A stretch of 37,069 bases of DNA from a virus (lineage: Duplodnaviria; Heunggongvirae; Uroviricota; Caudoviricetes), in the IMG/VR virus record IMGVR_UViG_2568526441_000003; one strand, 5' to 3'. The notes beneath the pieces were generated by a model. That model ran no database searches. It had not been told where the DNA came from and saw only the letters and a list, made by a program, of their open reading frames with translations. Below are positions 1 to 37,069 of the stretch, piece after piece. Position 1 is the stretch's first letter, and each line of letters begins with the position of its first letter. Both the position numbers and the translations under genes were made by a program.

Positions 1-1053
1 TTACGGGGTAATGCCAACCGCTGCCGCCACTTTGTCGCCATTTGGTAACGTTGCCAGTGGATTGAAACGGAGCGCCGTTTCCAAATGATCCGGTGCCAGA
101 TGCGCATAACGCATAGTCATTTTTATATCGTGGTGTCCGAGAATTTTTTGTAAGGCCAAGATGTTTCCACCCGACATCATGAAGTGCGCCGCAAACGTAT
201 GGCGCAGAACGTGTGTCAGTTGACCGCGAGGGAGAACGATAGACGTTTTTTCCATCACGGATAAAAATTGAAAATAGCAGTCTGTGAAGAAATTGAACCC
301 ATCGAGCGCCATGATCTCTTCATAAAGCTCTTTACTGATAGGGATGCTTCTGTTTTTCTTCCCCTTCGTTCTCACAAAGGTGATTCGGTACTTGGTGACC
401 TGTGAGCGGGTAAGATTGATTGCTTCTCGCCAACGTGCGCCGGTACTTAGACATATTTTTACCACCAGTGCCAGAATTGGGTTCTGACGTTTGCAGTCAG
501 ACAGTAATTCGATAATCTGCTCATGTGTAAGCCATGCCATTTCCTTTTCTGCGATAGTGAATTTGCGCATCTTCTCTAATGGGTTTGGAAGTGTCCATTC
601 ACCCAGGCGGGAAAGTTCTCTGAAAACGCTGCTTAGATGGCTTTGCTCCAGGTTAACAGTAACTGGGCTTGCTCCTTTCTTCCATTTTTCACTGAAGTAG
701 ATTTCACCAGTAAGGCGTTTATCGCGATAGTGAGCAAACATTTTTGAGGTGAGATCAGTTGCAAGGGGATTTCCCAAGGCGTCAACCATCAACAGCAGCT
801 TGTTGTAGACATGCTGTCCGGCAGTAAGAGATTTGCCATGTAATTTGAACCATAGCTCAACCATATCTTTCAGTGTCCGACGATCCACTGATTCGCCCAG
901 CCAGGGCTTTGCTTCTATTTCCCCCATGGTGTATCGCTCGAAGGCCAGTGCTTCGCCTTTGGTGGCGAATTGTTTACGCACACGGCGTCCGCTACGTCCG
1001 GCGGGGTAACATTCGCAAAGCCATTTCCCTGTGGTTAGTTTTCGTACTGCCAT
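1..1053 (-). CDS. int: tyrosine site-specific integrase (P2/186 Int family)
   Basis: 350-aa ORF; C-terminal catalytic motifs visible in translation (LSTGARWREA, HVLRHTFAAH, MTMRYAHL giving R..H-x-x-R..Y); position at prophage end next to the repressor operon. Stop codon is at window positions 1..3. Confidence 0.9.
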   Translation of the reverse strand: MAVRKLTTGKWLCECYPAGRSGRRVRKQFATKGEALAFERYTMGEIEAKPWLGESVDRRTLKDMVELWFKLHGKSLTAGQHVYNKLLLMVDALGNPLATDLTSKMFAHYRDKRLTGEIYFSEKWKKGASPVTVNLEQSHLSSVFRELSRLGEWTLPNPLEKMRKFTIAEKEMAWLTHEQIIELLSDCKRQNPILALVVKICLSTGARWREAINLTRSQVTKYRITFVRTKGKKNRSIPISKELYEEIMALDGFNFFTDCYFQFLSVMEKTSIVLPRGQLTHVLRHTFAAHFMMSGGNILALQKILGHHDIKMTMRYAHLAPDHLETALRFNPLATLPNGDKVAAAVGITP

Positions 1054-1057
1054 AAAA

Positions 1058-1077
1058 AGCCCTCATATCAGAGGGCT
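1058..1077 (-). terminator. hairpin plus U-tract on minus strand immediately upstream of int start codon
   Basis: Plus-strand aaaaa-gccctc-atatca-gagggc-t: 7-bp stem (1058..1064 with 1071..1077), 6-nt loop; on the minus strand the stem is followed by UUUU and then directly the int AUG (1053). Confidence 0.45.
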
Positions 1078-1135
1078 AAATTTAACTGTATATGTAACCA
1101 GTAATCAATGTGTGATTACTATGAAACATACATTG

Positions 1136-2812
1136 CTAAGCAACATGTAGTTCATCGTTGGCGGAAGTGGCTGCTTTGCGCTCCTGCTCAATAGCTAGAG
1201 ACTCTCTATATTCTTTCGCCTCTGCAAACATTGTCCAGTGGGCGTTGATGTTCATGTCTTCAATAACTGATTTGATTTCTTTTAAATTTACGTTAAAAAA
1301 CTCTTTTCGTGAGTTAATTTTATTGACCTGCTTTTCATTGAAAACTTTATGCAGATGGTTTTCTAATGATGGTGCATCATCACTATAAATCATCGCATGA
1401 ACATCGAACGAAAAAGGAACACTAGCATCTCCGAGTTCACGAACACGATCAAGTGGTTCAAGGCGGCGTGTCATTCCAATTTTATATACATCTTCGCCAA
1501 ATGAACCAATATTACTAATGATATAGACGTGGCCTGATCTGGTTTGTTGGGCCATAGAAATAGCTCGTTGATTTTTAGCTTCAGCTTCTTCATATTTTAA
1601 CTGTAGTTCAGCTATTTTTTGCTCTAAAGCTAAGCGTTGTTCTTCATTTGCAAGCATAAGTTCTTTCGTTGCTTTATTTATAGCTTGCTGAATAGCTTTT
1701 TCTTCTTTTTCAGCTTCTTTTATCGCTTTTTCATATTCTCTACGAGCTCTTTCCTCTTCACGAAGCTGTTCTTTAATCCTTCTTTGCTCTTCTTTTTCTT
1801 CGAGCATAATTTCATTAACTGCTACACCCCATTTTAGCTCGTTGAGTCTTGCCTGAAGATAGATGTCACTTATTTTTGCGGACCTAAAGGCAGAGCCATT
1901 GTAATTTACTAGTTGAAATGCATCTTTTATTTCTTGGGAAAGTTTTCCAAAATTGTTGTGTTTGACTTTTGATAAAATACTGTCAACTCTTCCATTGAAG
2001 GCATCCAAAACAAAGTTTATGGCAGTATTACGCCTGTTTTGCTCAACATAATCACACGAAGCAGCTTTATTAGTTTTTATTAATGATTTGGTTAACTCTC
2101 TGGCTTTTTGTAATTCCTTGCCTGCATCTGTAAATTCATAATTTTCTGCCAGCTCATCAAGTACACTACGGTTAGGGATGATCCATTCATCACCATAACC
2201 TTCAATTTTATTTTTCATTGATTTTGCAACTGCTTCATATTTTTCTGCAAACTCTTTAGCTTCATATGCTGAACCAGCAATCTCCTTTGCTCTTTCTTCT
2301 GCATCAGAAATAATTTTTACTGCATTGTCATTAGCATTTGAGATTAGCTCATTTGCTTTATTATTAGCATTATCAAGACGTTCTTTGGCTTTCAGGCGTG
2401 CATCGCGAGCGTCTTTGGTGATTGCTATAGCTTCGCTATTAGCGTTGCTTATTGTTATCTGAGCTTGATAATTTGCTTCGTTTACTGTTTTAGCCGCCTT
2501 AATTTGGGCTTCATCTATTTTTTGCTTGGCTATTGAGTCCGCATTTTTTATCTTATTCTCTGCATCCATTACTGCGCTGTGCAATTCTTCGTATTGCCAC
2601 AATGGTGCTGCTCGCCCTTCAAGCTCTGATAATTCTCGTACGGTCTGTGCTAGTTTTTCTTGATTTTCAATCAGTTGGTTAGAAAGGGCTATGTTGTTAG
2701 CTGTCAGGTTATCTATAGCCGCTTTGTGTTTTTTACTTTGTTTAAATAATATTACAGCTAGAACAGGGGCGAGAAATGCTAATAAGACTATAACGATGGC
2801 AAATGAATTCAT
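1136..2812 (-). CDS. cargo protein: N-terminal TM helix, long coiled coil, DUF4041-like region, C-terminal T5orf172 (GIY-YIG-like) domain; putative nuclease effector
   Basis: 558-aa ORF. N-terminus FAIVIVLLAFLAPVLAVILF is hydrophobic; long A/K/E/N-rich heptad-like stretches; C-terminal GHVYIISNIGSFGEDVYKIGMTRR matches the T5orf172/GIY-YIG-like signature from memory. Visibly AT-rich versus flanking phage DNA; SD-like AAGGA upstream of ATG; lies 20 nt downstream of cI stop on the same strand. Confidence 0.8.
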   Translation of the reverse strand: MNSFAIVIVLLAFLAPVLAVILFKQSKKHKAAIDNLTANNIALSNQLIENQEKLAQTVRELSELEGRAAPLWQYEELHSAVMDAENKIKNADSIAKQKIDEAQIKAAKTVNEANYQAQITISNANSEAIAITKDARDARLKAKERLDNANNKANELISNANDNAVKIISDAEERAKEIAGSAYEAKEFAEKYEAVAKSMKNKIEGYGDEWIIPNRSVLDELAENYEFTDAGKELQKARELTKSLIKTNKAASCDYVEQNRRNTAINFVLDAFNGRVDSILSKVKHNNFGKLSQEIKDAFQLVNYNGSAFRSAKISDIYLQARLNELKWGVAVNEIMLEEKEEQRRIKEQLREEERARREYEKAIKEAEKEEKAIQQAINKATKELMLANEEQRLALEQKIAELQLKYEEAEAKNQRAISMAQQTRSGHVYIISNIGSFGEDVYKIGMTRRLEPLDRVRELGDASVPFSFDVHAMIYSDDAPSLENHLHKVFNEKQVNKINSRKEFFNVNLKEIKSVIEDMNINAHWTMFAEAKEYRESLAIEQERKAATSANDELHVA

Positions 2813-2832
2813 TTTAAAATCCTTTTACTATA

Positions 2833-3429
2833 TTAATTCGAGACTATTGTACTTCTTATACAAGCAACCACTTCAATATCAGAAAATGCACATTCAAAGC
2901 TATTCTCTGCTGTTGTAATTTTAATCATTCCTTTAGGAAGCCTTGTGATTTTTCGAATGGAATAGGTTCCGTCGATATTGATTAACCAGTTTCCATCAAG
3001 TACTTCAGAAAATTTTTGATCACAAATGTATGTGACGAGTCCATCCTGAATAACAATTGGTGATGAAAGGTTTGCAGGAAGAAATGATGAATCGAAGACA
3101 TATGAACCGTCTTCAATCATTTTGCCTGCGGCAAGGCGAAACTTAACAAGCTCTTCTGTAGCTGCTGTCAGCGAGCTTTGCTTAAGGCCTTGTCCGGTAG
3201 TTAACCATTTGAGGGAGGTTCCTGTTTCAAGAGCACATTGGATTATCCAGTCAGCAGGAAATGTATCCCGCAAATACCTGTTCGCTAGTGTGCTTTTTGA
3301 TACTTCCAAGTGATCAGCTAAAGCCTGTCGTGTCGTAAAGCCATAGGCTTCGACTAATCGCTCAATCGCAGCCTTACCACCTTTATTGGGATTTATTTTG
3401 ATCTCACTTGGGTACTTTGATGTTGACAT
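2833..3429 (-). CDS. cI: CI-type lysogeny repressor (phage 186 CI-like, HTH N-terminal domain)
   Basis: 198-aa ORF divergent from apl/cII; N-terminal segment AIERLVEAYGFTTRQALADHLEVSKSTLANRY resembles an HTH; size and position match 186 CI (about 190 aa) rather than the 99-aa P2 C. Confidence 0.8.
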   Translation of the reverse strand: MSTSKYPSEIKINPNKGGKAAIERLVEAYGFTTRQALADHLEVSKSTLANRYLRDTFPADWIIQCALETGTSLKWLTTGQGLKQSSLTAATEELVKFRLAAGKMIEDGSYVFDSSFLPANLSSPIVIQDGLVTYICDQKFSEVLDGNWLINIDGTYSIRKITRLPKGMIKITTAENSFECAFSDIEVVACIRSTIVSN

Positions 3430-3451
3430 ATCTCTTTTGCGATCCTAGTAT
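3423..3451 (+). promoter_or_regulatory. candidate lytic promoter pR (sigma70 -35 TTGACA, 17-nt spacer, -10 TAGTAT)
   Basis: TTGACA at 3423..3428 and TAGTAT at 3446..3451 read directly; the -35 overlaps the cI start codon (3427..3429 on minus strand); apl lies downstream. Confidence 0.5.
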
Positions 3452-3458
3452 CAGTTTT

Positions 3459-3474
3459 GTACCCAATTGGGTAC
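3459..3474. promoter_or_regulatory. perfect 16-bp palindrome GTACCCAATTGGGTAC at the predicted pR transcription start; candidate repressor operator
   Basis: Sequence is its own reverse complement; sits 8 nt downstream of the -10; a GGGTAC half-site recurs at about 3410..3415. Confidence 0.45.
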
Positions 3475-3524
3475 TTGTCACGATTACTACAGGCTCACCA
3501 CAAGCCAATAGGAGATGTTGCATC

Positions 3525-3746
3525 ATGACCCCTAACATTTCAATAACTCTGAATACGCCACACGTCACAATCGAGCGTTATAGCGAACTTACTGGTCTTT
3601 CAATCGACACAATCAACGATATGTTGGCGGATGGTCGCATTCCTCGGCATCGTCTTCGTAAAGACAAGAAAAGAGAAAAGGTAATGATCAACCTTGCTGC
3701 TCTTACCGTTGATGCACTTACTGATTGCAATGTTGTATTCAACTAG
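3525..3746 (+). CDS. apl: Apl/Cox-like excisionase and switch regulator (small HTH protein)
   Basis: 73-aa ORF from ATG 3525 (AGGAG 10 nt upstream), first gene rightward of the switch; the longer 3408 start in the ORF track would overlap cI and pR. Confidence 0.7.
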
Positions 3747-3778
3747 TTCCATTTTGGGATACATCAGAGGTGTCGACC

Positions 3779-4288
3779 ATGTTTGATTACCAAGTTTCCA
3801 AACATCCACATTTTGATGAAGCCTGTCGTGCATTCGCACTGCGCCACAATCTGGTGCAACTGGCAGAACGTGCAGGTATGAATGTGCAGATTCTGCGGAA
3901 CAAACTGAACCCAGCTCAACCTCATTTATTAACCGCACCAGAAATTTGGTTGCTTACCGATCTGACTGAAGATTCAACGCTGGTAGATGGTTTTCTGGCA
4001 CAGATTCACTGCCTGCCATGTGTACCGATTAATGAGGTAGCAAAAGAGAAACTGCCGCATTACGTCATGAGTGCAACCGCAGAGATCGGACGTGTTGCTG
4101 CAGGTGCGGTATCTGGCGATGTAAAAACCAGTGCAGGTCGTCGTGATGCTATCAGCAGCATTAACTCAGTAACACGACTGATGGCGCTGGCTGCTGTTTC
4201 ATTGCAGGCCCGTTTACAGGCTAACCCTGCGATGGCGAGTGCAGTTGATACCGTGACTGGCTTCGGTGCTTCATTCGGTTTGCTGTGA
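3779..4288 (+). CDS. cII: CII-like lysogeny establishment activator (phage 186 CII family)
   Basis: 169 aa from ATG 3779 ([12 protein letters not shown]...); length and sequence closely resemble 186 CII as I recall it; position directly after apl. Confidence 0.75.
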
Positions 4289-4295
4289 GGTGCTT

Positions 4296-4496
4296 ATGCT
4301 TACGAAAGAACCATCATTTGCATCGCTGCTTGTTAAACAAAGCCCGGCAATGCACTACGGTCACGGCTGGATCATGGGTGAGGATGGTAAACGCTGGCAT
4401 CCGTGCCGTTCACAAGATGAATTGCTGGCAGAACTATCTACGAAAAAACGGGGGAACAAATGGCTATTGAAGGCGCTGCGGCGACTGTTCCATTAA
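4296..4496 (+). CDS. small early-operon hypothetical protein (position of 186 fil)
   Basis: 66-aa ORF from ATG 4296, in the rightward early operon directly after cII; function not recognisable. Confidence 0.45.
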   Translation: MLTKEPSFASLLVKQSPAMHYGHGWIMGEDGKRWHPCRSQDELLAELSTKKRGNKWLLKALRRLFH

Positions 4497-4801
4497 GCCC
4501 CGGTGAACGCCTGAATGGACTTAATCACATTGCGGAGTTAAGGGCGAAAGTTTTTGGTCTGAATATTGAGTCAGAGCTTGAACGGTTTATTAAAGATATG
4601 CGTGATCCACGGGATATTAATAGCGAACAAAATAAACGGGCACTGGCTGCCATATTCTTTATGGCAAAAATTCCAGCTGAACGTCATAGCATCAGCATTA
4701 ATGAGCTGACCACTGACGAAAAGCGGGAGTTGATTAAAGCAATGAATCATTTTCGTGCAGTGGTGAGCTTATTTCCCAGACGGCTAACCATGCCGAATTA
4801 A
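4460..4801 (+). CDS. early-operon hypothetical protein
   Basis: 113-aa ORF overlapping the preceding ORF end by 37 nt; start uncertain. Confidence 0.45.
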   Translation: MAIEGAAATVPLSPGERLNGLNHIAELRAKVFGLNIESELERFIKDMRDPRDINSEQNKRALAAIFFMAKIPAERHSISINELTTDEKRELIKAMNHFRAVVSLFPRRLTMPN

Positions 4802-4868
4802 CCAACTAATGAAATTAATGGCGTAAACCAGCCAGGCATCCCTTTATCTAAATTCAGGAGAATTGATT

Positions 4869-5102
4869 ATGCGTAATATTGAAACCCTCACGACCAAAAC
4901 CGGACCGGATGACGCAGGGCTTAATATTTTACTGACAGAGGCTCGTCTGGAAGAACGCCGGGCAAGGGCTGAAGCAATGGCAGCTCGCCTTGATAGCCTG
5001 GCGTGTCATATCACATCCCGCCAGCTAAACCACGTCGAAGCGGCAGAACTGCTTCGTGTGACTGCTGAAGCAATCCAGAACGAAGCGCAGGAGATCCACT
5101 AA
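4869..5102 (+). CDS. early-operon hypothetical protein
   Basis: 77 aa from ATG 4869 with AGGAG 8 nt upstream; stop overlaps next start. Confidence 0.5.
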   Translation: MRNIETLTTKTGPDDAGLNILLTEARLEERRARAEAMAARLDSLACHITSRQLNHVEAAELLRVTAEAIQNEAQEIH

Positions 5103-5329
5103 TGGCTGATGCAATGGATCTCGTACAGCAGCGCGTTGAAGAAGAACGCCAGCGTCATATCCATGCTGCCCGTGCCAAAACGCCGGGCGTGTCCCGCGTG
5201 CTTTGCATTGAGTGTGAAGCGCCAATTCCGCCAGCACGCCGCCGTGCCATTCCGGGTGTGCAGCTTTGCATTACCTGTCAGGAAATCGCAGAGCTGAAAG
5301 GCAAACATTACAACGGAGGTGCTGTATGA
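5102..5329 (+). CDS. TraR/DksA-family C4 zinc-finger protein
   Basis: 75-aa ORF with CIECEAPIP...CITCQ (CxxC-N17-CxxC) zinc-finger arrangement typical of phage TraR/DksA-like proteins. Confidence 0.7.
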   Translation: MADAMDLVQQRVEEERQRHIHAARAKTPGVSRVLCIECEAPIPPARRRAIPGVQLCITCQEIAELKGKHYNGGAV

Positions 5330-6183
5330 GCACCATCCTGAAATGGGCGGGAAATAAAACTGCCATAATGTCCGAACTGAAAAAACATCTTCCTGCTGGC
5401 CCGCGACTGGTTGAACCTTTCGCGGGTTCCTGTGCTGTGATGATGGAGACGGATTATCCCAGCTATCTGGTTGCGGATATTAATCCTGATTTAATCAACC
5501 TCTATAAAAAGGTTGCCGCTGATTGTGAATCGTTTATATCTCGCGCCAGAGTTTTATTTGAGATCGCAAACAGGGAGGTGGCTTATTACAACATAAGGCA
5601 GGAGTTTAATTACTCAACTGAAATTACTGATTTCATGAAAGCGGTATATTTCCTGTATCTCAATCGTCACGGTTACCGTGGTTTATGTCGCTATAACAAG
5701 AGCGGGCATTTCAACATTCCCTACGGTAATTATAAAAATCCGTATTTCCCTGAAAAAGAAATTCGCGCATTTGCAGAAAAGGCCCAGCGAGCAACGTTTA
5801 TCTGCGCCAGCTTTGATGAAACGCTGGCGATGTTGAAGGCGGGGGATGTGGTGTATTGCGATCCGCCGTATGACGGTACGTTTTCCGGCTATCACACTGA
5901 CGGCTTCACTGAAGATGACCAGTATCACCTGGCATCTGTTCTTGAACATCGGTCATCAGAAGGACATCCGGTCATTGTTTCTAACAGTGACACATCCCTG
6001 ATCCGTTCGCTGTATCGCAATTTTACTCACCACTACATCAAGGCAAAACGCAGCATCGGTGTGGCAGCTGGCGAGGGTAAATCAGCAACAGAAATCATTG
6101 CTGTTTCTGGGCCGCGCTGCTGGGTGGGATTTGATTATTCGCGTGGCGTGGATAGTTCTGCCGTGTACGGAGTACGTGCATGA
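5326..6183 (+). CDS. dam: DNA N6-adenine methyltransferase (Dam-like, D12 class)
   Basis: 285 aa from ATG 5326 (ATGA overlap with upstream stop); motifs KWAGNK near the N-terminus and DPPY (CDPPYDGTF) are hallmark N6-adenine MTase motifs. Confidence 0.85.
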
Positions 6184-8594
6184 GTCATGCCGATATGAAC
6201 AACTGCTGCGGCTTTAACGAAGCTGCCGCATCGTTCTCATGGAACAGCCCGAAAAAGGCCATTAACCCTTATCTGGACCCGGCGGAAGTTGCGCCGGTTT
6301 CTACGCTTTCAAACCTGATCACTCTGTACGCTGCCGATAACGAGCAGGAACAGCTGCGCCGTGAGGCGCTGAGTGATCAGGTCTGGGAGCGTTATTTCTT
6401 TAATGAATCCCGTGATCCTGTCCAGCGCGAAATGGAGCAGGATAAGCTCATTAGCCGGGCAAAGTTGGCGCATGAGCAGCAGCGTTTTAACCCGGACATG
6501 GTCATTCTGGCAGACGTCAGCGCCCAGCCCTCCCATATCAGCAAGCCGCTGATGCAACGTATTGAATACTTCAGCAGCCTGGGCAGGCCAAAGGCTTATT
6601 CCCGCTATTTACGTGAGACGATTAAGCCATGTCTGGAACGACTGGAGCATGTACGCGACAGCCAGCTATCTGCATCTTTTCGTTTTATGGCAAGCCATGT
6701 AGGGCTGGACGGCCTGCTGATTCTGCCTGAAATGAGTCAGGATCAGGTGAAACGCCTGTCTACCCTTGTCGCTGCGCATATGAGCATGTGCCTTGATGCA
6801 GCTTGTGGTGATTTGTATGCCACCGATGACGTTAAGCCAGAAGAAATCCGCAAGACATGGGAAAAGGTGGCAGCGGAAACCCTGCGTCTGGATGTCATCC
6901 CGCCTGCGTTTGAGCAACTCCGTCGGAAAAGAAACCGCCGTAAACCCGTGCCCTATGAACTCATTCCGGGTTCGCTGGCGCGTATGTTGTGCGCCGACTG
7001 GTGGTACCGGAAATTATGGAAAATGCGTTGCGAATGGTGGGAAGAGCAGTTGCGTGCTGTCTGCCTGGTCAGCAAAAAAGCATCTCCCTATGTCAGCTAT
7101 GAAGCCGTGATGCATAAACGTGAGCAGCGCCGCAAGTCACTGGAGTTTTTCCGTTCTCATGAACTGGTGAACGAAGAGGGCGACACGCTGGATATGGAAG
7201 ACGTGGTAAACGCCAGCAGCAGCAACCCGGCGCACCGCCGCAATGAGATGATGGCCTGTGTTAAAGGTCTGGAGCTTATCGCGGAAATGCGCGGTGACTG
7301 CGCCGTTTTCTACACCATCACCTGTCCGTCACGTTTCCATTCCACGCTAAATAACGGCAGGCCAAACCCGACCTGGACCAATGCGACAGTAAGACAAAGC
7401 AGCGATTATCTGGTCGGCATGTTTGCTGCATTTCGTAAGGCTATGCACAAAGCCGGGTTGCGCTGGTATGGCGTGCGGGTGGCTGAGCCGCATCATGACG
7501 GCACAGTTCACTGGCACCTGTTGTGTTTCATGCGCAAAAAAGACCGCCGCGCCATTACTGCATTGTTGCGTAAGTTTGCCATCCGTGAAGACCGCGAGGA
7601 GCTGGGCAATAACACGGGGCCACGCTTTAAGTCTGAGCTGATAAACCCGCGCAAAGGAACGCCGACAAGCTACATTGCGAAATATATCAGTAAGAATATT
7701 GACGGGCGTGGTCTGGCTGGCGAGATCAGTAAGGAAACGGGTAAATCCCTGCGTGATAACGCTGAATACGTTAATGCCTGGGCGTCTCTGCATCGTGTTC
7801 AGCAATTCCGCTTCTTTGGCATTCCGGGGCGTCAGGCTTACCGTGAACTGCGATTGCTGGCTGGTCAGGCGGCAAGGCAACAGGGTGACAAAAAAGCAGG
7901 TGCGCCGGTACTGGATAACCCGCGTCTTGATGCCATTCTGGCTGCTGCTGATGCTGGTTGTTTTGCCACCTACATCATGAAGCAGGGCGGCGTACTGGTT
8001 CCCCGCAAATATCACCTCATCAGAACCGCTTATGAAATCAACGAAGAGCCAACCGCCTATGGCGATCACGGTATTCGTATTTATGGCATCTGGTCACCCA
8101 TTGCAGAGGGCAAGATCTGCACTCATGCAGTGAAGTGGAAAATGGTTCGTAAGGCCGTTGACGTTCAGGAGGCGGCAGCCGACCAGGGCGCTTGCGCCCC
8201 TTGGACTCGTGGCAATAACTGTCCCCTTGCTGAAAATTTGAACCAACAAGGGAAAGACAAATCAGCTGATGGGGATACCAGAACGGACATTACCCGCATG
8301 AATGACAAGGAGTTGCACGATTATCTGCACAGTATGAACAAAAAAGAGCGCCGGGAACTGGCTGCAAGGTTACGCCTGGTGAAACCGAAACGGCGTAGAG
8401 ACTACAAACAGCGAATTACAGACCATCAACGACAGCAGCTCGTCTATGAACTGAAGTCCAGAGGATTTGATGGCAGCGAGAAAGAGGTCGATTTACTCCT
8501 TCGCGGCGGCAGCATTCCGTCAGGAGCAGGCCTGCGAATCTTCTATCGGAACCAGCGTTTGCAGGAAGATGATAAGTGGCGGAACCTGTATTAA
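6180..8594 (+). CDS. A: replication initiation endonuclease A (rolling-circle initiator, P2 gpA family)
   Basis: 804-aa ORF; size, position after the early operon, and segments such as HWHLL and YIAKYISK resemble P2/186 gpA as recalled. Confidence 0.85.
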
Positions 8595-8686
8595 TTACGC
8601 GGGTTAACAATTCGTGCTCTTAATAATACCAGGCATATCAGGCTGATGAACGTAAAAAAACGTTTTACATCAGTAAGATTATTATA

Positions 8687-8706
8687 TACTGTAAATATAA
8701 ACAGTG
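8687..8706. promoter_or_regulatory. LexA box (SOS operator) TACTGTAAATATAAACAGTG
   Basis: CTGT-N8-ACAG core at 8689..8704; 19 of 20 positions match the TACTGTATATATATACAGTA consensus as I recall it; overlaps a TATACT -10-like hexamer and lies about 45 nt upstream of the 8748 start codon. Confidence 0.7.
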
Positions 8707-8747
8707 GTTATGCATACAGTATTACTTGTGGTGTCATAGGAGGAAAA

Positions 8748-8936
8748 ATGCAGGACTATTTTTTGGAGTCTTTGAAGCTCCAGCGCATTGATTTTTTTCT
8801 TAAGCTTGTAGCGGCTAGTGAGTGTAGTGATGAAGAGAAGGGGCTGGCTTTGCAGTGGGTTTCTGAACTAACAGATGAACTCATGGCAAAAATCAGAACC
8901 CACGAATACAACCGCTCAATGGATGTCATCAGTTGA
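8748..8936 (+). CDS. small hypothetical protein, first gene of LexA-controlled module (possible Tum N-terminal counterpart)
   Basis: 62-aa ORF from ATG 8748 with GGAGGA SD 5 nt upstream; immediately downstream of the LexA box. Confidence 0.55.
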   Translation: MQDYFLESLKLQRIDFFLKLVAASECSDEEKGLALQWVSELTDELMAKIRTHEYNRSMDVIS

Positions 8937-8946
8937 GGTGACTTTT

Positions 8947-9180
8947 ATGCGCATTGAAATAATGATCGATAAAGAGCAGAAGATTAGCCAGTCTATCCTG
9001 GACGCCCTTGAATCCGAGCTTTACCGCAATCTGCGCCCCCTGTATCCAAAAACGGTAATTCGTATCCGCAAAGGTAGCTCTAACGGTGTGGAACTGACCG
9101 GACTGCAACTGGACGAAGAAAGGAAGCAAGTGATGAAAATTATGCAGAAGGTGTGGGAAGACGATAGCTGGCTGCATTAA
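8947..9180 (+). CDS. DinI-family protein (Tum-like SOS-inducible antirepressor module)
   Basis: 77 aa, MRIEIMIDKEQ...VWEDDSWLH; begins and ends like E. coli DinI (MRIEV...W...W) as recalled; own SD-like GAGGTG upstream; 186 Tum is known to carry a DinI-like C-terminal domain. Confidence 0.7.
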   Translation: MRIEIMIDKEQKISQSILDALESELYRNLRPLYPKTVIRIRKGSSNGVELTGLQLDEERKQVMKIMQKVWEDDSWLH

Positions 9181-9354
9181 GAAACGTTGCCCCCAGTAGG
9201 GTTCATTCTGATGGGGGCTAGTTTGAGCAACGAGTGAAACGAGGCGTTAGGTGGGAGGCCATTTTGATAAGTTATCACCCACTTTATACCAATAACAGAA
9301 CTGCGTAATAACTATTTACCTCGGGGGGAGATGTGAGCCATACAAATTTCAGTA

Positions 9355-10413
9355 TTAATTTTCAATTCCCTCCATTTTACAATGAGTTTTTTCCCAGAAC
9401 TGTAATACAACAGGACTAGCCCACTCTGGCATCAGTGCGTTATTTAAAAAACTGAAAACATCATGAGACGCATCAGCATTTTTTCTAAGGAATTTCCAGC
9501 CTTTTCTAGTATTTATCTCAACAATACCTAACCCACCATCATTAAACATATGCATCTTGAATTCAGGATTGTTTACACCTAGAGATTTTATTTCTTTTAT
9601 GTATGGACTATCTTCATCCATAAATATTTTCTCTATGTGCTTAGCACAATGATATATTTTATTTCGATAAGTTGATACGCTCACAGCGGTACGCGCTGTT
9701 GTTATTCCCATTCCTAATGGGGCATATGCTTTTCCATCCATCACTACGGGCAGATTTATTCCATTTTTTCTTAAGTTTGCAATATCTGAATCTGTAGTTG
9801 GATGAATACAAGCTAAGCCTGAAATACCTTTCATTTCAAATATTTCTGCTGCTTCTGGCCAGTTGCGTATGAATGTTTCTACCAAATCTCTTTGAGAAAA
9901 AAGATTTGGTTCTATGTTTTTATCATGATGTTTTATATCAATAAAAAGCACAGCGTTTGAGTACACCTTCAGGAATAATACCCACTCAGCACGATCTGAG
10001 TATTTTTTACTTGAACTTACTGGATTTAATGGCAGATGGAGGTGATGAATCCCCCAATCAGCCCATAGGTTATCCGTTCTTTTCGTCGCCTTTTTACCGC
10101 TTGTGTCATTGAATAATGTTAATGTTTTACTCTGATAAGGATTTACATCACCACCAGTAGTAAACAACATCTCGATTCTCTGCAATCCAACCCTTGCGCC
10201 ATCGTGAATATTTTCAGGAAATCGATCTGATTTTAAAATTATTCGTTTTTGTGGAGCAATGTAGCGTAAAAGAAAATCACACCACCTCAGTAGAGGATCG
10301 TGAAGATTTGAGTGCCCGGATTCATCATATAATAACCCAAATGCTTGAATTCCCTTCTCTGAAATTTCGTCAATATCTTTGATTAGATCAATATTTTTTC
10401 GTGCGTCCAACAT
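9355..10413 (-). CDS. uncharacterized 352-aa cargo protein at the tin/old-equivalent variable locus; candidate defense or exclusion gene
   Basis: Long ORF on the strand opposite the early operon, visibly AT-rich, GGAG SD 6 nt upstream of ATG; I recognise no family. Confidence 0.65.
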   Translation of the reverse strand: MLDARKNIDLIKDIDEISEKGIQAFGLLYDESGHSNLHDPLLRWCDFLLRYIAPQKRIILKSDRFPENIHDGARVGLQRIEMLFTTGGDVNPYQSKTLTLFNDTSGKKATKRTDNLWADWGIHHLHLPLNPVSSSKKYSDRAEWVLFLKVYSNAVLFIDIKHHDKNIEPNLFSQRDLVETFIRNWPEAAEIFEMKGISGLACIHPTTDSDIANLRKNGINLPVVMDGKAYAPLGMGITTARTAVSVSTYRNKIYHCAKHIEKIFMDEDSPYIKEIKSLGVNNPEFKMHMFNDGGLGIVEINTRKGWKFLRKNADASHDVFSFLNNALMPEWASPVVLQFWEKTHCKMEGIEN

Positions 10414-10807
10414 ACTAACTCCGTTTAAATATAATTTTTTAGTATTTCAGTTAATTAATATCTATACGCCGTTATAGCTGAATTTTCCGGTGATTTCAGG
10501 GCACATTAACCAATTTAGATAATACTATAGTAATGGTTGGGCTGATTTTTCAAGAACAAAAGTAATTTTCAAGCTTTGTAACATGTTGATTTTCCACTTT
10601 TCGCTCAAGCGGGCTTTCATCTTTGCAAGCCCATATGTTCGTTTTTCAAGCGATTATTCAGATACGTTAACTTCCCATGGCAGTGCATAACTATGCTGCA
10701 TGAAATCGCATGATCGATCGAGGATCGTCTATGCTTAGACCAGCCAGAAATGGCGGGCTTTTGCTCATGTCATGCAGCTGCATGAAAACCACTGCATAAA
10801 GTGGGCA

Positions 10808-10826
10808 GGCGTGGCGGGGATACGAG
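10808..10826. other. candidate cos site (cohesive-end region)
   Basis: GGCGTGGCGGGGA at 10808..10820 matches the first 13 nt of the 19-nt cohesive end of 186/P2 as recalled from memory (GGCG[T/A]GGCGGGGAAAGCA-); GC-rich islet inside AT-rich DNA; flanked by a direct repeat GCTGCATGAAA (10696..10706 and 10777..10787) and a 14-bp palindrome CATGCAGCTGCATG (10771..10784). Confidence 0.45.
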
Positions 10827-10946
10827 CGCGCGCTAGAAACGTTTACTGATATTCTTGTAGTACATTGCATTTTTCTTTTTTTATGTCATATCATTAGCCA
10901 TTTGAATAGGACATTATTATCAATTTGTTGTCTCTGAGGATAAGTT

Positions 10947-12728
10947 ATGAATTTTGATGCAACACCACTAAATATAAAAAACATTCTATCTGTAAAACAA
11001 AGATATGTTATTCCTCGTAATCAACGTGAGTTTAGTTGGGAAAAGCTTCAGCTTGAAGAGTTATGGCAAGATATTGTCAGAAACATAAGGTTGAATGAAG
11101 ATGGACAGAACTTGGAGTGTTCAGAATATTTTATAGGGACTATTGTTCTTTCTGGAGCAGATAGTGATGATGTATTAGAAGTGGTTGATGGACAACAACG
11201 ATTTTCAGTTATTACTATATTGCTTTCATTAATATCGCGTAAATTGCGTTCCTTAGGGCAAGATTCATTAGCGGATGATATATTTAAAACATATATCGTT
11301 ACTGTGAGTCCTACATTTAGCAGAAGCCAATTAGCTTCAAATGGTGAGACATTTATTGAAAAATTAGCAAAAAATAGCGATAGAACATATTTTAAGTTAA
11401 AATATCAAGATCGCGAAGAGCATCAAGTTGATGAATCTTGTGAAGAGGATGTACGTATAAGTTATGCAGGAATTTTTCTTTCTAGAAAACTAGGGAGGAA
11501 ATCACTCTGTTCTGCATTGTTGCGAGATGGTGCAAAACATTATAATAACCAAGATTATATATTTTGTTTGACTGCTGTATATAGAATGATTACCAATTAT
11601 TTGAAGTTGGTAAAAATATCTGTAGGTAAGGAGGATGATGCTTATGATATTTTTGAAGTGTTGAATGCTCGAGGGATAAACTTAAGTTCAATTGATTTGA
11701 TAAAGAATAAAGTATTCCAAACTTGCACTCAAACATATCCGGTAGATATTGCAAAAACAAAATGGGATTATATCGTTACTCAAATTGAGTCTAGGGATAG
11801 TAATAGCACTATTGCTGATTATATTAGAACGTGGTGGCTTTCTAAGTATAATTATATTGGAGAAGATCAACTTTATCGTGCTTTTAAACGTGAGATTCAA
11901 GATGAGAATACTTTATTGTCATCAGCATCATTTCTGAACGAATTATATGATGATGTTGAATTATACTGTAAAATAATAGCGCCAAATACAGATGACTGGC
12001 CTCAACCTGATCAGCGTGAAATTTACAACTCGTTAAAAGCATTCGAGATTTTTAATGTGAGTATTCCTCGACCATTTGTACTCTCATTACTTAGAAAACG
12101 TAAAGAGAAACCGAGAGCCCTTACACAATCAATGCTGATAGAATGTTTGAAGTCCTTAGAGTCATTTCACTTTAAGTTTAATGCAGTATGTCGTCTAAGA
12201 CCATCTGGAATCGATGCAAAATATTCTGTATTAGCAGTAAGAATGAATAAGGCATTAAATAAAAGAGATGTTGAGGGTGTTATTAATGACGCGTTAGATT
12301 ATTTTACACAGAAAGGACCTTCAGAAAATATATTCAAACAAGCATTTTCAAAGAATATTGTTTATACAAATAAAAAGTCTGGGCAAAGGAAGTTGATTGT
12401 TTATATTTTTGACAAATTGGAACGTATCAGACGAGGGACGCGAGAGTTAAAAATGGATATAGTTTCTTTGGAACACATATCATCTCAAAGCAAAACTAAC
12501 GAGTCAGTCGTGGGTATGATTGGTAATTTACTACCACTCTGTTTTTCACTTAATGAAGATTGCAAAAATTATGAGTTGCACAAAAAAATAGAATCTTATA
12601 AAAAATCTGATTTAAAATTAGTTACAGAGTTTGTTAGTGAGTCAGAAGCAAGAGAACATAAATGGGATGATTCATTAATAAAAGAAAGAACAGATGGCTT
12701 GGCGTTAGAAACGTTTGCTAAAATATAA
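10947..12728 (+). CDS. DUF262/DUF1524 (GmrSD-family) putative type IV modification-dependent restriction endonuclease
   Basis: 593 aa; N-terminal ParB-like DUF262 signature (NQREFSWEKLQLEELWQDI ... VVDGQQR) and C-terminal His-Me-finger-like segment (LEHISSQSK); GAGGA SD upstream; visibly AT-rich. Confidence 0.75.
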   Translation: MNFDATPLNIKNILSVKQRYVIPRNQREFSWEKLQLEELWQDIVRNIRLNEDGQNLECSEYFIGTIVLSGADSDDVLEVVDGQQRFSVITILLSLISRKLRSLGQDSLADDIFKTYIVTVSPTFSRSQLASNGETFIEKLAKNSDRTYFKLKYQDREEHQVDESCEEDVRISYAGIFLSRKLGRKSLCSALLRDGAKHYNNQDYIFCLTAVYRMITNYLKLVKISVGKEDDAYDIFEVLNARGINLSSIDLIKNKVFQTCTQTYPVDIAKTKWDYIVTQIESRDSNSTIADYIRTWWLSKYNYIGEDQLYRAFKREIQDENTLLSSASFLNELYDDVELYCKIIAPNTDDWPQPDQREIYNSLKAFEIFNVSIPRPFVLSLLRKRKEKPRALTQSMLIECLKSLESFHFKFNAVCRLRPSGIDAKYSVLAVRMNKALNKRDVEGVINDALDYFTQKGPSENIFKQAFSKNIVYTNKKSGQRKLIVYIFDKLERIRRGTRELKMDIVSLEHISSQSKTNESVVGMIGNLLPLCFSLNEDCKNYELHKKIESYKKSDLKLVTEFVSESEAREHKWDDSLIKERTDGLALETFAKI

Positions 12729-12735
12729 GTTCAGT

Positions 12736-12754
12736 GGCAGGTATAGTACCTGCC
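12736..12754 (+). terminator. hairpin (8-bp stem, 3-nt loop) after the GmrSD-like gene
   Basis: GGCAGGTA-TAG-TACCTGCC followed by a moderately T-rich ATTATTCAATTT; lies between convergent gene ends. Confidence 0.4.
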
Positions 12755-12764
12755 ATTATTCAAT

Positions 12765-13802
12765 TTACATACACTCCACTGAGTATTCACTGAATGAGAT
12801 GATGTTTTTTTTAGCCCATTCATTAAGTTGCAGAATATGTTTTTGAATTGGTAGTAACTCATTCATAACAAATACTTTCGCGGCCTTTTCCACATCCCCA
12901 AACCCCCCAACATTATTTGGCATAATCCCCATCATTTGCGGCGGCACTCGGTGTGCTGCCATCATGTCATCGCGGCTCACGTTCTTGATATTCAGAAACT
13001 CATCCTTCGCTGCGACTTCTGACAACGGGATAATCTGAAGTCCGTCCTTTTTGCCGTTAGGCGAGTACATAAACAGATTGCGGAAGTTGCCTGGACCTTT
13101 GGCGCTTTTCATCGCGTTGCGGAGGTTGTTCACATCCTCCTGATTCTGCGCGGCGTCGGTCATGTACATGATGAAGCCTGCATGACTACCGTTGATGTAA
13201 TACTTACGGCGGAACAGCGTGGCGGATTCGTTGAGCAGGGCGGATGGAATGGCAGAAAGATAGCCGGGCAGGCCGTAGATCTCCTGGTTGATGTCCGGTT
13301 CCATCAGATGAAAAATGCTGCCTTTCGTGAACTGATACTGCTGGGTTGTCATACCGTATTGCACAAACCAGTAGGTATCCAGGTCTAACCCGCGTCGGGT
13401 GTATTTTGCCAGCGCAGGCTCAAGGGCGATAACTTCACCGAATCGGTTCGTGCGTTTCTCCAGGTAGGCGTTACCAAATACCAGATAGTCCTGCACAAAA
13501 CGCGAAAAAGCCTGTTGGCTGAGCAGCGGATGAGGGATATAGGTACTGGTCAGAATGTTGCACTTTACTGCAATCGGGGAACTGTGATGCACGGCAGCGC
13601 GGAAGGTGCGCGCCAGTCCGTCAAAGCTGACGGGAGGCTCATACCAGCGATCTGTCTGAACACATTCCACATAGTCCAGCAGTTCGCGGCGGTCAAGTAC
13701 TGGAACGGGATCACCGAAGCTGAATGCTTCGGCTGAAGTCTGGTTTTTATGCTGGATCTGATTCGTCGCCGCAGCGCGGTTTTTCTTACTCTTTCCCATC
13801 AA
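12765..13802 (-). CDS. Q: capsid portal protein Q
   Basis: 345-aa ORF, leftward, overlapping the terminase gene start by 4 nt; matches P2 Q position and size. Confidence 0.85.
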   Translation of the reverse strand: MMGKSKKNRAAATNQIQHKNQTSAEAFSFGDPVPVLDRRELLDYVECVQTDRWYEPPVSFDGLARTFRAAVHHSSPIAVKCNILTSTYIPHPLLSQQAFSRFVQDYLVFGNAYLEKRTNRFGEVIALEPALAKYTRRGLDLDTYWFVQYGMTTQQYQFTKGSIFHLMEPDINQEIYGLPGYLSAIPSALLNESATLFRRKYYINGSHAGFIMYMTDAAQNQEDVNNLRNAMKSAKGPGNFRNLFMYSPNGKKDGLQIIPLSEVAAKDEFLNIKNVSRDDMMAAHRVPPQMMGIMPNNVGGFGDVEKAAKVFVMNELLPIQKHILQLNEWAKKNIISFSEYSVECM

Positions 13803-15565
13803 AAAATCTCCACAATATTGCTGGTATTGGCGGACTCGCCCTGCAGCGGTTCGTTAAACAGTGCGTGCATTGTTGCCCAGGCCAGATCGGCGTGGCTGGC
13901 TTCTTCGCTGCGGCTGGCTTCATAGGTCGGGCGGTTGCCACTGGCGGTGGTGGCACGACGGATTGCCATGAATGACTGCGCAATGTCGGTGTGCCCGGCG
14001 TCAAACTCCAGACGGCGGTGGCTGATAATGTCGTAGGCCTTGAGTACCAGGGCATTTTTAACGTTGGGGTTGTAGACAAACTCCCGGACGGCAGGAAAGA
14101 ACGCTTTCACGTTCTCGTAAACTCCGTGACCGACACCTGTCGAGTCGATACCGATATAGGTCACGTTGTACTGTTCGGTCAGTTTTTTGATGGCGTCAGC
14201 TTGGGCGCGGAAGTCCATCCCGCGCCACTGGTGACGCTCAAGAATGCGAAACTTACCGCCTGGCACGGCTGGCGGTGCCACCACCACGCATCCGGCGCTG
14301 TCGCCGTTCTGCGTACCTTTTGCCGGGTCATAACCGATCCACACTTCTCGCCAGCCAAACGGGCGCAGGGCCAGTGCATGAAAGTCGGTCCAGACTTCCC
14401 AACTGTCCACCATGCATGCCTGCAGCTCGCTGAGCGGAAATACGGACGCGAGATCGTCCACGAATTCACACATCAGCAGGTTCTGGTATTCGTCCGGGCT
14501 GTATTCCATGCGCAACTGGTCAAGGTCGAACAGGTTACAGCCGCCGCGCACCGCATCTTCCACGGTGACTATCTGGCGGTATTGCCCGTCTGCACACAGC
14601 AGGCCTGGAGCCAGATTGCTGTGGGACAGGTCGATGTCCACCTTGTCGGCTTTATTGCGCCCACGGTTGAATAGCGCACCGGACCAGAACGGATAAGCAC
14701 TGTGTGTCAGGCTGGATGGCGTGGAAAAATAGGTTTGTCGCCATTTTTTGTGAATAGCCATACCGGAAGCCACTTTGCGCAGCTCCTGGAATTTCGGTAT
14801 CCAGAAATATTCATCCAGATACAGGTTGCCGTGGTAACTCTGGGCCGTGCGGGCATTGGTGCCGAGGAAATACAGTGTGGCCCCGTTGGGAAGCACCATC
14901 GGATCGCCTTTCAGCTCCACTTCCACTTCTTTGGCGAAGTCGATGATGTACTGCTTAAAGACGTGGGCCTGTGCCTTGCTGGCGGAAAGGAAAATCTGGT
15001 TACGTCCGGTAAGCAGAGCGTCAATCAGGGCTTCACGGGCAAAGTAAAAGGTCGCGCCGATCTGGCGTGACTTCAGCAGGTTGCGGATGCGGTTGGTTTT
15101 TCCGGCTTCCCACCAGTGGCGCTGGTAGTTGAACATAGAGGAATGGAAGATTTCTACCAGCTTCTCAATCTGCTCATCGGTGAAAACATTCTTTTCCGGC
15201 TGACGGCGCGGGCCTTTGTTGCGGTTGGCGACGTTAGGGTTTAAGTCGGCTTCGTTGCCGCCATTGTTAAACTTGCCGATCCGCGCGTGGCGTTCCGACT
15301 GGCGCGCCAGCAGGTCAATCTCTTTGAAATCTTTCCCTTCTTTGTGCTCCTTCATAATGAGCTGGCAGTAGCGTGCGGCGGTGGTGAGCTGCATCTGATC
15401 CAGCGGCCCATAGTCACCCCACTTGTCGCGTTTCTTCCAGCTGTGAACGGTTGCAACTTTCTCGCCCAGCATTTCAGCAATGCGGGCTACACGGTATCCC
15501 TGAAAGTACAGCAGCATGGCCTGCCGACGGGGATCGAGATCTGCGGGTGTCAGTGTGGTGTTCAT
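13799..15565 (-). CDS. P: terminase large (ATPase) subunit P
   Basis: 588-aa ORF divergent from the O-N-M capsid operon; matches P2 P size and position. Confidence 0.85.
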   Translation of the reverse strand: MNTTLTPADLDPRRQAMLLYFQGYRVARIAEMLGEKVATVHSWKKRDKWGDYGPLDQMQLTTAARYCQLIMKEHKEGKDFKEIDLLARQSERHARIGKFNNGGNEADLNPNVANRNKGPRRQPEKNVFTDEQIEKLVEIFHSSMFNYQRHWWEAGKTNRIRNLLKSRQIGATFYFAREALIDALLTGRNQIFLSASKAQAHVFKQYIIDFAKEVEVELKGDPMVLPNGATLYFLGTNARTAQSYHGNLYLDEYFWIPKFQELRKVASGMAIHKKWRQTYFSTPSSLTHSAYPFWSGALFNRGRNKADKVDIDLSHSNLAPGLLCADGQYRQIVTVEDAVRGGCNLFDLDQLRMEYSPDEYQNLLMCEFVDDLASVFPLSELQACMVDSWEVWTDFHALALRPFGWREVWIGYDPAKGTQNGDSAGCVVVAPPAVPGGKFRILERHQWRGMDFRAQADAIKKLTEQYNVTYIGIDSTGVGHGVYENVKAFFPAVREFVYNPNVKNALVLKAYDIISHRRLEFDAGHTDIAQSFMAIRRATTASGNRPTYEASRSEEASHADLAWATMHALFNEPLQGESANTSNIVEIF

Positions 15566-15611
15566 GGCACAAACCTACAGCCTTGAATGAAGGCTTTCCC
15601 CGCCTGCGGTT

Positions 15612-15629
15612 TGTGTGGTTGTCGGTACA
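15612..15629. promoter_or_regulatory. late-promoter activator dyad TGT-N12-ACA (candidate Ogr site for PO and/or PP)
   Basis: TGTgtggttgtcggtACA read directly in the P/O divergent intergenic region; centre is about 87 nt upstream of the O start codon. Confidence 0.4.
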
Positions 15630-15707
15630 AATACCGCGCATTGTTTCACTGCCCACATCACCGCAACCATAAGGCTCCAGTAAGTTTTTTCTAACGGAGC
15701 ACGGCTC

Positions 15708-16541
15708 ATGACAGTGAAAGCAAAGCGTTTTCGCATCGGGGTGGAAGGTGCCACCACCGACGGACGCGAAATCCAGCGTGAATGGCTGGAACAGATGGCA
15801 GCCAGCTACAACCCGGCGGTGTATACCGCGCTGATTAACCTTGAGCACATCAAGTCTTATCTGCCGGACAGCACCTTTAACCGCTACGGCAAGGTGACGG
15901 CGCTGTTTGCTGAAGAAATCACGGAAGGTCCGCTGGCAGGAAAGATGGCGCTGTATGCCGACGTTGAGCCAACGGAGTCCCTGGTGGAGCTGGTGAAAAA
16001 AGGCCAGAAATTATTCACATCTATGGAAGTCAGTCCGAAGTTCGCTGATACGGGCAAAGCCTACCTGGTTGGCCTGGCTGCCACTGATGACCCTGCCAGT
16101 CTGGGTACGGAAATGCTGACATTCAGCGCCAGTGCAGCCCATAACCCGCTGGCAAACCGCAAGCAGAATCCCGCCAATCTTTTTACCGCTGCAGAGGAAA
16201 CGGTGATCGAACTGGAAGAAATCCAGGATGACAAACCGTCCCTGTTTGCCCGTGTCACGGCGCTGTTCACCAAAAAAGAGCAGTCCGATGACGCCCGGTT
16301 CTCTGATGTGCATAAGGCCGTGGAACTGGTCGCCACTGAGCAGCAGAACCTGAGTGCGCGCACCGAAAAATCCCTGTCTGAGCAGGAAGAACGCCTGTCT
16401 GAGCTGGAGACTGCCCTGCAGGCACAGCAGACCGCCTTTAACGAACTGGTGGACAAGCTGAGCCAAGAAGACAGCCGCCAGGACTACCGCCAGCGTGCAA
16501 CAGGCGGTAACGCCCCCGCTGACACTCTGACCAATTGCTGA
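15708..16541 (+). CDS. O: capsid scaffolding protein O
   Basis: 277 aa; FRIGVEGATTDGREI...INLEH...KGQKLFTSMEV...YLVGLAATDDPASLGTE closely resembles P2 gpO as recalled. Confidence 0.9.
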   Translation: MTVKAKRFRIGVEGATTDGREIQREWLEQMAASYNPAVYTALINLEHIKSYLPDSTFNRYGKVTALFAEEITEGPLAGKMALYADVEPTESLVELVKKGQKLFTSMEVSPKFADTGKAYLVGLAATDDPASLGTEMLTFSASAAHNPLANRKQNPANLFTAAEETVIELEEIQDDKPSLFARVTALFTKKEQSDDARFSDVHKAVELVATEQQNLSARTEKSLSEQEERLSELETALQAQQTAFNELVDKLSQEDSRQDYRQRATGGNAPADTLTNC

Positions 16542-16557
16542 TGGAGCACAAAACCTG

Positions 16558-17616
16558 ATGAAGAAGAATACCCGCTTTGCTTTTAACGCTTACCTGCAGC
16601 AACTGGCGCGTCTGAACGGTGTGGCAGTTGAAGAACTGTCCAGCAAATTCACCGTAGAGCCGTCTGTACAGCAGACTCTGGAAGACCAGATCCAGCAGTC
16701 CGCCGCTTTCCTGACGCTGATTAACGTCACGCCAGTGACTGAGCAATCCGGTCAGCTGCTGGGGTTGGGTGTTGGCAGCACCATTGCTGGAACCACTGAT
16801 ACCACCGCGAAAGAGCGTGAGCCTGTCGATCCGACGCTGATGGTCGATGTGGAATATAAATGCGAGCAGACCAACTTTGACACGGTGCTGACCTACGCGA
16901 AGCTGGATCTGTGGGCGAAGTTTCAGGATTTCCAGGTGCGTATCCGTGACGCCATCGTGAAACGTCAGGCACTGGACCGCATCATGATCGGCTTTAACGG
17001 CGTGAAGCGTGCGAAAACCTCCAACCGTAGCGAAAACCCGCTGCTGCAGGATGTGAACAAAGGCTGGTTACAGAAAATCCGTGAGGATGCACCGGATCAT
17101 GTCATGGGCAGCAGCACCACGGGCGGTGAAACCACACCGGGTGCGGTGAAAGTCGGGAAAGGGGGCGAATATGCCAACCTGGACGCCGTGGTGATGGATG
17201 CGGTCAATGAGCTTATCGACGTTGTCTACCAGGACGATGACGATCTGGTGGTGATTTGCGGGCGTGAACTGCTGTCTGACAAGTATTTCCCGCTGGTCAA
17301 CAAAGAGCAGGAAAACAGTGAAAAACTGGCTGCCGATATGATCATCAGTCAGAAACGCATGGGGGGCCTGCAGGCGGTGCGTGCGCCGTTCTTCCCGCCG
17401 AATGCGCTGCTGATCACCCGTCTGGATAACCTGTCCATCTACTGGCAGGAAGATACCCGCCGCCGTTCAGTTATCGACAACCCGAAACGTGACCGGATTG
17501 AAAATTTTGAATCCGTTAACGAAGCCTATGTGGTTGAGGACTATCGCTGCGCTGCACTGGTGGAAAACATCCAGATTGGTGACTTCAGCGCCGCCGCAGC
17601 AGAAACCGGAGCGTAA
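16558..17616 (+). CDS. N: major capsid protein N
   Basis: 352 aa; TRFAFNAYL...FTVEPSVQQTL...GFNGVKRA...KGGEYANLDA resembles P2 gpN as recalled. Confidence 0.9.
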   Translation: MKKNTRFAFNAYLQQLARLNGVAVEELSSKFTVEPSVQQTLEDQIQQSAAFLTLINVTPVTEQSGQLLGLGVGSTIAGTTDTTAKEREPVDPTLMVDVEYKCEQTNFDTVLTYAKLDLWAKFQDFQVRIRDAIVKRQALDRIMIGFNGVKRAKTSNRSENPLLQDVNKGWLQKIREDAPDHVMGSSTTGGETTPGAVKVGKGGEYANLDAVVMDAVNELIDVVYQDDDDLVVICGRELLSDKYFPLVNKEQENSEKLAADMIISQKRMGGLQAVRAPFFPPNALLITRLDNLSIYWQEDTRRRSVIDNPKRDRIENFESVNEAYVVEDYRCAALVENIQIGDFSAAAAETGA

Positions 17617-17619
17617 TTC

Positions 17620-18270
17620 ATGAGCCTGAGTCCCGCACGGCAGCATCGCCTGCGCGTTCAGGCTGAACAGGCCGCTCGCGAGGGTGGCAGTGTTCGCCAC
17701 GCGTCGGGCTATGACCTGATGCTGCTGCAACTGGCGGAAGACCGTCGCCGTCTCAAGGGCGTTCAGTCCACGGTAAAAAAAGCGGAAATCAAGGTGGAGC
17801 TGCTGCCGAAATATGCTGCCTGGGCGGAGGGCGTTCTGGCTGCCGGAGGCGCTCAACAGGATGACGTGCTGATGTACGTGATGCTGTGGCGCATTGATGC
17901 CGGAGATTATGCCGGGGCGCTGGAGATCGGGCGTCATGCCCTGCGTCATGGCTGGGTGATGCCGCTGGGTAACCGCAACGTGCAGACCGTGCTGGCAGAG
18001 GAAATGGCAGACGCGGCGCAGAGCGCAATGCTTGCCGCCACCGGCTTTGATGCCGCTCTGTTGCTGCAGACGCTGGAGCTGACAGATGGTCTGGATATGC
18101 CGGACCAGTCACGGGCGCGTCTGCATAAAGCGATTGGCGCTGTCCTGAGTGAAAGTAATCCGGCTTCCGCCCTTAATCATCTCAACCATGCGTTACAGCT
18201 CGATCCCCGCTGTGGCGTGAAAAAAGACAAACAGCAGCTGGAGCGCAGACTGCGCAATGACAGCCGCTGA
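17620..18270 (+). CDS. M: terminase small (endonuclease) subunit M
   Basis: 216-aa ORF directly after N; synteny with P2 M. Confidence 0.8.
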   Translation: MSLSPARQHRLRVQAEQAAREGGSVRHASGYDLMLLQLAEDRRRLKGVQSTVKKAEIKVELLPKYAAWAEGVLAAGGAQQDDVLMYVMLWRIDAGDYAGALEIGRHALRHGWVMPLGNRNVQTVLAEEMADAAQSAMLAATGFDAALLLQTLELTDGLDMPDQSRARLHKAIGAVLSESNPASALNHLNHALQLDPRCGVKKDKQQLERRLRNDSR

Positions 18271-18365
18271 CAGAACGTGCCCCCGCGCACGGGCGGCACG
18301 GGGTGGCGAAAGGCACTGCCACATCAAAACCCCGTCCACCGCCCTCTATTTCAGGAGAAAGCAGC

Positions 18366-18830
18366 ATGAAGTTTGTTGCGCCAGAACAGGCACCGGAACA
18401 GGCGGAAATCATCAGGAATACGCCGTTCTGGCCTGATGTGGACTTGTCGGAGTTTCGCAGTGTCATGCGCACTGACGGCACGGTGACGCAGCCGCGTTTA
18501 AAGCAGGTTGCGCTGTCGGCAATTTCGGAGGTCAACGCAGAGCTGTATGAGTTTCGCAGACGCCAGCAGATGCTGGGGTATGCCTCGCTGGCAGAGGTTC
18601 CGGCAGAACAGCTGGACGGCAAAAGTGAGCGCATTCAGCACTATTTCAACGCGGTTTACTGCTGGGCACGCGCCATGCTCAACGAACGATACCAGGACTA
18701 TGACGCCACGGCATCCGGTGTGAAGCGAGGCGAGGAACTGGCGGAAGCCAGCGGTGATTTATGGCGTGACGCCCGCTGGGCCATCAGCCGGGTACAGGAC
18801 GCGCCGCACTGCACAGTGGAGCTTATCTGA
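18366..18830 (+). CDS. L: head completion/stabilization protein L
   Basis: 154 aa from ATG 18366; synteny. Confidence 0.75.
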   Translation: MKFVAPEQAPEQAEIIRNTPFWPDVDLSEFRSVMRTDGTVTQPRLKQVALSAISEVNAELYEFRRRQQMLGYASLAEVPAEQLDGKSERIQHYFNAVYCWARAMLNERYQDYDATASGVKRGEELAEASGDLWRDARWAISRVQDAPHCTVELI

Positions 18831-19033
18831 TGAAAGTGCGAGCGCATCAGTATGACACGGTGGATGCACTTTGCTGGCGTCATTACGGGCGCACGCAGGG
18901 TGTCACGGAGCAGGTACTGAAGGCAAATCCGGGGCTTGCCGAATACGGCCCCTTTTTACCTCACGGGCTGCAGGTGGAGCTGCCGGACATTCCGACCACC
19001 ACCACCGTGCAGACCGTCCAGCTATGGGACTGA
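18830..19033 (+). CDS. X: tail protein X
   Basis: 67 aa, same length as P2 X; ATGA overlap with L stop. Confidence 0.75.
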   Translation: MKVRAHQYDTVDALCWRHYGRTQGVTEQVLKANPGLAEYGPFLPHGLQVELPDIPTTTTVQTVQLWD

Positions 19034-19036
19034 ATT

Positions 19037-19252
19037 ATGACGCTTGAGCGAATCAGCGCCTTTATCACGTACTGCATCGCCGTTGTGCTGGCCTGGCTGG
19101 GCGATTTGTCCATCAAGGATGCCTCAACGCTGGGCGGTCTGATGATTGGTGTGCTGATGCTGGCTATCAACTGGTACTACAAACATAAAGCCTACCAGCT
19201 TCTGCGCGACGGGCAGATCTCGCGGGAGGACTATGAATCCATCAATCGTTAA
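19037..19252 (+). CDS. Y: holin Y
   Basis: 71 aa with two hydrophobic segments (AFITYCIAVVLAWLG, LGGLMIGVLMLAINWYY) and a charged C-terminus; precedes the endolysin. Confidence 0.75.
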   Translation: MTLERISAFITYCIAVVLAWLGDLSIKDASTLGGLMIGVLMLAINWYYKHKAYQLLRDGQISREDYESINR

Positions 19253-19745
19253 ACGCTGCCTTGTCGGGACCGTGCTGGCTATTGCTGCCACGCTGCCGGG
19301 TTTTCAGCAGCTTCACACCTCCGTGGAGGGGCTGAAACTGATTGCCGATTACGAAGGTTGTCGTCTGCAGCCGTATCAGTGCAGCGCGGGTGTCTGGACC
19401 GACGGCATTGGTAATACGTCGGGCGTCATTCCCGGCAAAACCATTACGGAGCGACAGGCAGCAGAAGGGCTGATCTCCAACGTGCTGCGTGTGGAGCGGG
19501 CGCTGGAAAGGTGTATGAAGCAACAGCCGCCGCAGAAGGTGTATGACGCTGCGGTGTCGTTTGCCTTCAACGTGGGTACGGGCAATGCCTGCAGTTCCAC
19601 GCTGGTGAAATTGCTCAATCAGCGGCGCTGGGCGGATGCGTGCCGACAGTTGCCGCGCTGGGTGTATGTAAAAGGTGTGTTTAATCAGGGGCTGGATAAC
19701 CGCCGTGCGCGGGAGATGGCCTGGTGCTTACAGGGAGCAAACTGA
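19233..19745 (+). CDS. K: endolysin K (T4-lysozyme-like muramidase with N-terminal signal-anchor-release-like segment)
   Basis: 170 aa; E-x8-D-x5-T catalytic arrangement in YEGCRLQPYQCSAGVWTDGIGNT; hydrophobic N-terminus CLVGTVLAIAATLPG. Confidence 0.8.
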   Translation: MNPSIVKRCLVGTVLAIAATLPGFQQLHTSVEGLKLIADYEGCRLQPYQCSAGVWTDGIGNTSGVIPGKTITERQAAEGLISNVLRVERALERCMKQQPPQKVYDAAVSFAFNVGTGNACSSTLVKLLNQRRWADACRQLPRWVYVKGVFNQGLDNRRAREMAWCLQGAN

Positions 19746-19746
19746 A

Positions 19747-20124
19747 ATGAAAAAGAAATTAATCAGCGGGCTGTTTCTGATGTTATGGATAGCGCTGTTA
19801 ATCGCCGCAATGGTGTATCCGCAGGGGATTTTTCCGGTACTGGCAGCATCTGGTGTCTGGGTAGCCTGTCTGCTGACATGGGGGGCAATTCCGGTAGCAC
19901 TGGCTGCGTTAATTAAGAACGGCCCGCTCTGGCAGGAGTTGAGGGCATCTTTGCTGAAGACCATTACCCGAAAAGAAAACGTATTTATCAGCTGGATGAT
20001 GCGATTGCTGATTGTCGTCAGTCTCGCCTGGACGGGGTGGGCTATTACCCTGGTCTTTTATCTACTGACCGTTATTGCCTTCTGGATCACCCGTAATCAG
20101 ATGGCGCAACAGGTAGCAGCATGA
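19747..20124 (+). CDS. lysA: lysis membrane protein LysA
   Basis: 125 aa from ATG 19747, multiple hydrophobic helices; position after K. Confidence 0.7.
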   Translation: MKKKLISGLFLMLWIALLIAAMVYPQGIFPVLAASGVWVACLLTWGAIPVALAALIKNGPLWQELRASLLKTITRKENVFISWMMRLLIVVSLAWTGWAITLVFYLLTVIAFWITRNQMAQQVAA

Positions 20125-20549
20125 ACCGGTTGCTGCTGGTTGTGCTGGCGTTATTACTGGCGGCGCTGGGCTGGAAGACGTGGCGGCTGGCTGATGCCAG
20201 CCAGACCATCAGCACGCAGGCAGATGAGCTTCGGAGCAAAAGCCAGGCACTGGCAAAGAGCAACAGCCAGCTTATCAGCCTGTCCATTCTGACAGAAACC
20301 AACAACCGGGAGCAGGCGCGACTTTATGCCGACGCAGAACAGACCAGCGCACTACTGAGACAACGACAACACCGGATTGAGGAACTGAAACGTGAGAACG
20401 AGGATTTACGCCGCTGGGCTGATACTCCTTTGCCTGCTGACATTATCCGGCTGCGGGAACGCCCGACACTCACCGGAGGTGCAGCTTACCGTCAGTGGTT
20501 GTCCGCGAGTGACGCCGTGTCGGCTGGGGCAGGCAGCGCCGCGCACTAA
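20121..20549 (+). CDS. lysB: LysB, Rz-like inner-membrane spanin
   Basis: 142 aa, N-terminal TM then coiled-coil-like region; synteny. Confidence 0.75.
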   Translation: MNRLLLVVLALLLAALGWKTWRLADASQTISTQADELRSKSQALAKSNSQLISLSILTETNNREQARLYADAEQTSALLRQRQHRIEELKRENEDLRRWADTPLPADIIRLRERPTLTGGAAYRQWLSASDAVSAGAGSAAH

Positions 20550-20679
20550 CGGTGACCTGAACGCGTTGCTGGATGAAACGGAGGCCGCCTGGGCGGTCTG
20601 TGCAGACAAAGTGGACATGATTATTGCGTGTCAGGAGCGAAACAGTGAACAAACCACAATCCCTGCGCCACGCCCTTAA
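20392..20679 (+). CDS. lysC: LysC, Rz1-like outer-membrane lipoprotein spanin encoded in the +1 frame inside lysB and across the R start
   Basis: 95-aa ORF with lipobox LTLSGC after a hydrophobic signal segment; embedded in lysB in the alternative frame as in P2. Confidence 0.65.
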   Translation: MRTRIYAAGLILLCLLTLSGCGNARHSPEVQLTVSGCPRVTPCRLGQAAPRTNGDLNALLDETEAAWAVCADKVDMIIACQERNSEQTTIPAPRP

Positions 20680-21076
20680 TAAAGCAGTGCCTTATGTCCG
20701 TAATAACCCGGACAAACTGCATCTGTTTGTGGATAACGGTTCGCTGGTTGCCACGGGGGCCAGCTCCATGTCATGGGAGTACCGCTACACCCTGAACGTG
20801 GTGATAGAGGATTTCAGTGGTGACCAGAATCTGTTGATGGCCCCGGTTTTGCTGTGGCTGCGTGATAACCAGCCCGATGCCATCAATAATCCCGCTTTAC
20901 GGGAAAAGTTATTCACCTTTGAGGTGGATATTCTGCGCAACGATGTCTGTGATATCAGCCTTAACCTGCAACTGACGGAACGTGTGCTGGTCAGCACTGA
21001 CGGCACAGTGTCCAGCGTTGAAGCTGTAGCGGAACCCGATGAACCTGAAGAAATGTGGACGGTGAAACGTGGCTGA
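20645..21076 (+). CDS. R: tail completion protein R
   Basis: ORF frame 20624..21076; GTG 20645 preceded by AGGAG is the likely start; synteny. Confidence 0.7.
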   Translation: MNKPQSLRHALNKAVPYVRNNPDKLHLFVDNGSLVATGASSMSWEYRYTLNVVIEDFSGDQNLLMAPVLLWLRDNQPDAINNPALREKLFTFEVDILRNDVCDISLNLQLTERVLVSTDGTVSSVEAVAEPDEPEEMWTVKRG

Positions 21077-21515
21077 ATTGCAGAAGGTGGACGACTGGCT
21101 GAGTGCCTTGCTGGCGAATCTGGAGCCAGCCGCAAGAAGCCGTATGATGCGCCAGCTGGCGCAGGAACTGCGCCGGACACAGCAGCAGAATATCAGGATG
21201 CAGCGCAATCCTGATGGCAGCAGTTATGAACCGCGCAGGGTAACAGCACGCAGCAAAAAAGGCCGCATCAAACGTCAGATGTTTGCAAAGCTGCGCACCA
21301 CAAAATACCTGAAAACTGCCGCCAGCGCCGACTCTGCCAGCGTACAGTTTGAAGGCAAGGTGCAGCGTATTGCCCGTGTTCACCATTACGGCCTGCGTGA
21401 TCGCGTCAGTCGCAAAGGACCGGAGGTCCGTTACGCAGAGCGCCGCCTGCTGGGTCTTAATGGTGAGTCTTATGTTCTAACTCTTGATATATTGAATAGA
21501 TTCCTTCTGTCTTGA
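21069..21515 (+). CDS. S: tail completion protein S (3' end runs into AT-rich insertion)
   Basis: 148 aa; synteny; last about 19 codons lie in AT-rich DNA and overlap the convergent cargo ORF. Confidence 0.7.
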   Translation: MAELQKVDDWLSALLANLEPAARSRMMRQLAQELRRTQQQNIRMQRNPDGSSYEPRRVTARSKKGRIKRQMFAKLRTTKYLKTAASADSASVQFEGKVQRIARVHHYGLRDRVSRKGPEVRYAERRLLGLNGESYVLTLDILNRFLLS

Positions 21516-22263
21516 ATTCACCATATGCCCAATGAATTGCATTTTTTTGTTCAGTTAGAATATATTTCCTAACTTTTTTAGAATAGTGAATGGTCAGTAT
21601 AAAACCCAAAGAAATCCATAATAGAATAAATATAGTTGTTGGGGCAAAGGAATAGATAAAAAATTTGTCTTTAACGAAATTCTTGACTTCTTCATCAATG
21701 TAAGCATTCCCTTCATCAGTGGTTAGTAGTTTACAAAGAATTTCTTTATGTTCGATAGTTAATGATTTGTACTTCTCTGTACTGGCAGAGGATGACTCTT
21801 CGCAATCATCCTTTGATATTTCCCAATCAGGAGTGGTTAATATTGTAGCTGCAGTCGCCATTTTTTTTGACATATAAAATGATTCACCGGACTTTATCCA
21901 ATAAAGCAATGTGCTATTTGGTGGGGTTCTAATGGCTTGGATGAAAACTGGACCAAAAAGATAAATTGCACACAAAAAAAGAAGCGAAAATAGAACCGTG
22001 AATGATTTTTCAGCCCATGTGATAGTAGGCAGCCTTTTTAATGATATTTTTATAAGAAAAAAATTTAATATAAACGCAGGTATTCCTGATTTTTTCAAAA
22101 TTACATCATGAGATTTTCTATATTTGAATAGTGCTCTTATAACTATCGTCACCAAAGTTATAACAGCTCCAATAATGGAAATCCATGCGGCAAGTGCCGC
22201 TGCTGGGGTGTTTAAAAATTCAGCATTAAATATATTAGAACTTATTGGATTCATAACACTCAT
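21457..22263 (-). CDS. cargo: uncharacterized 268-aa multi-pass membrane protein inserted between S and V; candidate exclusion or abortive-infection protein
   Basis: Visibly AT-rich; strong SD AGGTGGA 4 nt upstream of ATG; at least four hydrophobic helices (e.g. AAALAAWISIIGAVITLVTIVI, FTVLFSLLFLCAIYLFGPVFI, IYSFAPTTIFILLWISLGFILTI) around an acidic/Ser-rich soluble segment; opposite strand to the late operon. Confidence 0.7.
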   Translation of the reverse strand: MSVMNPISSNIFNAEFLNTPAAALAAWISIIGAVITLVTIVIRALFKYRKSHDVILKKSGIPAFILNFFLIKISLKRLPTITWAEKSFTVLFSLLFLCAIYLFGPVFIQAIRTPPNSTLLYWIKSGESFYMSKKMATAATILTTPDWEISKDDCEESSSASTEKYKSLTIEHKEILCKLLTTDEGNAYIDEEVKNFVKDKFFIYSFAPTTIFILLWISLGFILTIHYSKKVRKYILTEQKNAIHWAYGEFKTEGIYSIYQELEHKTHH

Positions 22264-22302
22264 TTATCCACCTATTGGTTGTTTTTTATCCTTTTGTCAA
22301 TT

Positions 22303-22320
22303 TGTACCATCGATACCACA
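22303..22320. promoter_or_regulatory. late-promoter dyad TGT-N12-ACA upstream of V (candidate PV)
   Basis: TGTaccatcgataccACA read directly; centre is only about 55 nt from the V ATG and lies within the AT-rich insert. Confidence 0.3.
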
Positions 22321-22366
22321 ATTTGCAAGAAGTTATAAACAAATTTTCATCTGTCATCATATATCT

Positions 22367-22945
22367 ATGAACGCACAATTAACCGAAATCATGCGCCTTA
22401 TCACCAACCTGATCCGCACAGGTGTAGTTACCGAAGTGGACCGGGAGAACTGGCTTTGCCGGGTGAAAACGGGCGACCTTGAAACTAACTGGATCAGTTG
22501 GCTGACGCTGCGTGCCGGGAATGCCCGCACATGGTGGCGACCATCGGAAGGTGAGCAGGTGGTGCTGCTGAGTCTGGGCGGCAATCTGGAGACTGCCTTT
22601 GCGCTGCCCGCTGTCTATTCGAATCAGTTCGCACCACCGTCGACGTCGGCGGACGCCTGCGTGACAGAACATCCTGACGGTGGCTGGTTTGAATATGAAC
22701 CCGCCACCGGGCGCTGGTATGTCAGGGGCATCAAATCAATGGTCATTGAGGCCGCTGATAACATCACCATGAAAACCAGTGAGTTTGTACTGGAGGCTGA
22801 CCGCACGCGCATTAACAGCGAAGTGGTGATCAATGGTGGCGTTACCCAGGGCGGCGGAGCGATGAGTTCTAACGGGATTGTGGTTGATGCACATCAGCAT
22901 ACTGGCGTCCTGAAAGGCGGCGATACAACCGGAGGCCCGGTATGA
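22367..22945 (+). CDS. V: baseplate spike/assembly protein V
   Basis: 192 aa from ATG 22367; ...WLTLRAGNARTWWRPSEGEQVVLLSLGGNLETAFALPAVYS... resembles P2 gpV as recalled. The upstream in-frame extension of the tracked ORF is rejected. Confidence 0.8.
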   Translation: MNAQLTEIMRLITNLIRTGVVTEVDRENWLCRVKTGDLETNWISWLTLRAGNARTWWRPSEGEQVVLLSLGGNLETAFALPAVYSNQFAPPSTSADACVTEHPDGGWFEYEPATGRWYVRGIKSMVIEAADNITMKTSEFVLEADRTRINSEVVINGGVTQGGGAMSSNGIVVDAHQHTGVLKGGDTTGGPV

Positions 22946-23301
22946 CGCTTTATAGCGGGATGAACAATACCAGCGGCAAAGTCATTACTGATATTGATCA
23001 TCTGCGCCAGTCGGTGCGGGACATTCTGCTGACACCGCAGGGTAGCCGCATTGCCCGCCGGGAATATGGTTCCCTCCTGTCGGTTTTAATAGATCAGCCA
23101 CAAAATCCGGCATTACGCCTGCAGGTCATGTCGGCAGTGTATGTGGCGCTGAGTCGCTGGGAGCCACGGCTGACGCTGGATTCCATCACCATCAACAGCA
23201 ACTTTGACGGTTCTATGGTGGTGGAGCTGACCGGGCGGCGGAATAACGGTGTGCCTGTGTCCCTTTCCGTATCAACAGGAGCAGAGAATGGCAGTGATTG
23301 A
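22942..23301 (+). CDS. W: baseplate wedge protein W (gp25-like)
   Basis: 119 aa; synteny; ATGA overlap with V. Confidence 0.8.
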   Translation: MTLYSGMNNTSGKVITDIDHLRQSVRDILLTPQGSRIARREYGSLLSVLIDQPQNPALRLQVMSAVYVALSRWEPRLTLDSITINSNFDGSMVVELTGRRNNGVPVSLSVSTGAENGSD

Positions 23302-24196
23302 CCTTTCGCAGTTATCTGCGCCGCAGATTGTGGATGTGCCGGACTTTGAGACGCTGCTTGCCGAACGCAAGGCAGAATTTGTGGCGCTTCATCCGAAAGA
23401 TGAGCAGGAAGCAGTGATCCGCACGCTGGAACTGGAATCTGAACCCGTCACCAAATTATTGCAGGAGAACGCTTATCGTGAGTTGCTTCTGCGCCAGCGT
23501 ATTAACGAAGCCGCGCAGGCGGTGATGGTGGCTTATGCGATGGGCGGCGATCTGGACCAGCTCGCTGCCAACTACAACGTGAAACGCCTGACGGTGACGC
23601 CTGCTGATAATGACGCTGTGCCGCCCGTTGCGGCTGTGATGGAAAGCGATGAAGCGTTACGCCTGCGTGTGCCTGCAGCCTTTGAAGGACTTTCAGTTGC
23701 GGGGCCAACTGCCGCTTATGAATTTCATGCACGAAGCGCCGACGGTCGGGTGGCGGATGCCAGTGCAACCAGTCCGGCACCTGCAGAGGTGGTGCTGACT
23801 GTCCTTAGCCGCGAAGGCGATGGAACAGCAGAAAAAGACCTGCTGGATGTGGTGGAGAAAGCCCTGAACAGTGAGAACGTCCGCCCGGTGGCTGACCGTC
23901 TGACGGTTCGCAGCGCAGAAATCATCCCGTACCGCGTGGAAGCTACCATTTTTCTCTATCCGGGGCCGGAAGCAGAGCCGGTAATGGCAGCGGCAAAAGC
24001 CAGCCTGCAGAAGTACATCGCCAGTCAGACGCGGCTTGGTCGGGATATTCGCCGTAGTGCCATCTTTGCCGCCCTGCATGTTGAGGGTGTGCAGCGTGTG
24101 GAGCTGGCTTCACCGCTGGCGGATGTGGTCCTGAACAAAACACAGGCGGCATCATGTACGCAGTGGAGCGTAACCAACGGAGGAACGGATGAATAG
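23288..24196 (+). CDS. J: baseplate assembly protein J
   Basis: 302 aa from ATG 23288; synteny. Confidence 0.8.
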   Translation: MAVIDLSQLSAPQIVDVPDFETLLAERKAEFVALHPKDEQEAVIRTLELESEPVTKLLQENAYRELLLRQRINEAAQAVMVAYAMGGDLDQLAANYNVKRLTVTPADNDAVPPVAAVMESDEALRLRVPAAFEGLSVAGPTAAYEFHARSADGRVADASATSPAPAEVVLTVLSREGDGTAEKDLLDVVEKALNSENVRPVADRLTVRSAEIIPYRVEATIFLYPGPEAEPVMAAAKASLQKYIASQTRLGRDIRRSAIFAALHVEGVQRVELASPLADVVLNKTQAASCTQWSVTNGGTDE

Positions 24197-24794
24197 TCTG
24201 CTGCCACCGGGTTCAACACCACTGGAGCGCCGACTGGCGCAAACCTGCAGCGGGATTTCTGATCTGCAGGTGCCGCTTCGTGACTTGTGGAATCCGGCAA
24301 CCTGTCCGGTCAGTTTCCTGCCTTATCTCGCCTGGGCGTTCTCTGTGGATCGATGGGACGAGGGCTGGACGGAAAGCGTCAAACGCCAGGTGGTAAAGGA
24401 TGCTTTTTATATACATCAGCATAAAGGAACCACCAGTGCCGTGCGGCGGGTGGTGGAGCCGTTCGGCTTCCTGAACCGCATTATTGAGTGGTGGCAGACC
24501 GGAGAAACACCGGGCACGTTTCGCCTGGACATTGGTGTGCAGGACCAGGGCATCACTGAAGATACCTATCTGGAACTTGAGCGACTGATAAGCGATGCCA
24601 AACCATGTAGCCGTCACATGATCGGCATGTCCATCAACCTGCAGACCAGCGGCCCGCATTGGGTGGGAGCCGCCAGCTATCTTGGCGAAGAAATCACGAT
24701 CTATCCGTATATCAACGAAACAATTATTTCCGGCGGCACCGCGCATGAAGGCGGGGCGGTCCATGTTATTGACACAATGAGAGTGAATCCATGA
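24189..24794 (+). CDS. I: baseplate/tail protein I
   Basis: 201 aa; synteny. Confidence 0.8.
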   Translation: MNSLLPPGSTPLERRLAQTCSGISDLQVPLRDLWNPATCPVSFLPYLAWAFSVDRWDEGWTESVKRQVVKDAFYIHQHKGTTSAVRRVVEPFGFLNRIIEWWQTGETPGTFRLDIGVQDQGITEDTYLELERLISDAKPCSRHMIGMSINLQTSGPHWVGAASYLGEEITIYPYINETIISGGTAHEGGAVHVIDTMRVNP

Positions 24795-26332
24795 GCACAA
24801 AATTTTATACCCTGCTGACGGATATTGGCGCGGCGAAACTTGCCAGCGCCGCCGCGCTCGGTGTGCCTTTAAAAATTACCCATATGGCGGTGGGCGATGG
24901 CGGCGGAGTATTGCCGACGCCGGACGCAAAGCAGACTGCACTGGTAAATGAGAAACGCCGGGCTGCGCTGAATATGCTCTATATCGACCCGCAGAACAGC
25001 AGCCAGATTATTGCTGAACAGGTGATCCCTGAAAACGAGGGCGGTTGGTGGATACGTGAAGTGGGCCTGTTTGATGAGTCAGGGGCATTGATTGCCGTGG
25101 GGAACTGCCCGGAAAGCTATAAACCGCGACTGGCTGAAGGCAGCGGGCGCACCCAGACCGTGCGCATGGTGCTGATAACCAGCAGCACGGACAATATCAC
25201 CCTGAAAATCGACCCTGCCGTTGTGCTGGCAACCCGCAAGTATGTGGATGACAAGGCACTGGAGCTGAAGGTGTACGTGGATGATCTGATGGCAAAACAT
25301 CTTGCCGCACTGGACCCGCATTCACAGTACGCGCCAAAAGCCAGCCCGACGTTTACCGGAACCCCCAAAGCACCAACGCCAGCGGCGGGGAATAATACCA
25401 CGCAACTTGCGACCACCGCGTTTGTTCAGGCGGCACTGAAGGCCCTTATTAATGGTGCGCCAGCCACGCTGGACACGCTGAAAGAAATAGCCGCAGCCAT
25501 AAACAATGACCCGAAATTCAGCACCACCATTAACAATGCGCTGGAACTAAAAGCGTCACTGTCAAGTCCGGCACTTACCGGGACGCCAACAGCGCCGACT
25601 GCGGCACAGTCGGTCAACAATACACAGATTGCCACTACGGCTTTTGTGAAATCGGCGATTGCAGCAATGGTGGGTTCTGCACCTGCTGCACTGGATACAT
25701 TGAATGAACTGGCGGCGGCACTGGGGAATGATCCGAACTTTGCCACAACAATGCTTAATGCGCTGTCAGGCAAACAACCGCTGGACAATACGCTGACTAA
25801 TTTGAGTGGAAAAGATGTTGCTGGTCTTCTCGCATACCTTGGTTTGGGAGAAGGTTCGGCATTACCCGTTGGTGTGCCTGTTCCGTGGCCTTCAGCCACA
25901 CCGCCTACTGGCTGGCTGAAATGCAACGGTGCGGCTTTTTCTGCCGTTGAATATCCAAAACTGGCGAAGGCTTACCCGACAAATAAATTGCCTGATTTAC
26001 GTGGTGAGTTTATTCGTGGCTGGGATGATGGGCGCGGGGTAGATTCTGGTCGTTCCCTACTTTCGGCACAAAATAGTCTTTCTTTCGATCACCGTCATTT
26101 CTTACCAACTGCTTACGGAAGTGGTGGTGATGGATTGATGTCTGCTGTTTTCAAAGATGACAATAGTGCAATGTCATACTATCCAGCAGGAACAAATGAA
26201 TATAATGCGAATCCATCATCAGGGACAATCCTCCAAACATATTCAGCGAGAAATACTGATGGTTCAGATAAATTCGGTAACGAATCACGTCCACGAAATA
26301 TTTCATTTAATTATATCGTGAGGGCTGCATAA
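24791..26332 (+). CDS. H: tail fiber protein H
   Basis: 513 aa; N-terminus MSTKFYTLLTDIGAAKLA...ITHMAVGDGGG typical of P2-type H; two tandem internal repeats; AT-rich 3' portion. Confidence 0.85.
   Translation: MSTKFYTLLTDIGAAKLASAAALGVPLKITHMAVGDGGGVLPTPDAKQTALVNEKRRAALNMLYIDPQNSSQIIAEQVIPENEGGWWIREVGLFDESGALIAVGNCPESYKPRLAEGSGRTQTVRMVLITSSTDNITLKIDPAVVLATRKYVDDKALELKVYVDDLMAKHLAALDPHSQYAPKASPTFTGTPKAPTPAAGNNTTQLATTAFVQAALKALINGAPATLDTLKEIAAAINNDPKFSTTINNALELKASLSSPALTGTPTAPTAAQSVNNTQIATTAFVKSAIAAMVGSAPAALDTLNELAAALGNDPNFATTMLNALSGKQPLDNTLTNLSGKDVAGLLAYLGLGEGSALPVGVPVPWPSATPPTGWLKCNGAAFSAVEYPKLAKAYPTNKLPDLRGEFIRGWDDGRGVDSGRSLLSAQNSLSFDHRHFLPTAYGSGGDGLMSAVFKDDNSAMSYYPAGTNEYNANPSSGTILQTYSARNTDGSDKFGNESRPRNISFNYIVRAA
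25341..25770 (+). repeat. tandem duplication of about 70 codons inside tail fiber H
   Basis: Translated units ...GTPKAPTPAAGNNTTQLATTAFVQAALKALINGAPATLDTLKEIAAAINNDPKFSTT... and ...GTPTAPTAAQSVNNTQIATTAFVKSAIAAMVGSAPAALDTLNELAAALGNDPNFATT... are clearly homologous. Confidence 0.6.
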
Positions 26333-26934
26333 TGGGTGGAGCTGTATTAAATGATGCGCTGATCGCGGTAAAGGCAGGGGATATTACCGTTTATAACTAT
26401 GATAATGGGACACAGGAATATATCTCAACATCAACCGAATATCTTGCTGTCGGTGTCGGTATCCCGGCATGTTCTTGTTTAGATGCACCTGGTACACATA
26501 AAACGGGTTATGCAATTTGCCGCTCAACGGATTTGAACTCGTGGAAATATGTGCCAGACCATCGCGGTGAAATTGTTTATAGCACCGAAACGGGAGAACC
26601 AAAAGAAATCACAGCGCCAGGGGATTACCCTGAAAATATGACCACTATCGCTCCGTTAACACCATACGATAAATGGGATGGTGAGAAATGGGTAACCGAT
26701 ACCGAGGCACAATACGGTGCCGCAATAGAAGCGGCAGAAGCACAGCGCCAGTCACTGATTGATACTGCAATGGCTTCAATTAGTCTGATTCAACTGAAAT
26801 TGCAGGCCGGGAGGAAGCTGACGCAGACAGAAAACACCCGACTTAACGCCGTGCTGGATTACATTGACGCGGTGATGGCAACGGATACCAGCACTGTACC
26901 TGATATTTACTGGCCCGAATTACCTCAATTTTAA
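26332..26934 (+). CDS. G: tail fiber assembly chaperone G
   Basis: 200 aa directly after H; synteny. Confidence 0.75.
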   Translation: MGGAVLNDALIAVKAGDITVYNYDNGTQEYISTSTEYLAVGVGIPACSCLDAPGTHKTGYAICRSTDLNSWKYVPDHRGEIVYSTETGEPKEITAPGDYPENMTTIAPLTPYDKWDGEKWVTDTEAQYGAAIEAAEAQRQSLIDTAMASISLIQLKLQAGRKLTQTENTRLNAVLDYIDAVMATDTSTVPDIYWPELPQF

Positions 26935-26942
26935 ATTCCTAC

Positions 26943-26965
26943 CCCCGCGTCTGCGGGGCTTTTTT
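26943..26965 (+). terminator. rho-independent terminator after G
   Basis: CCCCGC-GTCT-GCGGGG hairpin (6-bp GC stem) followed by TTTTTT. Confidence 0.7.
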
Positions 26966-26982
26966 CATCACCGTTGTGCCAT
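26965..26982. promoter_or_regulatory. late-promoter dyad TGT-N12-ACA (candidate PF, Ogr-dependent)
   Basis: TGTgccattctccatACA about 94 nt upstream of the FI start. Confidence 0.5.
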
Positions 26983-27067
26983 TCTCCATACAAATCCCAA
27001 TTCGTGCATCCTGTGCGTATCAACCAGAACATAGTCAGACCTACTCTACAACCGGAGAGACTGCCTT

Positions 27068-28240
27068 ATGGCTCAGGATTACCACCACGGGGTGCGCGTT
27101 GTTGAAGTCAACGAAGGTACCCGATCCATTACCACGGTGAGCACCGCCATCGTGGGCATGGTCTGCACGGGCGATGATGCCGATGCAAAAATGTTTCCTC
27201 TTAATAAACCCGTGCTGATCACTGATGTGCTGACTGCCAGCGGTAAAGCGGGTGAGTCCGGCACGCTGGCCCGTTCGCTGGATGCCATCGCTGACCAGGC
27301 AAAACCCGTGACCGTTGTTGTGCGTGTGCCGCAGGGTGAAACGGAAGAAGAAACCACGACCAATATCATCGGCGCAGTGACTGCTGAAGGTAAAAAAACA
27401 GGCATGAAAGCCCTGTTATCTGCCCAGACACAGCTCGGCGTTAAACCGCGCATTCTCGGCGTGCCAGGTCACGATAACAAAGCCGTTGCGACTGAGTTGC
27501 TGAGTGTGGCGCAAAGCCTGCGTGGGTTTGCCTACCTGTCAGCGTATGGCTGCAAGACGGTACAGGAGGCGATCACTTACCGTGAAAACTTCAGCCAGCG
27601 CGAAGGAATGCTGATCTGGCCCGACTTTACTGGCTGGGACACGGTGCTGAATGCCGAAGCAACGGCATATGCCACCGCCCGTGCGCTTGGTCTGCGTGCC
27701 AAAATTGATGAGCAGACTGGGTGGCACAAAAGCCTGTCCAACGTGGGCGTGAACGGTGTCACCGGAATTTCTGCAGATGTGTTCTGGGATCTGCAGGACC
27801 CGGCAACCGATGCAGGTCTGCTGAACCAGAACGACGTCACCACGCTTGTGCGTAAAGACGGTTTCCGCTTCTGGGGTTCCCGCTGCCTGAGTGATGACCC
27901 GCTCTTTGCTTTCGAAAACTACACCCGCACGGCGCAGGTGCTGACGGACACAATGGCAGAAGCGCACATGTGGGCAGTGGACAAACCGCTGAACCCGTCG
28001 CTGGCGCGCGACATTATCGAGGGCATCCGCGCCAAAATGCGCAGCCTGGTCAGTCAGGGGTATCTCATTGGTGGTGATTGCTGGCTGGACGAGTCGGTGA
28101 ACGACAAAGACACTCTGAAAGCCGGAAAACTCACCATCGACTACGACTACACGCCAGTGCCGCCACTTGAAAATCTGATGTTGCGTCAGCGCATCACCGA
28201 TCAGTACCTGGTGAATTTCGCCAGCCAGGTCAGCGCGTAA
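27068..28240 (+). CDS. FI: tail sheath protein FI
   Basis: 390 aa; synteny and size. Confidence 0.85.
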
Positions 28241-28249
28241 GGGGACAAC

Positions 28250-28765
28250 ATGGCTTTACCACGCAAATTAAAACACCTGAACCTGTTTAACGACGGGAAC
28301 AACTGGCAGGGGATCGTTGAGTCGCTGACGCTGCCGAAATTCACCCGCAAATATGAGAAGTATCGCGGCGGCGGAATGCCGGGGGCAGTGGATGTGGATC
28401 TGGGGCTTGATGACAGTGCGCTGGACACAGAATTTTCCATTGGTGGTACTGAACTGCTGCTGTTTAAGCAGATGGGCAAAGCCACGGTGGATGGCATCCA
28501 GTTGCGCTTTACCGGCTCTATCCAGCGTGACGATACCGGGGAAGTGCAGGCCGTGGAGCTTGTGGTGCGTGGACGTCACAAAGAAGTGGATTCCGGTGAG
28601 TGGAAGACGGGCGAAAGTAACACCACCAAAGTGACCAGTACCAACAGCTACGCGAAGCTGACCATCAATGGTGAGGTGCTCTATGAAGTGGACCTTATCA
28701 ACATGGTGGAAATTGTGGACGGTGTGGACCTGATGGAAGCGCACCGCAACGCCCTCGGCCTCTGA
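28250..28765 (+). CDS. FII: tail tube protein FII
   Basis: 171 aa; synteny. Confidence 0.85.
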   Translation: MALPRKLKHLNLFNDGNNWQGIVESLTLPKFTRKYEKYRGGGMPGAVDVDLGLDDSALDTEFSIGGTELLLFKQMGKATVDGIQLRFTGSIQRDDTGEVQAVELVVRGRHKEVDSGEWKTGESNTTKVTSTNSYAKLTINGEVLYEVDLINMVEIVDGVDLMEAHRNALGL

Positions 28766-28819
28766 TGTATCTGAACGGCGCGGGATTCCGCGCCAGAACC
28801 CAATTTACAGGACAACAAA

Positions 28820-29122
28820 ATGAGCGATAAGCAGACTGAAAAGACCATTCAACTGGATACCCCTATCAAGCGCGGTAAAACAGAAATTACCGAAATTGTG
28901 CTGCGTAAACCGCAGTCCGGAGCGCTGCGCGGTACACGCCTGCAGGCCATTATGGATATGGATGTGAACGCGATGATGACCGTGATCCCCCGCATCTCCA
29001 GTCCGGCACTGACTGCACAGGAAATTGCAGAGATGGACCCGGCAGATCTCACTGCCATGTCGGTTGAGGTTGTCACTTTTTTGTTGAAGAAGTCGGTGCT
29101 TGCCGGTTTACCGATAGCCTGA
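28820..29122 (+). CDS. E: tail assembly chaperone E (unshifted product)
   Basis: 100-aa ORF between tube and tape-measure genes, containing the slippery heptamer. Confidence 0.7.
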   Translation: MSDKQTEKTIQLDTPIKRGKTEITEIVLRKPQSGALRGTRLQAIMDMDVNAMMTVIPRISSPALTAQEIAEMDPADLTAMSVEVVTFLLKKSVLAGLPIA

Positions 29123-29256
29123 CGGTTGACGATCTGGTGGCTGATATCGCCACCATCTTTCACTGGCCGCCATCCGTTACTGACGTTATGCCGCTGACCG
29201 AAGTGCTGGAATGGCGGTATAAAGCGATTCAGAGAAGCGGGGCCAACGATGAGTGA
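28820..29256 (+). CDS. E+E' tail assembly chaperone, predicted -1 programmed frameshift product
   Basis: After a -1 slip at TTTTTTG (29077..29083) the alternative frame stays open to TGA at 29254..29256, overlapping the T start; by hand translation this gives about 145 aa. Confidence 0.55.
29077..29083 (+). other. slippery heptamer TTTTTTG (programmed -1 frameshift site)
   Basis: Read directly; same heptamer and gene position as the P2 E/E' frameshift, analogous to lambda G/GT. Confidence 0.6.
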
Positions 29257-32200
29257 TAATAACCTGCGCCTGCAGGTCATTCTTAATGCGGTTGACAAAC
29301 TCACCCGCCCATTCCGTGCTGCACAGGCCAGTTCGAAAGAGCTGGCTGGCGCAATTCAGAATACCCGAAACAGCCTCAAAGAACTGAATAAGCAGGCTGG
29401 CAGAATTGATGAATTTCGCAAGACGCGCTCGCAACTAGCCATAACAGCCAACAACCTGAACGCAGCCCGCGAAGAGGCGGCAAAACTCGCCACACAATTT
29501 GCTGCCACTAACAGGCCAACCGCCGCGCAGGCAAAGTTATTCAGTCAGGCCAAAACACGAGTACAGGAACTTCAGCAGACCTATAACGGCTTGTTGGGGG
29601 CGGTCCAGAGACAACGTCAGGCACTTAAAGAATCAGGGATTGATACCAGACAACTCAGTAGTGCCCAGCGAGAACTTAAGAAAAATGCTGAAGAAACAAG
29701 GCAGGCACTGGAGGGCCAGCAAAAAGCACTTAAACGTCTGGGTGAACAACAGGCACGGATGAACGCTGCCAGAGAACAATACTCAAGACGGCTTGAAGTG
29801 CGCGATCGCATCGCAGGAGCCGGAGCCACTACCACGGCTGCAGGGCTGGCAATGGGTGCGCCAGTGATGGCGGCAGTAAAAAGCTATACCAGCATGGAAG
29901 ATGCCATGAAAGGTGTGGCAAAGCAGGTCAATGGTCTGCGTGACGATAATGGCAACCGCACTGCACGTTTTTATGAAATGCAGGATGCCATCAAGGCTGC
30001 CAGCGAACAGTTGCCGATGGAAAACGGTGCGGTGGACTTCGCTGCACTGGTTGAAGGTGGTGCGCGCATGAACGTCGCAAACCCTGACGACAGCTGGGAA
30101 GACCAGAAACGTGACCTGCTGGCCTTCGCCAGTACGGCAGCAAAGGCGGCAACAGCCTTTGAGCTGCCAGCGGATGAACTGTCAGAAAGTCTGGGGAAAA
30201 TCGCCCAGCTCTACAAAATACCTACCCGCAATATTGAACAGCTCGGCGATGCGCTGAACTATCTGGATGATAACGCCATGTCGAAAGGGGCGGACATCAT
30301 TGATGTTATGCAACGTCTGGGCGGTGTGGCTGACCGTCTGGATTATCGTAAAGCGGCGGCACTGGGGTCCACCTTTCTGACACTGGGCGCTGCGCCGGAG
30401 GTTGCAGCCAGTGCAGCAAACGCGATGGTGCGTGAATTGTCCATTGCCACCATGCAAAGCAAGAGTTTCTTTGAAGGGATGAATCTGCTGAAACTCAATC
30501 CTGAAGTGATTGAAAAGCAGATGACGAAGGATGCGATGGGAACTATCCAGCGTGTGCTGGAGAAGGTGAACGCACTGCCGCAGGACAAGCGTCTGTCTGC
30601 CATGACCATGTTGTTTGGTAAAGAGTTTGGTGATGATGCAGCGAAACTGGCAAACAACCTTCCGGAACTGCAGCGCCAGCTAAAACTGACAGCGGGCAAT
30701 GATGCGCTCGGTTCCATGCAGAAAGAATCCGACATCAACAAGGACTCACTTTCCGCTCAGTGGTTGCTGGTCAAAACCGGAGCGCAGAACACCTTCAGCA
30801 GCCTGGGCGAAACGCTGCGCCAGCCGCTGATGGATATTCTGTACACGGTAAAAAGCATCACGGGGGCGTTGCGCCGCTGGGTGGAAGCTAACCCGGAACT
30901 GACAGGCACACTGATGAAAGTAGCGGCTGTTGTGGCTGCGGTTACCGTAGGCCTCGGCACCTTAGCGGTGGCGCTGGCTGCAGTGCTGGGGCCGCTGGCA
31001 GTCATCCGTCTGGGATTCTCTGTGCTGGGTATCAAAACGTTACCTTCCGTTACGGCAGCAGTAACACGAACCAGCAGCGCGTTGTCCTGGTTAGCTGGCG
31101 CTCCACTGGCACTGCTGCGACGCGGGCTTGCTTCATCGGGCAACGCAGCGGGTTTACTTACTGCGCCGTTGTCGTCTTTGCGCCGCACCGCATCACTGAC
31201 GGGGAATGTCCTGAAAACTGTAGCAGGTGTGCCGGTTGCACTGTTGCGGTCTGGATTATCCGGTTTACGTGCTGTTGCTATGATGTTTATGAATCCACTG
31301 GCAGCACTACGCGGTGGACTGGCTGCCGCAGGCGCGGTGCTGCGAGTACTGGCATCCGGTCCGCTGGCGATGCTGCGCGTTGCCCTGTATGCCATATCTG
31401 GTCTGTTAGGTGCTCTGCTCAGTCCGATAGGTCTTGTGGTTACTGCACTGGCGGGCGTGGCGCTGGTTGTCTGGAAATACTGGCAACCCATCACCGCATT
31501 TCTCGCTGGTGTGGTGGAAGGATTCAAAGCGGCGGCAGGTCCTATCAGTGCTGCATTCGAACCACTTAAGCCTGTGTTTCAGTGGATTGGCGACAAAGTG
31601 CAGGCGCTGTGGGGCTGGTTTACTGATCTGCTGACGCCCGTTAAGTCGACCTCTGCCGAACTGCAGAGCGCAGCGGCAATGGGGCGACGATTCGGGGAGG
31701 CACTGGCGGAAGGGCTGAATATGGTCATGCATCCGCTGGACTCCCTGAAATCCGGCGTTTCCTGGTTGCTGGAGAAACTCGGCATTGTCAGTAAAGAGGC
31801 TGCAAAGGCGAAACTGCCGGAAAGCGTGACGCGTCAGCAACCTGCGACGGTGAATGCAGACGGTAAAGTGATGATGCCATCGGGTGGTTTTCCGTCATGG
31901 GGATATGGCTTTGCGGGGATGTATGACAGCGGCGGCTATATCCCGCGCGGGCAGTTTGGCATCGTCGGTGAAAACGGGCCGGAAATTGTTAACGGCCCGG
32001 CAAATGTGACCAGCCGGAGAAATACAGCTGCACTGGCTGCCGTTGTTGCCGGAATGATGGGCGTTGCTGCCGCGCCAGCAGAGCTTCCACCGTTGCACCC
32101 TTTGGCACTTCCCGCGAAAGGTGGAGAAGCAATTGTGAGTCGCGCAGCCACTGTGCCGCCCGTTTACAGGATTGAGGCACCGACGCAGATCATCATCCAG

Positions 32201-32326
32201 ACGCAGCCAGGACAAAGTGCGCAGGATATTGCGCGGGAGGTGGCCCGCCAGCTTGATGAACGTGAACGCAGGCTGAAGGCAAAAGCCAGGAGTAACTACA
32301 GCGATCAGGGGGGATACGACGCATGA
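29249..32326 (+). CDS. T: tail tape measure protein T
   Basis: 1025 aa, coiled-coil-rich N-terminal half, hydrophobic central segment; synteny. Confidence 0.9.
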   Translation: MSDNNLRLQVILNAVDKLTRPFRAAQASSKELAGAIQNTRNSLKELNKQAGRIDEFRKTRSQLAITANNLNAAREEAAKLATQFAATNRPTAAQAKLFSQAKTRVQELQQTYNGLLGAVQRQRQALKESGIDTRQLSSAQRELKKNAEETRQALEGQQKALKRLGEQQARMNAAREQYSRRLEVRDRIAGAGATTTAAGLAMGAPVMAAVKSYTSMEDAMKGVAKQVNGLRDDNGNRTARFYEMQDAIKAASEQLPMENGAVDFAALVEGGARMNVANPDDSWEDQKRDLLAFASTAAKAATAFELPADELSESLGKIAQLYKIPTRNIEQLGDALNYLDDNAMSKGADIIDVMQRLGGVADRLDYRKAAALGSTFLTLGAAPEVAASAANAMVRELSIATMQSKSFFEGMNLLKLNPEVIEKQMTKDAMGTIQRVLEKVNALPQDKRLSAMTMLFGKEFGDDAAKLANNLPELQRQLKLTAGNDALGSMQKESDINKDSLSAQWLLVKTGAQNTFSSLGETLRQPLMDILYTVKSITGALRRWVEANPELTGTLMKVAAVVAAVTVGLGTLAVALAAVLGPLAVIRLGFSVLGIKTLPSVTAAVTRTSSALSWLAGAPLALLRRGLASSGNAAGLLTAPLSSLRRTASLTGNVLKTVAGVPVALLRSGLSGLRAVAMMFMNPLAALRGGLAAAGAVLRVLASGPLAMLRVALYAISGLLGALLSPIGLVVTALAGVALVVWKYWQPITAFLAGVVEGFKAAAGPISAAFEPLKPVFQWIGDKVQALWGWFTDLLTPVKSTSAELQSAAAMGRRFGEALAEGLNMVMHPLDSLKSGVSWLLEKLGIVSKEAAKAKLPESVTRQQPATVNADGKVMMPSGGFPSWGYGFAGMYDSGGYIPRGQFGIVGENGPEIVNGPANVTSRRNTAALAAVVAGMMGVAAAPAELPPLHPLALPAKGGEAIVSRAATVPPVYRIEAPTQIIIQTQPGQSAQDIAREVARQLDERERRLKAKARSNYSDQGGYDA

Positions 32327-32808
32327 TGATGGTGCTGGGATTGTACGTGTTTATGCTGCGCACCGTTCCGTATCAGGAACTGCAGTATCAACGCAGCTGG
32401 CGACATGCGGCAAACAGCCGGGTAAACCGTCGTCCGTCCACGCAGTTTCTGGGACCGGACAACGACATGCTGACGCTTTCTGGTGTTCTTATGCCGGAGA
32501 TAACGGGCGGCAGGCTGTCGTTGCTGGCTCTGGAGCAGATGGCAGAACAGGGAAAAGCATGGCCCCTGATTGAAGGCAGCGGCACGATTTACGGCATGTA
32601 TGTGATTGAGGGACTGAATCTGACTGAAACGGAGTTTTTCCGCGACGGTATGCCGCGCCGGATTGAGTTCTCCCTGTCGCTCAAACGGGTGGATGAATCC
32701 CTGTCCGATATGTTCGGTGATCTCAGTACGCAGCTGAATAATCTGCAGGACACGGCAACATCTGCCTTAAGTGATATCAGTAAAACGGTGGGAGGGCTGC
32801 TGTCGTGA
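32323..32808 (+). CDS. U: tail protein U
   Basis: 161 aa; synteny. Confidence 0.8.
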   Translation: MMMVLGLYVFMLRTVPYQELQYQRSWRHAANSRVNRRPSTQFLGPDNDMLTLSGVLMPEITGGRLSLLALEQMAEQGKAWPLIEGSGTIYGMYVIEGLNLTETEFFRDGMPRRIEFSLSLKRVDESLSDMFGDLSTQLNNLQDTATSALSDISKTVGGLLS

Positions 32809-33905
32809 ATTTCAGCTCTGAACTGCTTAACAAAGGCAACAAAACTCCCGCATTCAGCATCAGTATTGAGGGCAGGGATATCACCACTGTGCTGGATAAC
32901 CGCCTGATGAGTTTGACTCTGACGGACAATCGGGGCTTTGAAGCGGACCAGCTTGATCTGGAGCTGGACGACGCCGACGGAAAAATCGTGCTGCCGCGCC
33001 GTGGTGCGGTCATTACGCTGGCGCTGGGCTGGAAGGGGCAGCCGCTTTTCCCTAAAGGGGCATTCACGGTGGACGAGATTGAACACACTGGCGCACCGGA
33101 CCGCCTGACTATCCGGGCGCGAAGTGCTGATTTTCGGGAAACGCTGAATACCCGTCGTGAAAAGTCGTGGCACAAGACCACCGTCGGGGAAGTGGTGAAG
33201 GAAATAGCCGCGCGGCACAAGCTGAAGATGGCACTGGGTAAAGACCTGTCGGATAAGCCCGTGGTACATATAGACCAGACCAATGAGAGTGACGGCAGTT
33301 TTCTGATGCGGCTGGCGCGCCAGTACGGTGCTATTGCGTCGGTGAAAAATGGCAATCTGTTATTCGTCCGGCAGGGACAGGGCAAAAGCGCCAGCGGTAA
33401 ACCTCTGCCGGTGATCACTATCACACGCAAGGACGGCGACAGTCACCGCTTTACCCTGGCAGATCGCGGAGCCTATACGGGCGTAATTGCCAGTTGGTTG
33501 CATACCCGCGAACCCGCGAAGAAAGAAAGCACCACGGTGAAGCGTAAGCGCAGGACCGCAAAGCAGAAGAAAGAGCCGGAAGCGAAGCAGGGCGATTACC
33601 TGGTGGGTACGGATGAAAACGTGCTGGTACTTAATCGCACCTATGCTAATCGGAGTAACGCCGAACGGGCAGCGAAAATGCAGTGGGAACGCCTGCAACG
33701 CGGCGTTGCGTCATTCTCGCTACAACTGGCGGAAGGGCGGGCAGATCTCTACACGGAAATGCCAGTGAAAGTCAGTGGCTTTAAACAGCCGATAGATGAT
33801 GCGGAATGGAGCATTACGACTCTGACGCATACCGTCAGCCCGGATAACGGTTTTACGACCAGTCTGGAGCTTGAAGTGAGGATTGATGATTTCGAAATGG
33901 AATGA
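32805..33905 (+). CDS. D: tail protein D
   Basis: 366 aa; synteny. Confidence 0.8.
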   Translation: MNFSSELLNKGNKTPAFSISIEGRDITTVLDNRLMSLTLTDNRGFEADQLDLELDDADGKIVLPRRGAVITLALGWKGQPLFPKGAFTVDEIEHTGAPDRLTIRARSADFRETLNTRREKSWHKTTVGEVVKEIAARHKLKMALGKDLSDKPVVHIDQTNESDGSFLMRLARQYGAIASVKNGNLLFVRQGQGKSASGKPLPVITITRKDGDSHRFTLADRGAYTGVIASWLHTREPAKKESTTVKRKRRTAKQKKEPEAKQGDYLVGTDENVLVLNRTYANRSNAERAAKMQWERLQRGVASFSLQLAEGRADLYTEMPVKVSGFKQPIDDAEWSITTLTHTVSPDNGFTTSLELEVRIDDFEME

Positions 33906-33995
33906 TTCTTCGCAATGGAGAACTTTTAAGTTTGCAAAATGGAATAATGCGGTATCATTATTGTGAATTTAGCAAAAATGGGGAGAACTCGAAAA

Positions 33996-34214
33996 ATGAT
34001 GATTTGCCCACTGTGTGGAAGTGCCGCCCATACTCGCAGCAGTTTTCAGGTATCTTCATTGACCAAAGAGCGTTACAACCAGTGCCAGAACATTAACTGC
34101 AGCCATACTTTTGTTACCCATGAAACTTTTGTTCGTTCGATTGCAACGCCAAAAGAGTCAAATCCGGTTCAGCCGCATCCAATGAAATCAGGACAGGTGG
34201 CGCTCTCTCTTTGA
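33996..34214 (+). CDS. ogr: late gene activator Ogr/B (zinc-finger transcription factor)
   Basis: 72 aa from ATG 33996; CPLCGSAAH...YNQCQNINCSHTF gives the C-x2-C-N22-C-x4-C pattern of Ogr/Delta/186 B; last phage gene before the host junction. Confidence 0.85.
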   Translation: MMICPLCGSAAHTRSSFQVSSLTKERYNQCQNINCSHTFVTHETFVRSIATPKESNPVQPHPMKSGQVALSL

Positions 34215-34449
34215 CGCTGCCGCCATTTTGCCGCCATCGTTAAAAAACAGTGCTTTTAACATCATGATTTTAAACAGCATAAATTTCAGGCAACAAAAAA
34301 CCCACCAACCTTGAACCGAAATGGCGGGGTTGATGGGCTCCACAAAATGGGGACATCAAAGAAAAGCAGTGGCACTAATTAAGACTGATGCCCTGCGGAA
34401 AAGTTCTGCGGTTGTGCAAAAAAATTTCATTTTCAGGGCAACTTCAGTT

Positions 34450-36135
34450 TTATCCTAATCCTGGCCATACCATGACGATGATTGTCCCTGCTAGCGTCAG
34501 CAGGACGTTGGCGATTGCATAGGTGCCCGCATAGCCCAGCGCCGGGATGTTACTGCGAGCTGTATCACTGATGATCTCCATTGCCGGCGCGCAGGTGCGT
34601 GCGCCCATCATTGCGCCGAACAACAGTGCGCGGTTCATTCGCAATACATAAGCACCGAACAAGAAGCAGATAACCACTGGCACCAGACTGACAATCAATC
34701 CGGCAATCAACATTTGACCGCCAATCGCGCCCAGGCCGTTATTAATACCGCTACCGGCGCTCAGACCAACGCCTGCCATAAACACCATCAAGCCGAACTC
34801 TTTCACCATGCTTAATGCACCTTGCGGAATGTAACCGAAGGTCGGGTGGTTAGCACGCATAAAGCCCAGCATAATTCCGGCGAATAACAACCCGGCAGCG
34901 TTCCCCATGCCGAAACTGAATGTGCTGAACTGGAAGGTGATCATCCCGATCATCAGCCCAATAACAAAGAAGGCGCAGAATGCCAGCAAGTCAGTGACCT
35001 GGCTGTGAATCGAGATAAAGCCGATGCGATCGGCGATGGTTTTTACGCGACGGGCATCGCCGCTGACTTGTAAAACGTCACCTTTGTTAAGCACGACGTT
35101 GTCATCAATCGGCATCTCAATCTGGCTACGAATGACGCGGTTAAGGAAGCAACCGTGATCGGTCAACTTCAGTTGTGCGAGACGTTTGCCTACAGCGTTA
35201 TGGTTTTTAACGACCACTTCTTCAGTGACGATACGCATGTCGAGAAGGTCACGATCGAAAACTTCTTTGCCATTACGGAAACTGGGATCGAGTCGGGCGT
35301 GGGCGTCGGGGTAGCCTACCAACGCTATTTCATCGCCCATTTGTAGCACGGCATCACCGTCTGGATTTGCCAGAATCCCGTTACGCCGAATACGTTCAAT
35401 GTAACAGCCAGTTTGTCGATAAATACCCAGTTCACGCAGATTTTTGCCGTCGGTCCAGGCCACCAGCTCCGGGCCGACGCGGTAGGCGCGGATCACCGGT
35501 AAATAAACCTTACGGTTGGCATCAGTGTCCAGGCCACGTTCGCGGGCGATTTGCTGGGCGCTGGTCTGTAAGTCCTGATGCTGCAATTTCGGCAAGTAAC
35601 GCGCACCAACAATCAAACTCACCAGACCGATTAAATAGGTTAAGGCATATCCGAGGCTCAGATTATCCAGCGCCAGTGAGAGCTGCCTGCTTTCCATACC
35701 GGAATGACGCAGTGTATCGCCAGCACCGACCAAAACCGGTGTTGACGTCATAGAGCCTGCTAACATACCGGCCGTCAGGCCAATATCCCAGCCAAACAGC
35801 TTACCTAACCCTAAGGCGATGACCAGCGCACTGCCAACCATCACCAGTGCTAACATTAGGTAATTTTTCCCATCGCGAAAAAAAATGGAAAAAAAGTTCG
35901 GTCCGGCTTCGACCCCGACGCAGAAAATAAACAGCATAAAGCCAAGATTAAGCGCGTCGGTGTTAATGCTGAAATGTTGTTGGCCTAATAACAGCGATAC
36001 GACTAAAACGCCAATGGAATTACCCAGTTGGATCGAACCAAGTCGTAATTTCCCGAGACATAGCCCAAGCGCGAGGACCACAAATAATAACAGAATGTAA
36101 TTCCCATTTAACAATTCGGCGACGTTTATATTCAC
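34450..36135 (-). CDS. ybjL: putative transport protein YbjL (AAE-family, two TrkA-C domains); host gene
   Basis: 561-aa membrane protein recognised as E. coli YbjL; adjacent ybjM and grxA match the K-12 gene order. Confidence 0.85.
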
Positions 36136-36404
36136 GGAGGCTAACTTCTTGTTTACTAGTAAGCTGTTGAAAGAAATGGTAATTTACGATAATGTTTTTT
36201 ACCAGAATTCAGGGCGCAGATTCATTCAGCGCACCTAAACGATAGTAAAGTAACAATATATTTTACTAGTGTAATCACATTAGGTATCAACGGCTATATG
36301 AATTGCGTTGGCCTATATTAGCATGGAATGCGAAGCGGCTTTATCTTACTGAACGCCACACTGGCGAAAAATGTGTTCGATAGACGCAGTGTCAGGAGGA
36401 ACGA

Positions 36405-36782
36405 GTGAAACATAAACAACGTTGGGCGGGGGCAATCTGCTGTTTTGTCCTCTTCATTGTGGTGTGCCTTTTTCTGGCGACGCACATGAAAGGCGCTTTT
36501 CGGGCTGCCGGGCATCCTGAAATCGGCTTGCTGTTTTTCATTCTTCCTGGAGCAGTTGCCAGCTTCTTTTCACAGCGTAGAGAAGTCCTGAAACCTCTGT
36601 TTGGCGCAATGCTGGCGGCACCCTGTTCAATGCTTATTATGCGGCTGTTTTTTTCACCGACGCGCTCATTCTGGCAAGAGCTGGCATGGTTATTAAGTGC
36701 GGTGTTCTGGTGTGCGCTGGGGGCACTGTGTTTCTTATTTATCAGTAGTTTGTTTAAACCACAGCACAGAAAAAATCAATAA
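36405..36782 (+). CDS. ybjM: inner membrane protein YbjM; host gene
   Basis: 125-aa hydrophobic protein; synteny between ybjL and grxA. Confidence 0.8.
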   Translation: MKHKQRWAGAICCFVLFIVVCLFLATHMKGAFRAAGHPEIGLLFFILPGAVASFFSQRREVLKPLFGAMLAAPCSMLIMRLFFSPTRSFWQELAWLLSAVFWCALGALCFLFISSLFKPQHRKNQ

Positions 36783-36783
36783 A

Positions 36784-36800
36784 GCCCTCAACGCGAGGGC
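36784..36800. terminator. shared hairpin terminator between convergent ybjM and grxA
   Basis: GCCCTC-AACGC-GAGGGC; on the minus strand it is followed by a T-rich tract (plus-strand AAAAAATCAATAAA upstream). Confidence 0.6.
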
Positions 36801-36811
36801 TTGTCAGACGA

Positions 36812-37069
36812 TCAGGCGTCCAGATTCTCTTTCACCCATGCAGCAAAATCGGTATAGCCGCCGATATGTTGCTGATCGACAAAAATCTGCGGCACGGTTT
36901 CTACGGGTTTACCTGCCTTTTGTTGTAGATCTTCTTTAGTGATCCCTTCCGCACGAATATCTACATACTGATACTGAAAATCATCGCGTTCATTGCTCAA
37001 TTTCTCAGCCAGATCTTTTGCACGCACACAGTAAGGGCAACCCGGACGACCAAAAATAACGGTTTGCAT
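36812..37069 (-). CDS. grxA: glutaredoxin 1
   Basis: 85 aa with CPYC active site (MQTVIFGRPGCPYCVRAK...); start codon is the last three bases of the window. Confidence 0.9.
   Translation of the reverse strand: MQTVIFGRPGCPYCVRAKDLAEKLSNERDDFQYQYVDIRAEGITKEDLQQKAGKPVETVPQIFVDQQHIGGYTDFAAWVKENLDA

Follow-up and report, generated by a model that had tools for sequence, protein, structure and literature searches.

The closest described system is SNIPE, or PD-lambda-1, from E. coli ECOR26 (RCP76574.1; Vassallo et al. 2022, PMC9519451; Saxton et al., Nature 2026, PMC13190303). This nuclease, anchored in the membrane, cuts phage DNA as it enters, and its membrane topology was shown by experiment (PMC13190303). 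Its DUF4041 domain has two binding partners, DNA and the tape-measure protein, and both the N-terminal region, which varies across SNIPE homologues, and a DUF4041 surface have been implicated in the association with ManYZ and the siphovirus tape-measure protein (PMC13190303). The E414A mutation abolishes defense, and removal of the transmembrane (TM) helix makes SNIPE highly toxic, with cleavage of the chromosome (PMC13190303). Defense by SNIPE, studied with the native promoter of the gene, is direct and nonabortive, with cells surviving a high multiplicity of infection (PMC13190303).

Published work already covers the SNIPE family and its mechanism, as well as cargo slots between repressor and integrase in P2-related prophages. 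For K139-like Vibrio prophages related to P2, a cI-integrase defense hotspot has been described (Rousset et al. 2022, PMC9122126). An "integrase-primase" hotspot has also been reported for P2-like prophages, with 8% of P2-encoded systems located between integrase and primase (NAR 2026, PMC13586616). Here, we analyzed a gene located in a 37,069-nucleotide stretch of viral DNA (IMGVR_UViG_2568526441_000003), referred to as the window.

A 558-residue gene between cI and int

The gene and its surroundings are composed of the following features.

1..1053, minus strand: tyrosine integrase int, 350 aa, anchor of the cargo slot (Pfam Int_N and Phage_integrase)
1136..2812, minus strand: SNIPE/PD-lambda-1 family coding sequence, 558 aa, with an ATG start and its stop codon at 1136-1138 (open reading frame listing)
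2813..2832, minus strand: 20-nt spacer separating cI from the gene and containing an AAGGA ribosome-binding site (sequence)
2833..3429, minus strand: cI repressor, 198 aa (Pfam Phage_CI_repr and Phage_CI_C)

The gene starts 20 nt past the end of cI, and int starts 82 nt downstream of the gene. Within the spacer, TATAGTAAAAGGATTTTAAA, the AAGGA Shine-Dalgarno sequence lies 7 nt ahead of the ATG. At 36.9%, the GC content of the gene is below that of int (47.7%), cI (40.0%), and the whole window (49.8%). A preliminary description of this DNA had reported an AT-rich gene 20 nt after the cI stop, between cI and int and on the same strand, and the base composition bears this out, as do the open reading frame listing and Pfam, which agree on the arrangement. 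It had also stated that P2 and 186 have the repressor next to int; indeed, cI and int of 186 abut, and the 115-nt gap between C and int of P2 is gene-free.

The open reading frame at 1136-2812 is no chance frame, since the identical 558-aa protein is found on at least 1000 contigs and dN/dS is only 0.04 relative to a 97%-identical orthologue. Purifying selection acts on the gene, and the dN/dS of its C-terminal half is 0.01.

Assignment to the SNIPE family

The matches of the 558-aa protein in PADLOC were limited to PD-Lambda-1, PDC-S57, and a marginal one to the LmuB coiled coil. The PD-Lambda-1 model PDLC03976 aligned residues 114 to 550 with positions 35 to 481 of a 491-position profile (E=2.3e-120), and the second PD-Lambda-1 model, PDLC03977, matched as well (E=1.5e-116); together, the two cover residues 105 to 551. 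The protein also matched phrog_1847 (E=7e-133). As a SNIPE comparator, standing in for RCP76574.1, we used a 500-aa RefSeq protein that agrees with the published SNIPE in length, in Pfam coordinates, and in 9/9 of the residues named in the SNIPE paper. BLASTP against this SNIPE-type protein gave 50% identity over 293 residues (265 to 555; E=6e-77), and in RefSeq, copies 100% identical to the window protein are named "SNIPE associated domain-containing protein." Profile and pairwise alignments both place the gene in this family, and it very probably encodes a SNIPE (PD-λ-1) family protein, that is, a membrane-anchored nuclease cutting incoming phage DNA. The view that no named, characterized defense system could be assigned is thus overturned, because the protein matches PD-Lambda-1 in PADLOC, is 50% identical to SNIPE, and has retained the catalytic glutamate.

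Domain architecture and comparison with SNIPE of ECOR26

The coding sequence was divided into the following parts.

2744..2803, minus strand: N-terminal TM helix, codons 4-23, FAIVIVLLAFLAPVLAVILF (Kyte-Doolittle; predicted N-out, C-in)
2021..2743, minus strand: divergent helical N-terminal "adapter," codons 24-264, exceeding that of SNIPE by about 70 aa
1847..2014, minus strand: DUF4041 (Pfam PF13250, now named "SNIPE"), codons 267-322 (Pfam, 46.6 bits, cutoff 27)
1544..1822, minus strand: long charged linker helix from DUF4041 to the nuclease, codons 331-423, 48% identical to SNIPE
1253..1534, minus strand: T5orf172/MUG113 (GIY-YIG-type) nuclease domain, codons 427-520, with the motifs GHVYIISN and VYKIGMTRR
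1361-1363, minus strand: codon of E484, aligned with the SNIPE catalytic E414 in local and global alignments

In a 19-residue Kyte-Doolittle window, hydrophobicity reached 3.18 at residues 4 to 22, while every other segment scored 1.6 or less. The helix is directly followed by the basic cluster KQSKKHK, and the resulting +5 on the C-terminal side fits the positive-inside rule. An N-terminal membrane anchor is predicted, with the bulk of the protein in the cytoplasm; the TM layout of SNIPE is alike, with a hydrophobic peak at residues 6 to 24 followed by KRIKK. For T5orf172 (residues 427 to 520), the Pfam score was 65 bits against a cutoff of 20, and for MUG113 (residues 443 to 520) it was 72.7 bits; these two and DUF4041 all exceed their cutoffs. 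Kyte-Doolittle and Pfam together confirm the layout proposed in the preliminary description, namely, a TM helix, a long helical region, and a C-terminal T5orf172/GIY-YIG-like domain, with DUF4041 lying ahead of the latter. A search of the PDB by sequence with the 558-aa protein gave no match at E values up to 1. An AlphaFold2 model, built from 28 orthologues 82 to 99% identical to the window protein, was of low confidence (mean pLDDT, 50.5; pTM, 0.22), and only its secondary-structure layout was therefore used. In this layout, the linker forms two predicted helices (316 to 387 and 390 to 425) with a break at 388 and 389, the pLDDT being about 73 to 78 over residues 361 to 410.

A different identity is given in public records; phage records ON470620 and OM835953 in GenBank carry the annotation "chromosome segregation ATPase," and weak NCBIfam matches to DivIVA_Wag31 (22 bits) and to SMC (SMC_prok_A, 15.5 bits) point in the same direction. 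These scores, however, are far under the respective cutoffs of 260 and 729 bits and reflect coiled-coil sequence only, and neither Pfam nor NCBIfam detected an ATPase domain in the 558-aa protein. A structural or cell cycle role, SMC-like or DivIVA-like, is virtually out of the question, and the SMC, DivIVA, and V-ATPase E identities were rejected as coiled-coil noise devoid of any ATPase motif or domain.

SNIPE and the 558-aa protein are both encoded by a single gene and have in common a TM helix, a helical region, DUF4041, a linker helix, and the GIY-YIG/T5orf172 domain. The protein is longer than SNIPE (558 versus 500 aa), and its two domains are both shifted by exactly +70 residues (DUF4041 lies at 197 to 252 in SNIPE). 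Conservation is highest in the nuclease domain, where residues 424 to 530 are 67% identical to SNIPE and the catalytic glutamate E414 corresponds to E484. In contrast, identity falls to 26% in the DUF4041 core and, in a global alignment, to 17 to 19% in the N-terminal half, which has about 70 extra helical residues past the TM helix. The positions at which SNIPE gains function also differ, E223 being replaced by S292, W257 by K327, K305 by Q375, and T319 by N389. K327 occupies the position at which SNIPE needs the W257R change for gain of function.

We asked whether the N-terminal region is a module common to other effectors by using its 264 residues as the query against a representative library; clustered at 50%, the relatives numbered 324. 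Ten of the hits (443 to 682 aa) were scanned; seven had DUF4041 and T5orf172 and two had DUF4041 alone. The sole exception, a thioredoxin/NHL protein, was regarded as spurious or as a fusion. From residue 105 to 114 or so onward, the adapter still aligns to the PD-Lambda-1 and phrog_1847 profiles. As judged by alignment, the N-terminal divergence is exactly the kind of variation described across SNIPE homologues. With identity to SNIPE of only about 18% over residues 1 to 264 and 26% in the DUF4041 core, the ManYZ and tape-measure association and the phage range of SNIPE cannot be transferred to this protein.

That the diverged parts are precisely the DUF4041 and N-terminal regions could also be reconciled with superinfection exclusion, in which the protein would bind the tape-measure protein or the entry channel and sterically block injection at the inner membrane, the nuclease being dispensable or degenerate. 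A membrane anchor and a place behind the repressor are shared with classical prophage exclusion genes, and membrane-acting exclusion systems are listed as neighbors of the SNIPE mechanism (PMC13190303). Nevertheless, the best conserved part of the protein is the nuclease domain, at 67% identity to SNIPE and nearly invariant among orthologues; the catalytic glutamate and the GIY/YIG motifs are intact, the C-terminal half has the dN/dS of 0.01 given above, and SNIPE defense is lost in E414A (PMC13190303). We thus consider pure exclusion very unlikely and favor a nuclease of the SNIPE family.

A variable cargo slot and a linked cI allele

The gene was found in 164 to 165 of 5,426 complete E. coli genomes, about 1,650 of which have a related integrase, and close prophage relatives at the same attachment site carry an open reading frame of 63, 71, or 314 aa in its place. 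The gene is not present in all relatives and is cargo of a 186-like (Peduoviridae) prophage rather than a backbone gene, a point that the preliminary description had left to be checked. Orthologues 81 to 97% identical occur in other species representatives of the Enterobacteriaceae. With the integrase as the query, 77 species loci were fetched. The slot measured 398 to 3307 nt, and the 32 occupied slots held approximately 29 cargo clusters, among them a number of known defense genes; the contents included SNIPE-like genes (7 loci), AbiU, PDC-S20, PDC-M11A, PDC-M18A/B, and HEC-01A/B; many cargo genes of the slot within the same integrase clade have no recognizable domain. In the group of integrases at 48 to 56% identity, the gap between cI and int was only 8 to 33 nt in 18/19 loci in which cI was resolved. 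On these comparisons, the cargo slot is restricted to one integrase clade. The gene is the sole occupant of the slot in the window, in Klebsiella, in Citrobacter, and at other loci, and three loci have an extra, nonconserved gene after it. The SNIPE family match and the variable slot uphold the earlier proposal of a prophage-borne protection gene in a lysogenic cI-int arrangement.

The accompanying cI allele (at least 80% of the query covered) was present in 163/5,426 E. coli genomes, compared to 165 for the gene, and all 7/7 SNIPE-bearing species loci carry cI at an identity of 82 to 96%. T5orf172/GIY-YIG domains occur in phage homing endonucleases, and such near-perfect linkage with one cI allele might be expected of a selfish endonuclease spreading the cI-cargo module among related prophages. 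The linkage has a trivial explanation, however, since the 20-nt spacer leaves no room for recombination. [quoted passage not shown] Here, in contrast, a TM helix and about 400 helical residues precede the nuclease, which lies at the C terminus; this anchor and 400-aa stalk are foreign to homing endonucleases, and the free-standing homing layout does not apply. The near-full-length PD-Lambda-1 profile match and the proven defense by the homologue (PMC13190303) explain the gene better, making the homing reading scarcely credible.

Transcription and the int leader

Three elements flanking the gene and cI were considered.

1054..1135, minus strand: int leader, conserved, with a TTGATT-17-TTAAAT motif, then a hairpin, then five U abutting the int ATG
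1058-1077, minus strand: hairpin AGCCCTC-TGATAT-GAGGGCT in the int leader, a terminator-like site
3423..3451, plus strand: pR-like early promoter TTGACA-17-TAGTAT, oriented away from cI (consensus scan)

A consensus scan of the minus strand at 3430-3720 (at least 8/12) found no pL-type lysogenic promoter upstream of cI. No promoter or terminator was predicted by scanning between cI and the gene, where the 20-nt spacer has no room for a promoter, and the 20-nt spacing is identical in Klebsiella and Citrobacter prophages. We infer that the gene is cotranscribed with cI from the lysogenic promoter, on the basis of the shared strand, the 20-nt gap, the lack of a predicted site in between, and synteny with 186, where pR and the pL/pE lysogenic operon are annotated. 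As the gene is directly behind cI, a lysogen would probably make the nuclease together with the repressor.

The int leader folds with an energy of -32.1 kcal/mol (z = -5.5); because of indels, the MAFFT alignment of its hairpin is unreliable. Relatives with other cargo regain homology directly after the stop codon of the gene, and the leader marks the downstream boundary of the cargo slot. Given the terminator-like hairpin between the gene and int, what had been called a cI-int operon may instead be a cI-cargo unit from which int is partly insulated. An Rfam scan of 800-3900 gave a RyhB match on the int leader, at 28.5 bits versus a threshold of 55, which was taken as chance.

Proposed mechanism

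By analogy with SNIPE, the TM anchor would keep the nuclease off the chromosome. Upon injection of a phage genome, DUF4041 would engage both the tape-measure protein and the DNA, which the C-terminal GIY-YIG-type nuclease would cut on entry; the cell would survive and the DNA of the resident prophage would be spared. Membrane localization, cleavage at injection, and a siphovirus bias of the 558-aa protein are all extrapolated from the SNIPE paper.

The same nuclease could in principle act as an abortive-infection toxin, released or activated on infection, degrading host and phage DNA alike and killing the cell. The toxicity and chromosome cutting of TM-less SNIPE (PMC13190303) are in line with such a role, as is the presence in the slot elsewhere of abortive-infection-type genes such as AbiU. 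Yet the characterized homologue defends directly and its cells survive at a high multiplicity of infection (PMC13190303), and the sequence gives no hint of a cleavable anchor. This makes a suicidal function highly improbable, and we retain direct cleavage of incoming DNA by a SNIPE family nuclease.

The unrelated, longer adapter and the different DUF4041 surface could direct the protein to an inner-membrane entry route and a set of phages other than ManYZ and lambda, and the fixed place 20 nt past one cI allele, with a conserved terminator-like int leader following, could couple it to lysogeny. That the 558-aa subfamily is a functionally distinct SNIPE variant and, in addition, a repressor-coupled, lysogeny-only defense switched off on induction is possible, but we regard this combined proposal as rather doubtful.

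Significance and comparison with known systems

As a discovery the gene carries little weight, because standard tools already label it (PADLOC, current Pfam, and RefSeq PGAP), the mechanism was published in 2026, and cargo slots are documented. The analysis does correct the "chromosome segregation ATPase" annotation of phage records and identifies an abundant natural SNIPE variant (165/5,426 complete E. coli genomes), whose diverged adapter and DUF4041 surface offer a test case for the published idea of regions setting phage specificity. The domain-less cargo genes of the cI-int slot are candidates for new systems.

Among membrane systems, Zorya and Kiwa resemble SNIPE in being located at the inner membrane and acting on or near incoming phage DNA (PMC13190303). 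Unlike the 558-aa gene, however, they are multigene systems of unrelated proteins, and PADLOC gave no sequence relationship of the 558-aa protein to either. The SNIPE-type copy examined here is likewise prophage-borne and AT-rich, but its neighbors are ren on one side and the nin region on the other, in a lambdoid prophage, whereas the 558-aa gene lies behind cI in a 186-like myovirus prophage.

As for location, P2 old, tin, and fun and the gpA-portal hotspot are likewise fixed-slot defense cargo of P2-like prophages, although they occupy a different slot and encode proteins unrelated to the 558-aa gene. The gpA-portal slot of the window itself is filled with PD-T4-7 and a GmrSD-type enzyme, giving this prophage three defense systems across two slots. 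The K139-type hotspot belongs to the Vibrionaceae, while the slot described here is enterobacterial. Finally, the description of the integrase-primase hotspot is only coarse (PMC13586616), whereas the slot here is resolved to an interval bounded by the cI stop codon and the int leader.

A SNIPE-family gene between cI and int

The gene under study is a 558-aa ORF, found exactly where the preliminary description had placed it, between the repressor and integrase genes:

1136-2812, minus strand: 558-aa ORF, ATG start
2833-3429, same strand, upstream of the gene: CI repressor, 198 aa (Pfam Phage_CI_repr and Phage_CI_C)
1-1053, downstream of the gene: tyrosine integrase, 350 aa (ORF and Pfam)

The gap from the cI stop to the gene's ATG measured 20 nt, as that description had it, and contains an AAGGA ribosome-binding site; 82 nt separate the gene's stop from the int ATG. 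The window itself begins exactly at the int stop codon. The gene is AT-rich, as had been stated, with 36.9% GC compared to 49.8% for the window, and the repressor-int adjacency claimed for relatives also held, since cI and int abut in 186 and C and int of P2 are 115 nt apart with no gene between.

The protein has a single strongly hydrophobic segment, residues 4 to 23, followed by KQSKKHK, and Pfam detected DUF4041 (residues 267 to 322), T5orf172 (residues 427 to 520), and MUG113, all exceeding curated cutoffs, which bears out both the N-terminal TM helix and the T5orf172 end proposed earlier. AlphaFold2, run on an alignment of 28 close orthologues, gave a low-confidence model (pLDDT 50.5) with predicted helices at residues 3 to 64, 72 to 203, and 316 to 425 and a predicted strand/helix alternation at residues 433 to 530; a PDB sequence search with the protein gave no match. 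Compared to a 97%-identical orthologue, dN/dS was 0.04 for the gene, 0.08 for its N-terminal half, and 0.01 for its C-terminal half; synonymous sites were saturated in the comparison with the Klebsiella and Citrobacter orthologues. The exact protein is present on at least 1000 public contigs. At 50% clustering, 324 relatives of its N-terminal region were found, and 7 of the 10 longer ones scanned harbor DUF4041 and T5orf172, indicating that this region is a subfamily trait rather than a shared module.

Two PADLOC PD-Lambda-1 models matched residues 105 to 551 (E = 2.3e-120 and 1.5e-116), and PHROG 1847 matched the protein at 7e-133. In RefSeq, copies with 100% identity bear the name "SNIPE associated domain-containing protein," and PF13250 is named "SNIPE" in current Pfam. 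PD-lambda-1 was discovered by functional selection in ECOR26 (PMC9519451) and has since been renamed SNIPE and characterized (PMC13190303). The preliminary description could assign no named, characterized defense system, a question that the profile libraries answer. Because of these profiles and names, together with the homologue gradient described below, the gene is already known at the system level: it is PD-lambda-1/SNIPE, occupying a kind of prophage cargo slot that has been documented before.

The label "chromosome segregation ATPase," under which the gene is annotated in two phage records (GenBank ON470620.1, 27790-29466; OM835953.1), was rejected, as no ATPase domain exists; it stems from coiled-coil similarity and should become SNIPE/PD-lambda-1 family nuclease.

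The gene is prophage cargo

The 558-aa gene is cargo and not backbone, in line with its earlier reading: a related integrase occurs in about 1,650 complete E. coli genomes, only 164 to 165 of which carry the gene. The accompanying cI allele was found in 163 complete E. coli genomes, showing near-complete linkage of gene and allele. Prophages that share this attachment site beside rcdA and have 89 to 97% identical integrases carry a 63-, 71-, or 314-aa ORF at this position, along with other cI alleles. Among these relatives, alignment homology restarts directly after the stop codon of the 558-aa gene, and the 82-nt int leader thus belongs to the backbone. The order cI (198 aa)-20 nt-558 aa-82 nt-int recurs with identical spacing in Klebsiella and Citrobacter prophages, as it does in the deposited phages vB_EcoM-813R9 and KP12, whose copies bear the ATPase misannotation.

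The prophage is inserted between rcdA and ybjL, like five related E. coli loci (L001-L005), and the right end of the window, 34450-37069, is host chromosome:

34450-36135, minus strand: YbjL-like permease (Asp-Al_Ex/TrkA_C), host flank
36405-36782, plus strand: YbjM, host flank

At 8875-12728, this prophage has the classical P2 gpA-portal hotspot:

8875-9180, plus strand: DinI-like gene
9355-10413, minus strand: PD-T4-7 homologue (PADLOC, E = 4e-144)
10947-12728, plus strand: GmrSD-type type IV restriction enzyme (PADLOC HEC-06/Orf5; Pfam GmrSD_N and GmrSD_C)

With the SNIPE-like gene, PD-T4-7, and GmrSD, one prophage thus carries three defense systems in two slots.

The cI-int slot in related prophages

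Cargo slots of the cI-int type are not new (Rousset et al., PMC9122126), and in a 2026 survey of 1,511 P2-like prophages, 8% of defense systems lie between integrase and primase (PMC13586616). Our own survey covered 77 loci from species representatives, retrieved using the window integrase. The 186-type integrase clade (48 to 56% identical; 19 cI-resolved loci) is without the slot, the cI-int gap being 8 to 33 nt in 18 of 19. Where the integrase is 62% identical or more, every locus has a gap of 398 to 2,967 nt, and seven loci with 55 to 58% integrases are also occupied (580 to 3,307 nt).

About 29 cargo clusters are spread across the 32 occupied slots (species loci, L018-L090), all but one of the ORFs lying on the cI/int strand. 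A SNIPE-like gene occupies 7 of the 32; other cargo includes several known or candidate defense genes, namely AbiU, PDC-S20 (PifA-like), PDC-M11A, PDC-M18A/B, HEC-01A/B, and a Swt1-like HEPN protein. Strong PADLOC matches were obtained for 8 of the 20 cargo proteins scanned, and a Pfam search of 10 of the remaining proteins gave no match in 8. At least eight slot proteins of 201 to 493 aa, with no PADLOC or Pfam match, are thus candidate new systems, and part of the residual interest lies in the slot's many unannotated genes. In two species, the SNIPE-like gene shares its slot with a 309-aa ORF lying directly after it (L023:4982-5911 and L024:4981-5910), which PADLOC and Pfam also leave unmatched. 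A third species has this ORF without the SNIPE-like gene (L088:4932-5855); the ORF may be cargo in its own right or may act as an accessory.

Expression and the int leader

Co-transcription of the gene with cI is plausible, as we infer from the shared strand, from the 20-nt gap, in which a site scan detected no promoter-like or terminator-like site, and from the annotated lysogenic operon of phage 186, where pL and pE drive cI-int; a consensus scan upstream of cI, however, detected no pL-type promoter here. A promoter-like site was also located:

3423-3451: pR-like promoter, TTGACA-17-TAGTAT

Just downstream of it, within about 3405-3480, lies a perfect 16-bp palindrome, GTACCCAATTGGGTAC, and an additional GGGTAC half-site is found near 3409, within the cI start; both probably serve as operators for this immunity type.

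The int leader (1054-1135, minus strand) is conserved regardless of cargo in the window, L002-L005, and about 20 survey loci. It contains a sigma-70-like motif, TTGAC(C)-17-TTAAAT, and then a stable hairpin, with the int Shine-Dalgarno sequence forming its 3' arm. In most cases a U-tract comes next and directly adjoins the int ATG, but L035, L038, L072, and L088 lack it. Folding was calculated at -32.1 kcal/mol (z = -5.5), and the stem occurs in four or more sequence variants, each keeping its pairing potential. Rfam returned only a sub-threshold RyhB match (28.5 bits versus 55). The leader could act as a terminator that shields int from transcription through cI and the cargo, could sequester the ribosome-binding site for translational control, or could do both.

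Proposed function and comparison with SNIPE

SNIPE spans the inner membrane once, with a periplasmic N-terminus and the remainder cytoplasmic; DUF4041 is the part that binds DNA and touches the tape-measure proteins of siphoviruses, and the GIY-YIG nuclease (catalytic E414) cleaves phage DNA during injection. The protein associates with ManYZ and is toxic without the TM helix (PMC13190303). Protection extends to lambda-like phages and many further siphoviruses, not to the myoviruses or podoviruses tested, and a resident prophage is not attacked (PMC13190303). By analogy, the lysogen would very probably produce a nuclease, anchored in the membrane, that cleaves phage DNA at the point of injection, sparing the chromosome and resident prophage, with protection probably biased toward siphoviruses. 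Exclusion of superinfecting phage by steric means is improbable, and action as an abortive-infection toxin is slightly more so; a homing-type selfish endonuclease is very improbable, and an SMC/DivIVA-like structural role is the least credible of all. Against all four, the most constrained region of the protein is the nuclease, the SNIPE homologue's phenotype is direct defense, and the protein has no ATPase domain. The preliminary observation is confirmed, and its interpretation is supported.

For comparison, RefSeq WP_000195116.1 (500 aa, L006) stood in for RCP76574.1, which has 500 aa with DUF4041 at 197 to 252 and T5orf172 at 357 to 448 (PMC9519451). It agrees with the published length and Pfam coordinates, has 9 of 9 residues named for SNIPE (E223, N250, L253, W257, E264, K305, I308, T319, and E414), and has its gene flanked by ren and the nin region in a lambdoid prophage. 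Residues 265 to 555 of the window protein are 50% identical to it (E = 6e-77), with E484 aligned to the catalytic E414. Identity is 67% in the nuclease, 48% in the linker helix, 26% in the DUF4041 core, and 17 to 19% in the N-terminal 264 residues, a region 70 aa longer than that of SNIPE, with family-profile alignment persisting from about residue 105 onward. The same gradient was reported for about 474 SNIPE homologues: the nuclease is conserved, DUF4041 has diverged moderately, and the N-terminal region, read as a specificity adapter, is hypervariable in sequence and variable in length (PMC13190303). At the sites of Bas14-enhancing mutations, E223, K305, and T319 correspond to S292, Q375, and N389, and W257 to K327, basic like the gain-of-function W257R. 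Transfer of the anchor, catalytic residue, and domain order from SNIPE is well supported; the ManYZ partnership and exact phage range are not transferable, since both depend on the regions that have diverged. The other part of the residual interest is that this abundant, diverged variant would lend itself well to a natural test of the idea that the adapter sets specificity.

Follow-up and report, generated by a model that had tools for sequence, protein, structure and literature searches.

PD-T4-7 is one of the 21 systems recovered in the functional selection performed by Vassallo, Doering, Littlehale, Teodoro and Laub in 2022 (Nat Microbiol; PMC9519451). In its published form, it is a single 1059-nt ORF from Escherichia coli UMB0103. 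Cloned under its own promoter, it was validated as a defence against phage, T4 being its target, grouped among the systems giving abortive infection (Abi) defence, and labelled as "RelE toxin-like" by its discoverers (PMC9519451). The corresponding protein is RRN43039.1, encoded at RRWT01000001:337619-338677. Seven of the 21 systems came from P2-like prophages, and four of these seven lay between the genes for the replication endonuclease and the portal (gpA-gpQ) (PMC9519451), a cos-adjacent locus defined as a defence hotspot by Rousset et al. in 2022 (PMC9122126). The tin and old genes of phage P2 share with PD-T4-7 both this hotspot and the role of prophage exclusion cargo.

Regarding the toxin-like character of PD-T4-7, the closest terms of comparison are the type II toxins YafO, YafQ, RelE, HigB, and YoeB, together with two single-chain proteins of analogous architecture. 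CapRel(SJ46) is a fused toxin-antitoxin whose toxin is a tRNA pyrophosphokinase and not a RelE fold (PMC9712102), whereas Cami1 is a CARF-RelE fusion (PDB 8phb/8phj) activated by cyclic oligoadenylate through its CARF domain, which is lacking in PD-T4-7. Neither of them resembles the C-terminal domain of PD-T4-7, and the likeness is one of architecture, not of membership. A survey of multidomain RelE/ParE toxins published by Gerdes in 2025 does not mention PD-T4-7 and explicitly excludes multidomain proteins for which no antitoxin is identifiable.

Identity and expression signals of the gene

The gene described here is found in a stretch of viral DNA of 37,069 nt, referred to as the window. 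The gene and its candidate expression signals are as follows:

9355-10413, minus strand: coding sequence assigned to PD-T4-7 by its match to PADLOC PDLC04066, with an ATG start, 352 aa plus stop, and the same 1059 nt as the published ORF
10419-10422, minus strand: Shine-Dalgarno sequence GGAG, 5 nt 5' of the ATG, read directly from the sequence
10524-10553, minus strand: sigma-70-like promoter TTGAAA-18-TATAGT, 10/12 in a consensus scan, a pattern match only

The sequence-only reading of this DNA had considered the ORF unassignable to any family, and had proposed it as an undescribed single-gene defence or Abi function. The first claim holds for Pfam, NCBIfam, and PHROGs, none of which gave a family match, making the failure to assign the gene understandable. 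It does not hold for PADLOC, where the protein matches the PD-T4-7 model PDLC04066 with E = 3.9e-144 and 477.8 bits, residues 1-342 covering positions 1-335 of the 337 in the profile, and a second PD-T4-7 model, PDLC04065, with E = 3e-39. The sole Pfam match, DUF2710, is at chance level (E = 0.091), and the PADLOC scan at E <= 1 returned solely the two PD-T4-7 models and PDC-S13 (E = 0.015), leaving the gene with no sequence relation to tin or old. Neither Pfam nor PADLOC gave a match to Tin, Old, or any ATPase, and no TOPRIM domain was found by Pfam, so these identities were ruled out, in agreement with the earlier statement that the protein is not Tin, not Old, and has no Walker motifs.

Judging from the family HMM, the length of ~350 aa, and the single-gene architecture without an obligatory partner, the ORF almost certainly belongs to the PD-T4-7 family. 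The comparison with the published gene detected no difference: the HMM match is full-length, the single ORF has an equal length of 1059 nt, the origin is also E. coli, and a weak YafO-like signal appears at the identical residues 118-164. On these sequence grounds, both are very probably the same allele. Given this full-length match, the gene was already known; its defence phenotype and its hotspot were also published in 2022, and it is not a new system. The proposal of a single-gene Abi function therefore agrees with the published PD-T4-7 (PMC9519451), but the function is not undescribed. Homology to a non-defence protein was looked for and not found, so the defence reading stands.

According to the ORF list, the placement and length of the ORF are exactly those given by the earlier reading, it starts with ATG, and its orientation is indeed opposite to that of the gpA-like early operon and DinI. 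The AT-richness and the GGAG that it had pointed out are also present. The GC content is 0.35-0.36 across 9501-10500, while the gpA-like replication gene has 0.50-0.54 and the structural genes 0.52-0.60, and the AT-rich island around the ORF (GC 0.31-0.38) extends from ~9500 to 13000. The sigma-70-like match lies on the same strand, ~110 bp upstream of the ORF, and would fall inside the upstream stretch cloned by Vassallo et al., provided that their 424-bp flank is the upstream one. No structured RNA was found in the 3' spacer at 9185-9354 (z = -0.4).

The right end of the prophage

The surroundings of the gene contain the following elements:

8687-8706, plus strand: LexA box TACTGTAAATATAAACAGTG, near-consensus, with a chance expectation of 0
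8748-8936, plus strand: ORF of 62 aa with no family, downstream of the LexA box
8947-9180, plus strand: DinI-like gene (Pfam E = 2.5e-22)
10808-10826, plus strand: cos cohesive-end sequence GGCGTGGCGGGGATACGAG, aligned with the annotated 19-nt cos of phages 186 (NC_001317) and P2 (NC_001895)
10947-12728, plus strand: GmrSD-like type IV restriction enzyme of the HEC-06 type, 593 aa, located past cos and before the portal gene, separate from PD-T4-7

The LexA box, the 62-aa ORF, and DinI constitute an SOS-controlled module that closes the early region. Such a LexA/DinI module of small ORFs had been anticipated from the letters, and both the box and the Pfam match to DinI support it. Its position is presumably equivalent to that of the LexA-controlled tum gene of phage 186.

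The alignment to the cohesive ends of 186 and P2 also establishes the cos site that had been put forward as a candidate. The first 13 nt are the same as in the cos of phage 186 and the last 6 are different, and the site is embedded in a conserved block of ~150 bp (10682-10834) common to P2-like phages of several genera. To the right of the cut site, the likeness to 186 and P2 persists for just ~35 bp and gives way to the AT-rich HEC-06 cassette; the PD-T4-7 ORF is located ~395 bp from cos. An identical locus is present in E. coli MS6198 (RefSeq), within a 186-type P2-like prophage beside rcdA, whose genes include those for the integrase, CI, CII, Fil, the replication endonuclease, DinI, the portal, and the terminase. 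The right-hand end of this prophage, of the 186-type P2-like kind, carries PD-T4-7 as cargo, and the view of this tin/old-equivalent locus of P2 as a site for defence cargo matches the hotspot of PMC9519451 and PMC9122126. The ORF had been described as the single long one at this site; it is the sole long one between DinI and cos, but the hotspot holds a second cargo gene past cos.

This second gene matches Pfam GmrSD_N (E = 2e-32) and GmrSD_C (E = 2e-11), PADLOC HEC-06 (E = 9e-75), and phrog_21165, and the DGQQR motif of its product appears as VVDGQQRF. The interval between cos and the portal gene, where it is inserted, spans only ~170-190 bp in phages 186 and P2. HEC-06 has been experimentally validated by Payne et al. 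in 2024 (bioRxiv 10.1101/2024.01.29.577857).

Two more cargo genes were observed elsewhere in the prophage. A 558-aa DUF4041 protein (1136-2812, minus strand), matching PADLOC PD-Lambda-1 with E = 2e-120, is encoded in an AT-rich stretch flanked by the genes for the integrase and the CI repressor, and represents a third known defence gene at a different hotspot. A 268-aa DUF6216 protein (21457-22263, minus strand; Pfam E = 6e-13), with no match in PADLOC, is encoded in another AT-rich island, of GC 0.33-0.36, flanked by baseplate gene V on one side and the tail/virion-morphogenesis genes on the other; in Vassallo et al. this site is hotspot no. 2, the "fun/Z" locus of P2 (PMC9519451). It is this cargo gene, and not the PD-T4-7 ORF, that truly lacks an assignment, and it would be the stronger candidate for a defence role not yet described.

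Conserved residues and domain organization

Two domains can be distinguished in the PD-T4-7 protein, with the elements listed below:

9904-10296, minus strand: predicted N-terminal RelE/ParE-superfamily (YafO-like) domain, ~residues 40-170, from the structural model
10036-10080, minus strand: motif R112-T-D114-x-L-W-A-D-W120-G-I-H-H124-L-H126, candidate first half of the active site, from 93 homologues
9925-9939, minus strand: D159...H163, both invariant, candidate second half of the active site
9379-9891, minus strand: C-terminal orphan-fold domain, ~residues 175-345, proposed sensor/autoinhibitor
9682-9717, minus strand: Gly/Thr-rich loop PLGMGITTARTA, residues 233-244, from conservation

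Thirteen residues are invariant in the 93 aligned homologues (R57, N91, D114, L116, W120, H124, H126, D159, H163, P186, G236, A240, and T242), most of them sitting in the segments RTDxLWADWGIHHLHL (112-127) and FIDxxxH (157-163). R112, T113, W117, A118, D119, I122, and H123 are conserved in at least 90% of these homologues. The last beta-strand of the RelE-like domain, modelled at E154-162, has D159...H163 at its end.

Few stretches of the family are as conserved as the loop PLGMGITTARTA of the C-terminal domain, with G236, A240, and T242 invariant and G234 and T238 conserved in at least 90% of the sequences. Its residues 236-241 form the sole internal segment of the model with a pLDDT below 50. 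This loop may be a flexible functional element of the orphan domain, and would be a candidate for a regulatory or ligand contact. Among solved structures, no meaningful sequence relatives were found, all having E >= 0.03.

Relationship to the RelE/YafO toxins

The published RelE-like label derives from a single HHpred match to YafO_toxin over residues 118-164, with a probability of 51% and E = 2.7, and for this reason an independent test of it was made. In the predicted model, the N-terminal domain folds into a compact alpha/beta unit made of a strand, helices, and a sheet of three strands, and its top-scoring structural neighbours are all mRNA interferases, namely RelE, HigB, YoeB, and YafQ. 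In hhalign, where comparison with a YafO profile gave P = 0.007-0.014, a profile of 17 YafO-family proteins is colinear with PD-T4-7 residues 58-161 at P = 0.014. After trimming to the domain, the score of 21.5 exceeds all 30 column-shuffled controls, whose maximum is 17.8, as well as those of the reversed profile (12.6) and of the C-terminal half of PD-T4-7 (16.9). This alignment of profiles places H124 and H126 (giHHLHL) on the invariant H60 and H62 of YafO (vaHiHL). The signal is seen solely with the YafO family profile, and nothing was obtained when the PD-T4-7 family profile was aligned with the single E. coli YafO and YafQ sequences. Similarly, a Pfam scan of the 93 members at E <= 10 gave no recurring toxin family, with one lone match to ParE_toxin (E = 0.042). 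Overall, the RelE-like nature of the N-terminal domain is backed by moderate evidence from three independent directions.

Contrary to the classical type II toxins, PD-T4-7 has no adjacent gene for a cognate antitoxin, nor any conserved and tightly linked partner. It is also ~3.5 times larger than YafO, YafQ, RelE, HigB, or YoeB, with an added N-terminal helix and an orphan C-terminal domain of 180 residues, and it remains below the threshold of every Pfam toxin model, its RNase activity being putative. Since there is no linked partner, and the half-length relatives are frameshifted, as discussed below, PD-T4-7 would be at most a fused or antitoxin-less derivative, and not a classical type II module.

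Distribution and neighbourhood of the family

The exact 352-aa protein is present on at least 1000 public contigs. The gene was found in 48 of 5426 complete E. coli genomes, single-copy, chromosomal, and with at least 99.8% identity, and in all 48 RefSeq labels the product as a "hypothetical protein". An exhaustive profile search yielded 3,466 clusters at 50% identity, 1,193 of them at E <= 1e-30, which makes the family very large. No relatives were found in sequenced phage genomes (INPHARED), and those on plasmids are solely distant (24-32% identity), from Hymenobacter, Priestia, and Campylobacter.

The settings of the homologues are all different: examples are an islet in Methylophaga, an integrase/AlpA island in Providencia, an element with multiple recombinases in Burkholderia, and a lone chromosomal gene in Aeromonas. 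No recurrent neighbour or antitoxin was found across 34 + 5 loci. Among the 127 ORFs flanking homologues at the 34 further loci, no Pfam or PADLOC family appears more than four times, the flanking genes being recombinases and transposases, housekeeping genes, and defence genes (type IIG RM, AbiEii, SIR2-HerA, Bil, and PD-T4-2). This is evidence that, throughout a very large family, PD-T4-7 needs no partner to work.

In the integrase/AlpA island of Providencia alcalifaciens (L005), which also carries an AAA_15/AAA_21 ATPase system, a homologue with 67% identity (8001-9035) is found directly downstream of a gene for a PvuRts1I-like/SRA enzyme (6796-7671). This neighbour echoes the GmrSD-like neighbour in the window. 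A general linkage to type IV restriction enzymes was nevertheless discarded, as the pairing, seen in the window and in Providencia, was not seen at the 34 other loci, judging from their 25 commonest neighbour families.

Natural split forms, consisting of toxin-only or sensor-only relatives, were also considered and rejected. The candidates turned out to be a gene whose sequence is spread over three frames, and a copy cut short on a contig of 1.2 kb. The broken copies are metagenomic (L053, 702-1841; L054, 730-1839) and would be pseudogenes or assembly errors; because of the breaks, gene callers report separate N-terminal-only and C-terminal-only proteins, and such frameshifted copies represent a trap when inferring split toxin/antitoxin forms. 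Apart from these, a large subfamily of proteins of ~285-300 aa (P0217-P0267) covers the profile from position 10 to ~300, without the last 35-50 residues, and probably corresponds to the PADLOC model PDLC04065.

Proposed mechanism and alternative explanations

If a RelE-like toxin is tolerated without any antitoxin gene, PD-T4-7 must restrain itself. The observed basis consists of the family identity, the conserved residues, a predicted model whose N-terminal domain is RelE-like in fold, and no partner gene. On this basis, residues ~40-170 would constitute a RelE/ParE-superfamily (BECR-fold) endoribonuclease domain, nearest to YafO/YafQ. The invariant H124, H126, D159, and H163 would make up its active site, with R57, N91, R112, and D114 also conserved. 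The orphan-fold domain (~175-345) is predicted to be packed against the nuclease domain, and, as long as the cell is not infected, nuclease activity would be blocked either by this domain or by the closed shape of the protein as a whole. Upon infection by T4, a cue would free the nuclease, which may then cut RNA, most likely ribosome-bound mRNA, bringing translation to a halt. The infected cell would die or arrest before the release of the phage, consistent with the Abi phenotype taken from the literature. By analogy, this self-restraint may be likened to that of CapRel, where toxin and antitoxin are fused, and of Cami1, where a sensor is fused to RelE. We consider the explanation as a whole, that is, a RelE-like endoribonuclease restrained by its C-terminal domain and released by T4 to produce Abi, to be reasonably probable, while for the autoinhibited RNase mechanism as such the chances seem to be about even.

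A protein with a RelE-like fold could also have a different chemistry, acting as a ParE-like gyrase poison, a colicin D/E5-like tRNA or rRNA nuclease, or a metal-dependent hydrolase of the HxH...D...H type. This would be in line with the functionally mixed character of the RelE/ParE fold family (PMC11980606), but we regard it as unlikely. The best structural neighbours of PD-T4-7 are all mRNA interferases, and its histidine pair aligns with the invariant one of the RNase YafO. YafQ, YoeB, and HigB typically use histidines as general acids or bases, whereas, to our knowledge, catalytic histidines are not required in ParE toxins. Far less credit can be given to the earlier idea of a single-gene defence protein not described before, perhaps a minimal HEPN RNase on account of the Rx4H motif RNKIYH (250-255). 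Even though the blank results in Pfam, NCBIfam, and PHROGs and the "hypothetical protein" label in all 48 genomes would suit it, this idea is refuted by the PADLOC match to PD-T4-7 and by the lack of conservation of the motif, with R250 found in 23 and H255 in 8 of the 93 homologues. Moreover, no HEPN structures were found among the fold matches of the PD-T4-7 model.

Another explanation would join PD-T4-7 and the GmrSD-like HEC-06 into one two-gene anti-T-even module flanking cos, in which, for instance, the restriction enzyme would act on modified DNA and PD-T4-7 may provide back-up Abi when restriction is inhibited. Both types of gene have a bearing on T-even phages, whose cytosines are modified, HEC-06 is present in 47 of the 48 E. 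coli genomes with PD-T4-7, and the Providencia homologue adjoins another modification-dependent enzyme, with PvuRts1I-like N-terminal and SRA domains. However, PD-T4-7 alone on a 1.65-kb fragment was protective (PMC9519451), and HEC-06 is active alone according to the literature. The two genes point away from each other, with cos and 533 bp lying between them, and the co-occurrence reflects a single, nearly clonal prophage lineage, since the E. coli copies are at least 99.8% identical. In addition, there is no GmrSD or type IV enzyme among the 25 commonest Pfam/PADLOC families of the 127 neighbours at the 34 other loci. Such a module is, in our opinion, quite improbable, and the self-restrained RelE-like endoribonuclease is preferred.

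Concluding remarks

As a discovery, this finding is of little weight, the gene being known, and its value would lie in a sharpened and testable hypothesis for the mechanism of PD-T4-7. The specifics offered are a RelE/YafO-like predicted fold, the candidate catalytic residues H124, H126, D159, and H163, a C-terminal domain of orphan fold that may act as sensor or autoinhibitor, and independence from a partner. It also illustrates that general annotation (Pfam, NCBIfam, PHROGs, and RefSeq) overlooks PD-T4-7, whereas PADLOC and DefenseFinder identify it at once. We tentatively suggest, at somewhat less than even chances, that PD-T4-7 is a YafO-like mRNase kept inactive by an orphan domain, covalently attached to it, that would directly sense a product of T-even phages. 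If true, PD-T4-7 would found an antitoxin-less, single-chain branch of the RelE/ParE superfamily, outside the 2025 survey of multidomain toxins.

Follow-up and report, generated by a model that had tools for sequence, protein, structure and literature searches.

Results

The stretch of DNA analyzed here (the window; 37,069 nt) contains a prophage of the P2 family. It begins with an integrase gene (1..1053, minus strand; identified by Pfam), followed by a PD-Lambda-1 homologue (1136..2812, minus strand), genes for the CI repressor, CII, and a Dam methylase, the gene for replication protein gpA (6180..8594), and a DinI/Tum-like gene (8875..9180). On the far side of two cargo genes lie the genes for the portal protein (gpQ homologue; 12765..13802, minus strand; Pfam Phage_portal), the large terminase subunit TerL (gpP homologue; 13799..15565, minus strand; Pfam Terminase_6N, Terminase_6C, and Terminase_5), and the small, endonuclease subunit TerS (gpM homologue; 17620..18270, plus strand; Pfam Phage_term_smal). 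Scaffold and capsid genes sit near that for TerS, after that for TerL, and are followed by lysis and tail genes through gpD. An att-like core occurs at 34292..34305, beside host genes for an Asp-Al_Ex permease and YbjM (both by Pfam). With integrase, CI, CII, Dam, gpA, head, lysis, and tail genes all present, the prophage appears complete.

Two divergent genes occupy the interval between the DinI/Tum-like and portal genes. The first is a PD-T4-7 homologue (9355..10413, minus strand; PADLOC E = 3.9e-144), near which a promoter-like site was found (10553..10524, minus strand). The second is a GmrSD-like gene of the DUF262/DUF1524 type (10947..12728, plus strand; Pfam GmrSD_N and GmrSD_C) that also resembles HEC-06 (PADLOC E = 9.2e-75). 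Both belong to anti-phage defence families and have a putative defence role. They flank, and are transcribed away from, an intergenic region that an earlier note on this DNA had proposed to hold a cos site sandwiched between two cargo genes; the analysis supported this arrangement, with the PD-T4-7 homologue on the right-end side and the GmrSD-like gene on the left-end side. The GmrSD-like and portal genes converge on a terminator-like hairpin (12733..12757; 11-bp stem, -16.2 kcal/mol, z -5.3). A cos site at 12729..12764, the location that according to the same note would have spoken against its proposal, was rejected, as this interval holds the hairpin and no cos-like motif within 2 mismatches.

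The intergenic region includes the sequence GGCGTGGCGGGGA (10808..10820, plus strand), which opens the 19-mer GGCGTGGCGGGGATACGAG (10808..10826, plus strand), predicted by homology to mapped cos sites to be a 19-nt 5' cohesive end. The 13-mer has no other exact copy in the window, where 0.0011 copies would be expected by chance over both strands, in line with the earlier remark that a chance occurrence is unlikely. It had been recognized as the start of the 186/P2 cohesive end, and the match to 186 holds: the first 13 nt are identical to those of the 186 sequence, GGCGTGGCGGGGAAAGCAT. The records of phages 186 and PSP3 open with this annotated 19-nt end (cos 1..19 in 186), that of P2 opens with the annotated GGCGAGGCGGGGAAAGCAC, and that of P4 has the same 19-mer as P2, its end being unannotated there. 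Across all 19 positions, the window agrees with 186 at 15 and with P2 at 13.

Closer matches were found among Fels-2-type phages. SopEPhi, Fels-2, and Yersinia phage MLG42 carry the identical 19-mer, with CGCGCGC after it, at the corresponding site. For Salmonella phage SEN8, the deposited sequence has a first base corresponding to 10808 and a last base corresponding to 10807; its positions 1..19 are GGCGTGGCGGGGATACGAG, annotated as “putative cos site” and also quoted in the genome announcement. Most directly, Zuend et al. (2021, Microbiome 9:77; PMC8008629, Suppl. Table 4) reported GGCGTGGCGGGGATACGAG as the cos of the mitomycin-C-inducible E. coli HS phage 1, derived from read start-site analysis and PhageTerm. 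The HS prophage genome carries the identical 19-mer, and the published coordinates (926016-926034) are one base off the current RefSeq record. It also shares the gene order of the prophage studied here, with a backbone 96% identical on both sides of the cargo interval. TerL is identical to its HS counterpart at 587 of 588 residues and TerS at 214 of 216. Because the two terminase subunits are thus 99-100% identical and the 19-mer is the same as the mapped HS cos, an HS-type terminase faces the same cut-site sequence in both prophages. We infer from this homology that the present prophage would be nicked at 10807/10808 on the top strand and at 10826/10827 on the bottom strand; offsets below are counted from the top-strand nick.

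The 19-mer is part of a longer conserved element. Scanning IMG/VR for the 19-mer returned 120 contigs, and conservation was computed over their 115 unique flanks. It ranged from 80 to 100% between -126 and +26 and fell to the random level immediately beyond; positions +1 to +19 were fixed by the search itself, and the remaining positions of the block were free to vary. The complete cos block so delimited spans 10682..10833 (plus strand; 152 bp). By blastn, matches to 81 phage records were confined to about 10682..10837, and in the DinI-portal interval of the E. coli HS prophage only 10685..10845 could be aligned (84%). The 152-bp block itself is identical to that of HS at 128 of 152 positions (84%). 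Compared with the family consensus it has 14 differing positions (relatives have a median of 12), none of them in the 19-mer or at a highly conserved position of the core. On its left flank, homology stops with CGCGCGC (10827..10833, plus strand), a heptamer kept in all Fels-2-type relatives and in P4 and replaced by TGCGCGC in P2 and 186. An Rfam search over 9000..13000, block included, gave no family at E <= 1.

Alignment to the cos regions of P2, 186, and PSP3 had been suggested as a check of the proposal. Their joined ends, as well as those of P4, match 10682..10833 base for base and without gaps. A 55-bp cos core has been described for P2 and P4 (Ziermann and Calendar 1990, as cited in PMC5694545 and PMC3931495); its equivalent, with the span placed at -29 to +26 by the present analysis, is 10779..10833 (plus strand; ungapped alignment). 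Over this span the window is identical to E. coli HS at 53 of 55 positions, to 186 at 45, to PSP3 at 44, to P4 at 42, and to P2 at 41, and P2 and P4 agree with each other at 52 of 55.

Around the cut, 186 and PSP3 (Eganvirus) resemble the window. The 39 bp before the cut are nearly alike and the last 13 of them are the same as in 186, so that the junction ...GTCATGCAACTGCATTAAAACCGACCCATAAAGTGGGCA|GGCGTGGCGGGGAAAGCAT of 186 compares with ...GTCATGCAGCTGCATGAAAACCACTGCATAAAGTGGGCA|GGCGTGGCGGGGATACGAG in the window. In contrast, 4 of the last six overhang bases are different (TACGAG in the window versus AAGCAT), the window lacks the left-arm hairpin GCGCGCCAGAGGTGGCGCG of 186, the TerS proteins are only about 49% identical, and the portal gene of 186 begins about 0.2 kb after cos with no intervening cargo. 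P2 and P4 share with the window a 19-nt, GC-rich 5' overhang and the gpA-gpQ location, but the fifth base of their overhang is A and its 3' part reads AAAGCAC. TerS of the present prophage shares at least 95% of its residues with its counterparts in Fels-2-type phages (from Klebsiella, Salmonella, and E. coli) and only about 49% with gpM of 186 and P2. This divergence parallels the change from AAAGCAT/C to ATACGAG in the 3' part of the overhang, and the two together suggest a distinct cos/terminase class within the family.

Taken with the position of the block between the gpA side and the portal gene, and with the presence of cognate gpP and gpM terminase genes, these comparisons indicate that 10682..10833 is very probably the cos site of an apparently intact E. 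coli prophage of the P2 family, of the Fels-2/SopEPhi type. Wherever P2 markers were detected around the 19-mer or 26-mer (120 IMG/VR contigs and 38 genome stretches were screened), gpA or DinI lay upstream and portal or TerL downstream; in the IMG/VR contigs the former were on the plus strand and the latter on the minus strand. Some stretches with the exact 19-mer or 26-mer (overhang plus CGCGCGC) had no detectable P2 marker, among them several Chitinimonas contigs and IMG/VR loci such as L047; this gene context is typical, not universal. Searches of the same 120 contigs and 38 stretches by tblastn with psu, sid, delta, and alpha found no P4-like satellites with this cos variant.

The right arm of the block, on the right-end side of the cut, contains a series of short elements, YGCAT, whose layout is a feature read from the present alignment rather than taken from a published criterion. 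A distal triplet (10684..10711, plus strand) consists of TGCAT at 10684, TGCAT at 10697, and CGCAT at 10707 (-124, -111, and -101). A proximal TGCAT at 10779 (-29) is paired with an inverted ATGCA at 10772 (-36; pair within 10771..10787, plus strand), and a fifth TGCAT at 10793..10797 (-15, plus strand) is lineage specific: relatives mostly have ACAT at this element, with G at -14 in 10%. The offsets -124, -111, -101, and -29 are common to the window, HS, SEN8, SopEPhi, Fels-2, MLG42, 186, and P4, and the first motif is shifted to -123 in P2 and to -120 in PSP3. Positions of the distal triplet are 90-100% conserved in the 115 relatives. TGCAT at -29 was present in 10 of 10 phages compared, and ATGCA at -36 in all of these except P2 and P4. 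Counting both orientations, 10682..10807 holds 5 copies of TGCAT/ATGCA against 0.3 expected, an approximately 17-fold enrichment (Poisson P = 1.5e-5).

The repeats listed in the earlier note resolve into these same elements. Its direct repeat GCTGCATGAAA was confirmed for the second copy (10777..10787), and the first copy lies at 10695..10705, one base from the 10696..10706 originally given; the two copies are the -29 and -111 elements, respectively. The related octamers were both present, GTGCATAA at 10683..10690 (the -124 element) and CTGCATAA at 10792..10799 (the -15 element), and a repeat search extended them to 10-mers of 90% identity (10681..10690 and 10790..10799). The perfect 14-bp palindrome CATGCAGCTGCATG was found at 10771..10784 as described. 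It is the inverted pair at -36 and -29 and is perfect only with C at -30, which is true of 24% of relatives; 14-bp palindromes are also not rare in the window (4 versus about 2.3 expected).

That such repeats are candidate binding elements for terminase or a host factor, as the earlier note had it, is a reasonable suggestion. We would go somewhat further, tentatively, in proposing that the four position-locked YGCAT elements might together form a recognition array for the P2-family terminase or for a host factor. Consistent with such a role, phages whose TerS proteins are only about 49% identical share the same spacing of these elements, which diverged copies from Chitinimonas (Betaproteobacteria) also retain. 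A literature search found no biochemically defined YGCAT array for a P2-family terminase.

A further feature of the right arm is a degenerate GC-rich hairpin followed by a T-run (-69 to -46; 10739..10762, plus strand), recognized by folding and by comparison with relatives. There, it takes the form GCCCGCCAG-N-CTGGCGGGCTTTT, a stem also given as GCCCGCCAG-N-CTGGCGGGC, followed by TTTT, with -69 to -50 conserved at 80-100%. The folding energy is -21.8 kcal/mol (z -5.0) in HS, whereas in the window two uncompensated stem changes (A at 10739 and A at 10742) weaken it to -10.9 kcal/mol (z -1.2). In relatives the hairpin resembles an intrinsic terminator for rightward transcripts, and it is intact in 49 of 62 cases in which the upstream gene points toward cos versus 15 of 27 otherwise, a weak link (Fisher p = 0.039). 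The hairpin may be a terminator that lies within the right arm but is not itself essential to cos. Its absence from P2 argues that it is dispensable, and selection on a terminator would be relaxed here because the upstream PD-T4-7 gene points away from cos. If it were instead a packaging signal, the present stem changes could lower efficiency.

Such terminator-like properties raise the question of whether the whole block might be mainly transcriptional, that is, a terminator and/or a pair of divergent promoters with the repeats as operators, its likeness to cos being secondary. The T-run hairpin of relatives, more often intact where a gene is directed at cos, would fit this, as would the divergence of both cargo genes of the window from the intergenic region that holds the block. 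However, the block does not change with the cargo beside it, and a terminator role would explain only about 24 of its 152 bp. Moreover, the YGCAT layout is common to P2, P4, and 186, whose ends were physically determined, and P4 shares only the cos region with P2, because it needs the terminase of P2. A mainly transcriptional role is highly improbable.

We also considered whether the block encodes a small protein, given that the window has a 59-aa open reading frame at 10691..10870 (minus strand) and that some phage records annotate hypothetical proteins, in short plus-strand frames, at this location. Yet even the most widely open frame ran through the block in at most 33 of 94 relatives, and only 2 of 94 had the minus-strand frames of the window open. 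Variability along the block had no codon (3-nt) periodicity, and neither a Pfam match nor a RefSeq annotation was found, all of which makes coding function exceedingly unlikely for what we regard as a noncoding cos site.

Another possibility is that the prophage is cryptic or defective and that its intact-looking cos is a relic that is never cut. Degradation of the -69 to -50 hairpin relative to relatives could be taken in this sense, and decay does occur in the group: related phage 500465-1 has a 1-nt deletion in the overhang as well as IS elements. Against this, the genes for portal, TerL, and TerS have full-length reading frames that match those of the inducible HS phage at 92-100% identity, and the integrase, CI, CII, Dam, and gpA open reading frames give full-length Pfam matches. 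Neither the 19-mer nor the highly conserved core has changed, and the divergence of the block from consensus is typical of the family. We therefore regard a relic as unlikely, and infer that the present prophage is probably inducible and its cos functional.

Given a cut at this position, the cargo genes would become the outermost genes of the packaged genome. From the predicted cut at 10808 to the portal stop at 12765 is 1957 bp, in agreement with the earlier estimate that the GmrSD-like gene lies at the far left end, about 2 kb from the portal gene. In linear virion DNA with these predicted ends, drawn in the conventional map orientation, the GmrSD-like gene would start 139 nt from the left end and the start codon of the PD-T4-7 homologue would lie 395 nt from the right end.

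Cargo next to cos is common among relatives. HS phage 1 and the Felsduovirus members Fels-2, SopEPhi, and SEN8 have the same 19-nt overhang, CGCGCGC flank, and YGCAT layout, and the same gene order (gpA, DinI, optional cargo, cos, optional cargo, portal, TerL), but their cargo on both sides is unrelated to that of the window. Genes between cos and portal were found in Fels-2, SopEPhi, SEN8, phage 500465-1, and the E. coli HS prophage; in P2, by contrast, which also lacks the inverted motif at -36 and the GC-rich hairpin, cargo (old and tin) is on the right-end side only. Among 53 IMG/VR contigs in which both DinI and portal were visible, extra DNA of at least 400 bp occurred on both sides of cos in 38, on the portal side only in 10, on the DinI side only in 4, and on neither in 1. 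Spacing from cos to portal ranged from 153 to 3531 bp, and cargo lengths vary widely over the 120 contigs.

Discussion

The cos site described here is an element of a known kind in a known genomic arrangement. The cos-proximal locus between gpA and gpQ is the P2 defence hotspot (Rousset et al. 2022, PMC9122126), and insertion between cosL and Q was noted by Dodd and Egan (1996) and Nakayama (1999), as cited in PMC5694545. A cos between cargo genes is thus the normal, already described state of the locus. Little new biology follows from it; what is gained is the placement of the packaged-genome ends for a common E. coli prophage type, with the PD-T4-7 and GmrSD-like genes as the terminal genes of its virion DNA, insofar as those ends are predicted by homology.

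Judging by homology with P2 and 186, packaging would proceed as follows. After excision and replication, a terminase of gpM-like and gpP-like subunits would recognize the 152-bp block and nick each strand once, the top one before 10808 and the bottom one after 10826, yielding linear virion DNA with 19-nt, 5'-protruding GGCGTGGCGGGGATACGAG ends. Recognition would most likely involve the 55-bp core at 10779..10833 together with the long right arm and its four YGCAT elements, which may be analogous in role to the R sites of lambda cosB. Lambda cos (cosQ-cosN-cosB) likewise combines a staggered-nick site with an asymmetric array of short repeats that are candidate sites for the small subunit; the likeness is one of analogy only, as the lambda overhang is 12 nt rather than 19 nt, the sequences are unrelated, and the small subunits belong to different families. 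P2-type phages prefer monomeric circles as packaging substrate. Our literature search returned nothing usable on packaging direction or substrate, or on what binds P2 cos.

If the YGCAT elements do serve in recognition, the compact, asymmetric packaging signal (26 bp on the left-end side of the cut, 126 bp on the right-end side) would act as a fixed anchor around which defence genes can be exchanged on both sides, and both ends of the virion DNA would carry defence cargo. Foreign genes can directly adjoin cos because the signal needs only about these lengths. The boundaries at -126 and +26, along with the invariant YGCAT offsets, provide a mutagenesis map for recognition by P2-family terminases, and the block is useful for the design of cosmids or transducing particles with Fels-2-type helper phages.

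For annotation, the cos block marks the center of the gpA-gpQ defence hotspot. Of 5426 complete E. coli genomes, 1274 contain it and hardly ever annotate it, and the exact 26-mer is present in many genera of Enterobacterales. The segment 9300..13000, with both cargo genes, recurs at 100% identity in 47 complete E. coli genomes, ECONIH1, MS6198, and FDAARGOS_497 among them; this recurrence could reflect clonal descent and not phage activity. As for co-segregation of cos alleles with left or right cargo, which would point to recombination breakpoints inside cos, only one of the contigs, from the same prophage (L114), shares the cargo of the window, and one contig carries a 70% homologue of the GmrSD-like gene together with a very divergent cos block.

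Inheritance of the cos block

Alignment of window 10685..10845 with the E. coli HS prophage revealed that the cos block was 84% identical, whereas the backbone on either side was 96% identical. Judged from sequence comparison, inheritance of the cos block appears to go with the exchangeable cargo of the hotspot between gpA and the portal gene rather than with the backbone. Within the right arm (the gpA/DinI side of the cut), the GC hairpin at 10739..10758, 80-100% conserved in relatives, showed two uncompensated stem substitutions in the window prophage; the cargo gene upstream of it in this prophage was oriented away from cos.

A 13.5-kb IMG/VR contig (L047) had a 19-mer cos identical to that of the window, flanked by ~12 kb on the gpA side and ~1.5 kb on the portal side. 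Its genes included a P4-type-arm integrase, RecE/RecT, YdaT, a ParB-HTH protein, and a DnaC/IstB-like ATPase, and none of gpA, DinI, portal, or TerL was found on the whole 13.5-kb contig. The cos block evidently also moves with an early-gene module of another kind.

The exact 26-mer GGCGTGGCGGGGATACGAGCGCGCGC, comprising the 19-nt overhang and its CGCGCGC left flank, was also identified in Betaproteobacteria: on five separate contigs of Chitinimonas sp. BJB300 (L136-L139 and L156) and on three of C. taiwanensis DSM 18899 (L142, L159, and L167). The right arms of these Chitinimonas copies had diverged in sequence and retained the layout of three YGCAT motifs, a hairpin, and GTGCAT. Among the Chitinimonas contigs, portal and TerL genes adjoined cos in L139 only, at 68% and 65% identity, respectively. 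In Chitinimonas sp. BJB300, ParA/ParB adjoined cos on the 12.6-kb contig L138, and the 6-kb contig L137 carried an HTH protein and a BrnT toxin. As carriers of cos, such contigs may be plasmids or satellites of a P2-like helper.

A metagenomic IMG/VR contig (L088) contained two complete cos blocks, at 3447-3465 (minus strand) and 6704-6722 (plus strand), which were distinct alleles, inverted relative to each other and 3.2 kb apart; the pair could represent two neighboring elements or a chimeric assembly. The overhang of Escherichia phage 500465-1 (NC_049342; L010, about position 2630) had a 1-nt deletion (GGCGTG-CGGGGATACGAG), and IS21/IS100-type genes were found nearby; this cos is probably dead. 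The record of Escherichia phage Cartapus (NC_070909) stops at the position matching window 10775, 32 nt short of the predicted cut, so that its termini as deposited are probably arbitrary and not the physical ends.

Prophage boundaries and additional genes

E. coli HS phage 1 has a reported att core of 14 bp (PMC8008629). An att-like core, AACAAAAAACCCAC, one base off that core, was identified at window 34292..34305, directly past the tail genes and ahead of a host gene for an Asp-Al_Ex permease (34450..36135, minus strand; Pfam). Because of this position between tail and host genes, 34292..34305 is likely the right prophage boundary; the left boundary is at the window start or beyond.

A PD-Lambda-1 homologue (1136..2812, minus strand; PADLOC, 2.3e-120) with T5orf172/MUG113 and DUF4041 domains is located between the genes for integrase and CI repressor; it is a third defense gene of the window prophage and occupies a second cargo position. 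A D12-class Dam methyltransferase gene (5266..6183, plus strand) lies directly upstream of gpA, the same arrangement as in the E. coli HS prophage.

Follow-up and report, generated by a model that had tools for sequence, protein, structure and literature searches.

A probable stand-alone anti-phage nuclease of the GmrSD superfamily in the cos-flanking hotspot of a 186-like Escherichia coli prophage

What is the function of an AT-rich gene lodged between the packaging site and the portal gene of a prophage? This question is raised by a locus in a 37,069-nucleotide stretch of DNA (IMG/VR record IMGVR_UViG_2568526441_000003; hereafter the window), whose source is a 186-like (P2-family) prophage of E. 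coli. The initial annotation had described the gene product as a GmrSD-type putative type IV restriction enzyme and had asked whether such an enzyme is compatible with the Dam methylase encoded by the same prophage. The reading we favor, to which we assign a probability of roughly 0.6, is that the gene encodes a stand-alone GmrSD-superfamily anti-phage nuclease of the HEC-06/DndI branch, carried as hotspot cargo and likely triggered by hypermodified phage DNA.

The gene and the elements upstream of it are listed below.

10947..12728, plus strand: coding sequence of the GmrSD-superfamily protein (593 aa; coordinates include the stop), from the open reading frame list, the PGAP annotation of an identical locus, and Pfam/PADLOC
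10936..10940, plus strand: Shine-Dalgarno-like GAGGA, 6 nt before the ATG, by direct reading of the sequence
10865..10894, plus strand: weak candidate promoter TTGCAT-18-TATCAT (8/12, consensus match only), from a relaxed scan

The reading frame opens with ATG, and Met1 and the N-terminus are conserved across 30 homologues (alignment A1). At least 47 complete E. coli genomes contain the frame at 100% identity, and the RefSeq entry of the protein is WP_022645420, a 'DUF262 domain-containing protein' (PGAP, identical locus). The 593-aa protein is an ordinary, already catalogued member of the known GmrSD (DUF262 + DUF1524) superfamily. The P2 hotspot tables of Rousset 2022 already contain WP_022645420, with the pair of nuclease and PD-T4-7 in Table S5A, and the 2025 GmrSD survey places it in cluster CLS_026, outside the 20 clusters that supplied tested representatives. 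A literature search combining GmrSD with P2-like returned no paper. When 50,697 phage records were searched by tblastn, only distant (23%) Listeria prophage matches were obtained, so no sequenced isolate in that collection has the gene. NCBIfam gave no meaningful match either for the nuclease or for the 352-aa product of the neighboring cargo gene.

The locus is the published P2-family gpA-cos-gpQ defence hotspot, and the nuclease gene is exchangeable cargo within it. The gene adjoins cos between gpA and gpQ, other genes fill the slot in related prophages, and its deviant GC content (0.323, versus 0.53-0.54 for gpA and for the portal and terminase genes) bears out its earlier description as AT-rich cargo. 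It resembles in these respects the hotspot cargo of P2 and 186 (old, tin, orf97 and the systems of Rousset 2022 and Vassallo 2022), which consists of interchangeable AT-rich genes, single or in small operons, that occupy the same gpA-cos-gpQ slot and exclude other phages. The following elements surround the gene.

9355..10413, minus strand: PD-T4-7 (352 aa), a divergent cargo gene and an independent known defence gene, by PADLOC model PDLC04066
10682..10836, no strand: conserved cos-region block, common to Fels-2, SopEPhi and P2-like phages of Klebsiella and Yersinia
10808..10826, no strand: candidate 19-nt cohesive-end site (cos) of 186 type, GGCGTGGCGGGGATACGAG, from its likeness to the 186 cos and alignment with the 186 ends
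12733..12757, no strand: hairpin with an 11-bp stem, flanked by the stop codons of the convergent nuclease and portal (Q) genes, from a terminator scan

The candidate cos was recognised in the intergenic sequence by direct reading and by alignment with the ends of the 186 genome. GGCGTGGCGGGGATACGAG agrees with the annotated 186 cos in its first 13 nt, and a shared GCGCGC comes next; the site is a variant of the 186 type that differs from 186 at 4 positions and from P2 at 5, and a search with the P2 cos 19-mer allowing up to 3 mismatches found nothing. The right end of phage 186, ...CATAAAGTGGGCA, aligns as far as base 10807. The same cos variant is present in a prophage that carries a homologue of the nuclease (P0011). 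The conserved block shows 83-89% identity over query positions 263-424 in the blastn comparison with phages. To the right of 10836 the sequence is specific to the cargo, and the window and L005 part just past ...GCGCGCGCT. The cos sits within the 533-bp gap between the nuclease gene and the divergent 352-aa reading frame, 120 bp from the former, and portal gene Q ends at 12765, 37 bp past the nuclease stop; the earlier placement of the gene between a candidate cos and Q therefore stands. The hairpin in this short interval is a probable bidirectional terminator, as its sequence suggests; the corresponding position in P2 and 186 is occupied by the terminators tQ/tW.

P2 and 186 carry their cargo exclusively on the gpA side of cos, with about 170-180 bp separating cos from the portal stop, whereas the prophage in the window has one cargo gene on each side. 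This two-sided arrangement, to which the initial annotation drew attention, is present, but we rejected it as an unusual feature because E. coli P2-like prophages commonly carry cargo between cos and Q. The gene on the other side is matched by PDLC04066 over the full length of its product (E 3.9e-144). In Vassallo et al., PD-T4-7 is a 1059-bp single gene, 'RelE toxin-like', that acts by abortive infection. We also considered whether PD-T4-7 and the nuclease form one system and rejected this: the two genes are divergent and parted by cos, PD-T4-7 was validated alone, and P0011, which is 69% identical to the window protein, occupies the same slot without PD-T4-7. Together with a PD-Lambda-1-like gene, they give the prophage three recognisable defence genes.

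A gene so close to cos might have no defence role, being either a decaying remnant or a participant in prophage DNA metabolism or packaging. The distance of 120 bp would suit this explanation, as would the failure to detect a strong promoter. A standard scan from cos to the ATG found no sigma-70-like site, and TTGCAT-18-TATCAT was the sole candidate in the same interval under relaxed settings; with no convincing promoter upstream, expression in the lysogen is assumed. However, the reading frame is full length, and the protein retains every one of the family positions that are invariant (73) or nearly invariant (40) in A1. P2 and 186 package normally with the slot empty, unrelated genes occupy it in other E. 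coli prophages, and homologues on plasmids and in lambdoid prophages lie far from any cos. We consider the absence of a defence role hardly credible.

Mobile elements of several kinds carry the gene on its own. Its homologues were found in the cos-Q slot of another 186-like prophage, on an IncFII plasmid, in lambdoid Klebsiella prophages and in two chromosomal islets. No dnd or ssp genes lie in the window or within 6 kb of five sampled homologues. No partner sensor gene is conserved beside the sampled homologues, and no methylase gene adjoins the plasmid-borne and lambdoid ones.

The predicted protein consists of two domains.

10974..11717, plus strand: DUF262/GmrSD_N (ParB-like NTPase) domain, residues 10-257, Pfam PF03235
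12318..12704, plus strand: DUF1524/GmrSD_C His-Me finger nuclease domain, residues 458-586, Pfam PF07510

The profile search that had been proposed for these domains matched both of them. PF03235 was entirely covered, with an E value of 2.1e-32 and 113 bits (gathering cut-off 33.2), and PF07510 matched at 2.4e-11 and 44 bits (gathering cut-off 23). The protein has the DUF262 + DUF1524 architecture, and we hold this to be practically certain. The DGQQR motif corresponds to residues 81-85 (nt 11187-11201), and D81, G82, Q83, Q84 and R85 are each invariant in A1. The predicted catalytic core, E509-H510...G526-N527-L528...N536 (nt 12471-12554), is likewise invariant, and its segment reads LEHISSQ...GNLLPL...N536. 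In the AF2 model (mean pLDDT 86), strands at 506-510 and 528-532 are followed by a helix at 533-539, which corresponds to a beta-beta-alpha fold; pLDDT around this core is mostly 84-94, and 75 for residues 501-510. A helical linker joins the two domains. The N-terminal DUF262 signature with DGQQR and the C-terminal His-Me segment, both pointed out from the letters of the sequence, were thus confirmed, with the Pfam pair above its cut-offs and the motifs intact. The reading frame, the domains and motifs, the GC contrast, the cos, the portal spacing and the Dam gene are all far beyond chance.

Residue 25 of the protein is Asn (IPRNQREFSW), and more distant family members in A1 carry Tyr or Phe. 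A polar Asn at this position of the DUF262 domain is unusual; characterised relatives have Tyr, Phe or Ile.

The canonical enzymes EcoCT596GmrSD and Eco94GmrSD, as well as BrxU, share the Pfam pair, DGQQR and the (D/E)H motif with the window protein, and canonical GmrSD is prophage-borne, as is the window gene. The similarity does not extend much further. We compared the canonical branch through the BrxU homologue HEC-05 (99.2% identical to BrxU) and the PADLOC model. HEC-05 aligned over just 83 N-terminal columns, in the DUF262 core (E 4.5e-7), and the PADLOC mREase_IV model matched at 2.6e-14 in short stretches only (the best at residues 212-261). A sequence-profile search of solved structures gave no BrxU match at E<=0.01, and by Foldseek BrxU scored 2e-5 with a TM of 0.35. 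An RLFDS motif is described as present in BrxU and absent from GmrSD, SspE and HEC-06 by Payne et al. (bioRxiv 10.1101/2024.01.29.577857).

The closest match was instead to HEC-06. Two full-length HEC-06 models of PADLOC gave the best values (9.2e-75 and 4.1e-73), the former, PDLC04154, aligning residues 3-586 with positions 7-557 of a 569-position profile; the 'Orf5' models came next, also full-length, at up to 5.8e-66. According to Payne et al. (bioRxiv 10.1101/2024.01.29.577857), HEC-06 of E. coli MOD1-EC1687 (WP_096851903) is a tested stand-alone defence protein, and the mutations Q79A, R80A, E471A and H472A abolish its defence. The window protein is 24% identical to WP_096851903 (E 2e-27) over the 399 residues compared, and hhalign gave a collinear alignment with these residues of 370 columns (probability 99.9, E 1e-35). 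Q79 and R80 correspond by alignment to Q84 and R85. The equivalence of E471 and H472 with E509 and H510 is by motif, because the C-terminus of HEC-06 lies outside the 399 residues; all four residues are invariant in A1. Both proteins are encoded by a single gene and combine DUF262, a helical linker and DUF1524 with the DGQQR and E-H motifs. They differ in that HEC-06 has Phe where the window protein has Asn25, and EHICP where the latter has EHISS. The setting also differs: HEC-06 was discovered nested within Hma and type I R-M systems, and the window gene lies in a P2-type prophage hotspot.

Among solved structures, the search found DndI, SspE and BrxU only. DndI (9JFL) was the best match by sequence, at 8.7e-12 with the single sequence and 1.7e-36 with the family profile (1-572 versus 1-587), and also by fold (Foldseek 1.3e-16, TM 0.56), with SspE second and BrxU far behind. 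DndI is ORF5 of the dnd/dpt cluster of Salmonella Cerro 87 (PMC11662687), and we take the 'Orf5' models to correspond to this ORF5 of the Salmonella dpt cluster. Like the window protein, DndI has the DGQQR ATPase motif and an HNH nickase domain and is of nearly equal length (596 aa), although the two are only about 18% identical, and the published description of the DndI HNH gives two strands and a loop, against beta-beta-alpha in our model. SspE, the nickase of SspABCD-SspE (PDB 6JIV/7DRS), also combines a DUF262 N-domain bearing DGQQR with a C-terminal nuclease, but it has 771 aa, aligns by sequence over its N-terminal ~100 residues alone, and needs SspABCD, whereas the window has no ssp genes. 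On these comparisons the window protein is placed by sequence in the HEC-06/DndI branch and not in the canonical GmrSD/BrxU branch. The earlier 'GmrSD-type' label is accordingly apt for the domain pair and the motifs, but not for the canonical branch, given the 83 columns aligned with HEC-05.

DndI acts together with IscS-DndBCDE and uses Tyr25 to sense phosphorothioate; it attacks DNA without the host phosphorothioate mark (PMC11662687) and does not depend on modification in the way a type IV enzyme does. The window protein might act likewise, as a self-mark-sensing nickase that nicks any DNA by default and attacks unmarked incoming DNA. The host mark would stimulate its NTPase and restrain nicking, and could be phosphorothioate, with dnd/ssp genes elsewhere in the genome, or another mark such as Dam m6A. 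The position of DndI as the best solved match by profile and fold, and the full-length 'Orf5' matches, speak for this explanation. However, there are no dnd or ssp genes in the window or beside the five sampled homologues, cargo of prophages and plasmids cannot depend on a rare host modification system, and the phosphorothioate-sensing Tyr (Y25 in DndI, Y30 in SspE) aligns with Asn25. HEC-06, the closer relative, works alone in R-M-lacking E. coli K-12. As for Dam m6A, Dam is present whatever the cargo, and the plasmid and lambdoid homologues have no adjacent methylase. We regard such a nickase as improbable. The stand-alone, probably modification-dependent nuclease is the best reading because no dnd or ssp genes are adjacent and the sensing Tyr25 of DndI is replaced by Asn.

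By analogy with its relatives, a role of the window protein in defence is highly likely. The protein would act as a dimer, in which nucleotide hydrolysis by the N-domain would gate the nicking or cutting of DNA by the C-domain, and the lysogen would resist superinfecting phages. Hypermodified phage DNA, such as the hmC or glucosyl-hmC of T-even phages, would be the most likely trigger, in which case the enzyme would be type IV-like and modification-dependent. HEC-06_Bact, a homologue of HEC-06, blocks T-even phages but not unmodified T4-GT7, and 8 of 15 enterobacterial GmrSD groups in the 2025 GmrSD survey restricted T-even phages. Canonical GmrSD is stimulated by NTP, cuts glc-hmC and hmC DNA and spares Dam+ Dcm+ lambda DNA (PMC4437046). 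Several points weigh on the other side: the tested HEC-06 is only 24% identical, DndI as the nearest solved relative attacks unmarked DNA, the similarity to canonical GmrSD/BrxU is confined to the DUF262 core, and the remaining 7 of the 15 groups were inactive on T-even phages. On this analogy with relatives, modification dependence has somewhat better than even odds, and the label 'type IV restriction enzyme' is plausible for the window protein.

It is also possible that a defence nuclease of this kind responds to something other than DNA modification, such as a phage protein, free ends or replication intermediates. Phages with ordinary DNA would then be hit too, by direct action or by abortive infection. 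The 7 GmrSD groups that were inactive on T-even phages leave room for other targets. The defence profile of HEC-06 differs from that of HEC-05/BrxU (bioRxiv 10.1101/2024.01.29.577857), canonical GmrSD enzymes are toxic and show relaxed 'star' activity when over-expressed (PMC4437046), and the clade has its unusual Asn where characterised relatives have Tyr, Phe or Ile; all of these points would fit a trigger of another kind. Nevertheless, the superfamily members with a defined trigger (GmrSD, BrxU, HEC-06_Bact, SspE and DndI) all read the modification state of DNA, and no partner sensor gene is conserved beside the homologues. We judge such a trigger unlikely.

A very unlikely variant is that the Asn25 clade, which is closer to DndI than to canonical GmrSD, is a stand-alone reader of a different epigenetic state, neither hmC-directed nor phosphorothioate-sensing. 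In one version, Dam m6A supplied by host and prophage could serve as 'self' and restrain the nickase, and under-methylated or differently modified DNA would be attacked. In another, the target could be a phage hypermodification of a class that has so far had no association with GmrSD enzymes.

The presence of the prophage's own Dam, reported earlier, was confirmed by the gene below.

5326-6183: DNA adenine methylase (Dam)

We do not share the concern about self-compatibility that had been attached to it. The prophage enzyme and E. coli Dam are closely homologous (2e-73), and since the host chromosome already bears the mark of the latter, the concern is weak; judged by this similarity, the prophage Dam very probably gives the chromosome no new mark. 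The gene belongs to the backbone of these 186-like prophages regardless of cargo. We rejected a self-restriction problem caused by Dam, since the host is already Dam-marked, purified canonical GmrSD is poorly active on Dam+ Dcm+ lambda DNA (PMC4437046), and the nuclease gene is intact in at least 47 genomes.

The favored reading, a stand-alone and likely modification-triggered nuclease, has little import beyond cataloguing: it adds one more subfamily (CLS_026) to the GmrSD nucleases exchanged at the P2 cos hotspot. A prophage with three defence genes could influence how susceptible its clinical E. coli host lineages are to phages, although the practical value is modest. Because the window protein stands between HEC-06 and DndI, it could help to define the residues that decide whether an enzyme of this family reads phage modification or a host mark.

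The open reading frame at 10947..12728 (+) starts with ATG and encodes 593 aa, exactly the position and length given in the initial annotation. That annotation had proposed a GmrSD-like product, and a Pfam profile search recovered both expected domains above their gathering cut-offs: GmrSD_N/DUF262 at residues 10-257 (E 2.1e-32, entire profile) and GmrSD_C/DUF1524 at residues 458-586 (E 2.4e-11). In an alignment of 30 homologues with identity down to 35%, the invariant residues include D81-G-Q-Q-R85, E509-H510, Q514, G526-N527-L528, P530 and N536, and all invariant and nearly invariant positions are kept in the window protein. In the AlphaFold2 model (mean pLDDT 86.3), E509-H510 end the strand 506-510, and strand 528-532 is followed by helix 533-539, giving a beta-beta-alpha metal finger. 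On the basis of these domains, residues and the modelled finger, the gene is intact and its product looks catalytically competent. At least 47 complete E. coli genomes share a 3.5-kb stretch containing the gene at 100% identity. At the identical locus PGAP names the product 'DUF262 domain-containing protein' (WP_022645420), and the prophage, integrated beside rcdA, is 186-like and belongs to the P2 family. The GC content of the gene is 0.323, against 0.53-0.54 in the backbone (gpA; portal plus terminase). The layout is as follows.

Left part, in order: integrase, DUF4041 protein, CI, CII, Fil (PGAP)
5326-6183: DNA adenine methylase, after Fil (PGAP)
6180-8594: replication endonuclease gpA, after the methylase (PGAP)
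After gpA: 62-aa ORF, DinI/Tum-like protein, 352-aa ORF (9355-10413, minus), 593-aa ORF (PGAP)
10808-10826: candidate cos 19-mer, GGCGTGGCGGGGATACGAG, inside the 533-bp gap separating the two divergent cargo genes
6 nt 5' of the nuclease-gene ATG: Shine-Dalgarno GAGGA, read from the sequence
12733-12757: hairpin with an 11-bp stem, between the nuclease-gene stop and the convergent portal Q stop (12765)
After the 593-aa ORF: portal, terminase, morphogenesis genes (PGAP)

Between gpA and the cargo, 8748-9180 (+) holds the hypothetical 62-aa ORF and a 77-aa DinI-family (Tum-like) gene, like the 186 SOS operon; overlapping longer alternative starts give 96 aa and 101 aa.

Within the superfamily, sequence and fold comparisons place the protein in the HEC-06/DndI branch, outside the canonical GmrSD/BrxU branch. 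The best PADLOC models were those of HEC-06, a tested stand-alone defence (9.2e-75 and 4.1e-73, full length), followed by 'Orf5' models (up to 5.8e-66, full length); the SspE and type IV mREase_IV models were far weaker and covered only parts of the protein. ORF5 belongs to the Salmonella Cerro 87 dpt/dnd cluster (Xu 2010, PMC2978375) and is now named DndI (PMC11662687); from these two papers, though PADLOC itself does not say so, 'Orf5' appears to be ORF5/DndI. A single-sequence PDB search found DndI (9JFL, 8.7e-12) and SspE, and a family profile aligned with the whole length of DndI (1.7e-36) and with only the N-domain of SspE, and matched no BrxU in the PDB at E<=0.01. Foldseek ranked DndI (1.3e-16, TM 0.56) above SspE (7e-14) and BrxU (2e-5, TM 0.35). 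Against the first 399 residues of the tested HEC-06 protein (the preprint's Table S2), identity was 24% (E 2e-27; profile E 1e-35 over 370 columns), while alignment to the BrxU homologue HEC-05 was confined to 83 columns around the DUF262 core (E 4.5e-7). In its N-domain, the family profile also matched two 818-aa 'DUF262 domain-containing protein' structures (PDB 20yv_A / 20yw_A; 6e-15) at a level similar to SspE. In a 2025 survey of GmrSD proteins from enterobacteria, WP_022645420 falls in the 7-member cluster CLS_026, outside the 20 clusters that supplied tested representatives (PMC12373910).

DndI and SspE are nickases that depend on Dnd or Ssp modification genes, and the host phosphorothioate mark stimulates their NTPase via a Tyr-containing pocket. 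At the position of DndI Tyr25 the 593-aa protein has Asn25, HEC-06 Phe and BrxU Ile. No dnd/ssp genes were present in the PGAP annotation of the prophage at the identical locus, or within 6 kb of five sampled homologues, whose settings are a 186-like prophage, an IncFII plasmid, lambdoid Klebsiella prophages, and chromosomal islets of Enterobacter and Aeromonas. Cargo carried from host to host by prophages and plasmids must function unaided, and this demand for self-sufficiency favours a stand-alone NTP-gated His-Me nuclease, which would attack the DNA of superinfecting phages. HEC-06 is active on its own in an E. coli K-12 host without restriction systems, and its defence is abolished by Q79A and R80A (DGQQR) and by E471A and H472A (nuclease) (bioRxiv 10.1101/2024.01.29.577857). 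T-even phages are blocked by a HEC-06 homologue from Bacteroides that leaves T4-GT7, whose cytosine is unmodified, unaffected, and restriction of T-even phages was seen for 8 of 15 GmrSD groups from enterobacteria (PMC12373910). Eco94GmrSD is stimulated by ATP/GTP and cuts glc-hmC and hmC DNA, and Dam+ Dcm+ lambda DNA poorly (PMC4437046). By analogy with these relatives, we infer that the 593-aa protein would defend its host as an NTP-gated dimer, with recognition of hypermodified bases as its most likely trigger. The initial annotation was correct on architecture and placement, and the type IV function that it proposed is plausible but unproven.

The prophage methylase had been thought to raise a self-compatibility question, and no problem is evident. 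It is a close homologue of E. coli Dam (2e-73 to 2G1P), and the mark it writes is very probably the GATC m6A already present on the host chromosome. Dam is a backbone gene of 186-like prophages of this sort irrespective of cargo, dozens of genomes hold it together with the intact nuclease gene, and Dam+ Dcm+ DNA is not a target of characterised GmrSD enzymes (PMC4437046). The sole reading that gives Dam relevance, that its m6A serves the nuclease as a 'self' mark, is speculative and very improbable.

From the PADLOC identities of two further genes, the prophage carries three recognisable defence genes: a PD-Lambda-1-like gene, PD-T4-7 and the nuclease. The first, in a different slot from the other two, is an AT-rich 558-aa gene at 1136-2812 (-) in the integrase-CI interval (DUF4041 plus T5orf172/MUG113; 2.3e-120). 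The 352-aa ORF (9355-10413, -) matches PD-T4-7 over its full length (3.9e-144), and a promoter-like TTGAAA-18-TATAGT lies with it at 10553-10524 (-). An AT-rich (GC ~0.34) 268-aa DUF6216 gene at 21457-22263 (-), antisense between the tail-completion S homologue and baseplate V, gave no PADLOC match; its slot is presumably the orf30 slot of P2. The second P2 defence slot (Z/fun, tail-fibre assembly to tail-sheath; ~26934-27068) seems empty, since the PGAP intergenic gap is merely ~134 bp. PD-T4-7 has been validated as a single-gene defence against T4 that is RelE-toxin-like and acts by abortive infection, and its 1059-bp gene (Vassallo 2022, PMC9519451) has the same length as the 352-aa ORF. 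It is a module independent of the nuclease, because another 186-like prophage, lacking the 352-aa gene, carries a 69%-identical nuclease homologue in the same slot (DinI - cos - gene - portal).

Cargo on both sides of cos had been regarded as remarkable, a view not borne out when the interval from the cos block to the 3' end of the portal gene was searched for in 5,426 complete genomes of E. coli. Q-side cargo proved frequent: in many prophages the cos block and portal end lie 1.1-2.3 kb apart with unrelated genes in between (P-loop NTPase, PIN-domain protein, S1 peptidase, SieB, DUF4145 protein, STAS-like protein, hypotheticals), and in some, such as H80 (755-bp span), the slot is empty. The published P2 defence hotspot, the gpA-gpQ interval, is the same locus (Rousset 2022, PMC9122126; Vassallo 2022, PMC9519451), and Table S5A of the former already has this arrangement, 'hypothetical + DUF262/DUF1524 + hypothetical + DinI' (WP_001154434 + WP_022645420 + WP_022645419 + WP_001217562). 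Other, unrelated DUF262/DUF1524 proteins also occur at the hotspot, e.g. WP_094658700 (CLS_024) (Rousset 2022 Table S5A; PMC12373910 Dataset 6), so several GmrSD subfamilies were recruited there independently. The nuclease gene is a new member, of predicted function, of a familiar kind that is under active study, and supplementary tables of two publications already include WP_022645420.

The identity of the candidate cos, and with it the placement of the nuclease gene between cos and Q, is well supported by homology. Nucleotides 1-13 of GGCGTGGCGGGGATACGAG equal the annotated 186 cos (GGCGTGGCGGGGAAAGCAT), and the common GCGCGC follows the 19-mer; the end of the linear 186 genome (...CATAAAGTGGGCA) aligns as far as window 10807; and the block 10682-10836 (~155 bp) is 83-89% identical in Fels-2, SopEPhi and many Klebsiella and Yersinia P2-like phages. 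The distance from cos to the portal stop is about 170-180 bp in P2 and 186, whereas it is ~1.95 kb in the window. The 19-mer differs from 186 at 4 positions and from P2 at 5, all but one within the last six bases, and the same variant as at window 10808-10836 occurs in another 186-like prophage (locus L005, 5888-5916). Homology between the two prophages stops ~10 bp right of the 19-mer, so that hardly any conserved sequence remains on the Q side of cos. This cos variant and its short conserved Q-side flank could affect which P4-like satellites such helpers package.

Follow-up and report, generated by a model that had tools for sequence, protein, structure and literature searches.

A DUF6216 membrane protein gene in an AT-rich cassette at the S/V junction of a P2-like prophage: a candidate phage exclusion factor

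Which gene occupies the roughly 0.9 kb of AT-rich DNA lying between the tail genes S and V in a P2-like prophage of E. coli, and does its product serve the phage particle or the lysogen? We addressed this question in the window, meaning the whole 37,069-nt stretch of DNA analysed, which holds a P2/186-like prophage inserted in the interval from rcdA to ybjL.

Boundaries and control region of the S/V cassette

A sequence-only reading had described the locus as about 0.9 kb of AT-rich DNA with one opposite-strand ORF of 268 aa preceded by the Shine-Dalgarno sequence AGGTGGA, and the ORF, the GC windows and the sequence itself all bore this out. The GC content was 0.285-0.365 in 200-nt windows covering positions 21500-22399, compared to 0.52-0.60 on both flanks, and the values of the gene (GC 0.32, GC3 0.25) differed likewise from those of S (0.55 and 0.58) and V (0.57 and 0.62). 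This sole gene of the cassette (21457..22263, minus strand, ATG start) encodes a 268-aa protein of the DUF6216 family, predicted to reside in the inner membrane, and its Shine-Dalgarno (22267..22273, minus strand; tccacct on the plus strand) lies 3 nt before the ATG; in most homologous cassettes the motif is GGAGG. By our own arithmetic, in which about 7.6% of random codons are stops, a 268-codon open stretch at 32% GC would arise at random with p ~1e-9. This improbable length, together with the purifying selection acting on homologues (see below), indicated that this ORF did not arise by chance.

Comparison with the cassette-free phage 500465-1, where S and V are 68 nt apart, placed the approximate boundaries of the variable AT-rich cassette at 21466..22362. 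Homology to this phage broke inside S at around 21465 and resumed just before the V start codon, the last shared 12-mer on the left ending at 21442 and the first on the right starting at 22365. The left flank is gene S (21069..21515, plus strand; Phage_tail_S, 5.7e-40), the tail completion and virion morphogenesis gene that closes the O operon, and the right flank is gene V (22367..22945, plus strand; Phage_base_V and Apex), the baseplate spike gene that opens the V operon. Because the homology breaks within S, the last ~16 codons of S and its stop (21466..21515, plus strand; the encoded tail ends in GESYVLTLDILNRFLLS) are part of the cassette; they are antisense to the DUF6216 gene at its 3' end, and the two ORFs overlap tail-to-tail by 59 nt. 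Every cassette type was found to carry its own version of the S C-terminal tail. The AT-rich insertion between S and V was thus real but not a clean one, as the cassette supplies the end of S. The accompanying idea of an interrupted late operon was imprecise, because the S/V junction is the boundary of the O and V late operons and the activator dyad of pV is retained.

A divergent control region of 103 nt (22264..22366) lies between the start codons of the DUF6216 gene and V, and was highly conserved even where the encoded proteins are just 47-50% identical. On its plus strand we found a TGT-N12-ACA dyad (22303..22320), the Ogr-type activator site of the late promoter pV, 46 nt upstream of the ATG of V. 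Phage 500465-1 keeps this spacing of 46 nt, and in P2, where transcription of V begins at its start codon, the annotated activator site has the equivalent place. A consensus promoter scan detected no sigma-70 promoter on the minus strand upstream of the ORF. By eye, a candidate DUF6216 promoter, unflagged by the scan, could be read on that strand as TTGCAA (22328-22323), a 16-nt spacer and the weak extended -10 TGgTACAAA ending at 22301, from which the gene would be transcribed divergently from pV. No terminator was found at the cassette in a consensus scan, and RNA folding gave no strong hairpin downstream of either S or the ORF.

A three-helix DUF6216 protein and its likeness to P2 Orf30

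The product had initially been taken to belong to no recognisable family. This did not hold: the protein matched Pfam DUF6216 (PF19723) with 49.1 bits (E 5.9e-13), above the curated cut-off of 27.3, residues 71-237 aligning to positions 113-265 of the 270-position model, and identical E. coli proteins are named 'DUF6216 family protein' in RefSeq (PGAP). The model also matched 38 of the 40 relatives that we collected (best 1.1e-80). The N-terminal third of the window protein, comprising TM1 and the cytoplasmic loop, falls outside the Pfam match and is a clade-specific version. With the other members of this family of uncharacterised Enterobacterales membrane proteins, the window protein shares a plan of three TM helices, the W...DC and ..IC.. 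motifs and a length in the range of 225-296 aa. Since the family has no assigned function, membership says nothing about the role of the protein.

Kyte-Doolittle analysis revealed three strong hydrophobic segments (residues 19-48, 84-113 and 201-229); residues 60-76 formed a less hydrophobic stretch, with a mean of 1.5. The charge distribution fits, according to the positive-inside rule, a 3-TM protein with its N-terminus outside and its C-terminus inside. A membrane protein built around an acidic segment had been anticipated correctly, but with at least four TM helices, whereas hydropathy and charge bias favour three. The acidic loop preceding the last TM (residues 114-200), which holds C154 and C177, is probably periplasmic by the same charge rule, and a C154-C177 disulfide probably clamps this periplasmic domain. 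Both cysteines were invariant in an alignment of 40 sequences that included members down to 14-20% identity, W147 and F129 were at least 90% conserved in the same alignment, and the basic C-terminal tail was conserved among homologues. An AF2 model of the protein reached a pLDDT of ~90 for residues 90-150 and 170-220, with the elements ordered as TM2, four beta strands, a short helix with the first cysteine, a helix with the second, and a long helix running through TM3; a sequence profile search of the PDB returned no match. In the predicted plan, the chain would run from an external N-terminus through TM1 into a basic cytoplasmic loop, and then through TM2 into an acidic periplasmic domain of ~90 residues that comprises four beta strands and two helices; TM3 would lead from there to a conserved basic helix in the cytoplasm.

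The S/V junction had been pointed out as a known moron site at which P2 carries a nonessential ORF, in agreement with the literature, where the orf30 locus is described as one of the three variable regions of P2-like phages (PMC3091744, PMC6823313). P2 Orf30 (NP_046770) is a nonessential protein of 261 aa whose minus-strand gene is flanked by the S terminator on one side and the activator site of pV on the other; slot and strand are those of the DUF6216 gene, and the length is similar. The hydropathy plan of Orf30 is also that of the DUF6216 protein, with two cysteines in the loop before the last TM, and the AF2 models of both proteins have an identical order of elements from TM2 to the C-terminus. 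BLASTP (E 0.084) and hhalign each aligned both cysteines and the last TM of the two proteins. The hhalign probability was 0.3% with a shallow close-clade profile and 41% (E 2.7e-4) with a broad profile, and the Pfam DUF6216 model matched none of five Orf30 family members, so that we consider the support from sequence for homology to be borderline. The two also differ in that Orf30 has a longer cytoplasmic loop (residues 32-105), and in that P2 has a strong terminator between S and orf30 and no overlap with S, whereas the cassette studied here overlaps S and shows no strong terminator after it. Foldseek searches of BFVD gave no match for either model, Orf30 lacking even a self-match; this negative is uninformative about the likeness of the two proteins because BFVD lacks Orf30.

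A further parallel is offered by the superinfection-exclusion protein SieA of P22 (PMC10883804), which is small, is expressed from the prophage and has three predicted TMs in the inner membrane. As with the DUF6216 gene, sieA is on the strand opposite to the late genes and follows the last of them tail-to-tail; SieA sequence types are <30% identical to one another, and their conserved motif is predicted to be cytoplasmic. SieA is only 162-164 aa long, without the ~90-residue periplasmic domain of the DUF6216 protein, and its block of DNA injection has been demonstrated, whereas an exclusion role for DUF6216 is one that we infer. A relationship to SieA was rejected (hhalign probability 0.26%), and so was identity with the HP1 holin family (Phage_holin_2_3, PF16080), for which the score was 14.7 bits against a required 28.8 and the match spanned one TM helix only.

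Distribution and retention of the DUF6216 gene

Comparison of the junction in related phages, as the earlier reading had proposed, revealed that the ORF is no conserved structural gene. The S/V junction was empty in 57 of the 80 closest IMG/VR contigs (V identity of at least 97%) and contained DUF6216 in 5; phage KP12 and the Kp48xx phages, like 500465-1, were without cassette sequence; and the cassette was present in 111 of 5426 complete E. coli genomes (~2%), with the flanks found in 971. Searches with tblastn, using the window protein and two distant members against 50,697 GenBank phage records, yielded no homologue, nor did back-translation scans of viral contigs (broad alignment; P0038, P0039 and P0040), and a word-indexed homologue search with the broad profile returned the close clade alone. 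Other DUF6216 genes were located between Q/MTase and holin in a lambdoid prophage, on a mobile element with SIR2_2, MobA and TraD in Pectobacterium and, for members at 19-25% identity, again at the S/V junction, in Tatumella and a metagenome contig. Being patchy among close relatives and unlike its flanks in composition, the DUF6216 gene has the distribution and make-up of a moron, that is, a prophage accessory gene; it is dispensable for the phage and not structural.

These data also bear on whether the protein could be an accessory of the phage cycle, acting in lysis timing (holin- or antiholin-like) or in tail or baseplate assembly in certain hosts. The gene does adjoin lysis and tail genes, the lambdoid member sits immediately upstream of the holin, and there is the weak similarity to the HP1 holin family mentioned above. 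Nevertheless, that similarity is sub-threshold and confined to a single TM helix, the gene lies on the strand opposite to the late operons, it is absent from those 57 closest relatives and from isolated phages, and it remains intact where lysis and tail genes have been deleted, all of which renders such a role extremely improbable.

The dN/dS ratio of the DUF6216 gene ranged from 0.14 to 0.31, well below 1 along the whole gene, indicating purifying selection, and low values were obtained for copies that include those of degraded prophages (0.25 at locus L002, 0.18 at L022, 0.20 at L029 and 0.16 at both L003 and L005). In Citrobacter youngae, C. sedlakii, Scandinavium and a MAG, the ORF was intact beside ybjL with the phage genes fragmentary or gone, and a Serratia rubidaea remnant consisted of ogr, DUF6216 and S alone. 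Several Franconibacter species carry an orphan copy between ybjL and rcdA; at the metagenome locus L032, which has a different allele, an int fragment adjoins the orphan gene; and the chromosomal copy of Winslowiella has no phage genes within 7 kb. With this retention in decayed prophages, the gene is kept and selected for the host. The possibility that a phage had captured it from the ybjL neighbourhood through imprecise excision was rejected, since the gene lies mid-genome, between S and V, and the decay intermediates show the opposite direction: L002 keeps fragments of V, S and R, L005 keeps fragments of V, CI and int, and L032 has an int scar.

One might still consider a neutral hitch-hiker with no current function that persists only because it is linked to the tail of S and to the control region of pV: the ORF overlaps S at its 3' end and has the activator site of pV upstream of it, so deletions would often damage the phage. 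This is hardly credible in view of the dN/dS ratios, of the frame remaining intact in remnants where S and V are destroyed, and of cysteines that are invariant, and a tryptophan at least 90% conserved, across members at 15-30% identity. Divergence is uneven along the protein: deep alleles that occupy this same site share 67-78% identity in the N-terminus and 65-83% in the C-tail, with S and V at 82-86%, but just 32-35% in the periplasmic domain and 28-36% in TM3.

Purifying selection that persists without a functional phage would also be expected of a lysogenic-conversion factor with a non-phage role in the envelope, be it in membrane physiology or in immunity or resistance to a bacteriocin that targets the membrane, a contact-dependent or T6SS toxin, or environmental stress, and prophages and plasmids would then carry DUF6216 as a host-fitness gene. 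The fixation of orphans between ybjL and rcdA in Franconibacter and the Winslowiella copy fit such a housekeeping-like role as well as they fit defence, and the protein is matched by no defence HMM. Immunity to pore-forming colicins is typically conferred by small inner-membrane proteins with several passes. We regard this explanation as unlikely, given that no toxin or partner gene stood alongside DUF6216 in the contexts examined, that bona fide anti-phage systems fill the same slot in sister phages, that all other cargo of this prophage consists of defence genes, and that an arms race would account better than housekeeping for the pronounced divergence of the periplasmic domain between alleles of near-identical phages. 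Should the role be a non-phage one in the envelope, the repeated retention after prophage decay would still be a clear example of moron domestication.

The S/V slot and a candidate role in phage exclusion

At the same junction, sister phages carry AriA and AriB (PARIS), AbiU/AIPR, PDC-S15 (FRG) and at least 7 unknown ORFs, all of them AT-rich and on the minus strand; the other cargo genes of the prophage itself are PD-Lambda-1, PD-T4-7 and a GmrSD/HEC-06 enzyme. The cassette would be a horizontally exchanged moron module in the orf30 slot, and a defence role for DUF6216 is plausible because PARIS, AbiU/AIPR and PDC-S15 occupy this slot in sister phages. It should be considered that defence hotspots also carry non-defence cargo (Rousset et al., PMC9122126), which makes guilt by association weak in such a slot. 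None of the families in PADLOC-DB 2.0 (5027 models) matched the window protein at E up to 10, or the distant members P0040, P0065 and P0086 and P2 Orf30 at E up to 0.01; PHROG gave no match to these proteins at E<0.1 and NCBIfam no model.

In BL21(DE3), an orthologue 97% identical to the window protein is encoded at the same S/V site. An H-NS ChIP peak has been reported on this BL21 gene, together with increased transcription in an hns/stpA double mutant (preprint 10.64898/2026.09.05.749240, 2026). H-NS would then keep DUF6216 expression low in the lysogen, and this silencing may leave the native level too low to act.

Our best explanation, offered tentatively, is that the DUF6216 protein may be a silenced, envelope-acting superinfection-exclusion or abortive-infection factor. 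It would serve the lysogen and not virion production, its most likely job being an envelope-level interference with other phages, either by blocking genome delivery across the inner membrane, in the style of superinfection exclusion, or by permeabilising the membrane on infection, in the style of an abortive-infection effector. We therefore propose DUF6216 as a testable candidate exclusion factor. The latter of the two mechanisms can be formulated on its own, as a membrane effector that oligomerises and depolarises the inner membrane upon perturbation by a phage, the cell dying before progeny are made and H-NS silencing limiting toxicity; it overlaps with our best explanation and differs in mechanism only. 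It would be in keeping with the presence of AbiU and PARIS, both abortive systems, in the same slot, with the binding and silencing of the gene by H-NS in BL21, as is seen for toxic immunity genes, and with a protein of three TMs and long helices that has no enzymatic domain. We consider it distinctly improbable, as neither a sensor nor a cytoplasmic effector domain could be identified and the best-conserved soluble domain is periplasmic by the positive-inside rule, which suits interference with entry over intracellular sensing.

The best explanation might be extended to P2. DUF6216 and Orf30 could belong to a single superfamily, ancient and hyper-divergent, of 3-TM exclusion proteins that face the periplasm and occupy the S/V slot of P2-like phages of Enterobacterales, with the diversification of the periplasmic domain driven by the DNA-delivery machinery of competing phages, with repeated domestication by hosts as orphans at the ybjL-rcdA attachment site, and with the S/V junction as a third, unmined defence hotspot of these phages; taken jointly, these propositions are doubtful. 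If DUF6216 proteins do exclude phages, they would represent a new single-gene, envelope-level immunity family, present in ~2% of complete E. coli genomes, BL21 included, and as fixed orphans in some other Enterobacterales, and the long-unexplained orf30 of P2 would gain a function. As a junction that exchanges PARIS, AbiU/AIPR, PDC-S15 and at least seven uncharacterised ORFs, S/V is a compact place in which to seek new defence genes.

The slot resembles the defence hotspots described for P4 satellites and P2-like phages (Rousset et al. 2022, PMC9122126), from whose study PARIS was described, in being a short locus between conserved phage genes with AT-rich cargo and high turnover. A term search of the text of that study found no mention of orf30, gpS or gpV. 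The hotspot described there is gpA-gpQ (tin/old), next to cos, whereas the S/V slot lies away from cos and its cassettes carry their own S C-terminus.

A minus-strand gene at the S/V operon boundary

The window is a complete P2/186-like E. coli prophage, with an integrase, a 186-type CI repressor and gpA, in that order, at its left end and the host genes ybjL and ybjM at its right end; a defective relative occupies the same rcdA|ybjL site in BL21(DE3). Late-gene order was read from the matches of its late-gene proteins to related P2-like loci. Between gene S (21069-21515) and gene V (22367-22945) the GC content drops from 0.52-0.60 to 0.29-0.37, and this stretch carries a minus-strand ORF of 268 codons (21457-22263) with AGGTGGA upstream. 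By our own arithmetic, the chance of such an open frame at the base composition of the cassette is about 1e-9. Given how improbable a chance frame of this length is, and given the conserved homologues of the ORF, the presence of an AT-rich stretch with one opposite-strand ORF and its AGGTGGA, noticed in an earlier sequence-only reading, was confirmed. The same reading described the late operon as interrupted here, which is imprecise, because S/V is an operon boundary and not an operon interior: in P2, the O-operon terminator comes first, then orf30 on the minus strand, then the pV activator site, and last the V transcription start, located at the V start codon.

The cassette was delimited by alignment to Escherichia phage 500465-1, a cassette-free reference with R, V, W and J proteins 97-99% identical (S, about 90%) and an S-V distance of 68 nt. 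Homology ends inside S, around 21465, and returns just ahead of the V start codon; therefore, the last ~16 codons of S come from the cassette. The 3' ends of S and the ORF overlap in antisense, tail-to-tail, by 59 nt. The last ~18 S residues come in a separate AT-rich version in each S/V cassette type found (window 21466-21515, plus strand; equivalents in comparison loci L041-L120), all versions sharing a helical/amphipathic pattern and a junction after RRLLG, which indicates that the recombination junction lies inside S and that the S tail moves together with the cargo.

On the V side, a TGT-N12-ACA dyad (pV activator) was located at 22303-22320, and its spacing to the V ATG is identical in 500465-1. 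The annotated P2 V transcription start is the V start codon, and the window dyad ends 46 nt upstream of the V ATG; by analogy with the P2 start position, the V mRNA would be leaderless in the window too. Consensus scanning and RNA folding found no strong terminator after S in the window (21505-21560, plus strand; z = -1.1), so late O-operon transcription probably runs antisense through the DUF6216 gene; in P2 (L026:390-440), S is followed by a strong intrinsic terminator (-26.8 kcal/mol, z = -6.1). The 103-nt interval between the ORF and V is near-invariant across cassette alleles whose proteins are just 47-50% identical. By eye, a weak extended -10 promoter candidate can be read on the minus strand, overlapping the activator dyad; the consensus scan upstream of the ORF did not pick it up.

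The DUF6216 protein and its relatives

The ORF product, previously said to have no recognisable family, matched Pfam DUF6216 (PF19723), an uncharacterised family, above the gathering threshold, and identical copies are named 'DUF6216 family protein' in RefSeq. Hydropathy gave three strong TM segments (19-48, 84-113 and 201-229) and one weaker stretch (60-76) in place of the at least four helices claimed. Loop 114-200 is acidic and contains both cysteines. Loop 49-83 is basic (7 K+R vs 1 D+E), and the C-terminal tail is K/R-rich (6 K+R vs 5 D+E), most densely directly past TM3. On these loop charges, the positive-inside rule argues for an outside N-terminus, an inside C-terminus and placement of the 114-200 domain in the periplasm. 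Only C154 and C177 are invariant in a 40-member alignment with identity down to ~15%, a pattern consistent with a putative periplasmic disulfide. The AlphaFold2 model (mean pLDDT 74.8; ~90 over 90-150 and 170-220) orders TM2, four short beta strands, two or three short Cys-bearing helices and a final long helix that spans TM3 and enters the cytoplasm. Among solved or viral predicted structures, no likeness was found beyond generic helices.

P2 Orf30 (NP_046770, 261 aa), encoded in the same slot, shares its position, strand and hydropathy plan with the DUF6216 protein and likewise carries a cysteine pair in the loop ahead of the last TM. BLASTP between the two gave an E of 0.084, and hhalign a probability of 0.3% with a shallow profile and of 41% (E 2.7e-4) with a 40-sequence profile, which aligned the Cys pair and TM3. 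The Orf30 family did not match the Pfam DUF6216 model, and the AF2 model of an Orf30 homologue keeps the DUF6216 element order from TM2 to the C-terminus. Common ancestry, with borderline sequence support, is likely but not established.

With 50 clusters at 50% identity in a set of 1.84 billion representatives, the family is small, and all members with a source-named organism are Enterobacterales. At three loci (L006, L024 and L025), alleles 47-50% identical lie between S and V, which are there 82-86% identical; members 19-25% identical are likewise found between S and V in Tatumella (L035) and in a metagenome contig (L125). A lambdoid prophage member (L027:8001-8741, also L028; 33% identity) sits between a Q antiterminator/N6_N4 methyltransferase and the holin-endolysin-Rz cassette; in L027, a ParE/HTH toxin-antitoxin pair is immediately upstream. 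The Pectobacterium member belongs to a mobile element with SIR2_2, MobA, TraD and H-NS, and that of Winslowiella is chromosomal, with no phage genes nearby.

Cargo of the slot and of the prophage

Among 80 IMG/VR contigs sharing at least 97% identity in V, the S/V junction was empty in 57 and held DUF6216 in 5, and ~17 carried other AT-rich minus-strand cassettes (GC 0.31-0.36). These encoded, all on the minus strand, AriA+AriB (PARIS; L116:1288-3388), an AbiU/AIPR protein (L097:1662-3362), a PDC-S15 FRG-domain protein (L118:2480-3415) and seven uncharacterised ORFs of 146-393 aa, several with TM segments (L043, L104, L114, L071, L072, L049 and L045). The orf30 locus had been listed as one of three variable regions in P2-like phages (PMC3091744; PMC6823313), which, together with the empty junctions, bears out the earlier assignment of a known moron site. 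The cassette is a real feature, already annotated, and the slot stands out as a hotspot rich in defence genes. Rousset et al. covered the gpA-gpQ locus in their hotspot study (PMC9122126); a term search of its text found no mention of orf30, gpS or gpV.

Besides DUF6216, the window prophage carries three recognised defence genes, all with the same low GC3 as the DUF6216 gene. PD-Lambda-1 (1136-2812, minus strand; 558 aa, T5orf172/MUG113 + DUF4041; PADLOC 2.3e-120; GC 0.37) lies between integrase and CI. The gpA-gpQ (tin/old) hotspot holds PD-T4-7 (9355-10413, minus strand; 352 aa, 3.9e-144, no Pfam domain) and a GmrSD-type enzyme (10947-12728, plus strand; 593 aa, GmrSD_N + GmrSD_C; PADLOC HEC-06 9.2e-75). 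No cargo fills the counterpart of the P2 Z/fun slot in this prophage, since only 133 nt (26934-27068) separate G and FI.

Retention in decayed prophages and candidate function

The DUF6216 gene is often the last remaining part of a prophage. Beside ybjL, it is intact in Citrobacter youngae, where V, S and R survive as fragments, in C. sedlakii and a MAG, where phage genes are undetectable, and in Scandinavium, where only V, CI and int fragments are left. A Serratia rubidaea remnant retains ogr, DUF6216 and S only, several Franconibacter species carry the gene as an orphan between ybjL and rcdA, and an int fragment adjoins the orphan gene in a related metagenome locus. The ybjL-rcdA orphans (L031:7001-7732, L032:7001-7741 and L002-L005 around 6001-6800; hosts Franconibacter, Citrobacter, Scandinavium and metagenome bins) occupy the attachment site of the window prophage, with scars ranging from gene fragments to none. 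The P2-like prophage of BL21(DE3) (L040, 877000-912000) is heavily deleted, having lost the capsid genes from O to lysozyme and with D and a recombinase truncated; its DUF6216 gene is still intact between S and V, beside the retron Eco1 locus. Pairwise dN/dS against the window copy was 0.14-0.31, decayed-prophage copies included. It is thus very probable that DUF6216 is an inner-membrane protein whose accessory gene is exchanged horizontally in a known variable slot, that the phage can do without it and that selection in the host keeps it.

What the host gains is a more tentative matter. The main rival to a defence role, a non-phage envelope or immunity function, fits the long-fixed orphan copies at least as well. 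Action against other phages at the envelope is the candidate function that we consider possible, at somewhat short of an even chance. In its favour are the defence genes present both in the slot and across the prophage, the fastest divergence between alleles of the predicted periplasm-facing domain, silencing by H-NS and the P22 SieA analogy. DUF6216 is a moderately interesting, testable candidate exclusion family. SieA, an inner-membrane protein with three TMs, has sequence types <30% identical (PMC10883804), and its gene lies tail-to-tail past the last late gene; hhalign found no sequence relationship between SieA and DUF6216. As for silencing, the orthologue in BL21(DE3) occupies the same site and shares 97% identity; according to a 2026 preprint (10.64898/2026.09.05.749240), 'the DUF6216 gene' of that prophage lies under an H-NS ChIP-seq peak and is upregulated in an hns/stpA double mutant.
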